In this document: piece after piece, positions 1 through 64,000 of the stretch
How positions within the stretch are numbered: position 1 is the stretch's first letter
Layout: each line of letters opens with the position of its first letter
Assembly: GCA_013816135.1 (NCBI GenBank)
Contig: JACDEV010000002.1
Span: 33,120 to 97,119, forward strand
Origin: Patescibacteria group bacterium
Lineage (GTDB): Bacteria > Patescibacteriota > Minisyncoccia > Phycocordibacterales > DATDWN01
DNA length: 64,000 bases
Direction of reading: 5' to 3'
The notes under the pieces: generated by a model
Seen by the model: only the letters and a program-made list of their open reading frames with translations
Told to the model about the DNA's origin: nothing
Databases searched by the model: none
Program-made: the position numbers and the translations under genes

Positions 1-126
1 ATATACATATATAGTAGCAGGTTCTTCCCACATAGGGGTATTTCTAGGTGTCTGTCCTCTGTGAGAATGTGATGCTTTATCTTTCAAACCTTCATAAGCT
101 TCAGTTTCTACAATCATGAAAGACAT
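1..126 (-). CDS. DNA-3-methyladenine glycosylase (MPG/AAG family), N-terminal part; gene continues beyond window start
   Basis: Reverse-strand translation gives MSFMIVETEAYEGLKDKASHSHRGQTPRNTPMWEEPATIYVY, matching the conserved MPG-family motif (RIVETEAY...AH..RG.T.RN..MF...G..YVY). An in-frame stop lies just upstream of the first ATG. Confidence 0.6.
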   Translation of the reverse strand, partial: MSFMIVETEAYEGLKDKASHSHRGQTPRNTPMWEEPATIYVY

Positions 127-246
127 AATCTTATCTCTAGTCTTTCTTGTTAAATATTTTCCAATAAGATCTCTAGCTACTAAAACAGAATTCCTATTAA
201 AGAATTCTGGTTTTAGTATTCTCTTCATTTGTAAAATATCTAATTA

Positions 247-579
247 CTATTTCATACAAATTCCTCCAACATCTCCAAAAGGCAATTTAGATCCTGGTTC
301 AGGCTTACACTGATAACCAGCTATACAAGTTTTAGCTGTAGCTGTGTTTCCACCACAATGCTGTCCAGGTCCAGCAAAAGTTGAATATGTTGTTGTAGTG
401 CTAATAGTTGTAGTAGTAACTCCACCAGATGATGCAGAAGTATCGGTATTATTATTTGTATTCACAGTTGTGTCCGTATTATCCATTGTATCGGGAACAT
501 CATTTCTCATAAAGTAAAACGCTCCACCTAAAACTACTAAAACCGCTATTAATATAACTAAAATTTTATTTGTATTCAT
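247..579 (-). CDS. small secreted Thr-rich protein with N-terminal signal/TM segment and Cys-rich C-terminus (hypothetical)
   Basis: 110-aa ORF. Hydrophobic N-terminus (ILVILIAVLVVLGGAFYF), poly-Thr linker, and 4 Cys in the last 40 aa. Confidence 0.4.
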   Translation of the reverse strand: MNTNKILVILIAVLVVLGGAFYFMRNDVPDTMDNTDTTVNTNNNTDTSASSGGVTTTTISTTTTYSTFAGPGQHCGGNTATAKTCIAGYQCKPEPGSKLPFGDVGGICMK

Positions 580-650
580 ATTTTAAGTATATACCCCAAT
601 AAACTTTACGCAAGTAATTTTAACATTTAATTAATACAGTAATTTCTTTA

Positions 651-766
651 GATTTTTGTTTGAGTTCAAGGCGCGACGTTTTGTTTTTGACCAAGGTGTA
701 CATGCTAGTACTCCGCGGGAGAAAATGAAACTAGCAACGCAGAAATCGAACAAAAAAATAAGAAAT
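651..766 (-). repeat. conserved ~115-nt 3'-UTR element, copy A (second copy at 61071-61186, ~85% identical)
   Basis: Starts immediately after the lexA stop codon. Aligns base-for-base with 61071-61186 over its whole length. Contains the GTAC-N5/6-GTAC mini-hairpin and the CAACGCAGA block. Confidence 0.6.
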
Positions 767-1344
767 TAATACTTTCGTATTACACCTTTAACTATAGCTG
801 CAATCTTCAAATCATACTGAGGATATATCGGTGAATAGTTCTTATTAGCCGGTTTTAAATAAACTACATTCCCTTTCTTCTTGAAGTACTTCATTGTCCA
901 GCCACCATCAACTTCTGCAATAACAATATCTCCGTCCTTTGGGTTTCCTCGTCTCTCTACTAAAACCAAGTCACCTTCCTTAATCCCTTCGTCAATCATT
1001 GAATCACCTTTTACTTCCAAAAGATAAGTTGATTCTTTGTTCCCCACTAAGTATTCATTAATACTAAGAGTCTCGGAACTCATCTCGTCTACTGAGGTTG
1101 GAAATCCTGCTTCAACAAGTCCAAGTAAAGGAATCTCACCAAATATCTTCATGGGAGTAAGTTTACCGTTTGAGTCTTTATCTATGACCTCATCATCAAC
1201 AAGTTTATTAATCAATTTATAAACAGCGTTCTTGGACTTGAAACCAACAAGGGTCATGATCTCTTTGTAACCTGGCATCCTTCTATTTTTTCTATAGAAG
1301 GATAGAATCTTATTTTTGTAGTCAGAGTAGTTTTGATCACTCAT
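766..1344 (-). CDS. lexA: LexA repressor (S24 peptidase, SOS regulator)
   Basis: N-terminal wHTH followed by an S24 domain. Ala-Gly cleavage site (VEAGFP), GDSM catalytic Ser motif and a downstream Lys. Confidence 0.9.
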   Translation of the reverse strand: MSDQNYSDYKNKILSFYRKNRRMPGYKEIMTLVGFKSKNAVYKLINKLVDDEVIDKDSNGKLTPMKIFGEIPLLGLVEAGFPTSVDEMSSETLSINEYLVGNKESTYLLEVKGDSMIDEGIKEGDLVLVERRGNPKDGDIVIAEVDGGWTMKYFKKKGNVVYLKPANKNYSPIYPQYDLKIAAIVKGVIRKY

Positions 1345-1348
1345 ATAT

Positions 1349-1549
1349 TTATATTATTGAAAATGTACCAAATGACCTCATCATCCAGTTTGTTTGTGAA
1401 CGTCTTATGTTCGACAAACTCTGAAGAATGAACTTATGTCTTCTGGCTTCTTTTGAATAAGAAAGACCTTTGATAATCTTCTCATCAATCTGATCATTTA
1501 AAACTTCTAATTCCCTCCTCAATGCTCTTTCTAAATTTTGTTTGCTCAT
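1349..1549 (-). CDS. small hypothetical protein co-transcribed with lexA from the SOS promoter
   Basis: 66-aa ORF from the internal ATG (MSKQNLERALRRELEVLNDQ...). Sits 4 nt upstream of lexA on the same strand, directly downstream of the LexA-box promoter. No SD-like sequence in the ~22-nt region upstream of the ATG. Confidence 0.4.
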   Translation of the reverse strand: MSKQNLERALRRELEVLNDQIDEKIIKGLSYSKEARRHKFILQSLSNIRRSQTNWMMRSFGTFSII

Positions 1550-1577
1550 AATTTTTGGGCTAGATTTGTATACATTT

Positions 1578-1607
1578 ATTATAGGTGAACTGTAGTTCAC
1601 TAGTCAA
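1578..1607 (-). promoter_or_regulatory. sigma70-like promoter (TTGACT-N18-TATAAT) with embedded Cheo-type LexA box GTGAAC-TGTA-GTTCAC
   Basis: On the minus strand, -35 TTGACT is the reverse complement of 1602-1607 and -10 TATAAT of 1578-1583. The palindrome GAAC-N4-GTTC at 1587-1598 lies in the spacer, the classic arrangement for SOS operators of Gram-positive-type LexA. Confidence 0.65.
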
Positions 1608-1711
1608 CAAAATAACTGTGGATAGCGACATACAACCTAATTTAATTAAGAGGTCAATAATACTTGACACATTTTTAATATATGCTATCATTTTAAATGG
1701 AGGCAAAGGTA

Positions 1712-1927
1712 ATGCCAAATTTGGACAGTCAGCGTGCAAGACTCGTCCGTTATGGACGGAGCACGGGATTTCAATCCCAAAACGGCGTCATCAACATGAG
1801 CGCCGACCAGCTTCAGGCTTCAATGAAGCCGAGACTGATTCCGACGAAAACGGCCGTTCCGCCAACCTGGAACAGCCGTCGACGTGGAGCTTGGAGTTCG
1901 GATACGGATGGTAAGGATCAGAACTAG
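1712..1927 (+). CDS. small basic hypothetical protein in a GC-rich island
   Basis: SD GGAGG (1700-1704) 7 nt before the ATG. Preceded by TTGACA (1664-1669) with an extended -10-like TGCTATCAT. Followed by the hairpin AAAGGCCGTCGCAAGACGGCCTTT at ~1988-2013. Confidence 0.3.
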   Translation: MPNLDSQRARLVRYGRSTGFQSQNGVINMSADQLQASMKPRLIPTKTAVPPTWNSRRRGAWSSDTDGKDQN

Positions 1928-2073
1928 TTTGATCCGAAGTTCTAAAATCTCTCCCTCGTAAGACCCCGCAAGTCTCCCCCTCAAACAAAGGCCGTCGCAA
2001 GACGGCCTTTCCTCATATCTATAAGTTATTTTGAAAAAAAATTTATATATGCTAGATTTTCACTGGAGAAAAA

Positions 2074-2274
2074 ATGGGTACACCTTTTTCGATACCGAAA
2101 GTGAGCTTTCAAGAATTCAATAATGGGAAGAGTGTCTGCATAGTAGTAAGTGGCACGACCCCAGCAAAGAGTTCAACTGTGAAATGGTCGCATGGAAGTC
2201 ATCTAGGTACTGCCACAGTTGTCTGGGTCGAATTAACACAAGGTCGGCAAGAAGTTTGGGTAAGAAAAAACTGA
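2074..2274 (+). CDS. small hypothetical protein (66 aa) in a GC-rich island
   Basis: SD GGAG 6 nt before the ATG. A perfect hairpin terminator follows immediately. Confidence 0.35.
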   Translation: MGTPFSIPKVSFQEFNNGKSVCIVVSGTTPAKSSTVKWSHGSHLGTATVVWVELTQGRQEVWVRKN

Positions 2275-2279
2275 TTAGT

Positions 2280-2317
2280 AAAACCCGTTTTATACATTTA
2301 TGTATAAAACGGGTTTT
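2280..2317. terminator. perfect palindromic bidirectional rho-independent terminator
   Basis: AAACCCGTTTTATACATTTATGTATAAAACGGGTTTT: a 16-bp stem flanked by A-runs and T-runs on both sides. Confidence 0.7.
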
Positions 2318-2322
2318 GAATT

Positions 2323-2559
2323 TTATATGAACTTCAACTTCTCACTACGTGTGAGTTTTTTTATATTTGATTCTGCTTTAGAAGCAGTGGAACGATTCCG
2401 AAACTTTTTTGACCACACTAGCGAAACTGGTCGCCTGGCTTTCGTATATTTTGCTCCTTTTTTCGACAAATTATGTTCTTCTAATCTTCTTTTCAAATCA
2501 ACTGTTATACCTGTGTAGAGAGTTTCATCTGCACATTTTAGAATATATAGATAATACAT
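2323..2559 (-). CDS. GIY-YIG nuclease family protein (UPF0213-like)
   Basis: MYYLYILKCADETLYTGITVDLKRRLEEH is a canonical GIY-YIG motif. Start placed at the internal Met to avoid overlapping the upstream gene. Confidence 0.8.
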   Translation of the reverse strand: MYYLYILKCADETLYTGITVDLKRRLEEHNLSKKGAKYTKARRPVSLVWSKKFRNRSTASKAESNIKKLTRSEKLKFI

Positions 2560-2563
2560 CGAA

Positions 2564-3148
2564 TTAATGTCCTTGGGATTGCCAGACCTTGATAGACTCA
2601 ACAGGATGAACCAACATAATAATATTTAATGTCAGATTATCTCTTATCCAAAACAGACAACCAAGTTCCATAATTATAACTAAGAAAATTGAAACCCATA
2701 TTTTTGAAAACCGAGCGATATAAAATCCAACAGACATCATAAGAATATCTGATACGGAGTTCAATACACTATCCCCTACATACCCTTGAGAAATAGTGGC
2801 AGCCCGGTAGCGATCGATTATAAAGTGTGAGTTTTCCAAAAGTTCCCAGCCAGCTTCTAAAACCACTGCAATCAAAAATCTATATTTTACCGGTAATTTT
2901 CTTGCGAAGTAACGCAATACCGCATAAAAAATTATTCCGTGGATTATGTGAGAAAAAGAATAAGCATCTGCAAATCTTTGCGAGTTCTCACTCCCCCAGA
3001 TATTTCCATCCCACCATCCGAACATCCCATCTGGGCCGAGGAGTGACCTACCGCCGAAATATTCAATGCCTGCGACAAATACAGCTGTCAAAAGAAAACT
3101 AATTATCACAAATCGATTATTTTTTAAGTAATTTATAACTTTGTCCAT
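2564..3148 (-). CDS. DUF2585/UPF0314-like integral membrane protein
   Basis: Several TM helices. The conserved-looking SHIIHG and WELLEN blocks are recalled as typical of this family. Confidence 0.5.
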   Translation of the reverse strand: MDKVINYLKNNRFVIISFLLTAVFVAGIEYFGGRSLLGPDGMFGWWDGNIWGSENSQRFADAYSFSHIIHGIIFYAVLRYFARKLPVKYRFLIAVVLEAGWELLENSHFIIDRYRAATISQGYVGDSVLNSVSDILMMSVGFYIARFSKIWVSIFLVIIMELGCLFWIRDNLTLNIIMLVHPVESIKVWQSQGH

Positions 3149-3163
3149 TTACTAATTATACAC

Positions 3164-4852
3164 TCAATATTCTTCTACAAATAATCTTGCTAGTCTTATT
3201 TTCAGATAACTTGGTTTTTTCTTTTGCTTCAAAAGTAGATTATAAACCGGAGATAAGGTCATAGTTCCTGTTTTCTTGAAAGCTGAGATAATGTCATCTA
3301 GTTCGCTCCGTTTCAGTTCTCGTTTTAAGTAAGTTATATCTGGACACTTTTTCTCTGCTCTCAACTCCTCCACATGAGAAACAACTGTTTCTGCTTTCAA
3401 TCCTCTAGCATCGGCAATGTCTGATAATGGTACTTCCTGTTCAAGCATTCCCGCAGTGATCTCTTGAGTAGATTTTTTTACTTCTCTATTCTCTTCCTTT
3501 TCTTTTCTTTTTATCTTTAATTTTTCTTCTGGCTCAATTGATTTTATAAATTTCTGTTGGATCTCCTGAATATCTTTTTCCGAAAGCTCATTTAAGTCAG
3601 TGACCGCATCTACTGATAAATCCCGAAATCTTTGATCCATTTCTAAGACTTCTGGATCTACCTCCAGGGCTATATCGTTAAATCCCAAAAGCTTCATACC
3701 TCCAAGTGACCTTACACGTGAAAGAGCAACATATCCCATTCCTTTTACAAACGATTTGGAAAGGTCTACTTCCATAGCATCTAGTGACATTCCCTGACTC
3801 TTATGTACTGTAATAGCCCACGCTAACCTTAAGGGGTACTGTGTAATTTCCGCTTTAACTTTGCCTTCTTCTTCTACTTTCCAAGATTGGGGAGAAACAG
3901 ACAATTTCATGCCGTTAGTTGTTTCCACAATAGGATCACCAAAAGAATTAAAATCAGAAATTACTCCTAATGTTCCGTTTACATAAATACCTTCATTATG
4001 ATTTTTTGTAAACATAACACGAGCACCTTTTTTTAAAGTTAATACCTCAGGAGACAAACAACTTTTTTTTAAACTTTCCATTAGCCCAGATGAGCCTTTC
4101 CATGTCATGTTGTATTCTTTCTCATCACCCTTTATTAGATTAAGGTGTCTTTTGTTCACCACATCTACATCGATGTTGTGAGTATAAACTCTAGTTGCAA
4201 CTGCTCCTGATTCAGGATCTTTATTAAATCTGGTTTTCAAAAGCTCGATAGTTTTTTTAGTAACTTTGTTTTCGCGTATCTGATTCAAGATAGCAAGATA
4301 AGTATTATCCTTTTGGCGATGCTGTTCCGAGAGGTGACAAATGGTAAATTTTGAAGCTAACCAGCTTTCTGCTTTATAAGCAAACTCAGACTCAGCTGAC
4401 TCCCTTATGCCTCTAGTAACAGGCGGTAGTTGAAAAAAATCCCCACATAAAATAATCTGCATACCTCCGAATGGCCTTTCATTATGTTTCATTTGTCGGC
4501 ATATCCACTCTATGAGGTCTAGTCTGAAATGATGTAGCATTGAAACTTCATCAATTATCAAAACCTTAGTACGTTCAAATCTTTTATATAAATACTGTCT
4601 TTCCATCAAATCCTCAATGTCATAATCAGTCAGAATGTCTCTAACTCCCAAACCGGACCATGAATGTATAGTCATTCCACCCAAGTGTGTAGCAGCTATT
4701 CCTGTTGAAGCTGTGACAGCTACATCTACCGCATGAGATTTCAAATAATTTATATAGGAATTCAAAACATAAGTTTTTCCACTTCCCGCCGGGCCTGTCA
4801 AAAAAACATTTTTTCCCATTTTTAAAATATCTAATGCTTCAGATTGCAACAT
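3164..4852 (-). CDS. PIF1/RecD-like ATP-dependent DNA helicase
   Basis: Walker A LTGPAGSGKTYVL and Walker B VLIIDEVSML. SF1 helicase motifs with a RecD/Pif1-type arrangement. Confidence 0.8.
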   Translation of the reverse strand: MLQSEALDILKMGKNVFLTGPAGSGKTYVLNSYINYLKSHAVDVAVTASTGIAATHLGGMTIHSWSGLGVRDILTDYDIEDLMERQYLYKRFERTKVLIIDEVSMLHHFRLDLIEWICRQMKHNERPFGGMQIILCGDFFQLPPVTRGIRESAESEFAYKAESWLASKFTICHLSEQHRQKDNTYLAILNQIRENKVTKKTIELLKTRFNKDPESGAVATRVYTHNIDVDVVNKRHLNLIKGDEKEYNMTWKGSSGLMESLKKSCLSPEVLTLKKGARVMFTKNHNEGIYVNGTLGVISDFNSFGDPIVETTNGMKLSVSPQSWKVEEEGKVKAEITQYPLRLAWAITVHKSQGMSLDAMEVDLSKSFVKGMGYVALSRVRSLGGMKLLGFNDIALEVDPEVLEMDQRFRDLSVDAVTDLNELSEKDIQEIQQKFIKSIEPEEKLKIKRKEKEENREVKKSTQEITAGMLEQEVPLSDIADARGLKAETVVSHVEELRAEKKCPDITYLKRELKRSELDDIISAFKKTGTMTLSPVYNLLLKQKKKPSYLKIRLARLFVEEY

Positions 4853-4949
4853 GGTTTCATTCTACCAACCGGACTGTGTATAAGGATAGTTGACAGTCAA
4901 GTGTAAGTATTAGAAAATCCAACATTTACTCAGGCGATTTTTAAAGAAA

Positions 4950-5603
4950 TTATTTACTTAAAACTTTCCAAGCCTCTATTTTCTTGTGATCACCTGATAA
5001 TAAAATTTTCGGTACTTTGTATTTCTTACCTTTATATTGGAATATTTCTGGACGTGTATATACATCATGACTTGATACCCGAGACTCTTCTAGAGAGGAA
5101 AAGTTCCCAAGTACTCCTTCCACTTGCCTTGCAACACAATCCAAGAGAACCATTGCTGGCAACTCACCACCAGTTAGCACAAAAGGACCTACAGAAACAT
5201 CTTCCATTTTGAAAACTTTTTTTATTCTTGCATCAATTCCTTCATATCTTCCTGCAACTAAAATAATATCAGTGTATTTTTTTGAAGTCTGTTTTGCATA
5301 TTCAGTATTGAACTGCTTACCTCCTGGCGAAAAGAAAATTATCTTCACTTTTGATTTTTTGTTTCTTTTTATTTGCGTTAAAGCCTTTTCAATTGCCTTA
5401 ATGGTTGGTAAAGCCTGAATAACCATTCCGGGTCCTCCGCTGTAAGGCTTCTGATCTACTCTCTTCCATTTGTCATCAGAATAATCTCTTGGATTATAAA
5501 AACTGACTTTTATTTTCTTATCCGCAATTGCTCGCGAGATAATAGACTCATTCAGATATGAGTCAAAAGCGCTGGGAAACAATGTTATGACGTGAAATTT
5601 CAC
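4950..5603 (-). CDS. trmD: tRNA (guanine37-N1)-methyltransferase
   Basis: TrmD signature blocks: ITLFP, GRYEGIDARI, VGPFVLTGGELPAMVLLD. Confidence 0.9.
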   Translation of the reverse strand: MKFHVITLFPSAFDSYLNESIISRAIADKKIKVSFYNPRDYSDDKWKRVDQKPYSGGPGMVIQALPTIKAIEKALTQIKRNKKSKVKIIFFSPGGKQFNTEYAKQTSKKYTDIILVAGRYEGIDARIKKVFKMEDVSVGPFVLTGGELPAMVLLDCVARQVEGVLGNFSSLEESRVSSHDVYTRPEIFQYKGKKYKVPKILLSGDHKKIEAWKVLSK

Positions 5604-5636
5604 ACCCTACTTATACCACAAATTTTGACATTAGAA

Positions 5637-5660
5637 AAGGGCGCACATTGCGCCCTTTTA
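5637..5660 (-). terminator. hairpin AAAAGGGCGCACATTGCGCCCTTTT between the Cys-rich ORF and trmD
   Basis: 9-bp GC-rich stem with a flanking T-run on the minus strand. Confidence 0.5.
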
Positions 5661-5672
5661 ATTACCCAAAAG

Positions 5673-5885
5673 CTATCTTCCCGACGCCATCTGCTCAGGC
5701 TCGTACAGCTTCACTTTTCCCCCAGCCAAAAGCTCAGTCTCTGTAGAGAAGTTTGGTAGATCGCTACCACATTGAATGCATGTAGTCTGCCCTACCAACT
5801 CCTGCTTGTAGCCGCACTCCTTTCCAGAACGGCCATCGACTACTGGTGTATTTCTACAAGTGATCCACGGTAATTGGAGAGTCAT
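5673..5885 (-). CDS. hypothetical Cys-rich small protein (possible zinc ribbon) at the position where rimM is usually found
   Basis: 70-aa ORF with C-x13-C-x11-C-x2-C spacing. GC-richer than its surroundings. Own terminator hairpin downstream. Confidence 0.25.
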   Translation of the reverse strand: MTLQLPWITCRNTPVVDGRSGKECGYKQELVGQTTCIQCGSDLPNFSTETELLAGGKVKLYEPEQMASGR

Positions 5886-6030
5886 CCATCCCCCTGGTTT
5901 GTATCTAAGTAAAATGATAACACCATTTTTTCGAAAAAAATCTAATGAGCAATCTAGAAGTGCATAACTTTTGTAGACATTAACAAAAATAACCTCGTGT
6001 GAGGTTATTTTTGTTAATTTGTTAATTAGA

Positions 6031-6354
6031 TTAAAGCTTTAAGTCGCTCATTGCATCGTCTAAGGACTTTGTAGCACTTGTTCTTACTTCGTTAATACTT
6101 CCTGCTGGCTCATTTATTTTTAGATTTACACGAGCGTTGTTCTTCATTCCTACTACGCGCAATAGTGTTCGGATTGCCTTTGCGGTATTTCCTTCTCTGC
6201 CGATTATCTTTCCCATATCGTCCTTGTGAACATCTAGTGTCATCAAAACCCCCATTTCATCTACGGTTCGAACTATTTTTACATCCTCAGGATGTTCAAC
6301 CAAAGTTTTTATTATAAAATCTAGAAACTGTACGTCTTTTTCCATGATGGACAA
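6031..6354 (-). CDS. KH-domain RNA-binding protein (YlqC/UPF0109 family)
   Basis: GKIIGREGNTAKAIRTLL matches the KH GxxG loop. Conserved position between rpsP and trmD. Confidence 0.8.
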   Translation of the reverse strand: MSIMEKDVQFLDFIIKTLVEHPEDVKIVRTVDEMGVLMTLDVHKDDMGKIIGREGNTAKAIRTLLRVVGMKNNARVNLKINEPAGSINEVRTSATKSLDDAMSDLKL

Positions 6355-6453
6355 TCAGTTAAATTATAAACCTGCACTATAATTGTAATAACTAAAAAAC
6401 TTAGTGTCAATTGTAAAATCAATAAAGAAAACAATTAATTGCGTAAAAAGAGA

Positions 6454-6906
6454 TTAAGCAGGTACTTCTTCGGTGGCGGGAGCTGGAGATGGAGTCTCTA
6501 CTGGAGTTTCCACCTCTATTTTTTCCTCAGCTTTTTCCTCAGCTTTTTCTGGAGCAGTTGCTGGTTTTGCTTCTGGTTTTTCTTCTGGAGTTGCTTCTAC
6601 CGCCTCTCCAACTGGTGCATCCTTAACAATTGCTTTCTTTAAAGGAAGAACGTTGACCTTCTTTCCAGAAATAATATTCTTGCTTACAAGAAGATTGTGA
6701 ACCGTTCCAGAAACCTGTGCTCCTTTTGAGATCCAGTAAGTTACTCTGTCTGCCTTGAAAGTAGATTTGTCTCCTCTTCTTGCATCATAGCTACCCAAAA
6801 CTTCCAATGATTTTCCGCTTTTTGCAGCGTTTTGAGACTCAGTAACAACAAGACGAAATGACGGTTCGTGTGTCCGTCCTACTCTCTGTAATCGTATTTT
6901 TAACAT
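6454..6906 (-). CDS. rpsP: 30S ribosomal protein S16 with a long Ala/Pro/Glu-rich C-terminal extension
   Basis: MLKIRLQRVGRTHEPSFRLVV is the S16 N-terminus. The C-terminal ~70 aa are low-complexity and encoded by tandem 15-bp repeats near 6527-6556. Confidence 0.85.
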   Translation of the reverse strand: MLKIRLQRVGRTHEPSFRLVVTESQNAAKSGKSLEVLGSYDARRGDKSTFKADRVTYWISKGAQVSGTVHNLLVSKNIISGKKVNVLPLKKAIVKDAPVGEAVEATPEEKPEAKPATAPEKAEEKAEEKIEVETPVETPSPAPATEEVPA

Positions 6907-6999
6907 GTACGCTATAGTAACAGAATGAAACAAAATGGTCAATTAAACAAAGCAAGTCTGACCCCCTCATTTGGAATCAGACTTGGTGACCGAGAGAAG

Positions 7000-7263
7000 T
7001 TAACACTTTTGACGGTCAATATAATTGGCACAATTACGAAGAAGGGTTTCTCGAGGAAGATTCATCTGTCCTGTGCCTTTTGAGCCTTCAGGAAGTGCCG
7101 AGTCATAAAGGGTAATGTCTGCCATCCAACACCGAGCATTGTTCTCCCGAGCTTTATGAGTCCTCAAAAGATTTCTTAAACGCTGTAGCTCCTTTCCTCG
7201 CTCGGACAAGCTCATTTCTTTAATATCACGATCCAGTTTCATCCTGAACCTTCTTTTTGACAT
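7000..7263 (-). CDS. hypothetical protein
   Basis: 87-aa ORF. A second 45-aa ORF in another frame (7235-7372) overlaps its start, so a frameshift or two tiny genes are possible. Confidence 0.25.
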   Translation of the reverse strand: MSKRRFRMKLDRDIKEMSLSERGKELQRLRNLLRTHKARENNARCWMADITLYDSALPEGSKGTGQMNLPRETLLRNCANYIDRQKC

Positions 7264-7460
7264 AAACCTTTGGTTTCAACAAAGAAAGATTATCGATGGT
7301 TTTTTGTATTGCCTCTTGTTGTTCTTTGCGACTTTTACTATTCCAAAGCTTGGTTACTTCATCCATTATGTACTCCTAATGACAAATTTATCATGAGTAT
7401 AATTTAATGTCTATAATTTTAATTTCTTATTAAAGTTCTAATCTGCTATACTAAACCGAA

Positions 7461-9401
7461 ATGGAAAAAGAAGGGAAAGTTTTTACAGGACCTATAAGTA
7501 TCAACACAAAAGGTGTTGGTTTTTTCGATATAGACCCAGGCGACAAAAAAAATGGAACAAGTATTGAGATTCAGCCCCAATTCATAAATAGGGCTTTTCA
7601 TGGAGATATTGTAGAAGTAACCTTAACTGGAGAGAAAATTCGAAATCGCGAGCAAGGCAAAGTAACAAAAATAGTAAAAAGATCAAAGGATGAGTTTGTA
7701 GGATTGATTGAAAAAAAAGAAGGAGCAACCTTTGTCACTCCAGATGACAAGCGTCTGTATGTAGACATCTTTCTTCCTGAAGGGAGCAACGCTCCAGAAG
7801 GAGAAAAAGTCTTAGTCAAAATCACCGATTGGGAAGCCAAAAATCTACAAGGTGAAGTCTTGAAGGTTATTGGTAAAAAAGGCGAAAATAATACAGAAAT
7901 GGAATCTATAGTCTTGGAAAAAGGCTTTAGAATAGAATTCCCCCACTCTGTTGAAGAAGAGGCGGAAAAGATCAAAAGAGAATATAAGAACAACTTTGAA
8001 GACGAGATAAAAAATCGCAGAGATATGCGTGGTGTAACAACAATGACTATCGACCCTGCTGATGCAAAGGACTTTGACGACGCAATTTCATTTGCAGATT
8101 TAGGAAATGACCAATTTGAGATTGGAATTCATATTGCTGATGTATCATATTTTGTTACTCCAGGAACTGAGCTCGATAGAGAATCAGAAAAGAGAGGTTT
8201 ATCTGTATATCTAGTTGATAGAACTATTCCTATGCTTCCTGAAGTCTTATCAAACGATTTGTGTTCACTTAATCCCAATGAAGATAAGTTTACTTTTTCT
8301 GCGGTATTCAAAATGACTGGCGAAGGAAAAGTTCTTGAAGAATGGTTTGGACGAACTGTAATCCACAGTGATAAAAGATTTACATATGAAGATGCAAATG
8401 ACGTAATCATCGGGAAAACAGATGGTCCATACAAGACAGAACTCCTAAAGCTTAACGAGATTGCAAAAAAACTGGAAAAAGCCAAATCCCAAAATGGCGC
8501 AATGAGCTTTGAAACCGAAGAAGTTAAATTTGAACTAGATAAAAATGGAAAACCTCTACGTGTATATAAAAAATCACGACTTGATACTCACAAGCTGGTT
8601 GAAGAATTTATGCTTTTAGCTAATCGCGCTGTGGCAAAGTACGTTTTCATGTCCCAGAATAAAGGATTGATGAAAGATAAAAAACAATCCGTTTACCGTA
8701 TCCATCCTCATCCAGATGTAGATAGAATCCAAAACCTTGCAGTTTTTCTGAAAGCTATGGGTTTTGATCTAAAGAACAAAGATGGAAAAGTAACTTCTGC
8801 GGATTTGAATGCACTACTCAAAGAAGCTAAAGGCACTCCAAACGAAGGCTTAATAAATACTGCAACTGTCCGAAGCATGGCCAAAGCTACTTACTCTACA
8901 AAAAACATCGGACACTTTAGCTTGGCGTTTACTTACTATACTCACTTCACCTCTCCTATCAGACGATATCCTGACGTTTTGGTGCATAGATTTTTGGAAC
9001 GTGAACTTAAAGGTGGAAAAGTGGAACAGAATGAATATGAGAAATTTGAAGCTATTTGCCTAGCTTCATCAGAACTGGAGAAAAAAGCATCTGATGCTGA
9101 ACGCTCTTCAATAAAATATAAACAAGTCGAATATATGACTGAACACATTGGGGAAATCTATGACGGTACGATTACGGGAGTAACTGAATGGGGAATTTAT
9201 ATAGAAGAAAAAGAAACAAAATGCGAAGGTATGGTAAAAACAAGAGACATTGGCGATGACTTCTATGTTCTGGATGAAAAAAACTATACATTGAAAGGAG
9301 AAAAAACTGGAAAAAAATATACTCTGGGAGATTCAGTAAAATTTAAAGTGGTTTCTGCAGATATGGAACGAAGAGTCTTGGATTACGCATTGCTAAGCTA
9401 A
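7461..9401 (+). CDS. rnr: ribonuclease R (RNB exoribonuclease with C-terminal S1 domain)
   Basis: N-terminal cold-shock-like OB fold, RNB catalytic domain (DPADAKDFDDAIS block), C-terminal S1 domain. Confidence 0.9.
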   Translation: MEKEGKVFTGPISINTKGVGFFDIDPGDKKNGTSIEIQPQFINRAFHGDIVEVTLTGEKIRNREQGKVTKIVKRSKDEFVGLIEKKEGATFVTPDDKRLYVDIFLPEGSNAPEGEKVLVKITDWEAKNLQGEVLKVIGKKGENNTEMESIVLEKGFRIEFPHSVEEEAEKIKREYKNNFEDEIKNRRDMRGVTTMTIDPADAKDFDDAISFADLGNDQFEIGIHIADVSYFVTPGTELDRESEKRGLSVYLVDRTIPMLPEVLSNDLCSLNPNEDKFTFSAVFKMTGEGKVLEEWFGRTVIHSDKRFTYEDANDVIIGKTDGPYKTELLKLNEIAKKLEKAKSQNGAMSFETEEVKFELDKNGKPLRVYKKSRLDTHKLVEEFMLLANRAVAKYVFMSQNKGLMKDKKQSVYRIHPHPDVDRIQNLAVFLKAMGFDLKNKDGKVTSADLNALLKEAKGTPNEGLINTATVRSMAKATYSTKNIGHFSLAFTYYTHFTSPIRRYPDVLVHRFLERELKGGKVEQNEYEKFEAICLASSELEKKASDAERSSIKYKQVEYMTEHIGEIYDGTITGVTEWGIYIEEKETKCEGMVKTRDIGDDFYVLDEKNYTLKGEKTGKKYTLGDSVKFKVVSADMERRVLDYALLS

Positions 9402-9407
9402 AAGGAA

Positions 9408-9442
9408 AACCTCGTGACGCTTGTAAACGACACGAGGTTTTG
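9408..9442 (+). terminator. rnr terminator hairpin
   Basis: AACCTCGTG...CACGAGGTT followed by TTTT. Confidence 0.5.
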
Positions 9443-9469
9443 AGCTAAAAGCAAGGTATGCAAATAAAA

Positions 9470-9754
9470 TTAGTGAATGACTGTGTCCCTCTGGCCAATA
9501 TGTGTGTCAATTGACCACCCAGCATTCACACCCGCTCCATTCACTTCACAAACGTTAATTTCGGAACCAACTTCCGGATTAACCCCTCCGTGAAAAGGAG
9601 CCTTAAAAACTTCAAGAACCTTAAAAGTGAGGTGCATCGTCTTCCCTTTCTCGACCTTGCTCTTGAGCCGAACTCTCCAGTGAGCACCATCTTCGTAATA
9701 GTTAGCCTCGTCTCCGACTTCCAGAATGTCTGACTGGTACATGTGTCCCTCCAC
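9470..9754 (-). CDS. hypothetical protein (GC-richer than surroundings)
   Basis: 94-aa ORF. No recognisable motif. Confidence 0.3.
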   Translation of the reverse strand: MEGHMYQSDILEVGDEANYYEDGAHWRVRLKSKVEKGKTMHLTFKVLEVFKAPFHGGVNPEVGSEINVCEVNGAGVNAGWSIDTHIGQRDTVIH

Positions 9755-9856
9755 TTTTAAAACTACAACGACAGCGTGAAAGTGTCAAATTTGGGGAGTC
9801 CGATATTAGAGATTAAAATTATTCAGTTATTTCTCGGACTAAAAGGCAAGAATAAT

Positions 9857-12103
9857 TTACTTTGCTACTGAAACAGCCTCCTCAAAAGCCACTGACAATA
9901 GTTTCGAACCTCCACCCATTCCCATTGTCACTCCATATAATATTCCAGCACGGGACATAGTTTCACGATTGTGAGTAATGACGATAAGCTGAGAATACTT
10001 AGAAAGATTCTCAATCATGTCAGCGTATTTTTTTGAATTAGCTTCATCTAGCGCCGCGTCAGTTTCATCGAGAATAATAAAGGGTGGTGGATTAACTTGA
10101 GAAATTGCAAACAATAAAGCAATGGAGGTTAGTGCTCTTTCACCACCAGAAAGCATCATCAAACCTTTGACTTTTTTCTTTGGCAAATTTACTTCTATCT
10201 CTATTCCCTCCTCTTCTTCTATCATTTCTGGAACTTCAATATCGTCCTCATCTAATGAAAGATCTGTATCTTTTTTCTTCTTTTTAACCGGAACTGTTAC
10301 AGAAAGCTTAGCTTCGCCACCTCCAAACATAACAGCAAAATATTCTTTAAACTGTGTGTTTATCTTATCTAAACCTGTCTTAAACTCCACACTTAATCGC
10401 GTATCAAGATCCTTTATTAACTCAGTTAATGATGAGGCAGATTTTTCTAAGTCTGTAATTTCTTTTTCCAAAAAAGCATCTCTTTCAGTAGCCTCTGTAA
10501 ACTCTTTGACCACATCAGATCCTCCCAGACCTCCAGCATCTTCCAATCGTATTTTTATCTTTTCTATTTTTCTTCGTCGTTCTTCCTGGAGAGTTCTTGC
10601 TTCATTGAAATCAAATGAAAGCGATTGGAACTGGAGAACATGAGTACCAAGAAGCATACCCAGCTCTGTTAGTTCTCTTTTAAAATCCTCTTTAAGAAGT
10701 TTCAAAGTCTCTTCTTCCAAATTCAAACTATGAAGTTTTGAACGAACTTCTTGTGACTCAGCCATGATCCTGAAAACAGCTTTTTCAGCATCTCTATTAG
10801 TATCTTTTTCTTTATCTATTGCTTCCTTCAATTCAGAATATTCTTTGCTAAGTTTATTTTCTCGATTTTTTATTTCTTCAAGTGAATCTTCTATCTGTTT
10901 CTTTGATTCTTTTAGATTTTCAATATCCTTTTGTGCATCTGCAATGAGAGACATATCTATTTTGTCTTTGTTCTGGTCTATAAAGTCAGTCAAAAAAGTC
11001 GATATTACATCCAATGATTTGACTAATTCTTCAATATTTCCTGAATTCTTTACCTGCTTTATTTGATCTTCAATTTTGCTCGATACTTCTTCAACAGATG
11101 AAAGAGTGACTGTCTTGTGATCCAGAGAGTGAGCTACTTCTTCCTGTTTTTTTACCATTCTTGCAAGAGATGATATTTCACCATCAAGCCGACCGAAATC
11201 TCTAAACAACTTATCTTTCTCTTCTCGAGTATCATGAAGAGATTTTTCCAGAGAAATCAGCTTTTCAGATTTTATATCTTTATTCTTTGCTCCTTCTAAT
11301 ACAGCCTTGGCTTCATTTAATTCATTTTCTAATGATTTTTCTTTTTCTAAAAGTGGTGACTTCTCAATATTCAATCTGTTTGTAGTCCTGTTTATATATT
11401 CATCTTCCCGACAACAATATTCCAAAGCTTCTTTCTGTAGTTCTTCCTTCATCTCTATGGTTTTCTGAACTTTCTCAACCTGCTTTTTTAGAAACCGGAT
11501 GTGTGGCATTATCTCTCTGCGGAGAGAACCCACTTGCTCTATGTTTTCGCGAGTCTTTACAAGCTTCCTTTCACTTTCTTGTTTCTTGTATTGATACATC
11601 TTCAATCCTAGTGCTTCCTCAATCATTGATTTTCTTTCCTTGATGGACGCATTCAGAACTCTATCAGCTTCGCCTTGAGAAATTATATGGTGTCCAGAAG
11701 AACCTATGTGAGCGCTAGCTAAAAGTTCAATGACGTCCCTTAGTCTGACCTGTGAGCCATTTATTAGATATTCATTTACAGAATCACGATGAACCACTCT
11801 TTCTATAGTTACTGTCTCAAAATCAAGAGGAAGGAATTTAGAGCTATTATCAAAAACAACCTTGACGCTTGCACGATTTCCTCGAGGCAACTCTCCTGCA
11901 CCATTGAAAATAAGATCTTCTCCTTTTTTGCCACGAAGTGATTTAATTGATTGCTCGCCTAAAACAAATCTAAATGCCTCAGCGATATTTGATTTACCTG
12001 AACCGTTCGGTCCGACAATAGCTGAGACTTTTGAAGAAAAATTAAGCTCGCTTTTTTTGGCGAAAGATTTGAATCCGGAAAGTTCGATACTCTTCAAGTA
12101 CAT
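9857..12103 (-). CDS. smc: SMC-family chromosome partition ATPase, unusually short (748 aa) and apparently hinge-less
   Basis: N-terminal head IELSGFKSFA...VGPNGSGKSNI (Walker A). C-terminal LSGGERALTSIALLFAI...FIILDETDAALD (ABC signature and Walker B). The middle is continuous coiled coil with no hinge-like Gly-rich block. Conserved rnc-smc synteny. Confidence 0.8.
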   Translation of the reverse strand: MYLKSIELSGFKSFAKKSELNFSSKVSAIVGPNGSGKSNIAEAFRFVLGEQSIKSLRGKKGEDLIFNGAGELPRGNRASVKVVFDNSSKFLPLDFETVTIERVVHRDSVNEYLINGSQVRLRDVIELLASAHIGSSGHHIISQGEADRVLNASIKERKSMIEEALGLKMYQYKKQESERKLVKTRENIEQVGSLRREIMPHIRFLKKQVEKVQKTIEMKEELQKEALEYCCREDEYINRTTNRLNIEKSPLLEKEKSLENELNEAKAVLEGAKNKDIKSEKLISLEKSLHDTREEKDKLFRDFGRLDGEISSLARMVKKQEEVAHSLDHKTVTLSSVEEVSSKIEDQIKQVKNSGNIEELVKSLDVISTFLTDFIDQNKDKIDMSLIADAQKDIENLKESKKQIEDSLEEIKNRENKLSKEYSELKEAIDKEKDTNRDAEKAVFRIMAESQEVRSKLHSLNLEEETLKLLKEDFKRELTELGMLLGTHVLQFQSLSFDFNEARTLQEERRRKIEKIKIRLEDAGGLGGSDVVKEFTEATERDAFLEKEITDLEKSASSLTELIKDLDTRLSVEFKTGLDKINTQFKEYFAVMFGGGEAKLSVTVPVKKKKKDTDLSLDEDDIEVPEMIEEEEGIEIEVNLPKKKVKGLMMLSGGERALTSIALLFAISQVNPPPFIILDETDAALDEANSKKYADMIENLSKYSQLIVITHNRETMSRAGILYGVTMGMGGGSKLLSVAFEEAVSVAK

Positions 12104-12198
12104 ATTGTTTTATTATATCAAAAATTGTTAGAAAAAATATAAGTGAAAAGGCATTACGCAGAGCGTAACGCCTTTTTCTCTAGGTATCTACCAGAAGG

Positions 12199-12480
12199 CT
12201 AAATTCTAATGGATGATATAGCTTGTTTGTTACCTGAAAGATGATTAGTGTAAGCTGTCCAGAAAATCTTCAATGCACTTCTGGAACGTCGAATTGCCTC
12301 CACACGTCTTCCCCTACGTTCCAACTCTTCTGCTTCCGACTTCAGTAACAAAGCTGACTCTGGATAAGAAAACTCTGATGCTTCCCCTGCAATTACCAGC
12401 GTTTGCCTGAGTTCTGATAGCTTCGCAGTCACTTCAAACTTCAGCGTTCTCTTCATCTCTTCTCCTAATGTACATACCAA
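12199..12480 (-). CDS. hypothetical protein
   Basis: 93-aa ORF between rnc and smc, GC-richer than surroundings. An imperfect hairpin at 12148-12180 follows. Confidence 0.25.
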   Translation of the reverse strand: MVCTLGEEMKRTLKFEVTAKLSELRQTLVIAGEASEFSYPESALLLKSEAEELERRGRRVEAIRRSRSALKIFWTAYTNHLSGNKQAISSIRI

Positions 12481-12527
12481 GATTGGTATTTTTTTATATA
12501 ATGTCGTGAATTTATACTTAAGTCAAG

Positions 12528-13220
12528 TTACTCCCAACCTCGAGTTTCTAGTGCCCTCTTTGCTGCTCCTTGTTCTGCGTCCTGTTTTGATTCTCCTTCA
12601 CCTGTAGCAACGAGGTCCTTACCTATGTAAACACCAACTGTAAATCTTTTTTCATGATCTGGCCCTGATTCCTTTACGGTTTTATATGAAGGTGTGATAC
12701 CGTCATATTCCTGAGCTTTTTCCTGGAATAATGATTTTGCATCAATGAATGTTTTTTCAGAAATAATAGCTTCAATGAGAGTTGTGAAATTGCGTTCAAT
12801 AAATTTCCTTACAGTGTCATATCCTTGATCAATATATATTGATCCAATCAAAGCTTCTAGTGCATTAGCAAGAATGTATTGCCTCGCACGTCCCACATCT
12901 TTACTTTCACCTTTTGAAAGAAGTAAATAGTCTCCCATATTTAAATTTACAGCGATGGAAGCGCATGTATCAGCATTAACCAATGCTGAACGATAAGCTG
13001 TTAGATCACCTTCGGTTTTGTCCGTATATTTATTGTAAAGAAAATCAGTAATAACAAGTTCCAACACAGCATCTCCTAAAAACTCCAGTCTTTCGTTATG
13101 TGAAAGTCCTGATTGCTTATTTTCATTTATATATGAACGATGAACAAAAGCCTGTTTTAAAACATCTTTATCTTTGAAGGTTACTTCCGCTTTTTTTTCG
13201 AACTCTGCAAAATCAGGCAT
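12528..13220 (-). CDS. rnc: ribonuclease III
   Basis: RNase III signature ERLEFLGDAVLELVITDFLY plus a C-terminal dsRBD. Confidence 0.9.
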   Translation of the reverse strand: MPDFAEFEKKAEVTFKDKDVLKQAFVHRSYINENKQSGLSHNERLEFLGDAVLELVITDFLYNKYTDKTEGDLTAYRSALVNADTCASIAVNLNMGDYLLLSKGESKDVGRARQYILANALEALIGSIYIDQGYDTVRKFIERNFTTLIEAIISEKTFIDAKSLFQEKAQEYDGITPSYKTVKESGPDHEKRFTVGVYIGKDLVATGEGESKQDAEQGAAKRALETRGWE

Positions 13221-13235
13221 ATGAAGTAGTGGATT

Positions 13236-14147
13236 TTAGGCTTTTTTTAATAACAAATTGATTGCTTTGGTCACGAGTGGAAGGATATCATTATAGAAGT
13301 TTAGGTCAAGTATGTCAGCTAATTTGAACCATTTTGCATCATCTAGCCCACCTTTCTGCTCAACGACTATATCTTTATATTGTGATTCTGCCAAAAAGTA
13401 AACTACATGTTTTCTAGTCTTGCCTTTTTCAGGGTGGTAAGCAATGTATTCGTTTTCACCAAGTTTCTCTTTAATCTCAATATCGAGTCCGAGTTCCTCT
13501 TTTATTTCACGGATAGTTCCTTCCTCAATAGTTTCATTGGCAACTTCAGGACTATCACCTATTTTTCCTTTTGAAAGTGTCCACCTCCCGAAAACATCGT
13601 GTACTAATGCAAGATAAATATCTTCTCCATCTTTGGCATAGACAACTGCTCCGCCTAATTTTTCATTATGGACCACAGCACCATTTGCAATCTTATTTTT
13701 TGTCTTGGAAGTTTCGTCCTTGCCTGGCTCGCCAAGTTCTTTGTATACAGCACCCAATACTCCGTTAACAAACTTACTTGATGTGTCTCCTCCAAAAGCT
13801 TTGGATAATTCAATTGCTTCATTGATAGCCACCTTAGGAGGAACTTGTGATCGGTCGGCAAAAAGCAGTTCGTACAATCCTATACGCAAAATATTTCTAT
13901 CTATTATATTGATTTTATCCATTGGCCAATCAGGAGCAGCTTTAACAATAATCAAATCAATATCTTTTTGTTTACCTAAAACTCCCTTGAGCAAAGTTTC
14001 CATAAAGGAAAAATCTCCCAAACCGGGAGCAAATTCCTCTGCATTACGCGCAAAAATTTCCATAGCCTGATCAGAATTTCGTGAACCGAAATCCCATTCA
14101 AATAGTGTCTGCAATATTATTGATCTGGAAAGGTGCCGGTTTGCCAT
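13236..14147 (-). CDS. nusB: NusB-like antitermination domain fused to a C-terminal Nudix hydrolase domain
   Basis: The N-terminal ~140 aa are a NusB fold (LFEWDF...FVNGVLGAV). The C-terminal half carries the Nudix box GX5EX7REIKEELGL. Confidence 0.75.
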   Translation of the reverse strand: MANRHLSRSIILQTLFEWDFGSRNSDQAMEIFARNAEEFAPGLGDFSFMETLLKGVLGKQKDIDLIIVKAAPDWPMDKINIIDRNILRIGLYELLFADRSQVPPKVAINEAIELSKAFGGDTSSKFVNGVLGAVYKELGEPGKDETSKTKNKIANGAVVHNEKLGGAVVYAKDGEDIYLALVHDVFGRWTLSKGKIGDSPEVANETIEEGTIREIKEELGLDIEIKEKLGENEYIAYHPEKGKTRKHVVYFLAESQYKDIVVEQKGGLDDAKWFKLADILDLNFYNDILPLVTKAINLLLKKA

Positions 14148-14340
14148 AATTAAGTGGTTCTAATTCCTAGAAATAGCATACCAAAAAATAAATTCTTAGT
14201 CTAGGGTAGTAACAATCAACTTAAACTTTCAAATTTGAGTGAAATCCGAGGCGGATAAGGAAAAGAACTGGAGACGTATAGTAATACGTTGACAGGTATT
14301 TTCTGAAATCCAACGACGGAGTTCGCCAAATTTGAAAGTT

Positions 14341-14568
14341 TTATCTACCTTCCTTCTTTGCTGCTTGAGCTTTTTTGTTGCGCTTTGTAATCTTTGCCTG
14401 AACATCTATTACCTGTCTGCCTTTGTACAATCCAGTTACAAGTGATGCTCGGTGTCGAAGATGAGGAACGTTTGTGCTTTTATCTACAGTTACTGCAGGA
14501 GAAGATAAGCCATCGTGAGATCGCCTGTTGTTTCTATGACTTTTGGTGCTACGCATTCTTACTACCAT
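14341..14568 (-). CDS. rpmF: 50S ribosomal protein L32
   Basis: RRSHDGLSSPAVTVDKSTNVPHLRHRASL...GLYKGRQVI matches the L32 consensus. The true start may be the downstream Met (14556). Confidence 0.8.
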   Translation of the reverse strand: MVVRMRSTKSHRNNRRSHDGLSSPAVTVDKSTNVPHLRHRASLVTGLYKGRQVIDVQAKITKRNKKAQAAKKEGR

Positions 14569-14631
14569 AATGTGAATACATTACATTAAAGCCTCAGAAA
14601 AATCAACTCACTTACATAAACTATTCATATA

Positions 14632-14660
14632 TAAAAAAACCGCCGATAAAATCGGGGTTC
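14632..14660 (-). terminator. rho-independent terminator after the Nudix gene
   Basis: Minus-strand hairpin AACCCCGATTTTATCGGCGG followed by 7 T. A 13-bp inverted repeat AGGTCTCATGAGG/CCTCATGAGACCT (14661-14700) overlaps the Nudix stop codon. Confidence 0.6.
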
Positions 14661-14681
14661 GAGGTCTCATGAGGTAATTAC

Positions 14682-15140
14682 TTATTTCCTCATGAGACCT
14701 AAGTGCTGTAATGCCTTTAGCAAGGCCATCTGATGGGTTCGAAAAACTTTTTTGATAGCTTCCTCATCACTTATCCAGTAGGGAGAGGAAAGACGATCCG
14801 TACCATCTAGAATTTCATGCATTCTTATCTTTCCTTCCAAATCCTCTTCCTTAATAAGGTAAAAGAACATTGGAAAGTTCTCAACGACTACATGAATTTC
14901 TTCTGGAACAACAGCAGGCTTTAACCTTAGACCTGTTTCTTCCCATAACTCCCTACGCATCGTGAGAACAGGAGTTCTTTCTTTTTTTCTTTTTTTACGC
15001 CCACCGCCTGGAAATTTGGTTTGTGTGGGTTTCTTCGAGTATCTGGAATCGACACTTTTACTGTCGATTACCAAAACCTCTAATCTACCCTTACAAAATC
15101 TCCAAACAATGGCTCCTGCCCAACCTTTGAGCCATTCCAC
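14682..15140 (-). CDS. Nudix hydrolase
   Basis: Nudix box GGGRKKRKKERTPVLTMRRELWEETGL. Confidence 0.8.
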   Translation of the reverse strand: MEWLKGWAGAIVWRFCKGRLEVLVIDSKSVDSRYSKKPTQTKFPGGGRKKRKKERTPVLTMRRELWEETGLRLKPAVVPEEIHVVVENFPMFFYLIKEEDLEGKIRMHEILDGTDRLSSPYWISDEEAIKKVFRTHQMALLKALQHLGLMRK

Positions 15141-15223
15141 ATAGTTACCTCTTTCCTTTCTTATGGTTTGTACTTTATATAATCCCTAATTGCATCCTAC
15201 AATGGTTTATTAAAAACGTCAAC

Positions 15224-15838
15224 TCAACCAATAGATATTTTTAGGTTTCGACAAAAAGTCCTTCGGTGTAGTTCTGATATTCCATGCAATTCAATCAAGG
15301 ACCTATGTCCCTTTGTTCCGTAACCTTTGTGACTATCAAATCCATAAACTGGAAACTTTTTTGAGAGTTGGCACATCAATTTATCCCTTGATACTTTGGC
15401 TAGTATAGAAGCCCACGCTATAATCTTTTCCTTTTCATCACCCTTGATAATTGTTTGCTGATCCAAAAATTCATCAGGAGCTTTAAGGTTTCCATCCAGA
15501 AGAACTCGACAATTCTTTGCATCAAAGCCTAGTTTTTTCAAACTAGAGGACATAGCCTTTTTTATTGCGAAAACTATTCCTTGAGAATCTATAGTTTTGT
15601 TTCCTATATGAGTTACTGCATAAAAAATTTTACCTTCTTTTGAAAAAGACTTCAAAATTTTATCGAATTTATTTCTCTCCTCTGGTTTTAATTTTTTACT
15701 ATCCTTACCTACAACAGGGAGATATTTGGAATTCTTAAGTTTCCGATAGATTTTATATTCACAAGCAACTACACAGACTGAAACTGGACCTCCCAATGGT
15801 CCCTTGCCGACTTCATCTATTCCCAAAATCATTTTCAT
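15224..15838 (-). CDS. rnhB: ribonuclease HII
   Basis: ILGIDEVGKGPLGGPV N-terminal catalytic motif. Confidence 0.9.
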   Translation of the reverse strand: MKMILGIDEVGKGPLGGPVSVCVVACEYKIYRKLKNSKYLPVVGKDSKKLKPEERNKFDKILKSFSKEGKIFYAVTHIGNKTIDSQGIVFAIKKAMSSSLKKLGFDAKNCRVLLDGNLKAPDEFLDQQTIIKGDEKEKIIAWASILAKVSRDKLMCQLSKKFPVYGFDSHKGYGTKGHRSLIELHGISELHRRTFCRNLKISIG

Positions 15839-15910
15839 CCCACAATATTAACATGAAGATTTTTGTATATGAAAAATCGTCCCGCGCACAACGCTTGGAC
15901 GATTTTATAT

Positions 15911-16240
15911 CTAGAATGAATATGTCTTAAGTACTCTATCCACTTTCTCCTTGAATTCCTCACACGGTGTGAGTTGTGCAAGATTAGGACTCTGAAGAAG
16001 CGGGATTTCATCGTTTGCAACTCGGGCGGTTCGATTTTCAGTCTGTTCTCGAAGAAGGACAAGGTCTAAGGCCGCTTGGGTAATTTCGTAAACCGACTGT
16101 GGTTGCCAATTCTTGTAGCTGACTTCCAACTTGCCTGCCGGATTTCGCCGACGATTCCGATTCACCACTTCTTTCAAGTGATTTTCTGCTGCTTCTAGAT
16201 CGGACACATCAGCACGGAGATCTTGACTTGTTTCGAACAT
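15911..16240 (-). CDS. hypothetical protein (GC-richer than surroundings)
   Basis: 109-aa ORF upstream of rnhB on the same strand. Confidence 0.3.
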   Translation of the reverse strand: MFETSQDLRADVSDLEAAENHLKEVVNRNRRRNPAGKLEVSYKNWQPQSVYEITQAALDLVLLREQTENRTARVANDEIPLLQSPNLAQLTPCEEFKEKVDRVLKTYSF

Positions 16241-16332
16241 TTGGACCTCAAGGTTAGTTTATTTCTTAGAAGAATATAGTGAAAAAAGCTCCCAATGTCA
16301 ATATAAAGAAAAGGTAGTGTCACATGATATAA

Positions 16333-19300
16333 TTGCAAATCATGGCCTCCAAATTCATTCATCTCCACACTCATTCCCACTACTCACTTCTAAATGCTCT
16401 GCCAAAAATAAAAGCCTTAGTAGACGAAGCAAAAAAAAATGACATGCCGGCTTTGGCGCTGACAGATAATTGCAATTTATACGGAGCTGTAGAGTTCTAT
16501 CAAGCCTGCAAAAAAAAAGATATCAAACCCATTATAGGAATTGATGCTTATGTTTCCTATCGTTCAAGACACGATAAACAAACTGGTATCGACAAAGAAA
16601 GATATCGATTGGTACTCCTTGCAAAAAATGATGTTGGATATAAGAACCTGATAAAACTTGTGACTTTGGCTCATGTTGAAGGTTTTTACTACAAACCTAG
16701 AATTGACCGTGAACTCATGGAAAAATACAGTGAAGGGTTAATAGCTATCGCTCCTTCATTTCAAAGCGATATACTTTCCTCTCTGAAATTGGCCAACACA
16801 GAAAAAGCAATGGAGAGATTGGCTTGGTACAAAAAAACATTTAATGGTTCAGACGAAGAACCCAACTTTTATCTTGAAGTAACTCATCATCCTGAAATAA
16901 AAGGCCATGATGAAAACATGACGAAAATTATAGCCTTTGCAAAAGAAACAAAAACGCCACTTGTTGCAGCAAATGATGTTTACTATATTTCACCAGAAGA
17001 CAGACCGGCAAGAGAAACTTTAATGGCAGTACAACAGAATATTGATATTGCAGACAGAAGTCCAGAGACTGACGACTTATCATTTATCTCTGATAAAACA
17101 GCAAAAAAATATTTCAAAGATCTACCTGATGCTTTAGAAAACACCACCAAAATTGCAGATAGATGTAATCTAGAAATTTCAATTGGTAAATGGTTCTTAC
17201 CTAAGTACATAGTCGAAAGTGGACTTTCATATGATGACGAACTACGCCGAATTGTAGAAGAAGGAATACCAAAACGAAAACTTGCTAAAACTCCCGAGTT
17301 ATTAGAAAGAATGGAATATGAATTGAAAATCATAAAAGATAAAGGCTATGCTCCATATTTTCTTGTAGTATCTGATCTTCTACGTTACGCTCACGCTAAT
17401 GGAATACTAACTACTATCAGAGGGTCGGTTGCGGGATCATTAGCAACGTATCTAGCTGGTATTACAAATGTTAATCCGATCGAATATCTTCTTCCATTTG
17501 AAAGATTTCTAAACCCTGAAAGACCATCGGCACCAGATATCGATATGGACTTTGCAGATAATAGAAGAGACCAGATGATCGACTATGCTCGAGGAAAATA
17601 TGGTTTCGACAAAGTAGCCCAGATAGGAACCTTCGGTACTATGGCCGCAAGAGGAGCTGTCAGAGATGTTACTAGAGCTTTAGGATTTCCATATGTAACT
17701 GGAGATACAATTGCCAAACTTATTCCTATGGGAGCACAGGGTTTCCCAATGACAATCGACAGAGCCTTGAAAGAAGAGCCTGATTTAAAAAAATTATATG
17801 AAGCGGAGTCAGATGTAAAAAAGATAATAGATATGGCAAAAAAGATTGAGGGTTGTGCTCGCCATATTTCTGTTCATGCTGCCGGAGTTGTTATTTCTCC
17901 AACCCCGCTTACAGATTATGTTCCTCTCCAATACGATACAAAAGGCGACAACAAAATAATTACCCAATATGACATGCATGCAGTGGGAGAAGACGGCGTT
18001 GGTCTATTAAAATTTGATTTTCTTGGAATCAGAAATCTTTCGATACTCGCAGATGCGGTAAAGCTCGCTGAAAAGATTGAAGGTGTAAAAGTTGATATTG
18101 AAAATGTGCCTGTTGATGATAAAAAAGTTTTTGAAATGTTGGCTCGCGGAGAAACAGTAGGTCTCTTTCAGCTAAACGGTGATGGAATGACTAGGTCTCT
18201 TATGGAACTAAAACCTACCGCAATCCACGACATTAACTTGATGGTGGCGCTTTATCGTCCTGGTCCGATGGAAAACATTAACGAATACATTGCTAGAAAG
18301 CACGGTAAAAAACCTGTGGTTTATCTCCACCCTAAAATGAAAAAGTTTTTAGATAAAACATACGGTGTGCTTGTTTATCAAGACGATTTGCTGATGACTG
18401 CAATTGAAGTTGCAGGTTACACTTGGGGAGAAGTAGATAAATTTCGTAAAGCTGTCGGAAAAAAAATCCGTGAAGAAATGGCCAAACAACATATTAAGTT
18501 CGTGGAAGGATGTATCACGCATGGTGGAATGGAAAGAAAAAAAGCTGAAGAACTTTGGAATCTATTTGAGCCTTTCCAAGGATATGGATTCAACAAAGCA
18601 CATGCTGCAAGTTATGGAAAAGTAGCTTATCAAACTGCTTACATGAAAACTCATTTTCCAGCAATTTATATGTCAGCAGTGTTAACCGCCGAATCAGGAA
18701 ATATTGAAATGATTTCTGAAATAGTCGGCGAATGTAAAAGAATGAAGATTCCAGTTCTACCTCCTGATGTAAATGAATCATTTGAAGGCTTCACTGTCGT
18801 TAAGACGACAGTGAACAATATACAGCCTGTGATTAAAGAATCCGTTGACTCGATCAGGTTTGGACTTACAACAATAAAAAACTTTGGAGAAGGGATAGCT
18901 ACTTCGATAATTGAAGAAAGAAAAGCCAATGGTCCATTCGTTTCTATTTCCGACTTCCTACGCAGGATTAAAGATAAGAACTTAAACAAGAAATCCCTTG
19001 AATCTCTAATTAAAACAGGGGCTTTGGATTCATTTGACCAAACTCACACAGAAAATTTTAGAGCTATGCTTCTTTTTAACCTAGACCGTTTATTAACTTT
19101 TAACAAAGAAGAAAGAAGTAAAGAAACTGATCAGGATTCCCTCTTCTCCCTTATGGCAACACCAGCTCAAGCTAGTGAAGTTCATCTTGAAAAATCTCCA
19201 CCTAGTAATCCGACTGACAAGTTGGGATGGGAAAAAGATTTACTTGGTTTGTACATTTCCGGACATCCTTTAGATAGCTTTAGAGAAAAACTATCTGGTC

Positions 19301-19590
19301 GTGATTCAAATATAAAAAAACTAAAAGAAACTTCAAAGGAAAAGGACTCTGTTGTGGTTGGAGGAATAATTGAAGAAATAAAAAGCGTTATGACTAAAAA
19401 AGGTGATAAAATGATTTTCTTGAAAATTGCTGATTTGTCCGACAACATTGAGGCTGTAGCTTTTCCTAAAATATTTGAGGAATTCCAAGATATATTAACT
19501 CCTGAGAACTGTGTAGTTGTAAAAGGTACTTTCTCTACTCGAAATGGTGGAAAAAGTATACTAGTTGATAAAGTGAAATTAATGGAGTGA
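16333..19590 (+). CDS. dnaE: DNA polymerase III alpha subunit
   Basis: PHP domain (FIHLHTHSHYSLL), polymerase core, and C-terminal OB fold. 1085 aa. Confidence 0.9.
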   Translation: MQIMASKFIHLHTHSHYSLLNALPKIKALVDEAKKNDMPALALTDNCNLYGAVEFYQACKKKDIKPIIGIDAYVSYRSRHDKQTGIDKERYRLVLLAKNDVGYKNLIKLVTLAHVEGFYYKPRIDRELMEKYSEGLIAIAPSFQSDILSSLKLANTEKAMERLAWYKKTFNGSDEEPNFYLEVTHHPEIKGHDENMTKIIAFAKETKTPLVAANDVYYISPEDRPARETLMAVQQNIDIADRSPETDDLSFISDKTAKKYFKDLPDALENTTKIADRCNLEISIGKWFLPKYIVESGLSYDDELRRIVEEGIPKRKLAKTPELLERMEYELKIIKDKGYAPYFLVVSDLLRYAHANGILTTIRGSVAGSLATYLAGITNVNPIEYLLPFERFLNPERPSAPDIDMDFADNRRDQMIDYARGKYGFDKVAQIGTFGTMAARGAVRDVTRALGFPYVTGDTIAKLIPMGAQGFPMTIDRALKEEPDLKKLYEAESDVKKIIDMAKKIEGCARHISVHAAGVVISPTPLTDYVPLQYDTKGDNKIITQYDMHAVGEDGVGLLKFDFLGIRNLSILADAVKLAEKIEGVKVDIENVPVDDKKVFEMLARGETVGLFQLNGDGMTRSLMELKPTAIHDINLMVALYRPGPMENINEYIARKHGKKPVVYLHPKMKKFLDKTYGVLVYQDDLLMTAIEVAGYTWGEVDKFRKAVGKKIREEMAKQHIKFVEGCITHGGMERKKAEELWNLFEPFQGYGFNKAHAASYGKVAYQTAYMKTHFPAIYMSAVLTAESGNIEMISEIVGECKRMKIPVLPPDVNESFEGFTVVKTTVNNIQPVIKESVDSIRFGLTTIKNFGEGIATSIIEERKANGPFVSISDFLRRIKDKNLNKKSLESLIKTGALDSFDQTHTENFRAMLLFNLDRLLTFNKEERSKETDQDSLFSLMATPAQASEVHLEKSPPSNPTDKLGWEKDLLGLYISGHPLDSFREKLSGRDSNIKKLKETSKEKDSVVVGGIIEEIKSVMTKKGDKMIFLKIADLSDNIEAVAFPKIFEEFQDILTPENCVVVKGTFSTRNGGKSILVDKVKLME

Positions 19591-19787
19591 GAATTTAAAT
19601 AGTTTTTCCAAGACACGCATAAAGTTCTATTGAACTTTTGCTATGCTCGTCAATCAAGAAAACAAACAATAAAATGAGTTGGTCCTCTCGCAAACTCGGG
19701 ATTACCCTCAAACAGTGCTTCGGACTATTCATTTTATTGTTGTTTTCTAATTGACTGTGCAATGTCTTGGAAAAACTATTTAAATTC
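19591..19787. repeat. MITE-like element: perfect 25-bp terminal inverted repeats flanking an imperfectly palindromic ~150-bp core
   Basis: GAATTTAAATAGTTTTTCCAAGACA (19591-19615) is the exact inverse complement of 19763-19787. Inner arms (CAATCAAGAAAACAAACAATAAAATGAGT) also pair imperfectly. Starts 1 nt after the dnaE stop. Confidence 0.5.
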
Positions 19788-19800
19788 TTTGATGGAAAGA

Positions 19801-19862
19801 CTGATGGTATAAAAAAGCGTCGAGATTTCTCTCGACGCGGGACTGCTTTCGCACTCCCGCGT
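19801..19862 (-). terminator. tandem hairpins terminating the 135-aa gene
   Basis: GCGTCGAGATTTCTCTCGACGC preceded by an A-run (T-run on the minus strand). CGACGCGGGA...TCCCGCGTCG is a second 10-bp stem. Confidence 0.5.
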
Positions 19863-19874
19863 CGGGTGTGCAAA

Positions 19875-20282
19875 TTACTCTACTTCTTGCTGGAGTTTTC
19901 GGATTGTATGGGAATTTTCCCTTTTTTCGGCGATTTTTGTGACTAGCTCTTTGCTGAGAAACATTATCTCTTTGTCCTTTTCGCGGATCTGCTCATTCGC
20001 CCAAGCAACGTAATTGAGAAGAGTACGTCTGTTGATCAGGATTTCCGGGACTACCCCAATGTACAATTCAACTTCGGATTGCATCATTTGGAGACTCCGA
20101 CCACTGAGCGTTTTCAATCGAATTTCCAGTGTTTCTCGGTACCCTCTATTCCACCCCTTACACTTCTTCTTTCCCTTATGGATCCAATCTTCTGCTAGTC
20201 CTCGCGCTGTACGCCCATGAACGGGACGATGCCATGAAAACGTAACTCGAACACTACCATCATTTATAAACTTGTCAGCCAT
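19875..20282 (-). CDS. hypothetical protein (basic N-terminus, coiled-coil C-terminus)
   Basis: 135-aa ORF, GC-richer than surroundings. Divergent from thrS. Confidence 0.35.
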   Translation of the reverse strand: MADKFINDGSVRVTFSWHRPVHGRTARGLAEDWIHKGKKKCKGWNRGYRETLEIRLKTLSGRSLQMMQSEVELYIGVVPEILINRRTLLNYVAWANEQIREKDKEIMFLSKELVTKIAEKRENSHTIRKLQQEVE

Positions 20283-20369
20283 TTAATCCTCCAATTTTGA
20301 AATTATCACACAAGGTACCACTAGTCAAAGGGCATTCTACTTTTTTAGAAACTCTGGTATGCTGAATAT

Positions 20370-21635
20370 ATGACTGACGAAAATGCAAAAAACAGCGGAA
20401 ACGAGATGGACAAAAATGACCACAGAGTACTAGGTAAAGAACTAGATCTATTTGTTTTTTCAGATGTTGTTGGAAAAGGACTACCTCTTTATACAGAAAA
20501 AGGAGCAGCAATAAGACGTGAATTAGAAAGGTTCATTGTGGATGAAGAAATTAAACGCGGGTACAGACATGTCTCAACTCCAGATATAGCAAAACTAGAT
20601 TTATACAAAAAATCTGGACATTACCCATACTACAAAGACACAATGTATGCTCCTATAGATATTGATGGAGAAGAGTTTATGCTTCGTCCAATGACTTGTC
20701 CTCATCATTACGAATTATATTTATCAAAACCACACTCATACAAAGAACTTCCAGTACGTATTGCAGAGATGGCAAAATTATATAGATACGAAGCTTCTGG
20801 AAACCTTTCAGGACTTGTAAGAGTTCGGTCTTTCTGCCTGGCTGATGCCCATATAATTTGTGCAAACAACGAACAATCCCTCGCTGAAGTAAAAAAGGCG
20901 CTTGATTTGATAACATATATAGCAGAAGTTTTTGGTTTGAAAAAAGGAGAGGATTTCTGGTACAGACTCTCTTTAGGTAACAGAAAAGACGATAAAAAAT
21001 ATCATAAAGACGATAAAATCTGGGACGAGTCAGAGGAAATCCTTAGAAGTGTATTGAAAGGCCAAGATGTAAGATTTTATGAAGCAGAAGACGAAGCTGC
21101 ATTCTATGGTCCAAAAATTGATGTACAAATGAAAGATGTTCGTGGACTGGAAAACACTGCTTTTACTGTTCAGTATGATGCTCTTGCTCCTGGCAAATTT
21201 GAACTTTCATACACAGATTCTGACGGTAAAATAAAACTTTGTACTTCAGTTATCCATCGATCATCTATCGGTGCTATTGAAAGGAGTATGGCTTTCCTTA
21301 TCGAAAAATATCAAGGGAGCTTCCCTCTTTGGCTTTCTCCTGTCCAAGTCAAAGTAATTCCTGTACGTGAAAACCACAATGCGTATGCTAAAGAAATATT
21401 TGATATGCTTATTGATCAAGGCATACGAGCAGAACTAGATAACTCAGATGAGAACTTAGGAAAGAAGGTTAGAGATGCCAAGAATAATAAAATGCCTTAC
21501 TGGATTGTAATAGGAGATAAGGAAATAGAAGCTGAAAAAATAACACTTGAATCAAGAGATAATGGTCAATTAGGACAACTATCAAAAGACGAAGTGATGA
21601 CCAAATTACAGACAGAAATTAAGAATAAAAAATAA
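20370..21635 (+). CDS. thrS: threonyl-tRNA synthetase, catalytic core plus anticodon-binding domain only (no N-terminal TGS/editing domains)
   Basis: HRVLGKELDLF and LRPMTCPHH class II ThrRS core motifs, then a C-terminal class II anticodon-binding domain. Only ~25 aa precede the catalytic core, versus ~240 aa in canonical ThrRS. Confidence 0.85.
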   Translation: MTDENAKNSGNEMDKNDHRVLGKELDLFVFSDVVGKGLPLYTEKGAAIRRELERFIVDEEIKRGYRHVSTPDIAKLDLYKKSGHYPYYKDTMYAPIDIDGEEFMLRPMTCPHHYELYLSKPHSYKELPVRIAEMAKLYRYEASGNLSGLVRVRSFCLADAHIICANNEQSLAEVKKALDLITYIAEVFGLKKGEDFWYRLSLGNRKDDKKYHKDDKIWDESEEILRSVLKGQDVRFYEAEDEAAFYGPKIDVQMKDVRGLENTAFTVQYDALAPGKFELSYTDSDGKIKLCTSVIHRSSIGAIERSMAFLIEKYQGSFPLWLSPVQVKVIPVRENHNAYAKEIFDMLIDQGIRAELDNSDENLGKKVRDAKNNKMPYWIVIGDKEIEAEKITLESRDNGQLGQLSKDEVMTKLQTEIKNKK

Positions 21636-21638
21636 CAT

Positions 21639-21875
21639 ATGAAAAAACTATACAAAAGTGAAAAGGATAATGTCTTAACGGGAGTAATTGGAGGAATTGC
21701 TGAATATTATGAAATAGATTCTACTATTCTACGACTCATTTATATTCTCATTGTAATTTTGACTGGTATTGTTCCAGGAATTATCGGATACATTATTGCT
21801 AGTTTAGTAGTTCCCCAAAGATCTAAGGTAAGTCCAGTTTCTGAAGCTGTTTCTTCTGAACCTGAAGTAAAGTAA
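21639..21875 (+). CDS. PspC-domain membrane protein
   Basis: VLTGVIGGIAEYYEIDSTILRLIYIL is a PspC domain followed by a TM helix. Starts 3 nt after the thrS stop. Confidence 0.6.
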   Translation: MKKLYKSEKDNVLTGVIGGIAEYYEIDSTILRLIYILIVILTGIVPGIIGYIIASLVVPQRSKVSPVSEAVSSEPEVK

Positions 21876-21923
21876 TCTGTGATTAGCAAAACCTATTTTG
21901 TTAATTCACTAAATATCAGGTAA

Positions 21924-22418
21924 TTAAATAGAAAATAAATAATTTTCTATTTCTTTTAACGAATGAAAAACAATAACTTTTTTCTTATAAACATCTATTA
22001 GTTCCTCAATTAATGGTGCATGACTTCCATAACCTTTTTTGTATTTCTTCTTAGTTACATGAGTTAGTAAGTTCCAAAGATCTGCAATTTTTTCTTCTTC
22101 TTTGTATATTGAACGTTTGATAATAAAATAGTACTGATAAAGAATACTTTTAAATTTTAAAACAAAAATTATATCTGCCTTATCTAAACCATACATTATA
22201 AGGTGTCTTGTAGAACCTGACATCACCCACTCACTAGTATCATATATTTTATTTACTTCTATCACACTCTGATCTCTAATTGCTGGCTCAGAGTATTTTA
22301 TTTTCCAGAAAAAGTCGTCTGTATCATAGTGTGGAATATTAAATTTATTAGATAACTTTAAAGCAAGAGTAGTCTTCCCTCTCCCAGAATCTCCTAAGAT
22401 TAAAATTTTTTTATACAT
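21924..22418 (-). CDS. P-loop NTPase/kinase (topology modulation protein FlaR-like, adenylate-kinase fold)
   Basis: ILILGDSGRGKTTLA Walker A, then HYDTDDFFW, typical of the FlaR/AAA_33-like small kinases. Confidence 0.55.
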   Translation of the reverse strand: MYKKILILGDSGRGKTTLALKLSNKFNIPHYDTDDFFWKIKYSEPAIRDQSVIEVNKIYDTSEWVMSGSTRHLIMYGLDKADIIFVLKFKSILYQYYFIIKRSIYKEEEKIADLWNLLTHVTKKKYKKGYGSHAPLIEELIDVYKKKVIVFHSLKEIENYLFSI

Positions 22419-22497
22419 AATTAATACTCCATAATATAACTCTTTAAATCAGGATCATTTCCCCCAAGTTCAACACAGGAGTACTTTAAATGTGGAA

Positions 22498-24585
22498 TTA
22501 TATATCTATAGTAGCCTTTGTCGCATTTGACTGTATAAATGATTTTCTAGCTGGAACATCAGTTCCCATGAGAATATCAAAGACTTTGTCTGCAGCTCCA
22601 ATATCCTGAACAGCTACTTGTTTTAGAATTCTTCTAGCAGGATCCATAGTTGTTTCCCAAAGTTCATCTGAGTTCATTTCTCCAAGACCCTTGTATCGTT
22701 GGATTGAAATCTTAGCTTTTTTCTTTTCGTCTTTCTTTGTAGTTTTTTCTTCTACTTCATCTTCTTCAGTTTCTTCAGGCTCATCTGCAACTTCATCAAC
22801 TTCCGCAATATCATCTACGTTTTCCTTTCCAATAATTTTTACTTTGTCTTCATCTGAATAAGCATAAAATACTTCCTTTCCTTTCTTGATCTTATATAGA
22901 GGTGGTTGAGCGATATAAATAAATCCTCCATCAATAAGTGGTTTAAAGAATCTGTAGAGCAATGTCAGAATAAGAGTTCTGATGTGGGCACCGTCCACGT
23001 CAGCATCTGTAGCTATAATTATCTTGTGATATCTAAGTTTTGTAATATCAAATGTATCTCCGATAGCCGTACCCAAAGCGATAACCAGATTCTTTATCTG
23101 TTCAGATTCCAACATTCTATCAAGTCTTGCTCTTTCGATGTTTAGTATCTTTCCTCGAAGTGGAAGAATGGCTTGTGTTCTTCTATCGCGTCCCGTCTTT
23201 GCAGTACCTCCCGCAGAATCTCCCTCCACAATAAACAGTTCTGAATCTTCAGCACTCTTCGACTGACAGTCAGCTAACTTTCCAGGGAGAGTCATTCCTT
23301 CCAAAGCTCCTTTACGCAACACAGAATCCTTCGCAGCTTTTGCCGCTTTTCTAGCTTTCAAAGCTAAGACAACTTTATTTATAATAGCTTTAGCGTCATC
23401 TGGATTTTCCTCTAGGAAATAAGTAAAAGCTTCTGAGAAAACAGTGTTAACTGAGCCTTGTGCCTCAACTGTTCCAAGTTTACCTTTTGTCTGACCTTCA
23501 AACTGAATCTCACGAAGTTTAATTGACACAACAGCGGTCAAACCCTCAAGCACATCTTCTCCAGTGAAGTTATCTTCAGATTCTTTTATAAGATTATTTT
23601 TTCTTCCGTATGAATTAAGAATTCTAGTGAGCGCAGTTTTAAAACCAGTTACATGTGTACCTCCTTCTGGAGTATTAATATTGTTTGCAAATGCTGATAG
23701 TCTGCAAGTTATATCATCTACATATTGGAGAGATATTTCTACCGACTCCCATTCATTAGTTTTCTTCTCAATATAAAAAACATTCTTATGAATAGGCTTC
23801 TGAGTGCTGTTCATGAACTTTACCAAAGAAAGCAATCCTCCTTCGAAATAAAAAGACATGGAAGGAATCTCTAGTTCGAGCTCTGAAATCTTGAATACAT
23901 CGTCTTCTTTTATTTTGCCTTCATATTTTGAAGCGTCGTTTACAGTGATCCTGAGGCCTTTCACTAGATACGCTTGCTGACGCATATGGTCCATTATTCG
24001 CTTTGGATTGAATTCAATTATTGGGAAAATAGCTGGATCAGGTTCGAATACAACGATAGTTCCGTTTTTCTTTGTTGTACCTACTTTCTTTACAAGAGCT
24101 TTTTTCTTTCCTTGAGAATACTCTTGCATATATACACCACCTTCTTTGTGAACAATAACTTTACAATAAATAGAAAGAGCGTTTACAACAGATGCTCCCA
24201 CTCCGTGCAATCCTCCTGACACTTTGTATCCGCCATCTTCTCCACCAAATTTTCCTCCGGCATGGAGAGTAGTCATAATAGTTTCAAGAGCTGAAACTTT
24301 TGTTTGTTTGTGAATATCAACTGGAATACCTCGCCCGTTATCGGATACTCGGATTCGGTTACCCGGAAGAAGTGTTACCTCAATATCGTTTGCAAAACCA
24401 CCCATGGCCTCATCACGAGAGTTATCAAATATTTCTGTTATGAGGTGATGGAGACCATCAAGACCCGTAGTCCCAATGTACATTCCAGGACGCTTTCTAA
24501 CAGGTTCTAGTCCTTCAAGTATCTGAATGGCATCAGCTCCATATGAGTCCTTTTTTGCCTTTTTTCCTAAAATTTCCTTAGCCAT
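22498..24585 (-). CDS. gyrB: type IIA topoisomerase ATPase subunit B (DNA gyrase B or ParE) with an acidic C-terminal insertion
   Basis: GHKL ATPase, transducer and TOPRIM domains. PGMYIGTT and EIFDNSRDEAMGG motifs. Confidence 0.85.
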   Translation of the reverse strand: MAKEILGKKAKKDSYGADAIQILEGLEPVRKRPGMYIGTTGLDGLHHLITEIFDNSRDEAMGGFANDIEVTLLPGNRIRVSDNGRGIPVDIHKQTKVSALETIMTTLHAGGKFGGEDGGYKVSGGLHGVGASVVNALSIYCKVIVHKEGGVYMQEYSQGKKKALVKKVGTTKKNGTIVVFEPDPAIFPIIEFNPKRIMDHMRQQAYLVKGLRITVNDASKYEGKIKEDDVFKISELELEIPSMSFYFEGGLLSLVKFMNSTQKPIHKNVFYIEKKTNEWESVEISLQYVDDITCRLSAFANNINTPEGGTHVTGFKTALTRILNSYGRKNNLIKESEDNFTGEDVLEGLTAVVSIKLREIQFEGQTKGKLGTVEAQGSVNTVFSEAFTYFLEENPDDAKAIINKVVLALKARKAAKAAKDSVLRKGALEGMTLPGKLADCQSKSAEDSELFIVEGDSAGGTAKTGRDRRTQAILPLRGKILNIERARLDRMLESEQIKNLVIALGTAIGDTFDITKLRYHKIIIATDADVDGAHIRTLILTLLYRFFKPLIDGGFIYIAQPPLYKIKKGKEVFYAYSDEDKVKIIGKENVDDIAEVDEVADEPEETEEDEVEEKTTKKDEKKKAKISIQRYKGLGEMNSDELWETTMDPARRILKQVAVQDIGAADKVFDILMGTDVPARKSFIQSNATKATIDI

Positions 24586-24657
24586 ATTGGAAATATTATA
24601 TCAAAAATAAGTATGCTAAACAAGCGATTTATTCATATTTTTAGGCTTAAATTATAC

Positions 24658-24686
24658 TTGACAAATAGTTATTATTGTGCTAATAT
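24658..24686 (+). promoter_or_regulatory. consensus sigma70 promoter TTGACA-N17-TAATAT
   Basis: -35 at 24658-24663, -10 at 24681-24686. SD GAAGAGG precedes the ATG at 24741. Confidence 0.6.
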
Positions 24687-24740
24687 TGTAAATAGAAAGA
24701 CTCACAGTCTAGCTATCTAACAACTGAAGAGGTATAAGAC

Positions 24741-24938
24741 ATGAGAAACTTTATGAGAGGATTTGCAACCGGCTTTGGTGCTGAAGTGGTCATGGGGGTT
24801 CTCCTCTATGTTTTCCTTCAGTCACAGAATGCCCTTCGACCGGGCACCGGAACCACGTACATCGCTGTAATGGGAAGCTTCGCACTGTTTTTCGGCGTTA
24901 TCACAGGCATTGGAGTAATCACCCGGAAAAAAATCTAG
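24741..24938 (+). CDS. small membrane protein (65 aa, two predicted TM segments), GC-rich
   Basis: ORF with a strong promoter, an SD and a strong terminator. Confidence 0.45.
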   Translation: MRNFMRGFATGFGAEVVMGVLLYVFLQSQNALRPGTGTTYIAVMGSFALFFGVITGIGVITRKKI

Positions 24939-24968
24939 AGGCAAGCCGCCACCAATCCCGATACAGAA

Positions 24969-25005
24969 CCTCGCACAGATGTGCGACTCTGTGCGGGGTT
25001 TTTGT
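24969..25005 (+). terminator. rho-independent terminator
   Basis: CGCACAG-ATGTGCGACT-CTGTGCG followed by GGG TTTTT. Confidence 0.65.
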
Positions 25006-25064
25006 ATTTATTTAAACTCGTTGAAACAAAGCAATTTATTCAGATTTTTAGCCTTAAATTAAGG

Positions 25065-25093
25065 TTGACAATAGAATAAATTTAAAGTATAAT
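25065..25093 (+). promoter_or_regulatory. consensus sigma70 promoter TTGACA-N17-TATAAT
   Basis: -35 at 25065-25070, -10 at 25088-25093. The ~45 nt upstream are a near-duplicate of the sequence upstream of the 24658 promoter. Confidence 0.65.
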
Positions 25094-25129
25094 CCGAAAA
25101 GACGAAACGGTGAACAAGTACCGAAAGGA

Positions 25130-25555
25130 GTGGTCGTGAGGAGATTTGTATTCTATGTAAGGGTCCTATGGGCACCAGTATCAGTGGTTGCCCTAATTGT
25201 ATTGGGCCTCGCTATTCTGGATGGTCCAACTACGATTACGGTCGCGGAACGGACAGACATTGCCCAGCCTGGCGACATCGATATGGCTGTGGCAAATCAA
25301 CAGTTCGCCTCAGCCAAGCCATCCGACATCGTTTTCCTGGACTCATACGGTTACCTAGATTTCCAGGAAACCGAGAATGAAACGGGTTTGTATATTCTCC
25401 GCTCCGGCTCATATACAATCCGGATCGGTCCAAAAGCAGTAACCCAGTACCATGCGAAAATAATCAAGAATGGTACAGCGGAGTACGACGCGATTCGTGA
25501 TCTGGAACAAAAACGAAGAAATATCTCCGATCCAGGACCAGTCGTCTGGTTCTAA
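25130..25555 (+). CDS. small secreted/membrane-anchored hypothetical protein, GC-rich (~50% GC)
   Basis: SD AGGAG followed by a GTG start. N-terminal hydrophobic segment VLWAPVSVVALIVLGLAIL. Strong terminator follows. Confidence 0.45.
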   Translation: MVVRRFVFYVRVLWAPVSVVALIVLGLAILDGPTTITVAERTDIAQPGDIDMAVANQQFASAKPSDIVFLDSYGYLDFQETENETGLYILRSGSYTIRIGPKAVTQYHAKIIKNGTAEYDAIRDLEQKRRNISDPGPVVWF

Positions 25556-25580
25556 CCCCGTCACAGAAACCCGTACAGAA

Positions 25581-25617
25581 ATGTACGAACTCTGTACGGG
25601 GTTTTTGTATTCTAAAA
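25581..25617 (+). terminator. rho-independent terminator homologous to the one at 24969-25005
   Basis: CCGTACAG-AAATGTACGAACT-CTGTACGG followed by GG TTTTT. Same GGGGTTTTTGTATT tail as the previous terminator. Confidence 0.65.
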
Positions 25618-25776
25618 ATATCGTTGACTCATAAGTTTTCTGAGACTTTCACAGGCTGACGAGCCGAGAATAGCAAAATCCTAGCAAGGATTTATGTGTG
25701 TTGAAGAAAACTTATGAGGAGAAAGAGATTGTGGATTTGAGTTGAATTTTTGGCCATTTTTGGCTAGACTGTCTAG

Positions 25777-26943
25777 ATGAACAAAGACGATATACAGCCG
25801 GACCTTAACCCTACCGAATACATCATTTCAAAGGATAATGAGAACACGGTTTTGGAATCTTTGGAAAAGCGCGAGGATGCCGAGGCTATTCGCATAAGGC
25901 GATATCTCGATATGTCCGACCTTTCTAGAAAAGACGGTAGTCCCCTATCTGAAATCATAAAGAGAGTAAAAAACCTACCTCTTATCAAAGGTTTTGACGA
26001 TGTGGTTATTCCAGAGATAGTGCCGGCTGACATAAGCTTTGATTTATTTGACTTTGCCGCAGATCATCCAGCCCGTAGCAAATCTGATACATATTATGCG
26101 GACGATAAAAACATACTCCGAACACATGACACGGTCATGTGGTATTACTATTTAAATCTGCCTGAAATAAAACAAAGAATTGCAGAAAATAAAACACTCG
26201 GCGTTCTTTGTTATGGAAAAGTTTACAGAAAAGATGAGATAGATCGAAAGCATATGAACATCTTCCATCAGATGGGAGGGTTATACTTGGTTCCGGATAA
26301 TAAAGAAGCGTTGACGATTGATGACTTGAAAAATATCTTATCTGAAATAGTTAAAGGGATCTTTGGACCTCAAGTGGAATTCAGATTCCTTTTAGACACT
26401 TTCCCTTACACAGATCCAAGCCTTCAAGTAGAAGTTATGGTAAACGGCGACTGGCTAGAGATATTGGGTGGAGGTATGCCAAAGAAAAGCGTCCTCAAAA
26501 ACTTTGGATTAGAAGGCTACCACGGGTGGGCATTCGGATTCGGTTTAGAAAGACTAGCGATGATCAGCTTAGAGCTTCCAGATATACGCCTACTATGGTC
26601 ACCTGATCCTAGGGTAATAAAACAGCTTAAATTAGGTAATAAGTATGTAGAAGTAAGCAAATATCCGGAAATAACGCGGGATATTTCTTTCATTGTAGAT
26701 AAAGATTTCATGCCAAATAACTACTTCGACTTAATCCGGGATATCGGCGGGGACTTAGTTGAACAGGTAGAGATGCTAGATAAATATGAGAACACAGAAA
26801 AATTCGGTGTAGATAAGATTAGTTACGCCTATAGAATAATTTACAGAAGTAATGATAAAACTTTGCGAAGCGAAGAAGTCGATGCTTTGCACAAAAAAAT
26901 AGAAGAAGAAACTATAAAAGCCTTCGGGGCTTCAGTTCGATAA
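25777..26943 (+). CDS. pheS: single-chain (mitochondrial-type) phenylalanyl-tRNA synthetase: PheS-like class II catalytic domain plus C-terminal FDX-ACB anticodon-binding domain
   Basis: Class II motifs HPARSKSDTYY, FRFLLDTFPYTDPSLQVEV, WLEILGGGM, GWAFGFGLERLAM. The C-terminal ~100 aa (ITRDISFIVDKDF...) match the ferredoxin-fold FDX-ACB module. No pheT gene in the window. Confidence 0.7.
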   Translation: MNKDDIQPDLNPTEYIISKDNENTVLESLEKREDAEAIRIRRYLDMSDLSRKDGSPLSEIIKRVKNLPLIKGFDDVVIPEIVPADISFDLFDFAADHPARSKSDTYYADDKNILRTHDTVMWYYYLNLPEIKQRIAENKTLGVLCYGKVYRKDEIDRKHMNIFHQMGGLYLVPDNKEALTIDDLKNILSEIVKGIFGPQVEFRFLLDTFPYTDPSLQVEVMVNGDWLEILGGGMPKKSVLKNFGLEGYHGWAFGFGLERLAMISLELPDIRLLWSPDPRVIKQLKLGNKYVEVSKYPEITRDISFIVDKDFMPNNYFDLIRDIGGDLVEQVEMLDKYENTEKFGVDKISYAYRIIYRSNDKTLRSEEVDALHKKIEEETIKAFGASVR

Positions 26944-26947
26944 ATAT

Positions 26948-28195
26948 ATGCCAGGTATAAGCAATATAATCACATATGTATTCTTATTTGCTTCCCTCAA
27001 CTTTGAGGTTTTTTTGCTTATCACCTATTTTGAAAACAGATTGGATATAAAAGCAGAGGAAAACATGGTTTCAGAAGGTATTATTGATTATCCTTCTGTA
27101 ACCATCATCGTTCCATGCTGGAATGAAGAATACACTGTTTCAAAAACTATATTTTCCCTTCTTGATTTGAATTATCCGAAAGACAAACTAAAAATAACCA
27201 TAATTGATGATGGTTCTACTGATAACACTTGGCAAAAGATTCAGGAATTCAAAAATCATCCGCAGATTGATATACACACAAAAGTAAATGGAGGAAAACA
27301 TACAGCTTTGAATTATGGTATTTCAAAACTGACAACTGATCTTGTTGGCTGCTTGGATGCTGATTCCTATGTTGATAAAGAAGCATTGATGCAGATAGTT
27401 CCTTATTTCAAGGACAAAGAAACTATGGCTGTAGCCCCATCGGTCAAACTCTGGGAACCAAAGGGACCACTTCAGCTTTTACAAAAAGTAGAATATGGTA
27501 TCGGAATATTTACAAGAAAAATGTTTCACTATATGCAGGCGGTTTATATAACACCTGGACCTTTTTCAATATTTAGAAGAGAAGTATTTGAAAAACTTGG
27601 AGGCTATGAACACGCACACAATACTGAAGATATCGAAATTGCTCTTAGGATGCAAAAGAATGGTTACAAGATAGTCCATGCTCATAATGCTGTGGTTTAT
27701 ACAGTTGCTCCAAGTACAATGAAAAAACTCTTGAAACAGAGAATCCGATGGTCCTATGGTTTTATCCAAAATGCGTCTGACTATAGAGAGATATTCTTTA
27801 ATAAAAAATATGGCAATCTAGGAATGATGGTGTTGCCAATGGCTGGTATTTCTATTATCTCAATTATCAGTTTATCAGCTATCATGGTTTATAATTTACT
27901 TCATTTTGCTTTTAACTTGTACCAAAAAATCCAGACTGTAGGATTTACTTTCCATTTTACAAAATTCAGTTTTGACTGGTTTTACATAAACACTGAGATC
28001 CTGGCTATTATTGGCGTCGTAGCCACACTAGGAACAATAACAATGATTCTTATTTCAAAGAAAATGTCTGAAGGTAAACTACGGTTTGGAATGGATTTGA
28101 TTTATTTCCTAACTTTGTATATGTTTATTGCTCCCTTATGGATAGGAAAGGCTGCTTATAATGCAGTGTTCAAAGTTAAAGCATCATGGCGATAG
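26948..28195 (+). CDS. family 2 glycosyltransferase, membrane-embedded processive type
   Basis: DDGSTD and DAD motifs plus QRIRW (QxxRW). Multiple C-terminal TM helices. Confidence 0.8.
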   Translation: MPGISNIITYVFLFASLNFEVFLLITYFENRLDIKAEENMVSEGIIDYPSVTIIVPCWNEEYTVSKTIFSLLDLNYPKDKLKITIIDDGSTDNTWQKIQEFKNHPQIDIHTKVNGGKHTALNYGISKLTTDLVGCLDADSYVDKEALMQIVPYFKDKETMAVAPSVKLWEPKGPLQLLQKVEYGIGIFTRKMFHYMQAVYITPGPFSIFRREVFEKLGGYEHAHNTEDIEIALRMQKNGYKIVHAHNAVVYTVAPSTMKKLLKQRIRWSYGFIQNASDYREIFFNKKYGNLGMMVLPMAGISIISIISLSAIMVYNLLHFAFNLYQKIQTVGFTFHFTKFSFDWFYINTEILAIIGVVATLGTITMILISKKMSEGKLRFGMDLIYFLTLYMFIAPLWIGKAAYNAVFKVKASWR

Positions 28196-28198
28196 AAG

Positions 28199-28903
28199 AT
28201 GAATAAAGAAGTTCAAACAAAAAAATACTTATACTCATTTCTAATAACTGTGATTATTTTTTCAACAGCTATTTATATCTCACATTATTTCAATCAAAAG
28301 AAGCTAGATGAAATAAGAAGTATACAAGATAAAATCGCTATAGACATACTTTCATCAGAGACACAATTTTCTTTACTTGAAGAATCATCTTGTAAAGATA
28401 TAGGTTCAGGCACTTTATCTTCTGAGTTAGGTAACCTTGAAGACAAGCTTACATATACTACAAATCAACGAGGTTATAATGATCCGGAAGTACTAACTTT
28501 GAAAAGATACTATGCTCTCCTAGAAATCAAAGACTATCTCTTGATGAACAAGATTAGTCAAAAATGTAAAAAAACACCCCTTTCTATAATCTACTTCTAT
28601 TCCAACGATGGGACATGCGAAGACTGTGAAAGAGAAGGATACGTATTGACCAATTTGCGAGAAACTTATCCTGATCTTAGAGTTTATTCCTTTGATTACA
28701 ATGCCGACCTTTCAGCAGTGAAGACTCTCATCTCTATAAACAAGGTCAAAAATGACTTACCAGCTATCTTCGTCAAAGATAAGGCTTACTATGGTTTTCA
28801 AAGTATAGAAGATGTTGAAAAGGCTGTACCAGAACTTTTAGTTCTAAAAGCTCAGATTGAGGCTTCATCAACTACAAAAACAGCTACAACAACAAAGAAG
28901 TAA
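28199..28903 (+). CDS. membrane-anchored hypothetical protein with a CEDC (CxxC) motif, possibly thioredoxin-like
   Basis: N-terminal TM helix. FYSNDGTCEDCE motif. Thr-rich C-terminal tail. Confidence 0.45.
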   Translation: MNKEVQTKKYLYSFLITVIIFSTAIYISHYFNQKKLDEIRSIQDKIAIDILSSETQFSLLEESSCKDIGSGTLSSELGNLEDKLTYTTNQRGYNDPEVLTLKRYYALLEIKDYLLMNKISQKCKKTPLSIIYFYSNDGTCEDCEREGYVLTNLRETYPDLRVYSFDYNADLSAVKTLISINKVKNDLPAIFVKDKAYYGFQSIEDVEKAVPELLVLKAQIEASSTTKTATTTKK

Positions 28904-28904
28904 T

Positions 28905-31900
28905 TTATTTAGTTTTTGTTCTAAGATACTCTTCTAAGTCCTGATCGAATTTATCCATACTTTTTTCGATCAACTCATCAAAATCAGGAACCACATTTGT
29001 GTGCTCGTCTCCAAAGATACTAGCAAGCTCCTGACGCTGAGATTCATTCCCCAGCAGAATTGCTGAGTACATATGCTCTCCGAATCCTCGTTCAGATTCG
29101 TTGACTTGAAGAAAATTAGAAATATTTTTTCCGTTTCCACAGGTGTCCCCTCCATCTCCAACAAAGTAAAAAGCGGATGCATAGTCAGGAAATTCTTCCA
29201 CTTGTTTGTTAAGCTCAGTTGCTGACTTTTTTATTCCTTCCAGCATATTTGTGCCACCATTTGCATTCAGTCCTTTCATTAATCTGACCTTTATAGTTGA
29301 GTTTGTACCGTCACCAAAATCATACCTTTGAGGTGAGTCGTAGTCTTGTTGGAAACCTTTTATTTCGGTTACGGAATCAGAAAAAGTATCAATTGAAAAT
29401 CTTATGTATCCAAACGCATCAGAAATACGACTAAATAGTTCAGAATAAAATACTAAAAGTTTCCTAGCACTTTTTAATTTTTCTCCTGCCATTGATCCTG
29501 AAACATCCACAAGAATAGAAGCCATAAATCTAGGTTTAATCGAAGGACGGATCTCTCGAGGATTCTTAACCATGCCAAAAATTAGATTTCTTGTTCTCAT
29601 TACTGCCCGACGATTAAATGACCCTTGTCGAGTTAACGAGTCTTCATCTAAACCTACTTCCTCTTGCCTTGGCAAGCGTTCTGCAAAATACTTAAACCAC
29701 TTATCAACTAAAATTGAGACTTCTTCTCGTATATCCTCATATTCACTGTATAGTTTATTCTCCTGTTCTACTTCTTTCTGTACTCGATCAAGATCTTCAA
29801 GTTTTTTTTCGTCTAATTCCTTCAATATTTCATCTCTTTTCTTTTCATCCATAAATCCGTCTTCTACCATCTTATCTACCCCCTCTCTTATCTTATCTTT
29901 CATCTGATCTTCTTTAGCTTCAATCTTATCTTGAAGTTCTTTCTTCATATCATCAAAAATTTCAGCTTCTTCAATCTCTTTTTTCAAATCAGCGAGCTCT
30001 TTGAATTTTTCTGCCTTCTCCATATTTTCATCGAGTCTCTTTTTTTGCTCCCCCATCTTATCCATTGTGTCTTTTGCTTCCTGAAGCTCTGACTCTGACT
30101 GTTCCATTTCTTTGTCTGTTGCATCAGGCATCTGATCTGTCGGGCTTTCCGATTTTCCTTCACCTTTTTCTTTCCCAGGTTTTTTACTTTTCTTTCCTTC
30201 TTTATCACCTTTTTTACTTTCTTTGTCTTGAGGACCTTCTACACCTCCGTCCTCAGCTTCCTCGGAAGATTCGTTGTTTTTTTCTTTATCTTTATCCTTC
30301 TTGTCCTTTTTATCCTCAGGTTTAGGATTCGGTGTAGCATCAAAACGTCTCCAACTATTTCCATCCCATATTTCTGACCAGGCATGGCCAGTACTTTGGG
30401 TAATAGATGATTTTCCTTCCTTAGAACCTTGGACTTTATGTCCTATAATTAGTCGAGCTGGTACTCCTGCCTTACGAACCATCGCAATGAATTTGGTATT
30501 TGCAGAATAACACTCTAGATATTCAGAGCTATCTAAGTTTTGAATATAATTATCACCAGTAGAATCTTTTCGCAATTTATATTGTAAAGCTTGGGCCATT
30601 TGTAAATCTCCACCTCCAGGATAAAAGTGATTGGCAAGTATGTGCTGACGAGCTTGTTCTGCTTTTTGAATTGAATTACCCATCATGCGAGAAATTACTA
30701 CTTCAGTTTTCGCAGATAAAGTACCTTTATAAAGTGAAGTGGAGTCTTCAATAATTGGAGAATTGATAAATGCATTCTCTTCTTTTTGAAAGCTAATTGA
30801 AAATTTAACAGGAGCATTTGCCTTTATATAAAAACATCCATTTTGATCACGAGAAATTTCAGGTTTATCACCTCCTTCATATGTAAGTGATGAAATATCC
30901 AAAGCGTAACTATTTGGTATTGGTAGGGATTTTAAACCCTTATCTAAAATTCCTGAAATAGTAGAGTGATCAAGATTCTTACTTGACTCATTATATAAAG
31001 TAAGTTGTTTCTTCTTGCTCCAAGTCTTTGTCTCCTTATCATAATAGCTTTTCCTTCCACTTATATAATATCCACCTAAAGCTGGTTCAATCTCAAAAAT
31101 AGGCGTTGCTTCCATTTTTTCTTTTGATTCATTACCTTGTGCTGGTGGAGGAGTATGATATTCATCCTGATCATCTTCAGGAATAGCTGGATCTTCGGGT
31201 GCTCCCGGTGGCACAGCTTCCTGTTTGAATTCTTCAAGTTCTTTTTCAAGTTCCTTCATACTGTCACTTGAATCGTTACTTTGTGTTTCTTTTTGGATAG
31301 TTTTTAATTCATCACGGACTGTTTCTGTTAATTTCTTATATCCTTCTTCATTGCCATTCTGAACATATTCGTTGTAAGAATTATTTAGGTTTTCGAATAA
31401 AGCACGTTCGTCTCCTGAGAGCTGAGAAATTGCTGCATCTCTTTCTTCAGATGAAACAAGCTTCATTTCTTCTGATAACCAGTTCATTTTTAAGGCTTTT
31501 AAAACTTTTTCTGATCTAGAAAAATCATTTATTTTCTCAATAGTGTCTTTTGCTTCATTCTCCAACGTATTAATTATTTGTTTTTGTCCTGTATATCCAT
31601 AAGAATCATAAACTTTTTTTTGGATTCTAGATTTTGTTATATGGCTATATAAATTATCGAGCTCCTCGAGTGGAATATCCTTTCCTCTCATACTTTCTAC
31701 AAACTTAGCAAACCTTGGATAATCATAATGTGCAACAAAAGCCGTAGTGTCACGAATACGTGCTGAAACTTTTTCCAATCCTTCTTTTTCTATATCTTCA
31801 GCATTGTATATAAGGGCATCTGGAGTTATGTCGTGAGCTACTTCTTCAGCCGAAAGATTTCCATCCAATAGACCTTGAAGTTTCTCGGCGCGAGAGGCCT

Positions 31901-32057
31901 TATCAACTGGGTGATGTAATGCCCATTCCTTACCCGGTAAAACTTTTATATTTCCTTCTGCTGAACTTTCAGCCAAAAAAATCATCTCACGGCTGAATTT
32001 TGAATTCTTTACATGCTGTGGCTGAAACATTCCACCGAATTTATCTAATCCTTTCAT
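28905..32057 (-). CDS. multidomain protein: transglutaminase-like Cys-peptidase core, K/E/D-rich coiled-coil linker, C-terminal vWA (MIDAS) domain
   Basis: TGase-like core CYSANTKFIAMVRKAGVPARLIIG...GHAWSEIWDGNSWRRFDAT (C/H/D triad). ~250 aa of charged low-complexity coiled coil. vWA MIDAS motif ILVDVSGSMAG plus GGTNM and GDGGDT. Confidence 0.8.
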   Translation of the reverse strand: MKGLDKFGGMFQPQHVKNSKFSREMIFLAESSAEGNIKVLPGKEWALHHPVDKASRAEKLQGLLDGNLSAEEVAHDITPDALIYNAEDIEKEGLEKVSARIRDTTAFVAHYDYPRFAKFVESMRGKDIPLEELDNLYSHITKSRIQKKVYDSYGYTGQKQIINTLENEAKDTIEKINDFSRSEKVLKALKMNWLSEEMKLVSSEERDAAISQLSGDERALFENLNNSYNEYVQNGNEEGYKKLTETVRDELKTIQKETQSNDSSDSMKELEKELEEFKQEAVPPGAPEDPAIPEDDQDEYHTPPPAQGNESKEKMEATPIFEIEPALGGYYISGRKSYYDKETKTWSKKKQLTLYNESSKNLDHSTISGILDKGLKSLPIPNSYALDISSLTYEGGDKPEISRDQNGCFYIKANAPVKFSISFQKEENAFINSPIIEDSTSLYKGTLSAKTEVVISRMMGNSIQKAEQARQHILANHFYPGGGDLQMAQALQYKLRKDSTGDNYIQNLDSSEYLECYSANTKFIAMVRKAGVPARLIIGHKVQGSKEGKSSITQSTGHAWSEIWDGNSWRRFDATPNPKPEDKKDKKDKDKEKNNESSEEAEDGGVEGPQDKESKKGDKEGKKSKKPGKEKGEGKSESPTDQMPDATDKEMEQSESELQEAKDTMDKMGEQKKRLDENMEKAEKFKELADLKKEIEEAEIFDDMKKELQDKIEAKEDQMKDKIREGVDKMVEDGFMDEKKRDEILKELDEKKLEDLDRVQKEVEQENKLYSEYEDIREEVSILVDKWFKYFAERLPRQEEVGLDEDSLTRQGSFNRRAVMRTRNLIFGMVKNPREIRPSIKPRFMASILVDVSGSMAGEKLKSARKLLVFYSELFSRISDAFGYIRFSIDTFSDSVTEIKGFQQDYDSPQRYDFGDGTNSTIKVRLMKGLNANGGTNMLEGIKKSATELNKQVEEFPDYASAFYFVGDGGDTCGNGKNISNFLQVNESERGFGEHMYSAILLGNESQRQELASIFGDEHTNVVPDFDELIEKSMDKFDQDLEEYLRTKTK

Positions 32058-32061
32058 ATTA

Positions 32062-35000
32062 TTATGCCCTTACACGCTTTTTTGAAGTCCAAGTATTCAT
32101 TACTGTTCGAATTCTCTCCTGATCTTCTTTTTTATCTATATGAGTCAAGAAATACTTATCTAAGAGATTCCTAGCTACAGTTTCAGGATTTGCAGTAGCT
32201 TTCTCTTCTGGAGTCATCTTGCTAAGGGAGTATGCACAGCGTCGCAATTCACGACTAGTGATTGGCTGTGTAACAGGCAAAGCATTTCTTGATTCTCTAG
32301 TTTTTTCAAAAACTTTAATAAAGTCTGCTCTTAAATTATTGGAAAATTGGACTAATGCCAAAGAAGCATCCAAATCGAACTTTTGTGTACTTGTAGGGTC
32401 TTGAGCACCGTTCTCTATGCCATTTACATATCTATCCCAAAGTTTTACAAATTCGTTGCGCTCTAAGCTAGCCTCATATGTCAGATCTTCCAGCGAATCT
32501 ATACCTCTTGCCAACCGTAAAGCTTCCGATGCGTCATAAGGCAAATTCGGATTATTATCACCAGTATCTGGATTTCGTTTTAAAGGCGGATAATCTATTT
32601 CCATTTCTACCATACGGCTTCTGGTAGCAAGCTGAGGATCAAATGTTCCAGGATATCCAGGATTCATTGAACCGATCAAAATAACACTAGGTAATGCTTT
32701 TATTGTTTTTCCTGAGCTAGTCTTCAAAGTCAGTGAGCGCTTTTCATCCATAAGAGAATGTAGGAAGATCTGAGCCTGTTCCGGCATAGCATTCAATTCA
32801 TTAAAATAAACTATAGCCCCAGGAGTAGTAATTCCATTAAGTACGGCAGATGGCACCTTCACAGTTTGTGAAGCCCCATCCTTTGATTCGAGCATAACAT
32901 CTTCAGATAATTCAAATTCGGTGGTCCATTTTGAACAATCAATTCCAAAATACGGACGATGTGTTAAAGAAGAAAACATCTTTATCCTAACATCTTTTCC
33001 AGTGCCGGCATGGCCTTTCAAGTTTAAAAGATCTGCTTGCAAATCTAATTGCATCTTCAAAGCTTCTGCCATTTTTTCCAAATCCTTTTCTGTTTGGCTG
33101 TCTATAACCCAATGACTCTGCCATTCAGGAACATAACCTTTGCCGTTAGTATATCCTACTTCAGGCTCAGTTTTTACCTCGTCTATTCGTCTCAAAATTG
33201 AAATATTATGTTCCGCAGCAAAAGCTGAATATTCTTTTAATTTTTCTTTATATTCGTTTTGCCATACAACATCTAGTTCTGGTATTCTTTCACTTTTTTT
33301 TGGCCTTCGAGAATAAGTTTCCTTCAAAGCTTCTCTTTTCTTCTCAAATTCTGTCCTCAAAGGAGATTTTTCTCCTTGTGACCAGTCTGTATATTCTTTC
33401 CTTATATTTTTAAATTCTTTTGCACTCAAATATGATGGTGGAATAGACTCTCCTCGATAAGAAAGCAGTCCTAGTCTCCATTCATTTTCTTGTTCCCAAC
33501 CTTCATATAAACGAACATGTTCAACCTTGCCTGTAGACGTTTTAATTGATAGTGAAATATCGCCATAAATATCTGTAGCTTTGACACCTGGGCCGTGACT
33601 TCTCTCATCTTCTTCGAAAGTGACATCTACTTTACGTTCTACTTTTTCCTTTACTTTGGCTTCCCATTTTGGGAAAGGAGTTTTTCCAAACAAAATCATT
33701 TGCTGTCCTGTTTCTGCTACTTTTGTCATTGCCCCTCTTTCAATTTCGGTCAATGCATTGGAAATTCTTACTTTTAAACCTTTTTCTAATTCTTTTGCAA
33801 CATCAGGATTATCATTTGAAAGGCCCTTTATTTCTATTTCCAAAGTTTTTTTAGCTTCACTAGAAGAAAGGTACTGTTCAGCATCTTTTCTGCTAGTAAA
33901 TCCTTTTGTTCGCAATCTATCAATTAAACCGTCTGCATCTTGAGAAAGTACATCTACAGTCGTTCCTATTCTTTCAGAAGCTTTTTCTCTGACTTTTGCA
34001 TATTCTAATTTAAACTTTTCTTCATTTGTCGCTGCAATATGTTGTAATTCATTTCGAGCAGAGATTATGGCTTTGTATGCTTCATCAGCTTCCAGAGGAA
34101 CATCTTTTAGTAAGGAACCTAGTCTGGATTTTAATTGTGGATATCGGAATTCCAACCAATCATCCATCTGTGATTTGCTGGTAAAAGCTTCAATATCTAC
34201 CCTCGTTCTTTCTATCATTCCTGCTATATCTTTTGTGATCTCTCCACCACGTTGCCGAAAAAGTTCCAAAGACTTTTGTTCAAGTTCAGTCGATAATTCG
34301 CTCACTTCTTCACGTAAGTTATTTTCAAGAAGAGCTTCGACTGCCCTGACCTTGGTCATCATAGCTCTGGCTTCCCCCACAGAAGAAATAGTGAGTCCGC
34401 TGATAAGATTTGCTCGCACTGAAGTTAAAGCCTCTTGTGCAACTTTGAGTGCAAATTCTTTTTCTTTAGAGACAATAGGTTCTTCTAAACCTTCTATAAT
34501 GTAATCAATTTCATTTTGTTTAAGACCTTGTCTTACAAGAACACCTTTGAGTTTTTCAAATCCTTGCCTAACACGAAGTGCATCTTCTTCAGTTGTCATC
34601 TTCGAAATCACCTCACTAATCTGTTCTTTATATTTTATACGCAATGGATCCAGGTGTTCCAAGCTCTCTCCAGTTTTGGCAACCTTCTTTAAAGCTTCTG
34701 CTTCAAAAAGATCTCCAATAGAAACACCTTCTGCGATTTTGGCCACACGTCTTTTCTCCAGCTCTTCTTCAAAATCAGCAAAATTAGGTTCCAATATGAC
34801 CAAGAAACCATCTTTATTGATAGCTCTGATTCTTCCAGTAGAATCAAAATTAACCTGAGTTAGTCCTGGAACTCTCTTAACTTCTTCGAGCGTATCTTTA
34901 GTAATTACAACTAGATCTTCTTTTGAATAAAAAAAGAAAAAATTACCTGTAGGATCTATCTGAAGATTACTTATACTTTCATATTTTTTTGGGAATAGAA

Positions 35001-35949
35001 CTGAAACTGGACTCCATATAGAGGTATCTTGACTCATATCTAATTTAAATACTTCACTAGGATTATTATTTCTACAATAAAATATTGTATTAGGATTTTT
35101 CGGATCCTTTACAATATTATTCTTTATTCCCGAAATATTATCAAAAAAGAGTGGCTTTTCATTTATTTTATTCTTATCTACAATATTTATACCAATATCA
35201 GTAATTAAAACTCCATATTTCTCATGTGAAATATCGCAATATTCCCCGGGCAATCCTTCAAAAGTTTCAATGTATTTCTGCAGGTCTTCTGGAACAACTT
35301 CAGAGTTAGGGTCTATTCTTTTCCAGTTTCGAGGAGCTTGAATAACTCCTGCGGCATTCTCAGTAATGTAGGATATAAATAGATTTTTACCTTTATTACC
35401 AAAAACAATATATTTACCACCATTAAGGATGTGAGCTGAAGGTTCACTAAGTAGAAGGTGTTCTTTTTGATGAAAGTTAGCTATTGGAAAACACCAGTCA
35501 TTACTATGTCTTTTTATAATATCTCCTCCTTTTTTATGTAAAAATGGTGGTAAATCCTTTAAATTGAGTACCATTGAATGTACTTGACTATCATTTCCTA
35601 AGTGAGTTTTTCTTTTGTCTTGAACTATTTTTTTTATATCAATGTCTACATTGGTTTTATTCAATGAATCACTGAAATCCTTAACTTCTTCACCTTTATC
35701 ATCATAAATAGTTATTTTATCTGAATTTTCCAAAACGACTATTGTATAGTCATTCCATGGTAAGATATTTTCAATTTTTTGTGATCTTCCACCTTCTTTA
35801 TTGATCGGTTTTTCAGATCTTCTTATCTCCTTAAGCTCTAGTTCTGCTAATGCCTCATTATCCTTTGGAGCTGATGATTGTTGTGGAACTGGAACATCAC
35901 TATGGGCCGGAATTCCTGACATTGCTCCTTCACGATTAAAAATAGACAT
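32062..35949 (-). CDS. giant (1295 aa) protein with a C-terminal MoxR-like/AAA_5-type AAA+ ATPase domain
   Basis: Walker A LKGHAGTGKD (~33000), Walker B IVYFNELNAM, sensor-1/Arg-finger region ILIGSMNPGYPGTFDPQLATRSRM. The N-terminal ~900 aa are unassigned (possible beta-rich repeats then long helical region). 2 nt separate it from the downstream vWA gene. Confidence 0.75.
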   Translation of the reverse strand: MSIFNREGAMSGIPAHSDVPVPQQSSAPKDNEALAELELKEIRRSEKPINKEGGRSQKIENILPWNDYTIVVLENSDKITIYDDKGEEVKDFSDSLNKTNVDIDIKKIVQDKRKTHLGNDSQVHSMVLNLKDLPPFLHKKGGDIIKRHSNDWCFPIANFHQKEHLLLSEPSAHILNGGKYIVFGNKGKNLFISYITENAAGVIQAPRNWKRIDPNSEVVPEDLQKYIETFEGLPGEYCDISHEKYGVLITDIGINIVDKNKINEKPLFFDNISGIKNNIVKDPKNPNTIFYCRNNNPSEVFKLDMSQDTSIWSPVSVLFPKKYESISNLQIDPTGNFFFFYSKEDLVVITKDTLEEVKRVPGLTQVNFDSTGRIRAINKDGFLVILEPNFADFEEELEKRRVAKIAEGVSIGDLFEAEALKKVAKTGESLEHLDPLRIKYKEQISEVISKMTTEEDALRVRQGFEKLKGVLVRQGLKQNEIDYIIEGLEEPIVSKEKEFALKVAQEALTSVRANLISGLTISSVGEARAMMTKVRAVEALLENNLREEVSELSTELEQKSLELFRQRGGEITKDIAGMIERTRVDIEAFTSKSQMDDWLEFRYPQLKSRLGSLLKDVPLEADEAYKAIISARNELQHIAATNEEKFKLEYAKVREKASERIGTTVDVLSQDADGLIDRLRTKGFTSRKDAEQYLSSSEAKKTLEIEIKGLSNDNPDVAKELEKGLKVRISNALTEIERGAMTKVAETGQQMILFGKTPFPKWEAKVKEKVERKVDVTFEEDERSHGPGVKATDIYGDISLSIKTSTGKVEHVRLYEGWEQENEWRLGLLSYRGESIPPSYLSAKEFKNIRKEYTDWSQGEKSPLRTEFEKKREALKETYSRRPKKSERIPELDVVWQNEYKEKLKEYSAFAAEHNISILRRIDEVKTEPEVGYTNGKGYVPEWQSHWVIDSQTEKDLEKMAEALKMQLDLQADLLNLKGHAGTGKDVRIKMFSSLTHRPYFGIDCSKWTTEFELSEDVMLESKDGASQTVKVPSAVLNGITTPGAIVYFNELNAMPEQAQIFLHSLMDEKRSLTLKTSSGKTIKALPSVILIGSMNPGYPGTFDPQLATRSRMVEMEIDYPPLKRNPDTGDNNPNLPYDASEALRLARGIDSLEDLTYEASLERNEFVKLWDRYVNGIENGAQDPTSTQKFDLDASLALVQFSNNLRADFIKVFEKTRESRNALPVTQPITSRELRRCAYSLSKMTPEEKATANPETVARNLLDKYFLTHIDKKEDQERIRTVMNTWTSKKRVRA

Positions 35950-36372
35950 ATGATTTAAGTTAGATTAATTCTAACTTATTAATTTTATAAAAGCCAAGGA
36001 GAACAACACACTGTCAGGTTTTCCTTCGCCTCTCAAACTTGTCGTCACGTGGCCGTTCGCCTCCTTACAGGAGCAGTACACCTTGCCTGGTTTTTTCATT
36101 CACTTTGTTCTGAAAAAACCAGGCAAGGTCTTGCGACTGGGACCCTTATCCCAGTCTCACCTCTCAGGTAAACCTGACAGCGTGGCACGCAAAAATCCGC
36201 TTTCGCGGATTTTTTCGTGAGCCACCTTGTCTTCTGGGAAACACCACAAGAGTACTTCCATTTGCTAAAGCAAATTAGGTCGCCCACGGTTTTCCCAATC
36301 CTTCCTCCACGGGAAACTCCCGTTTCCCGACCCCTTCCCGCTGACAGGAAAATCTCACTAATGTGAGATTTT

Positions 36373-36448
36373 TGGAGCCACCTGTCAGGTTTGAACTGAC
36401 GACCTGCCGTTTACAAAACGGCTGCTCTACCAACTGAGCTAAGGTGGC
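36373..36448 (-). tRNA. tRNA-Thr (anticodon UGU), CCA encoded
   Basis: Reverse complement GCCACCTTAGCTCAGTTGGTAGAGCAGCCGTTTTGTAAACGGCAGGTCGTCAGTTCAAACCTGACAGGTGGCTCCA folds as a cloverleaf. 7-bp acceptor stem, anticodon loop TTTGTAA, T-arm GTCAG/CTGAC. Confidence 0.85.
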
Positions 36449-36564
36449 AATAATTAAATTCGTGGCGGGCAGGGCTAAGGTGGCAATATTTACTTTTAAT
36501 CCTAGGCTTTAGGCCACCAAATTAACTCATTGAATTTAACATTCTTCGAGCTTTATTTCAAGCT

Positions 36565-36945
36565 TTAAACCTTGTTGCTTTTTATACCTGGTCTCTCTTC
36601 TGACAATCTTTCAAGGAAAAAAGAAACAGATCCATTACTTCGGAGTATTCTTCTTCCACGAAGATCATCTCCAGCGCTATAGTATTTTTTTGCTACATAA
36701 TCCTTCAATCGAACGATAAGTTCATATAAGTATGAAGGTAAAAAATCAAACAAAAATAGGTTCATTATTTTACGATATAGATTGTACTTGCTAATACCGT
36801 GATTTATCAAAGCATGTATCTTCACATCTCCTTTGTGAAAAAGGTCAGATAAAAAGCCGATCTTTTTAACCTTAGTTTCAAAGATCTTTGAAACTACCAA
36901 CATAAACAATACGAACAAAGATAATACAAATAATACAGTTGTCAT
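36565..36945 (-). CDS. hypothetical membrane-anchored protein
   Basis: 126-aa ORF with an N-terminal TM helix. Confidence 0.4.
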   Translation of the reverse strand: MTTVLFVLSLFVLFMLVVSKIFETKVKKIGFLSDLFHKGDVKIHALINHGISKYNLYRKIMNLFLFDFLPSYLYELIVRLKDYVAKKYYSAGDDLRGRRILRSNGSVSFFLERLSEERPGIKSNKV

Positions 36946-36954
36946 AATATTTAA

Positions 36955-37449
36955 TTATTTAGAAACAGAGTATCGAGTGAACCTGGATATTTCTATGTTT
37001 TCGCCAAATTTCTGAACTGCCCTCTGGATAAGGCTCAAAATCGTTATCTCTGGGTTTTTTATAAAAGGTTGATTTAACAATACATCTTCTGGTTCTCCAC
37101 CTTCGGTCACGTCTTCCAATTTTAGGAAGCGAGGATTAGCGGCAGCGATGTGCATTGCTATGTCGCGAGCCATTTTCTTGAATTCTTCGTTCTGTGCAAC
37201 GAAGTCTGTCTCACATAGTAATTCTACCATAGTGCCTACAGTTCCGGTAGCATGAATATAAGAAGAAACTACTCCTGCAGCCAAAGTTCTATCACCTTTT
37301 TTGCTAGCAATATCAGCGCTTTTTGCCTGTAATATAGCCACTGCCTTCTCCTTATCCCCACCTGCTTCCTCTAATGCCTTCTTACACTGCATGACAGATA
37401 CACCCGTCATGTCACGTAACTCTTTTATAAGTTCTGTTGTTATTTCCAT
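36955..37449 (-). CDS. tsf: elongation factor Ts (short form)
   Basis: N-terminal UBA-like ELRDMTGVSVMQCKKALEEAGGD. Adjacent to rpsB. Confidence 0.85.
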   Translation of the reverse strand: MEITTELIKELRDMTGVSVMQCKKALEEAGGDKEKAVAILQAKSADIASKKGDRTLAAGVVSSYIHATGTVGTMVELLCETDFVAQNEEFKKMARDIAMHIAAANPRFLKLEDVTEGGEPEDVLLNQPFIKNPEITILSLIQRAVQKFGENIEISRFTRYSVSK

Positions 37450-37508
37450 AATTTTAAATTAAATATACGAATATGCGAATAATTCGAATCAACGAATGGC
37501 TACGAATA

Positions 37509-38255
37509 TTACTGAGTCAATGCTGGAGCGTCTGTCTTTTTCATCTGGCCGGCTTTGTAAGCTTCTGCCACTTTCTGAAGGAAGTATTCGATGCTTGTTC
37601 TTGATGCATCGTTTCCTGGAATTGGAAATTCAACTTCGTTTAGGTTGTTATCTGTACCAGAAAGGCTAATCACAGGAATTCCCATCTTCTGAGCTTCTTT
37701 GACAGCGATAAATTCCTTCTTGCTGTCCACAACAAAGATAGCTTTTGGAAGATTCTTCATAACTGAAAGTCCGAAGAAAAATTCTCTAAGCTTATCTATT
37801 TCACGGTCGATAAGTAATCTTTCTTTTTTTGTATATTTTACCAATTCCCCTTTCTCTCTCTGTGACACAAGAGTCTCTAGCTTTTCTACTCGCTTTCGGA
37901 TTTCTGGGAAGTTAGTCAAAGATCCTCCGATAAATCGTCCAGCTACGTATGGCATGTTGATTCCCTCAGCTACCGCTGTGATAGCTGCTCTAGCCTCATT
38001 TTTACCGCTCACAAATAGAATCTTGCTACCTGTCTCTCCTAGGCTCTCAACGAAGTCTAGTGCTCTTTTCAAAGAGTCTTTTGTTTTCTCAAGGTCAAAA
38101 ATCTCAATCTTATTCTTTACTCCGAAGATAAAAGGCTTTGTGCTTGGGTGTCGTCTTGATTTAACGAAACCGAAGTGTGCCCCTACAGAAAAAAGAGCGT
38201 CTACAACGCTGTTATCTATAGTTGTTGCAATTTCTGTATCTGTTGTTTTTGTCAT
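37509..38255 (-). CDS. rpsB: 30S ribosomal protein S2
   Basis: LFSVGAHFGFVKSRRHPSTKPFIFG matches the S2 signature. Confidence 0.9.
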   Translation of the reverse strand: MTKTTDTEIATTIDNSVVDALFSVGAHFGFVKSRRHPSTKPFIFGVKNKIEIFDLEKTKDSLKRALDFVESLGETGSKILFVSGKNEARAAITAVAEGINMPYVAGRFIGGSLTNFPEIRKRVEKLETLVSQREKGELVKYTKKERLLIDREIDKLREFFFGLSVMKNLPKAIFVVDSKKEFIAVKEAQKMGIPVISLSGTDNNLNEVEFPIPGNDASRTSIEYFLQKVAEAYKAGQMKKTDAPALTQ

Positions 38256-38309
38256 GTATAAAAACTAGCTTAGCAGAAAGTCATACTTAGCGCAACTGTA
38301 TTGTGAGTC

Positions 38310-38358
38310 AAAAAAAGACCACTTAGTGGTCTAGGTCGGTGGCTCAAGCCACCGACCT
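38310..38358 (-). terminator. double-hairpin rho-independent terminator
   Basis: AGGTCGGTGGCTCAAGCCACCGACCT and AGACCACTTAGTGGTCT followed by 7 T on the minus strand. Confidence 0.6.
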
Positions 38359-38390
38359 CAGTATTTAACTAGATTTAAAAATTGTGTGCT

Positions 38391-38861
38391 TTAATCGCCT
38401 GGATAGAAAACTCTTGTACCACTTTGAGAGATCAAGTATGGTGCCCACGCAACCAAACCCCACCAGGGTTTTGATGGACACCACATGACGGTAATGGGGC
38501 AAGAATCAATGAAGAAGAGATTGACCACGTCACCTTTAGTAACAAGCAATCCCTCTTCACCATTCCATTGCAAAGTGATGAGTTCTTCAATGACCGCTAG
38601 AGCTTGCGACTTATCAAAAACATGTTGAGTTGGCAACATTTTTCTGATCTCGTAATCCCTCATATCCTGAGTGATCTGGGTACTGTTGAGTTTAACAATT
38701 GTCCCCATCTCTGTTGGATGCGTATTCGCAACGGCTAGTTGAAGAAAAGAGTCTCGCACATAGAGTCCTTCTCGAGTGCGATAGAACCTAGATGGGTCCC
38801 GATATTGACTTATCGTAAGTTCTGATGAAATAGCTGGAGTCAAACTTGTAATTGCTGTCAT
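38391..38861 (-). CDS. hypothetical protein
   Basis: 156-aa ORF followed by a strong terminator. Confidence 0.4.
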   Translation of the reverse strand: MTAITSLTPAISSELTISQYRDPSRFYRTREGLYVRDSFLQLAVANTHPTEMGTIVKLNSTQITQDMRDYEIRKMLPTQHVFDKSQALAVIEELITLQWNGEEGLLVTKGDVVNLFFIDSCPITVMWCPSKPWWGLVAWAPYLISQSGTRVFYPGD

Positions 38862-39065
38862 AACTTCACCTCTATCTATACCATAACATCTTAAACTAAT
38901 TTGTCAAACGTTTTTCGAATAATGCTAAATTAAAATCTCGTTGGCTCATAATCTTTTTGGAGGCTCAGAAGCGCGACGGCGCGAGGATTCGAGAGATTTT
39001 TCAGTAAGAAAAATCGCGTACTCCAAAAAGGTTGTGAGTCAAGAAGAGATTTTATAAATACAAAA

Positions 39066-40037
39066 TTACTCACTATCATCAACCACTCCTTGCCCATCGT
39101 AATTCGCCATTGCCTCCAAAATAGGCTCAATTCCCCCAGCTTGGATCTTTTCGATATTGTGCCATGACTGCTTGATACGGTGGTCAGTAATTCTATCTTG
39201 TAAAATATTATAAGTACGAATTTTCTCGGATCTGTCCGCAGTACCGATTTGAGACTTTCTGTCGGCTGAATATTTTGCCGCTTCTTCCTCTTCTTTTTTT
39301 GCTTCAAGTTTGGCAATAAGTATGCTCATAGCCATTTCTTTGTTTTTGAGCTGATTTCTCTGGGAAGTAGAGCGAACATCAATTCCTGTAGGTATATGAA
39401 TGATACGTACCGCAGTTTCCACCTTGTTCACATTCTGACCTCCAGCGCCTCCAGATCTCGAAGTCTCAATTTCAAGATCAGATGGCTTTATCTCAATACT
39501 AGTCTTTTTTCTAACGGGTAGAACAGCAACTGTAGCAGTAGAGGTATGAACTCTGCCCATCTTCTCGGTTGCTGGGATTCTCTGAACTCTATGAACTCCA
39601 GTTTCAAATCGTAAATTCTTATAAACATCTTTACCTCTTATCTCGAAAGAAGCTTCTTTGTAACCTCCAACAGCACTGTGTGATTCGTTCACTACATGAG
39701 CAACCCAGCCTTGGTTTTTGGCATAAGTACAATACATATTAGCTAGTTCTTCGGCAAAAAGAGAAGCTTCTTCTCCTCCTGCTCCTGCTCGAACTTCTAA
39801 GATAACTTCGTTTGGAAATTCTTCTATCTTTTCATCCTCCTTTAAAATCTCATCCATCTGGTTAAATAGTGCTTCTTTTTGTTCACGAAGAGACTTCAAT
39901 TCTGACTCCGCTAATTCAGCAAGATTTGGATCATGCTTGATCATATCTTCTGTAGCGACTTCTTCATCTACAAGTTTATTATAGAGTTCAGCTAAGTAAG
40001 AGGTCTTCTGATTTTGTTGAAATCTTTCTATGTCCAT
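39066..40037 (-). CDS. prfA: peptide chain release factor 1
   Basis: GGQ motif ([11 protein letters not shown]) and the PAT tripeptide ([14 protein letters not shown]) that is diagnostic of RF1. Confidence 0.85.
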
Positions 40038-40164
40038 TGTGTTAAGTATAGCAATTAAGAACCAAGAAAATAGCCCTGGATGCTAGGCGCGGAAAGATTT
40101 TCGAGTGAGATGTACATTGAGTACATTGAACGAGAAAATCTGCATCGCAACAACGCAGACAGGG

Positions 40165-40437
40165 TTATTTTGTTGTGTTCTTACCGGCTTTAGCTTTGGC
40201 GACTCTCGCTTTGAACTTCTCCGCTCTTCCAGCAGTATCGAGTGACTTCTCATTTCCAGTATAAAAAGGATGTGATGCACTAGAAACTTCAAGTCGAAAC
40301 AATGGATATTCTTTACCATCTTTAGCTTTGCCTTGTTCAGTTGTAACTACTGTAGACGAAATAACAAACTCAGCTGAATTTGAGTTATCAATAAATAGTA
40401 CTTTCCTATAGTTCTTTGGATGTATGTCTTTTTTCAT
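40165..40437 (-). CDS. rpmE: 50S ribosomal protein L31 (type B, non-zinc)
   Basis: MKKDIHPKNYRKVLF...HPFYTG. Confidence 0.85.
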   Translation of the reverse strand: MKKDIHPKNYRKVLFIDNSNSAEFVISSTVVTTEQGKAKDGKEYPLFRLEVSSASHPFYTGNEKSLDTAGRAEKFKARVAKAKAGKNTTK

Positions 40438-40547
40438 GTTTTTATTGCTCCACTACTCTATCAAAATAGGCCTATTTTTGCAAGATTTGCAATATAAAGA
40501 TTTCTATGTAGTATTTTCAGGAGAACAACGTAATTGAAGAGGTTAAT

Positions 40548-40925
40548 ATGGTTTTCAATCCGAAGACAGATCAGTGGATGAAAAGAGTCCAAGCAGAAGA
40601 AATTGAACGAATTCGAAAGGAAATTCGTAAACTTCCTCGAAACATAAGCTCATTGATTGAAAAAGGTGAAGACACAATAGATGAGCATTTCAAATTCAGA
40701 GATAAAGAAAAGGAAACTGGTAGATATACAAGTGAGGACGTTATTGGTTTGAATGTCTTTCATCTTGGAGAAAACATTCCTGGGGATGTTTTGAAATATC
40801 TAATGATGCTTTACACTGCCTCTGGCTTTTATCATGTTGGCTTTATGTGCGATCAATTCTCGACTGAAAACAGTGCGACTCGAGTGAAATACCCGAACTC
40901 AATCACATTAAGAATTTCTCGCTAA
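40548..40925 (+). CDS. hypothetical protein
   Basis: 125-aa ORF. Confidence 0.3.
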   Translation: MVFNPKTDQWMKRVQAEEIERIRKEIRKLPRNISSLIEKGEDTIDEHFKFRDKEKETGRYTSEDVIGLNVFHLGENIPGDVLKYLMMLYTASGFYHVGFMCDQFSTENSATRVKYPNSITLRISR

Positions 40926-40986
40926 AAACCCATCACCCTGGGACAGAATTCCTGTCATATCATGTGTATGGGTTTTCTGTTTTAAG

Positions 40987-42390
40987 CTAAAAATTTAAAG
41001 GGTCGATCATAGTGGTCTGGATGCGCTCTGCAATACTCATCACACTATTTCCATACGAAATATTCGGCGGTTGTCGATTTGAAGAACAAACTGACCCCGA
41101 ATAATACTTACACGCGGCATTTCTTTCAGCTGTATATGAACCTGAAACTGCACCTAGTTCTTTCATATAAATAGCAGTTGCCATAAATGCGTCACGAGCA
41201 TTCCATGGATTAGCATTATCCCCAGAAATTCCTATCATTGAACCTACCTTATCTTTAAAAAGTTCCCAAGTTGATGGAATAAATTGTGATGGACCCATAC
41301 CTCCTCCATATCCTCGACTGGAACTATAGGTTGCTCCGAGCGGACATGATATAGGTGTGGTCTTCCAATCTTTTCCTAGTCGTGCCGTTATGGTTTGAAA
41401 CGGAACTGTATCCCTCGGTGCCTTCATTACCTTCTCAAAAATCGTGCCAGAATTTTTACCAACACCATCTCCGCTTGTAATATCTGTTAGTAAACATGAA
41501 CCTACATTTTGACCAAGGTTGCTTTCTTGGGTCAAAATAGCCAATAGGAAAGCTGTACGAGTTCCTGTCTTTTCAGCTGCTTGTTGGGCATATTGTAATG
41601 CTTCTCCGAAAGAAATAGCTCCTGTATCTCGCAACTTAAATAAAGCTGCCTTAATTTCATTTGCTCTCTTCTGCTTTTCAGCTAGGACTTGTTCGTAGGT
41701 TTTCTCTTGGGTTTTGTTAACAGTTATTAAATACTGTTTTTGTTTTTCATTAATTTCCACCTGTTTCTTCTGAGCCTCAACTGCCATTTTGGTGTCTATT
41801 TCTTTTATTTTAGCGGTGTCTAGAGAAGCTTTTTCTTTTTCTGTCACTGCTTTTGTATCACGAATCTGGTTAAAAAGATCCTGAAGAGATTTCTTTATCA
41901 TTCGGAATGAATCGATATCTGAGAAAAAATCTGAAATATTTTTGTTACCCAAAACAACTTCCATTAGTGAAAATTGATCAATCTGATTTGTCTTCCGAAG
42001 AAGTTGTGAAAGGGATTCATGCCCCTTTTCTATTTTTGCCTCAAGCTGATTTATTTTTACAGTTTTTTTATTAATATCTACACCCAACTGTTGAATGTTT
42101 ATATTTCTCTGTTTTATTAGGGCCTGAGCCTGTTTAATCTTCGCGTTCAGTATAGCTGCATCTTGTTGAAGAGATTTAGTATTGGCTTTTGTGCTGTTTA
42201 ATATAGATTGCCACTTAAGAATATCCTGTTCTGTTTGAGCAAGTTCATCTCTCCAAATGGCTTCTTGCTCTTCTTGAGTTATTGCAAAAACCTTTTCAAA
42301 TTTGAAAAAAGTGACTGAAAATAGACATAGGAATACAAAAAAACCAATCAAAATAGACTTTCTGGATAATTGAAAGGACATTGTATGCAT
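40987..42390 (-). CDS. membrane-anchored coiled-coil protein with C-terminal lytic transglycosylase (SLT/GH23-like) domain
   Basis: N-terminal TM helix and ~250 aa of coiled coil. The C-terminus has ILTQESNLGQ (catalytic Glu context) and GGMGPSQFIPSTW. Confidence 0.7.
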   Translation of the reverse strand: MHTMSFQLSRKSILIGFFVFLCLFSVTFFKFEKVFAITQEEQEAIWRDELAQTEQDILKWQSILNSTKANTKSLQQDAAILNAKIKQAQALIKQRNINIQQLGVDINKKTVKINQLEAKIEKGHESLSQLLRKTNQIDQFSLMEVVLGNKNISDFFSDIDSFRMIKKSLQDLFNQIRDTKAVTEKEKASLDTAKIKEIDTKMAVEAQKKQVEINEKQKQYLITVNKTQEKTYEQVLAEKQKRANEIKAALFKLRDTGAISFGEALQYAQQAAEKTGTRTAFLLAILTQESNLGQNVGSCLLTDITSGDGVGKNSGTIFEKVMKAPRDTVPFQTITARLGKDWKTTPISCPLGATYSSSRGYGGGMGPSQFIPSTWELFKDKVGSMIGISGDNANPWNARDAFMATAIYMKELGAVSGSYTAERNAACKYYSGSVCSSNRQPPNISYGNSVMSIAERIQTTMIDPLNF

Positions 42391-42553
42391 TCTATTTATT
42401 ATACCTTCAATTCACACTTATTTAAAGACGAAATAACCTATAGAATATTACCTCTTATAGCAAAATTAGCGAAAAGAACTTAGATGCTAGGTGCAAAAGT
42501 TGCAACCTGCGTGCAGTGGCAAGCAACACAGATGAGTTCGTTTCGCTGATTTT

Positions 42554-43192
42554 TTAGGCTTCTGGGATGACTTCCTCCTCCTTCTTACCCTTCTTTTCTA
42601 CTTCAATTGTAGACAAGTCTACTGGTGTAGTATCTTCTACTTCTTCTTCCTTAGGAGCTGCAGCAGAAGCTACAACCTGATCAGGAAGCTCGATTAAAGT
42701 TACACCTGTTGGAAGTTTGATTTCAGAAGCAATAATTACACTGTCGAAAGTTTCAAGAGTTGAAATATCAACCTTAATGTCATGAGGAATATGTTGTGGA
42801 TCTGCGGAAATTTTTAATTCGTGTAGGGCTTTTACCAAGCTTCCTCCTAAGTCTTTAACTGCAGGAGCAACGCCTATGAAATCCAATGGTACAGAAACTT
42901 CGAGTTTCTTTCCTTTTTCGAATACGTAGAAATCAGCATGTCGTGGGATATCAGAAACTGGATCAAGGTCAACAGCTTTGATAAGTGCATCAACTGGACC
43001 TGTAGCACTCTGAAGAGTTACAACTCCTGATTCACCTACTGCATGCCAAACTTTAATAAATTCCTTTCGTATTAGAGTAATTGGAGTAGCGTTTGTCTTC
43101 TTTCCGTAAAAAACTGCAGGCATTTTGCCTTCTTTCCTGAGGAGATCTAGATTTTCTTTATTATCTCGTAGAGCAGCATCTAATGTAGTCAT
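42554..43192 (-). CDS. rplY: 50S ribosomal protein L25 / general stress protein Ctc
   Basis: L25 N-domain (RKEGKMPAVFYGK) with the Ctc-type C-terminal extension. Confidence 0.85.
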   Translation of the reverse strand: MTTLDAALRDNKENLDLLRKEGKMPAVFYGKKTNATPITLIRKEFIKVWHAVGESGVVTLQSATGPVDALIKAVDLDPVSDIPRHADFYVFEKGKKLEVSVPLDFIGVAPAVKDLGGSLVKALHELKISADPQHIPHDIKVDISTLETFDSVIIASEIKLPTGVTLIELPDQVVASAAAPKEEEVEDTTPVDLSTIEVEKKGKKEEEVIPEA

Positions 43193-43407
43193 TCGGCCAG
43201 TATATAGAAAAGGTGATAAAAAATCAACCTCCGATCACAATTACAAAATCTCTTTCTCATCATATCTTTTTTTGAGCCACATAAAAGCCTACTGGCTTTT
43301 TGTTCTGTCTCGGCTACCCGCCTGCGAATGCTCCAAAAAAAATATTACTCGACGAGATTTTGTACACTAGCTCAAATCTAAGTTTCGAAGTTACTTATTG
43401 TTATCTG

Positions 43408-44274
43408 TTATATGTTATTGAAAAAGCGGAGTTTTTTTTCGACTACATCTTGAACAGCTTTAATTGAAGTTTTGAGATATTTGTAAGGAGCTACTTCGTC
43501 TGGGTTTTCGTTTAATCCGAGCATCAAGCCTTGCTTAAAGGCTACTCTGATCTCTGTATTTATATGTACGATTGAAACACCGTTTGCGATCGCCTGTTTA
43601 AAGTCATCTTCTGAGTTACCTGAACCACCATGGAGAACTAACGGAATACCGACTGCCTCTGATATTGCTTTCGTCCTTTCAATGTTTAATTTCGGATCAA
43701 TGCCTCCACGTAGCATGCCATGGAAGTTTCCAATGGCAGGAGCGAGCATGTCGACTCCAGTTTGTTCCACAAACTCTTTAGCCTTTACAGGATCAGTAAG
43801 AGAACTCTCATCAAGAAGAACTCCGTCTGGTATAGCATCCAAGACCTTGGAGGATGTCCCTATGAAACCAAGTTCGGCTTCGACAAGAATATCGGGATTT
43901 ACACTTCGGGCGTACTCTACACATTGTTTTGTGATTTTTACATTTTCTTCAAATGAAAGTTTTGCTCCGTCGAAGATGACCGAGTCAAAACCAGCATCAA
44001 TTGCTTCTTTTACCCTTTCAAATGAATATGTATGATCAGCATTTAGAAAAATAGGATAATTATATTGTTCACGAATGCTTTTTACCAAGGCAGTCACTTG
44101 AGGAACCCCTATATAGTCTCTCTCACCTTCTGATGCGCCAATAATAACAGGTAAGTTTAAAGATTGTGCTGCTCGAAAGATACCCCACAAAGCCTCAAGA
44201 TTAGAAATATTGAAATGACCGACCGCAACTTTATTTTCTTTAGCTTCTTTTACGCATTCTCTTAGTGTTTTCAT
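43408..44274 (-). CDS. fba: class II fructose-bisphosphate aldolase family
   Basis: VAVGHFNISNLE, LVLHGGSG and GNFHG motifs. Confidence 0.85.
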   Translation of the reverse strand: MKTLRECVKEAKENKVAVGHFNISNLEALWGIFRAAQSLNLPVIIGASEGERDYIGVPQVTALVKSIREQYNYPIFLNADHTYSFERVKEAIDAGFDSVIFDGAKLSFEENVKITKQCVEYARSVNPDILVEAELGFIGTSSKVLDAIPDGVLLDESSLTDPVKAKEFVEQTGVDMLAPAIGNFHGMLRGGIDPKLNIERTKAISEAVGIPLVLHGGSGNSEDDFKQAIANGVSIVHINTEIRVAFKQGLMLGLNENPDEVAPYKYLKTSIKAVQDVVEKKLRFFNNI

Positions 44275-44348
44275 TGGATAATTGTAACATAAATTTTTTT
44301 AGGTAAAAATGACTATGATTAGAGCTGATATTTTGATATAATTTGTAA

Positions 44349-45350
44349 ATGTTACAAACAGATATTCTTTCTATTGGAGATATAACAACAGATGCTTTCA
44401 TAAAAATCAGCAACGCAGAAGTTCATTGTGATATCGATAAACAAAACTGTAAGCTCTGTGTTAACTTCGGCGACAAGATTCCTTACGACTCCGTAACTCT
44501 GGTTAAAGCTGTAGGAAACAGCGCAAATGCTGCAGTTTCTGCAGCCAGACTTGGACTGAATTCGGCTTTGCTTGCATATGTTGGAGATGATGAAAACGGA
44601 AAAGACGATATTGAAATTTTGAAAAAAAATAATGTCGACACTAAATATGTCAGAGTAGAAGAAGGAAAGAAAACAAACTACCACTATGTCCTATGGTATG
44701 ACGTTGATAGGACAATATTAGTTAAACATGAAAGTTTTAGTTATGAATTAGGAGATATTGAACCACCAAAATGGATCTATTTAAGTTCGCTCGGGGACAA
44801 CACTCTAGATTTTCATATACAAATCGCAGACTATATTGAAAAAAATCCTAACATTAAGCTTGCTTTCCAACCTGGAACATTCCAAATTAAAATTGGGAAA
44901 GAAGCTCTAAAAAAAATCTACAGCCAGACTGAAATATTTTTTTGTAATGTCGAGGAAGCTCAGCTTATTTTAAGTGAATCTTCACGAGCTATTCCTGTTC
45001 TTGTAAAAGGTATTGCTTCCTTGGGTCCAAAAACTGTAGTTATTACTGATGGTTTCGCTGGAGCTTATGCGTGTGATACAAAAAACGATGCAGAGACAAT
45101 ATGGTTTATGCCTGTTTATCCTCATACTCCTATCGAAAGAACAGGAGCTGGTGATGCTTTTGCTTCAACTATAGTTTCTGCAATCATTCTAGGTAAAACA
45201 CTCCAAGACGCTTTGACTTGGGCACCTATAAACTCCATGTCAGTTGTACAAAAAGTCGGAGCACAAGAAGGACTACTTTCTAAAACGGAGATTGAAAACT
45301 ATCTAGCAAAAGCTCCTGAGGATTACAAACCTTCAAAACTAAATTCCTAA
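44349..45350 (+). CDS. PfkB-family carbohydrate kinase (possible 6-phosphofructokinase/ribokinase-like)
   Basis: C-terminal GAGDAFAS anion-hole motif. Ribokinase-fold blocks. Confidence 0.8.
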   Translation: MLQTDILSIGDITTDAFIKISNAEVHCDIDKQNCKLCVNFGDKIPYDSVTLVKAVGNSANAAVSAARLGLNSALLAYVGDDENGKDDIEILKKNNVDTKYVRVEEGKKTNYHYVLWYDVDRTILVKHESFSYELGDIEPPKWIYLSSLGDNTLDFHIQIADYIEKNPNIKLAFQPGTFQIKIGKEALKKIYSQTEIFFCNVEEAQLILSESSRAIPVLVKGIASLGPKTVVITDGFAGAYACDTKNDAETIWFMPVYPHTPIERTGAGDAFASTIVSAIILGKTLQDALTWAPINSMSVVQKVGAQEGLLSKTEIENYLAKAPEDYKPSKLNS

Positions 45351-45461
45351 AAGTTTTTAAAATTGCTTTAGATGCTAGGCGTGTGAGATTTTATGAGTGA
45401 GCCGTACATTTAGTACGGTGAAAGAATAAAATTGAAACACAACAACGCAGATGAAGTGTTT

Positions 45462-46463
45462 TTAAGGACTTTTCCTGCCGATTACTTTTTTGGCGGCTAA
45501 GATTATATGCGACTGATTCATTCCATAATGACCAATAAGCTCATCTTGTGTTCCTGATTGTCCAAACTTATCTCTGACTCCGATAAATTCGATTGGTACT
45601 GGAAAATTTTCTGCTAAGGTTTCAGCAATAAGTGACCCCATACCCCCCATAATCTGATGCTCTTCAACAGTGACAATACATCCCGTGGTCCGTGCAAGAT
45701 TTACTACCGATTCAACATCCAAAGGCTTAATGGTTGCGAGATTCATTACCTTGGCGGATATACCTTCTAATTTCAAAGCTTCAGCGGCAAGTAAAGCTCG
45801 ATGGACCAAGGCACCAGTGGCAATTATTCCAACATCTGCATGAACTTCCTCTTCTCCATAAAATAGAACGGCTCTGCCAAGCTCAAAGGGAGTTTCATCT
45901 GTAGTAATAACTGCAGTTTTTTCGCGGGCTAATCGAATATAAACAGGATGACCTATTTCAGCCACTGCCAATGTTGCTTTCCTAGCTTCTATGTAATCAC
46001 ATGGAGAAACTACCACCATCTTTGGAATAACTCTTGTAAGTGCGATGTCTTCAATTGCTTGATGAGTTCCCCCATCAGGGCCTACAGAAACTCCAGCGTG
46101 TGAACCCGCAATGATAACAGCTCTATTGTTGTAGCAAATTGTAGTTCTGATCTGTTCCCAATTTCTACCAGGAGAAAACATTGCATAACTGGAGATGAAA
46201 GGAATTTTTCCCATGGCAGCCATACCAGAAGCAACGGAAGCTAAGTTTTGTTCTGCCACTCCAATTTCCACAAACCTGTCAGGAAATTTATCTCGAAATA
46301 GATTCATCTTAGTTGACTCAGTCAGATCTGCGCATAACCCGACAACCTGAGAATTATTTTCACCTGCTAAAACTAATCCCTCTCCAAAACCATTGCGAAT
46401 AGGAACTTTCTCAACATCTTTTTTAAAAATCTTGGGATTAAGTTTTAAGGATTTGTTGATCAT
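45462..46463 (-). CDS. transketolase, C-terminal subunit
   Basis: Pyrimidine-binding and C-terminal domains of a split transketolase. Confidence 0.85.
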   Translation of the reverse strand: MINKSLKLNPKIFKKDVEKVPIRNGFGEGLVLAGENNSQVVGLCADLTESTKMNLFRDKFPDRFVEIGVAEQNLASVASGMAAMGKIPFISSYAMFSPGRNWEQIRTTICYNNRAVIIAGSHAGVSVGPDGGTHQAIEDIALTRVIPKMVVVSPCDYIEARKATLAVAEIGHPVYIRLAREKTAVITTDETPFELGRAVLFYGEEEVHADVGIIATGALVHRALLAAEALKLEGISAKVMNLATIKPLDVESVVNLARTTGCIVTVEEHQIMGGMGSLIAETLAENFPVPIEFIGVRDKFGQSGTQDELIGHYGMNQSHIILAAKKVIGRKSP

Positions 46464-46472
46464 AGTTTTATT

Positions 46473-47372
46473 TTATTCGTGTTCGGATGTTATCTGTCCC
46501 CCAAGACTACGTAATTCTCTCAAAGCAATTTCTGCTTGTTTTTCTTTCGGTGGTTCACCGGCTATTTCTGTTCCAGGAGGATTACCATGCCATTTATAAT
46601 CTTTTTCCATAAATGAAACTCCTTTGCCAGGAATTGTATTGGCAATGATTACACTCGGGCCATCAAAAACCGCCTGAGCTCTTCCAATAGCTTCCACTAT
46701 ATCCGAAAAATTATGACCATCTATTTCTTCTACATGAAAACCAAAACTTTCGAACTTATGTGATAGCGGAGACAAAGGCATTACTTCATCTGTATATCCG
46801 TCGATTTGAATATTATTTCTATCAACAATAGCGATAAGATTTCCTAACTTTTCTTTAGAAGCCAGCATCATAGCTTCCCAATTCTGACCTTCATCGAGTT
46901 CTCCATCCCCTAACATGCAATAGAAAAATCTATCTGATGTTCTACCAAAGTCCATTCTATCAGCGATAGCCATACCCACAGCCTGAGAAAGACCAGAACC
47001 AAGAGGACCTGAGCTTGTCTCGAGCATTGGCAAGAATTCCCTGTGTGGATGGCCTTGGAGTCTGGATTTATATTTTCTCAAAGTCAAAAGTTCTTTCACA
47101 GGAAAATATCCACAATGAGCCATTGTGGCATACAAGACTGGAGCGATGTGCCCATTGGAAAGTATTAGTCGATCACGTGAAGGCCAAGTTGGGACCTTTG
47201 GATCATGTCTAAGAATAAAAAAATAAAGCGTGGCAAATATGTCAGCCATACCCAACGGTCCAGCAGAATGTCCAGATCCTGCAGAGACTAGCATCTCTAT
47301 GATCGATATCCTTATTTCTTTAGCTTTTTCTTCAAGGAACTCGATTTTTTCGGGAGTAAGATTATTTAACAT
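46473..47372 (-). CDS. transketolase, N-terminal (TPP-binding) subunit
   Basis: GHSAGPLGMADIFATLYF and GDGELDEG TPP-binding motifs. Confidence 0.85.
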   Translation of the reverse strand: MLNNLTPEKIEFLEEKAKEIRISIIEMLVSAGSGHSAGPLGMADIFATLYFFILRHDPKVPTWPSRDRLILSNGHIAPVLYATMAHCGYFPVKELLTLRKYKSRLQGHPHREFLPMLETSSGPLGSGLSQAVGMAIADRMDFGRTSDRFFYCMLGDGELDEGQNWEAMMLASKEKLGNLIAIVDRNNIQIDGYTDEVMPLSPLSHKFESFGFHVEEIDGHNFSDIVEAIGRAQAVFDGPSVIIANTIPGKGVSFMEKDYKWHGNPPGTEIAGEPPKEKQAEIALRELRSLGGQITSEHE

Positions 47373-47423
47373 ACATCAAAATAATTATACGCTTCCTATA
47401 ACTAATCGCAATAAATAATCCAT

Positions 47424-48098
47424 CTATTCGATTGATTTCAAATAGTTATATGCTTCTTCTGGACTACTTGATTCTAAAATATCTTTGCCTGAAATAAGTT
47501 TTGTTGCTCCAGCAGAAACTAATTCCTGCGCTGTCTCTTCATTTACTCCTATATCAATAGCTATTTCTTTTTCAGGATAAGTTGTGTGTAGAGCTGTAAT
47601 TTGTTCGATAGCTTTCGGATCGAGTACAACACCATGTTTACCTAGAAAGTCTGACCCCATACATTGAATAAAATCTACATTTGGAACAAAAGAAGCTATT
47701 CTGGATATATCTGTTGACGGTTTTATAGCTATACCTATTAAAACACTATTTTCTCGACAAAGATCAATAACTTTTTGAAAATTATCTGTCGATTCTATAT
47801 GAGCTACTATGGAAGTCGCGCCTGTTTTTATCCAGTCCAAAACAACGATCTCTGGAGACTTTATCATTAGGTGAATCTCTATTTCCAAATCCTCCCATCG
47901 AGGCCAACCTTCCTGCTCGGTCTTCAATAAATCAAAATATTCCAAATCCCTTCCGTTGTATGGCCAAGTTTTTGTAGGCACGAAAATACCGTCAGAAATA
48001 TCTATCTGAACTATTGTCGCAAACTGAGCGACTTTTCTTATTTCTTCCTCAAGTTGAGCTTTAGTATGAGGGATGATAGCTGGAACTACTGTAGTCAT
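47424..48098 (-). CDS. rpe: ribulose-phosphate 3-epimerase-like TIM-barrel protein
   Basis: IDISDGIFVP and IEIHLMIKSP correspond to the Rpe metal-binding blocks. Overlaps rpiB by 4 nt. Confidence 0.65.
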   Translation of the reverse strand: MTTVVPAIIPHTKAQLEEEIRKVAQFATIVQIDISDGIFVPTKTWPYNGRDLEYFDLLKTEQEGWPRWEDLEIEIHLMIKSPEIVVLDWIKTGATSIVAHIESTDNFQKVIDLCRENSVLIGIAIKPSTDISRIASFVPNVDFIQCMGSDFLGKHGVVLDPKAIEQITALHTTYPEKEIAIDIGVNEETAQELVSAGATKLISGKDILESSSPEEAYNYLKSIE

Positions 48099-48544
48099 AT
48101 TTTTACTTCTTCTATTTTTTTTATTCTTCTTTTGTGTCTTTCATCACCTGAAAATTTTGTATGAAGCCATAGCTCCACTGCTTGCTTTGCTTCCTGAGTA
48201 GTAATGAATTGAGAACCAAGGGACAAAATATTAGCATCATTATGTTCCCGCGAAAGAGTCAGAATATGTTTAGAACCTCCGTAAAATACAGCACATCTGA
48301 CGTTTGAAAATCTATTACAAACCATAGCTTCTCCCTGACCGGACCAGCCAATAACTATTCCTTTTGACTCAGGGTCCTTGGAAACATTATGAGCGACAAC
48401 CGAAACATAATCAGGATAGTCGTCATCGTGCTCGTACTTTGTTGGTCCGCAATCTACCAATTCATTTCCAAGAGAAGCTAGAAAAACCTTGAGTTCCCTC
48501 TTCATTTCAAACCCAGCATGATCTGAACCAATAAAAATCTTCAT
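48095..48544 (-). CDS. rpiB: ribose-5-phosphate isomerase B
   Basis: MKIFIGSDHAGFEMK N-terminus. Confidence 0.85.
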   Translation of the reverse strand: MKIFIGSDHAGFEMKRELKVFLASLGNELVDCGPTKYEHDDDYPDYVSVVAHNVSKDPESKGIVIGWSGQGEAMVCNRFSNVRCAVFYGGSKHILTLSREHNDANILSLGSQFITTQEAKQAVELWLHTKFSGDERHKRRIKKIEEVKI

Positions 48545-48580
48545 AATAGTATTATAACAAAATTACAAAATATATTAGAC

Positions 48581-49132
48581 TTATTTTCCATATCTAATTT
48601 TCAATTCCATCTTGTCCATTTCTGACATTTTATTACCATATTCATCTGGAGCACTGATTATTTTTGTCATAGCCTCTTCTTTTTTCTCCTTACTCCAATC
48701 TTCTGGTATTGAAGTAGTAGCCGATGGTGTAATCAAATAACCACCATCAGTATCTTTGATTAATAAAAAATTGTATCCCCCAAAGTTCGCCCCGAGCTGC
48801 ATTGCTTTATTGGTATGAGAATTTTCGTGACTAAGTGTATCGATAAGAGAATCATGATCAAATCCTAGAATTTCCATAACTCGTTTCGCCTCTAGGAGGG
48901 TCTCAACAAGTATTGACGCTTCATCTAACCTTTCTCGATATGAATAATAATATTCAAGTTCTTCGTCGGTTAGCTCCCTATCTTTCTGTATAATAGTTGC
49001 TTCAATAAGTTTACTAGCAATCTCCTTCTCCTCAGAGATAGTTAAACAATATGATTTTGCATGAAAGATTTTTCCTTGAAGTTTATTCTCAACTTCTTCC
49101 GGTAAACTTGTAATCGTGTGAATTTTTTCCAT
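48581..49132 (-). CDS. hypothetical protein containing an HENSH (HExxH-like) motif
   Basis: 183-aa ORF between rpiB and gap. Confidence 0.4.
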   Translation of the reverse strand: MEKIHTITSLPEEVENKLQGKIFHAKSYCLTISEEKEIASKLIEATIIQKDRELTDEELEYYYSYRERLDEASILVETLLEAKRVMEILGFDHDSLIDTLSHENSHTNKAMQLGANFGGYNFLLIKDTDGGYLITPSATTSIPEDWSKEKKEEAMTKIISAPDEYGNKMSEMDKMELKIRYGK

Positions 49133-49135
49133 ACT

Positions 49136-50164
49136 TTATAAAAAACTTGCAGTCTTTACAACATGTTCAACCAAAGAATGTGTGTATCCCATTTCATTAT
49201 CATACCAAGCCATCACCTTCACCAAATTTCCGCCAATCACTCGTGTCAATCCAAGGTCAGCTATTGAAGCATACTTACTGCCTAGAATATCAGAAGAAAC
49301 AATCGGATCTTCTGTCACTGAAAAAATATTTGCCCAATGTTTATCTTCGCTGGCTTTCTTTAATATTTCATTTACTTCTTTGACACTAGTTTCTCGTTTA
49401 GAAATAAAAGTTATATCGACTATTGATCCTGCAATTACTGGCACTCTGATAGCAATACCATCAAACTTACCTTCAAGCTGAGTCATAACCTTTGTCACTG
49501 CAATTGCCGCTCCTGTAGTTGTTGGAACTATATTCTGTGCAGCAGCTCTTCCTTCCTTAAAGTCCTTTGCATTTGGACCATCCACAATTCCTTGGCTAGC
49601 AGTGTAACCATGAACTGTGTTGAGCACGGCTTTTTCGATTCCTATCGCTCCATCCAAGATAGACAAAACTGGGCTTCCGGCATTTGTAGTACAGGATGCA
49701 TTAGAAGTGACAATTTTCTCATTCAAAGTATCACAATTTATTCCCATAAGTATTGTTCCTTCATCAGCTGCACTTGGATTATCTTTTGCTGGCGCAGTAA
49801 TTACCACTTTCTTTGCCCCAGCTGTGACATGAGCCCGAGCTTTTTCAAACGAAGTAAAGAATCCGGTAGATTCAACTACCACATCTATTTCAAGATCTTT
49901 CCAAGGCAAGTTCACAGGGTCTTTTTCAGATAAAAAAGCAACTTCTTGACCATCGACAATAATATTTTTTTTGTCAGCAGAAGTAGTTACAGAAGTGAAT
50001 TTCTGTCCATAAGCAGTATCGTATTTTAATAAATAAGCGATGTTATCAATATTTCCTAAGTCATTTATAGCGACCACTTCAATATCTTCTCTTGTATGAG
50101 CGATTCTGAAAAAAGCTCTTCCTATTCTTCCACCTCCGTTAATTGCCACTTTGATTTTCTTCAT
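49136..50164 (-). CDS. gap: glyceraldehyde-3-phosphate dehydrogenase
   Basis: INGGGRIGR Rossmann motif and ASCTTN active site. Confidence 0.9.
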   Translation of the reverse strand: MKKIKVAINGGGRIGRAFFRIAHTREDIEVVAINDLGNIDNIAYLLKYDTAYGQKFTSVTTSADKKNIIVDGQEVAFLSEKDPVNLPWKDLEIDVVVESTGFFTSFEKARAHVTAGAKKVVITAPAKDNPSAADEGTILMGINCDTLNEKIVTSNASCTTNAGSPVLSILDGAIGIEKAVLNTVHGYTASQGIVDGPNAKDFKEGRAAAQNIVPTTTGAAIAVTKVMTQLEGKFDGIAIRVPVIAGSIVDITFISKRETSVKEVNEILKKASEDKHWANIFSVTEDPIVSSDILGSKYASIADLGLTRVIGGNLVKVMAWYDNEMGYTHSLVEHVVKTASFL

Positions 50165-50261
50165 ATGAAATTAGCTGAATTTAAATTGTATAAAGAAATT
50201 ATAACAAAATAATAGACAAGAGAAAACCGCCAGCCTAAGCTGACGGTTCCAAAAAAGCTTT

Positions 50262-50456
50262 CTAGATTATGAGCAGAAACCACCCAACTACTGCTCCGAT
50301 ACAAGCAAGCACTCCTGTGATGATCCAGGAGCCGTAACAAGTACGCAATGTAAATTTGCATAGAGTATCTACAGGACAGCGTTTCTTTTTGTGATTTCCT
50401 GAACAGACAACAAGCGATGTGATTGCCATAAAAATGGCTCCGACTACTGCTCCCAT
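50262..50456 (-). CDS. small two-TM membrane protein (hypothetical)
   Basis: 64-aa ORF with two hydrophobic helices. Confidence 0.3.
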   Translation of the reverse strand: MGAVVGAIFMAITSLVVCSGNHKKKRCPVDTLCKFTLRTCYGSWIITGVLACIGAVVGWFLLII

Positions 50457-50530
50457 AATATATTTGTCTCCCTATTTACCCTATAACATAAAGAATTGAA
50501 GGTCAAACAAATCAAAAACCTGAATAAAAG

Positions 50531-53317
50531 TTATTTTTCTATTAAAACTATATTATCTTGCGTTCCCCATACCTCGCTTAATCCGGTATAATCTGCTGAA
50601 ATCGAAATATCCTCAGAATTGTATAAAAAAGGCACAGACCAACTAACATGCATACCTGCTACCAGAGAGCCGAACATGAATACAAATTTATTCTTCTGAA
50701 GAAATTCGGGATGTTTATTTGATGTATATTTATAATAATCCAACCCAGGTATCCAATATTTATCACTATATTTACTTTTAATATACATTCCTACTTCATA
50801 CAAACTTTTACCCACCATTTCATCCAAAGAAAATATTTTTATTTTATCTGATGGTATTAAATCATAATTTATCATTGCAGTGTCTAGATTTAGAACATAT
50901 TCTGCATTATTTCTCGGATCATTATTTTCCCTTATTTGATAATCTAATTGATTTTGCTTAACTATTTCTGGGGTAGGATTTATAGGCTGGAGATTAAAAG
51001 ATGAATGTTTATAAAGATCTACAAGCACAGGATTAAATATCTCGGCCAAAGCTTCCAATGAGAGATTTGAGATTTTTTCCTCCTTCACACTTTCCTTTTT
51101 AGGATTTACTGACTTTCCCCCAGCAGGCCAAGCTTCTCTACTTGGTCCTCGTCCAAAAATATAATCAACTGTATCTCTTGGGCCATTAAACTCTATTGTC
51201 CTTCCTAGCGGAATCTTTGGAGCTTTTATATCAAAAGAATTTACTACTCCGCCCGTCCCATAATCAGGTCTTTGTTCCCAACCGCTGCTTGTAAAAAAAC
51301 CAAACTGATCTTTAAACAACTGATAAAGATAAGCTTTGTCTGTTGGGTTAGTGCTTTGAGAAACAAATTCTTTCCACAAATAATAATCTAATTCATATTT
51401 ATATCCTTCTTTCTGCCACTGTGACAGAACTTTATCTAATCCTCGCATTGAAAGCACTGACTCCTTTAGCATATATTGAATTGCCCTTTGTCCTCCCTCT
51501 TTAAAGTAAAAAGCGCTGTTTGACTCTTTGCCAGCAAAAACATTTTGGGTAACCCTTGCAACCTTAGCCAGATTCCAAAGCTTATCCACTGTATCTTCTG
51601 GTACTTCTAGATTTCCATTATCATCCATCACTTTAGAAATAAGCAGTTGGAATAATTCATTTTCTCCACCCGCCTCTGAATAAATAGTCCCTTCTGTTAC
51701 TTGTGGCAAATAATCATATTCAATTTTATAAATTCTAGACAAAAAAGCAGGGTCCATGTCTTGTCTATCGACATATCTGTCATCTCCTTGATTTAAATTC
51801 CCAGTCATTATAACGCCGTAACCCTCTTTCACAGTTATTGCTGAACCGCTGTTTTGTTGGACACTTACTTCATCACCCACTTTTCTTGTCAAAATATGAT
51901 TCATACTTATAAGAAGTTCATGCGGAATAGCGTTTACTTCGTCGATAATAACTGGCTTTCCTTCTGCCATTGCTCGATAAATTGGTCCGATAAAAAAATC
52001 AGATATGGTTCCACCTTTGAACTGAGTTAAATAAGTTTGAAGTAACCTCTCATGTGCTCGGTTTTTTTCATTTTCTGCGATCTCTGGAGGCAGTGAACTT
52101 AATTTATCTTGATTCTCTATAATCCAATCATCATATTTTTTCTCAACATTTTTTACAAAAACTTCAAGTTCTTCCTTCTTTATTTTTTCAATATCAAGCA
52201 CCTGATGACCATACAACTCAGCACTAGACATGTTCTTTGACCCAGAAATAACTAAAGCAGACCTGTGAGAACTATCTAATTCTTTTCTTTCCTCCTTTTG
52301 TTCTTCCAAAGAGGCGTTCGGATTTTTTTCTAACCATACCTTGTAAGATTCTTCAATTTTTTGGTCGATATCAGGCCGATCATTCAAAATATAATTTTTA
52401 GCAATATGCATTGCTAATTCAGTTTTACCGCTTCCAAGATGTCCATATATCATTACTGGTTTTCCGGAATTCAAGTGGCTGACAACATCTTCGATGTTCT
52501 TAACTACATATGGAGTTTCTGCAATACGACCGTTTTCTAAGTCATCTTTGTATTTTTTTAGTTGCTTAAGGTGTAATCCATAATAAGCTTCAGGTGAGGA
52601 AACAAGTAGATTTTCTTTTTTCCATTGTTCCTCATTTATTTCTTCTCTGATCTCATTTAAAGCTTCCAGTTCAGAACTACCAGGTTCCTCTTTCATACTT
52701 TTCAAAATTTCACTTTCTTCTTTTCTTAAAGAACGAAGGCGTGACTCTATATCATGTTCTTCCCTCAAAGCTTGTCGTAGATTTGCAGTTTTAAATTTTA
52801 TTAATTTTTTTTCTGGAGAATTATCCTTTCCCAAACTTTCTTCTAATTCTCTTTCCAAACTCTCTTCATTAATTAAAGCTTTATTTGCAACTCTAGGCCT
52901 TCTAGACTTTGAAAGAACCTCTTCAGGCTTTAAAGGCATTCTTTCTGTGTTCGAAAGTTCAGTCTCTTTATATAGCTCATTCTTTACTTTATGAAGTTGT
53001 CTTGCTTTCTTTTCGATGTCATTGACCTTATATTCAATTTGAGGCCATTCCACTGGCTCTTCTTCAACAACTATCTCCCCTATAAAATACCCTGAGTAAG
53101 GGTCAGCAGGATTAGAATCACTAATAATTCTGATTGTATGAGGATCTGTTCCAGGTGATTGGGTACCTTGAAGTCTGATTATTTTTCTTCCTTTTGCACT
53201 ACTTTCCCACGCTATAACATTATTATTTTTATCTTTCTTCTCTTTAAAAAAAACGCCTGAAAGCACCTTATTATCTTCTTGTTTTTCAATTGTTTCGCTT
53301 GATGGGAATTTTTCCAT
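50531..53317 (-). CDS. MoxR-like/AAA_5-type AAA+ ATPase (928 aa) with long N- and C-terminal extensions
   Basis: Walker A GHLGSGKTE (~52430), then a ~150-aa insertion, Walker B PVIIDEVNAIP, and sensor/Arg region VIMTGNLNQGDDRYVDRQDMDPAFLSRI. Confidence 0.75.
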   Translation of the reverse strand: MEKFPSSETIEKQEDNKVLSGVFFKEKKDKNNNVIAWESSAKGRKIIRLQGTQSPGTDPHTIRIISDSNPADPYSGYFIGEIVVEEEPVEWPQIEYKVNDIEKKARQLHKVKNELYKETELSNTERMPLKPEEVLSKSRRPRVANKALINEESLERELEESLGKDNSPEKKLIKFKTANLRQALREEHDIESRLRSLRKEESEILKSMKEEPGSSELEALNEIREEINEEQWKKENLLVSSPEAYYGLHLKQLKKYKDDLENGRIAETPYVVKNIEDVVSHLNSGKPVMIYGHLGSGKTELAMHIAKNYILNDRPDIDQKIEESYKVWLEKNPNASLEEQKEERKELDSSHRSALVISGSKNMSSAELYGHQVLDIEKIKKEELEVFVKNVEKKYDDWIIENQDKLSSLPPEIAENEKNRAHERLLQTYLTQFKGGTISDFFIGPIYRAMAEGKPVIIDEVNAIPHELLISMNHILTRKVGDEVSVQQNSGSAITVKEGYGVIMTGNLNQGDDRYVDRQDMDPAFLSRIYKIEYDYLPQVTEGTIYSEAGGENELFQLLISKVMDDNGNLEVPEDTVDKLWNLAKVARVTQNVFAGKESNSAFYFKEGGQRAIQYMLKESVLSMRGLDKVLSQWQKEGYKYELDYYLWKEFVSQSTNPTDKAYLYQLFKDQFGFFTSSGWEQRPDYGTGGVVNSFDIKAPKIPLGRTIEFNGPRDTVDYIFGRGPSREAWPAGGKSVNPKKESVKEEKISNLSLEALAEIFNPVLVDLYKHSSFNLQPINPTPEIVKQNQLDYQIRENNDPRNNAEYVLNLDTAMINYDLIPSDKIKIFSLDEMVGKSLYEVGMYIKSKYSDKYWIPGLDYYKYTSNKHPEFLQKNKFVFMFGSLVAGMHVSWSVPFLYNSEDISISADYTGLSEVWGTQDNIVLIEK

Positions 53318-53372
53318 TTCTATATATAAATTATATATTTATAATAGCTAATTATAGACAACATTGTAATAC

Positions 53373-53401
53373 TTGACAGTATAATGATTGTCTGCTATGC
53401 T
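53373..53401 (+). promoter_or_regulatory. candidate promoter TTGACA-N17-TATGCT (plus strand, intergenic)
   Basis: -35 at 53373-53378, -10 at 53396-53401. The downstream + strand transcript would end at the 53625-53648 terminator. Confidence 0.35.
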
Positions 53402-53624
53402 TATTTTAGAATATATGGTGTATGATTTCGTTAACGTTTAAGGTCTTATGGAGCTATGACTCCAACGCTTAAAAGCGGGTTTCTTGATTAGCCAAATCAT
53501 GAAAGCACTCCCACGCTTCGTTTGTCTAGCCACGACAAACGAAGCACAAGCCCATAAAAGCGGAAGGCCTAGAGTAAAGAAACTGGAGACCCACCATGGA
53601 CCAACATTGAATAAGCTTTTGTAA

Positions 53625-53648
53625 GGGCCCCTCGATAGGGGCCTTTTA
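53625..53648 (+). terminator. plus-strand rho-independent terminator
   Basis: GGGCCCCTCGATAGGGGCC followed by TTTT. Confidence 0.55.
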
Positions 53649-53698
53649 TCTTCCAAAATAGCCTTAGAAATAAGGTTATTTTTGTATTTAAAATTAAC

Positions 53699-53727
53699 TT
53701 GACAAACATAGCTGGGTCTGCTATACT
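53699..53727 (+). promoter_or_regulatory. candidate promoter TTGACA-N17-TATACT (plus strand, intergenic)
   Basis: -35 at 53699-53704, -10 at 53722-53727. The transcript would end at the 53888-53913 terminator (~175 nt). Confidence 0.45.
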
Positions 53728-53850
53728 ATCTACAGTAGTTGGAATTTTTTTCAACTATAGTTCCTTAGGAAAATGTTTATTGTCCGAGTTGATGGTTAGC
53801 CACACCATCATGCTTCTCGGCTTCTAGTTGCTTAGCCACAGCGACAAGAT

Positions 53851-53913
53851 GAAAAAAATGAGACTCTTTAAATAAAGAGTCAAACAAGTCCATCTTAAAG
53901 GTGGACTTTTTTT
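53851..53913. terminator. back-to-back terminators: minus-strand hairpin GAGACTCTTTAAATAAAGAGTC with an A-run (53851-53881) and plus-strand hairpin GTCCATCTTAAAGGTGGAC followed by T7 (53888-53913)
   Basis: The minus-strand hairpin/T-run ends the upstream vWA gene transcript. The plus-strand hairpin/T-run ends the candidate plus-strand sRNA. Confidence 0.55.
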
Positions 53914-53914
53914 A

Positions 53915-63765: not shown

Positions 63766-64000
63766 TCTGGTGTTTAAAAATCTTCACTAATTTAGCTAAG
63801 CCTCGATGGATCCTTACTGCTATAGTATTCTCGCTTTCGCCTGTTATCTCAGATATCTCTTTCAAAGATAGGTCTTCAACGAATCTCATACCTAAAGCCT
63901 GCTTATAAGGTTCTGGTATCTGTGAGAGCATTGCTAAGGCTTGTTCTGCATCCAAACGATTGATCATGTGCTCATACTCGTCAATAGATGGTTCAAATCC
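63758..64000 (-). CDS. ECF-type sigma-70 family sigma factor, C-terminal (region 4) part; gene start lies beyond the window end
   Basis: Region 4 HTH LSLKEISEITGESENTIAVRIHRGLAKL. The reading frame stays open to the window edge. Confidence 0.7.
   Translation of the reverse strand, partial: GFEPSIDEYEHMINRLDAEQALAMLSQIPEPYKQALGMRFVEDLSLKEISEITGESENTIAVRIHRGLAKLVKIFKHQND

What the first reader, a model, noticed from the sequence alone, without database searches (positions are those of the whole stretch)
53367..53913. Two promoter/terminator-defined plus-strand sRNA candidates between the vWA and AAA+ genes
The 600-bp gap between the two minus-strand genes of the second module contains two plus-strand units. 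Unit 1 runs from TTGACA-N17-TATGCT (53373-53401) to the terminator at 53625-53648 (~230 nt). Unit 2 runs from TTGACA-N17-TATACT (53699-53727) to the terminator at 53888-53913 (~175 nt). Both promoters share a GTCTGCTAT block between -35 and -10, so they look duplicated. Unit 1 would be antisense to the promoter/5'-UTR of the AAA+ gene and contains a GC-rich hairpin GCTTCGTTTGTC-TAGCCAC-GACAAACGAAGC. The loop motif TAGCCAC recurs twice in unit 2. Only tiny ORFs are present (longest ~42 aa). This looks like antisense/sRNA control of the AAA+/vWA module.
Basis: seen in the sequence. Interest (0 to 1): 0.6.

Follow-up and report, generated by a model that had tools for sequence, protein, structure and literature searches.

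The report
New sRNA pair inside vWA–ATPase module
The gap holds two real small-RNA genes of an undescribed family from Patescibacteria, each showing two hairpins with a UAGCCAC-type loop, and the family occurs only where the neighbouring AAA+ ATPase has an extra RNA-binding-like domain, so the RNAs are probably a working part of that protein machine rather than antisense regulators.

Summary
Two plus-strand units lie at 53408-53650 and 53734-53913. Each has a near-consensus TTGACA-N17-TGnTAnnnT promoter and an intrinsic terminator.

Each unit carries two hairpins whose 7-nt loop reads UAGCCA(C/A), four in all. These are the only stem-closed copies of the motif in 64 kb.

The same arrangement recurs in about 18 other Patescibacteria loci: HExxH-vWA gene, then 1-3 such sRNAs on the opposite strand, then an AAA_5 ATPase gene. 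It appears in several genomic contexts.

- Loops are invariant and stems covary (84-90% paired, every pair with double changes, 0/500 shuffles).
- Promoters occur on the RNA strand in 24/27 units and on the other strand in 0/27.
- No Rfam family matches, and no paper was found.

The RNA co-occurs with an extra ~80-aa N-terminal domain on the ATPase: 18 of 19 loci with the domain, 0 of 26 without it. A blind test gave 5/5 against 0/3. The domain models as a six-stranded β domain whose best, though weak, matches are S1/TRAM OB folds.

Best reading: these are dedicated protein-binding sRNAs of a MoxR-like AAA+/vWA module, and the OB domain binds their loops. The antisense-control idea is not supported. 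The function of the module is unknown.

The parts
53373..53401 (+). Unit 1 promoter: -35 TTGACA, 17-nt spacer, extended -10 TGC-TATGCT
   Evidence: 10/12 matches, TG present. The equivalent promoter is present upstream of 24/27 family members on this strand and 0/27 on the other.
53408..53650 (+). Unit 1 sRNA, about 240 nt (5' end inferred from the -10 box, 3' end from the terminator T-run)
   Evidence: Fold z = -3.8. CM R1 hit at 53465-53557, 52.2 bits, E = 2e-15. No Rfam match.
53483..53501 (+). Unit 1 hairpin H1: stem UGAU/AUCA, 7-nt loop UAGCCAA (53489-53495)
   Evidence: (D1/D5). Aligns with H1 of all relatives in A3.
53515..53545 (+). Unit 1 hairpin H2: perfect 12-bp stem, loop UAGCCAC (53527-53533)
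   Evidence: (I6). Stems covary in relatives.
53623..53650 (+). Unit 1 intrinsic terminator (GGGCCCCU-CGAU-AGGGGCC plus U-run)
   Evidence: (I11). The T-run is on the plus strand only.
53699..53727 (+). Unit 2 promoter: TTGACA-N17-TGC-TATACT
   Evidence: 11/12 matches, TG present.
53734..53913 (+). Unit 2 sRNA, about 180 nt
   Evidence: Fold z = -5.1. CM R1 hit at 53773-53863, 64.6 bits, E = 1e-19.
53734..53758 (+). Unit 2 5' hairpin (10-bp stem)
   Evidence: MFE and centroid. Conservation not assessed.
53784..53820 (+). Unit 2 hairpin H1: outer stem CCGAG/CUCGG, internal loop, inner stem GAUGGU/ACCAUC, loop UAGCCAC (53797-53803)
   Evidence: The same GAG..CUC outer stem is seen in L001 and L003 unit 2.
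53827..53845 (+). Unit 2 hairpin H2: stem GUUGCU/AGCGAC (one G·U pair), loop UAGCCAC (53833-53839)
53862..53881 (.). Palindromic hairpin GACUCUUUA-AA-UAAAGAGUC. It is part of unit 2 on the plus strand. On the minus strand it is followed by a T-run, so it is a candidate terminator of the vWA mRNA.
   Evidence: (minus-strand terminator-like site 53881-53862).
53886..53913 (+). Unit 2 intrinsic terminator (10-bp stem plus U7). It ends 2 nt before the vWA stop codon.
53915..56140 (-). Partner gene 1: 741-aa protein with an N-terminal HExxH region (H112, E113, H116 invariant) and a C-terminal vWA domain with a MIDAS DxSxS motif (D538, S540, S542)
   Evidence: invariant columns; model pLDDT 81; NorD, Rea1/MDN1 MIDAS, TRAP; VWA Pfam hits in 7/31 homologues.
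50531..53317 (-). Partner gene 2: 928-aa AAA_5 (MoxR-like) NTPase. Walker A GHLGSGKT at 292-299, Walker B VIIDEVN at 456-462, sensor-1 N507.
53048..53266 (-). Codons for the N-terminal ~75-80-aa domain (aa ~18-90) of the ATPase. This is the predicted S1/TRAM-like OB fold whose presence tracks the sRNA.
53351..53379 (-). Promoter-like site CTGTCA-N17-TATAAT, back to back with the unit 1 promoter. It is a candidate AAA+ gene promoter (not verified).
   Evidence: 10/12 matches.

Best explanation
The gap encodes two independently transcribed, structured small RNAs of about 240 and 180 nt. They belong to a previously undescribed Patescibacteria RNA family.

**Family definition**
- A strong sigma-70-type promoter.
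- Two extended hairpins, each presenting the 7-nt loop U-A-G-C-C-A-(C/A/U), closed by a U-A or C-G pair.
- A Rho-independent terminator.

**Genomic setting**
The RNA gene(s), 1-3 per locus, are an integral third component of a two-protein module. The proteins are a HExxH + MIDAS-vWA protein and a MoxR-like AAA_5 NTPase.

**Proposed mechanism**
- Shown by comparative evidence: the RNA exists only where the NTPase carries an extra N-terminal ~80-aa β-domain.
- Inferred: that domain has an OB fold of the S1/TRAM type and binds the UAGCCAY loops. This would resemble the TRAM domain of MiaB or MtaB holding an anticodon stem-loop, or Rho's N-terminal OB folds holding C-rich RNA.
- Inferred: each RNA, with its two loops, bridges two protomers of the ATPase ring, and so loads, gates or assembles the ATPase-vWA machine.
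- Not decided by my data: whether the RNA activates (cofactor or scaffold) or restrains (sequestering, antitoxin-like) the machine.
- Unknown: the module's cellular target.
For: **1. The genes are real and the strand is set**
- Promoter and terminator are present in the window.
- Across 27 family members, a TTGAC[AT]-N16-18-TAnnnT promoter lies within 330 nt upstream on the RNA strand in 24/27 and on the other strand in 0/27.
- A terminator lies downstream in 25/27 on the RNA strand against 9/27 on the other.
- Predicted RNA lengths are 127-408 nt.

**2. The structure is conserved**
- MAFFT alignment A3, 18 sequences: loops invariant, 84% of cells paired, 12/12 pairs with changes on both sides, covariation score 0.625 against 0.21 in shuffles (0/500 reach it). 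Slid controls pair at 31-48%.
- CM-based alignment A5, 27 sequences: 90.5% paired, 9/9 pairs with double changes.

**3. The location is specific**
- CM R1 searched over 510 kb in 54 sources. It hits only the vWA-to-AAA+ gap, on the opposite strand.
- A motif-only scan of metagenome contigs returned 5 true hits, representing 4 distinct RNA loci. Every contig with enough flank showed a vWA-sized or ATPase ORF beside the RNA. The other 11 hits were stemless chance matches.

**4. The module moves as a unit**
Its neighbours differ between loci: nrdAB/gap in the window and L003, SurA/YceG in L001, T4SS/RT in L005, and enolase/PGK in L069 and L070.

**5. The RNA is coupled to the protein domain**
- ATPases of RNA-bearing loci align from residue ~1-18. 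Those of RNA-less loci start at residue ~88.
- Loci with the domain carry the RNA in 18/19 cases. Loci without it carry the RNA in 0/26.
- Prospective test: 5 unseen domain-positive ATPases all had a 400-1435-bp gap with CM hits. Three domain-negative ones had none.
- The one exception, L023, has a promoter-plus-terminator RNA in the gap with altered loops, and its domain is more divergent.

**6. Domain fold**
- The AlphaFold model has six strands and pLDDT 83.
- Foldseek top hits are MtaB and MiaB, the latter as RNA complexes.

**7. Domain distribution**
The domain is found in 134 clusters at 50% identity. In 8 of 10 sampled proteins it sits in an AAA_5 protein.
Against: - There is no expression data, so transcription is inferred from sequence signals only.
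- Co-occurrence could reflect shared ancestry. The domain-positive ATPases may form one clade, so the 18/19 against 0/26 counts are not independent events.
- G·U and A·C counts in the stems are equal, 17 each. Stem chemistry therefore does not confirm the strand by itself.
- Two further copies of the double hairpin lie outside any vWA/AAA+ gap in L072, next to hammerhead-like cores and a tmRNA-like fragment. The RNA may have another partner or origin.
- RNA-protein binding was not and cannot be tested here.
Confidence: 0.6

Rival explanations
1. Cis-antisense or transcriptional-interference control. The opposite-strand sRNA genes exist to pair with, or collide with, transcripts of the vWA and AAA+ genes. 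They would block read-through from vWA into AAA+, or pair with a long AAA+ 5'-UTR or the vWA 3'-UTR. The hairpins would serve only for stability.
For: - Position and orientation between the two genes are strictly conserved.
- Unit 2's last ~60 nt overlap a minus-strand terminator-like hairpin of the vWA mRNA.
- In some loci, such as L020, the sRNA -35 box lies only ~25-35 nt from the AAA+ start. The AAA+ mRNA there may have to start inside, or read through, the sRNA gene.
- Strong convergent promoters would insulate the two genes from each other.
Against: - Antisense action needs no conserved sequence, yet the 7-nt loops are invariant across classes of Patescibacteria while the stems drift and compensate.
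- There are two loops per RNA and 1-3 RNAs per locus.
- The RNA appears only with the extra ATPase domain, which interference does not explain.
- There is no overlap with any coding sequence. A candidate AAA+ promoter lies outside unit 1.
Confidence: 0.12
2. RNA antitoxin or decoy of a conflict (anti-phage or anti-mobile-element) system. The abundant, constitutively made sRNA keeps an OB-AAA+/vWA-metalloprotease effector inactive. Loss of the RNA, or competition by an invader RNA carrying the same hairpins, triggers it. This shares the RNA-OB binding step with the best explanation but commits to an inhibitory, immune role.
For: - The module sits in different genomic neighbourhoods, once beside T4SS and reverse-transcriptase genes in L005.
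- vWA-MoxR pairs are cores of known conflict systems (PMC7159879, listed).
- Extra copies of the double hairpin occur in L072 in a region with hammerhead-like cores beside a tmRNA-like fragment, which looks like an integrated element.
Against: - PADLOC gives only marginal P-loop hits.
- No nuclease or other obvious toxin is present.
- Several loci lie among housekeeping genes such as nrdAB, gap, pgk and eno.
- Two pattern scans of viral contigs found no genuine copy of the RNA.
- The family is widespread in Patescibacteria, as a core gene pair might be.
Confidence: 0.15
3. Trans-acting sRNAs or ligands of some other protein. Candidates are the HExxH-vWA protein's N-terminal region, the RRM protein encoded at 61187-61561, or an unlinked factor. 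Linkage to the module would then be co-regulation only, and the ATPase N-domain would be unrelated to RNA binding.
For: - The fold evidence for an RNA-binding OB domain is weak.
- An RRM-type RNA-binding regulator gene lies 7 kb away.
- Copies of the motif outside the module exist in L072.
Against: - RNA and N-domain presence or absence coincide in 44 of 45 loci, and in the blind test.
- The RRM gene is syntenic only in the window and L003, not in L001 or L005.
- vWA proteins of RNA-less loci are full length.
Confidence: 0.1
4. Not RNA at all. The inverted repeats would be DNA operators or recombination sites in an intergenic control region.
For: The palindromes lie between two genes. The opposite strand folds about as well in silico.
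Against: - DNA-binding sites conserve the arm sequence. Here the arms vary freely with compensation, while the asymmetric, non-palindromic 7-nt centre is invariant.
- Every unit is bracketed by a promoter and a T-run terminator on one strand only.
Confidence: 0.03

Closest known systems
Bacterial Y RNAs with Rsr/Ro60 (e.g. Deinococcus Y RNA, Salmonella YrlA/YrlB). Comparison from my own knowledge.
   Same: - One or two structured ~100-250-nt sRNA genes are encoded right next to a vWA-domain protein gene.
- The RNA acts as a dedicated protein ligand or tether. In Deinococcus it links Ro60 to the S1/KH domains of PNPase.
- Here too the partners are a vWA protein and an S1-like OB domain.
   Different: - There is no TROVE domain: Pfam finds none, and no Ro60 appears among the 50 listed fold matches, which cover only the vWA part of the model.
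- There is no Rfam Y_RNA or YrlA match, even at E up to 10.
- The defining element here is a pair of UAGCCAY loops, not a bulged terminal stem or a tRNA-like module.
- The RNA is on the opposite strand, and the partner is an AAA_5 NTPase.
MoxR-type AAA+ / vWA-MIDAS pairs (NorQ-NorD, CbbQ-CbbO, RavA-ViaA, Rea1/MDN1)
   Same: - An AAA_5 NTPase gene lies adjacent to a MIDAS-containing vWA gene.
- The vWA model's best structural match is NorD in the NorQD complex, followed by the Rea1/MDN1 MIDAS domain.
- Walker A, Walker B and sensor-1 are invariant.
   Different: - None of the known pairs has a dedicated RNA, as far as I know and as far as the literature searches show.
- The vWA protein here carries an HExxH region.
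- The ATPase has an N-terminal OB-like domain, a ~170-aa charged linker and a ~150-aa insertion between Walker A and Walker B.
Type I CoCoNuT CnuB/McrB-like GTPases (Bell et al. 2024, PMC11090510)
   Same: The NTPase architecture is the same: an N-terminal cold-shock-like OB fold, then a coiled coil, then an AAA_5-family NTPase domain. That system is predicted to engage RNA.
   Different: - No McrC/DUF2357 partner or nuclease is present. The partner is a vWA protein.
- The McrB NxxD/NxD signature is not conserved. The region reads TGN-L-N-Q-G-Q-E in most members, and D512 occurs in only 9 of 121.
- That paper describes no dedicated ncRNA (0 occurrences of 'ncRNA').
- CoCoNuTs are found mostly in Pseudomonadota and Bacillota, not Patescibacteria.
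CsrB/RsmZ-type protein-sequestering sRNAs. Comparison from my own knowledge.
   Same: - The RNA is built of repeated hairpins that display one short conserved loop motif, while the stems drift.
- Copy number varies.
- The promoter is strong and the terminator is intrinsic.
   Different: - The loop motif is UAGCCAY, not A(N)GGA.
- There are only two hairpins per RNA.
- The RNA is genetically locked to one protein module rather than acting as a global regulator.
TRAM domain-anticodon stem-loop recognition (MiaB/MtaB/RimO) and Rho's N-terminal OB fold. Comparison from fold hits plus my own knowledge.
   Same: - A small OB-type β-domain attached to an enzyme holds a 7-nt-loop hairpin or C-rich single strand.
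- Rho combines six OB folds with a hexameric NTPase, as proposed here.
   Different: - The loop lacks the universal U33 of anticodon loops: UAGCCAA against UUGCCAA in tRNA-Gly(GCC).
- There is no radical-SAM or RecA-type domain.

Membership tests
Any Rfam 15 family | Covariance-model score at or above the family's gathering threshold | tested here: not met
   The whole window at gathering threshold gives only tRNA-Thr. The gap at E up to 10 has a best hit of 23.9 bits against a gathering score of 80 (STnc400), matching terminator-like parts only. Relatives L053, L015, L068 and L070-72 also have no match.
Y RNA / Ro60 (Rsr) system | Adjacent gene encodes a TROVE-domain Ro60 orthologue | tested here: not met
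   There is no TROVE hit in Pfam or NCBIfam for the 741-aa protein or for 31 homologues. The fold matches are vWA only.
Y RNA / Ro60 (Rsr) system | Terminal stem with a conserved bulged Ro-binding helix; tRNA-like module in YrlA | tested here: not met
   No Y_RNA or YrlA model hit at E up to 10. The conserved elements are two internal hairpin loops.
cis-encoded antisense RNA | The transcript overlaps the target gene's coding sequence or 5'-UTR on the opposite strand | tested here: inconclusive
   There is no overlap with either coding sequence. Unit 2's 3' end overlaps a putative vWA 3'-UTR and terminator. Overlap with the AAA+ 5'-UTR depends on an unmapped transcription start. A candidate promoter would put that start outside unit 1.
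CsrB/RsmZ-type sequestering sRNA | Multiple GGA-containing loops that bind CsrA/RsmA | tested here: not met
   The loops read UAGCCA(C/A/U) in 55 of 56 hairpins, with no GGA.
Type III toxin-antitoxin RNA (ToxI-like) | Tandem direct repeats of ~36 nt next to an endoribonuclease toxin gene | tested here: not met
   No tandem array was found, only dispersed 12-20-nt similarities. The neighbours are vWA and AAA_5 proteins.
tRNA-like / anticodon-stem-loop mimic | 7-nt loop with U33 and purine 37 on a 5-bp stem; or a cloverleaf detectable by ARAGORN or the tRNA covariance model | tested here: not met
   The second loop position is A, not U, in all copies. ARAGORN and Rfam find no tRNA or tmRNA in the gap. 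The resemblance to the tRNA-Gly(GCC) loop is 6/7 and is not significant.
MoxR-type AAA+ / vWA pair (protein part of the module) | AAA_5 NTPase with intact Walker A, Walker B and sensor-1 | tested here: met
   AAA_5 hit at E = 2.9e-8. G292-K298-T299, D459-E460 and N507 are invariant or nearly so in 121 sequences.
MoxR-type AAA+ / vWA pair (protein part of the module) | Adjacent vWA protein with a MIDAS motif (DxSxS...T...D) | tested here: met
   D538, S540, S542, T628 and D663 are invariant. The fold matches NorD and the Rea1 MIDAS domain. Adjacency is conserved in more than 40 loci.
McrB-like GTPase / CoCoNuT CnuB | NxxD (or NxD) GTPase signature after sensor-1; McrC (DUF2357) partner | tested here: not met
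   The window has N509-Q-G-D512, but position 512 is Q in 103 of 121 homologues. No McrC-like gene lies next to the module in any locus examined.
S1 / TRAM OB-fold RNA-binding domain (ATPase N-domain) | Five-stranded β-barrel of OB topology, detectable by sequence profile or by a strong structural match | tested here: inconclusive
   [not shown]

The most novel reading that the evidence does not exclude
Patescibacteria, which are ultra-small and mostly episymbiotic bacteria, possess an unrecognised ribonucleoprotein machine. It would be a MoxR-like AAA+ ring whose N-terminal OB domains are loaded with dedicated sRNAs through anticodon-stem-loop-like UAGCCAY hairpins. The ring would work with a vWA-tethered HExxH metalloprotease. 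The RNA would be the switch, either a gate or a sensor-decoy, that decides when the ATPase/protease fires. This would be the first RNA-dependent member of the MoxR/vWA world.
Probability: 0.35. Interest if true: 0.85.

Novelty: new variant of a known kind. Interest (0 to 1): 0.7.

Why it matters
- Almost nothing is known about regulatory or structural non-coding RNAs in the Candidate Phyla Radiation. This is a well-supported new family with clean covariation and a defined genomic partner.
- MoxR/vWA systems are widespread protein-remodelling or conflict modules and have never been linked to an RNA. A dedicated RNA plus a matching OB-like domain on the ATPase points to an RNA-gated or RNA-scaffolded variant.
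- The hypothesis is directly testable with three small parts: an 80-aa domain, a 20-nt hairpin and an ATPase assay.
- The promoters are near-consensus sigma-70 type, so heterologous expression in E. coli is feasible even though the organisms are uncultured.

Tried and rejected
- **Rfam.** I searched the window at gathering threshold, the gap at E up to 10, and relatives. Nothing matched.
- **tRNA or tmRNA mimicry.** ARAGORN found nothing in the gap. The loop resembles the tRNA-Gly(GCC) anticodon loop at 6/7 positions but lacks U33, so I judged it chance.
- **Ro60/Y-RNA idea.** Rejected, because there is no TROVE domain and no model hit.
- **G·U against A·C counts to fix the strand.** The result was 17 against 17, which is uninformative. 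The strand therefore rests on promoters and terminators.
- **Complement of the loop (GUGGCUA) as an mRNA target near the module's start codons.** None was found. The other three TAGCCAC sites in the window are at chance level.
- **Word-index protein search with the N-domain alone.** It found nothing. The full HMMER scan worked instead.
- **Viral contig scans with two loop-pair patterns.** One gave 0 hits. The other gave 13 hits, and inspection of the four best-scoring showed coding or tandem repeats without the family's structure. There is no evidence for a phage origin.
- **Metagenome pattern scan.** Eleven of 16 hits were chance matches in GC-rich coding DNA.
- **McrB GTPase signature.** It is not conserved.
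- **Pairwise identity of full-length units, to separate orthologues from recent duplicates.** Uninformative, about 0.6 for all pairs.
- **PADLOC.** Only marginal P-loop hits.
- **Pfam on the extra ORFs that replace the RNA in L007, L009, L074 and L075.** No family at or above Pfam's own cut-offs; one L074 ORF gave only two marginal sub-threshold hits.
- **The afdb50 fold library.** It was unavailable.
Full report
**1. What is in the window**

The window is a chromosome segment of a Patescibacteria (CPR) bacterium. The 741-aa protein encoded at 53915-56140 is 100% identical to 'H0W91_01045 [Patescibacteria group bacterium]'.

The minus strand reads, from higher to lower coordinates:
- nrdA (57446-60241)
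- nrdB (56249-57274)
- the 741-aa protein (53915-56140)
- a 597-bp gap (53318-53914)
- a 928-aa AAA_5 protein (50531-53317)
- gap/GAPDH (49136-50164)

**2. Checking the observation**

- The two plus-strand promoters, TTGACA-N17-TATGCT at 53373-53401 and TTGACA-N17-TATACT at 53699-53727, are the two top-scoring promoter-like sites in 52000-55500. Both have a TG extended -10.
- The two terminators are real: 53623-53646 plus a T-run, and 53886-53908 plus T7.
- The perfect 12-bp hairpin with loop TAGCCAC lies at 53515-53545 (I6).
- TAGCCAC recurs at 53797 and 53833.

- Both unit 2 copies are also hairpin loops.
- Unit 1 has a second hairpin with loop TAGCCAA at 53489-53495.

So each unit has two hairpins of the same kind. 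In the whole window TAGCCA[ACT] occurs 20 times on both strands, and only these four copies are closed by at least 3 bp.

Both units fold much better than dinucleotide shuffles, with z = -3.8 and -5.1. The opposite strand also folds well, so folding energy does not pick the strand.

Rfam finds nothing, whether at gathering threshold on the whole window or at E up to 10 on the gap. ARAGORN finds nothing in the gap.

**3. The flanking proteins**

*The 741-aa protein*
- It has no Pfam hit itself.
- An alignment of 31 homologues shows an invariant HExxH (H112, E113, H116) and a MIDAS motif (D538-x-S540-x-S542, T628, D663).
- The AlphaFold model has pLDDT 81. It matches NorD in the NorQD complex, the Rea1/MDN1 MIDAS domain and TRAP vWA domains.
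- The profile matches TRAP in the PDB.
- Seven of 31 homologues hit Pfam VWA, and one hits DUF2201_N weakly.

*The 928-aa protein*
- It is an AAA_5 NTPase.
- Walker A, Walker B and sensor-1 are invariant.
- The McrB-type NxxD signature is not conserved: D512 is Q in 103 of 121 homologues.

I therefore treat the pair as a MoxR-like AAA+/vWA module.

**4. Relatives: the gap is a conserved third part of the module**

The three closest vWA homologues on long contigs (L001, L003, L005) all show vWA, then a 670-760-bp gap, then AAA_5. Their neighbours differ:
- L003 is syntenic with the window.
- L001 sits between SurA-like and YceG genes.
- L005 sits next to T4SS and reverse-transcriptase genes.

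- The TAGCCAC loops are invariant.
- The stems differ and compensate. For example, GTTTGTC/GACAAAC, TTCCCC/GGGAA, TTGCT/AGCAA and ACTGTC/GACAGT all occupy the same position.
- The TTGACA-N17-TGCTAT promoters are conserved on the strand opposite to the genes.

A genome scan with the vWA alignment gave 46 loci. Hairpins of the form stem-[TAGCCA(C/A/T)]-stem occur in pairs, only in the vWA-to-AAA+ gap and only on the opposite strand. They were seen in L001, L003, L005, L014, L015, L017-L022 and the window, with 1-3 units per locus.

A scan of metagenome contigs used only the two loop motifs, with no protein information. It gave 16 hits. Five were genuine, representing four distinct loci (L053 and L057 are the same contig; L061, L062, L065). 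Wherever enough flank was available, the RNA lay beside a vWA-sized ORF on the opposite strand, and L053, L061 and L065 also carry the ATPase N-domain ORF. L062 is cut at the RNA's 5' side, and its flank holds only two adjacent ORFs that I did not identify. The other 11 hits were stemless matches in GC-rich coding DNA, about the number expected by chance.

**5. Structure and strand**

*Covariation*
- On a MAFFT alignment of 18 double-hairpin cores (A3), the two apical helices are 84% paired. All 12 pairs have changes on both sides. The covariation score is 0.625 against 0.21 ± 0.03 in shuffles (0/500). When the 3' partner is slid by 1-3 columns, only 31-48% of cells pair.
- RNAalifold finds the same two helices independently.
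- On a covariance-model alignment of 27 hits (A5), pairing is 90.5% and all 9 pairs have double changes. This alignment is fitted to the model, so it leans towards the structure.
- Across 56 hairpins the loop is UAGCCAC (27), UAGCCAU (19), UAGCCAA (9) or UAGCUAC (1). The closing pair is always U-A (29) or C-G (27).
- Many hairpins continue through an asymmetric internal loop into a lower stem, for example CCGAG-UU-GAUGGU[loop]ACCAUC-AUGCUU-CUCGG in unit 2.

*Strand*
- G·U against A·C counts are 17 against 17, which is uninformative.
- Transcription signals are decisive. A TTGAC[AT]-N16-18-TAnnnT promoter lies within 330 nt upstream in 24/27 units on the RNA strand and in 0/27 on the other.
- A hairpin plus T-run terminator follows in 25/27 units on the RNA strand against 9/27 on the other.
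- Predicted lengths are 127-408 nt.

*Specificity*
- Covariance model R1 was searched over 54 sources totalling 510 kb. It hits only the gaps described. It hits nowhere else in the window and in no vWA locus that lacks a gap.

**6. The decisive comparative result**

The AAA_5 gene follows the vWA gene in nearly all loci, with or without the RNA.

The ATPases of RNA-bearing loci have about 80-90 extra N-terminal residues. Their consensus is ..V.F.E.KDK.G.V.GY.SS..GRK.I.L ... Y.V.I.EDT.P.DP.SG.Y.V.IV. The ATPases of RNA-less loci start at about residue 88 of the window protein.

*Prospective test*
- An HMM of this domain marks 28 of 120 ATPase homologues.
- I fetched five domain-positive proteins I had not yet examined (L068-L072). 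One of them, L069, matches the L015 locus already in the model. All five have a 400-1435-bp gap after the vWA gene with R1 hits on the opposite strand.
- I fetched three domain-negative proteins (L073-L075). They have no gap RNA and no hits.

*All loci*
- Eighteen of 19 domain-positive loci carry the RNA. None of 26 domain-negative loci does.
- The exception, L023, has a promoter-plus-terminator RNA in the gap whose loops read ..GCCAUA.., and its domain is more divergent. This looks like co-variation rather than a counter-example.

*The domain itself*
- It has no Pfam or PDB sequence match.
- Its AlphaFold model is a six-stranded β-domain with pLDDT 83.
- The best Foldseek hits are MtaB and MiaB, the latter as RNA complexes, with E at least 0.057.
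- HMMER against 1.84 billion representatives finds the domain in 134 clusters, usually at the N-terminus. Eight of 10 sampled proteins are AAA_5 proteins.
- In the window only the 928-aa ATPase has it. The other AAA_5 protein (32062-35949) does not.

**7. Interpretation**

*Shown*
- Two conserved, independently promoted and terminated structured RNAs.
- A family-defining pair of UAGCCAY loops.
- Obligatory linkage to a vWA/AAA_5 module.
- Strict co-occurrence with an extra ATPase domain.

*Inferred*
- The domain has an S1/TRAM-type OB fold that binds the loops.
- One RNA with two loops can bridge two protomers of the ATPase ring.
- The RNA thereby scaffolds, activates or restrains the machine.

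*Analogies*
- TRAM domains holding anticodon stem-loops.
- Rho's OB folds feeding a hexameric NTPase.
- Y RNA tethering Ro60, a vWA protein, to the S1/KH domains of PNPase.
- CsrB-type hairpin arrays.
- On the protein side, the OB + coiled-coil + AAA_5 architecture of Type I CoCoNuT CnuB proteins, which are predicted to target RNA (PMC11090510).

None of these is a membership. The defining features of Y RNA, CsrB, ToxI, tRNA mimics, McrB and CoCoNuT were tested and not met (see the membership table).

It is not supported as the main mechanism.
- There is no overlap with any coding sequence.
- Unit 1 diverges from the AAA+ start. A candidate AAA+ promoter at 53379-53351 would start that mRNA outside unit 1.
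- Conservation is concentrated in single-stranded loops.

Some antisense or insulating side effect cannot be excluded.
- Unit 2's last ~60 nt overlap a probable vWA terminator at 53881-53862.
- In loci such as L020 there is little room for a separate AAA+ promoter.

**8. Novelty**

- No Rfam 15 family matches the window's units or relatives.
- Full-text searches found no description of an RNA linked to MoxR/vWA systems, and none of this motif. The searches combined Patescibacteria or CPR with ncRNA terms, MoxR with vWA and ncRNA, Patescibacteria with MoxR, and MoxR with OB-fold.
- I rate it a new RNA family that defines a new, RNA-containing variant of a known kind of protein system.

**9. Limits**

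- There is no expression or binding data.
- The OB-fold call is weak.
- The co-occurrence counts are not phylogenetically independent.
- Two extra copies of the double hairpin lie outside any module in L072 and are unexplained.
- The cellular role of the module is unknown. Housekeeping neighbours in several loci argue for a core function, and variable contexts argue for a conflict system.

Noticed in passing
L072:7560-10343 (+), GCA_034680565.1 JAXOUH010031737.1: Downstream of that locus's vWA-sRNA-AAA module lies a 136-nt tmRNA-like match (8070-8205, Rfam RF00023, 65.5 bits, with the model's ends only). After it come two tandem units. Each has a ~92-aa ORF, a double UAGCCAU hairpin (R1 hits at 8968-9053, E = 0.003, and 10039-10124, E = 6e-6) and a type-III hammerhead-like core (CUGAUGA-stem-GAAAC). 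The sRNA motif therefore also occurs outside the module, in what looks like an integrated element.
   Followed up: partly
It has a 1295-aa AAA_5 protein followed by a 1050-aa protein with a transglutaminase core and a weak TerY-like vWA hit. It lies just downstream of tRNA-Thr(UGU). It has neither the N-terminal OB-like domain nor any R1 hit.
   Followed up: partly
L007:7040-8134, L009:3819-4961, L074:1619-3959: In some RNA-less relatives, one or more protein-coding ORFs of 290-380 aa occupy the position between the vWA and AAA_5 genes where the sRNAs sit in the window. None reaches a Pfam family's own cut-off. They might replace the RNA functionally.
   Followed up: partly
L023:4250-4640 (-): This is a variant member. 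The gap holds a TTGACA-N17-TATAAT promoter and a strong terminator flanking a ~260-nt RNA. Its hairpin loops read UCCGCCAUA and GCCCACCAUA instead of UAGCCAY. The adjacent ATPase N-domain is the most divergent one (E = 4e-13).
   Followed up: no
window 53351-53379 (-) against 53373-53378 (+): The unit 1 -35 box (TTGACA) and a minus-strand promoter-like site (CTGTCA-N17-TATAAT) overlap back to back. This would make the sRNA and AAA+ promoters divergent and possibly mutually exclusive.
   Followed up: no
window 50531-53317 (-): The database search found no identical or near-identical entry for the 928-aa ATPase. The best hit is 58% identical. The neighbouring vWA protein has a 100% NCBI entry. 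The ATPase gene may be unannotated or annotated differently in the source assembly.
   Followed up: no
window 61187-61561 (-): An RRM-type RNA-binding regulator (NF058537 Rbp_regulator, 109.5 bits) is encoded 7 kb from the sRNAs. It is syntenic in L003 but not in L001 or L005, so it is probably unrelated to the module.
   Followed up: partly
window 50531-53317 (-), aa 300-455: The ATPase has an insertion of about 150 residues between Walker A (292-299) and Walker B (456-462). A highly charged, probably helical linker of ~170 residues lies between the N-domain and the NTPase core. Neither was modelled.
   Followed up: no
L018:7395-8152: In L018 the N-domain is encoded in a separate frame (7772-8152) from the ATPase core (8046-9974). 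This is either a frameshift in the assembly or a split gene.
   Followed up: no
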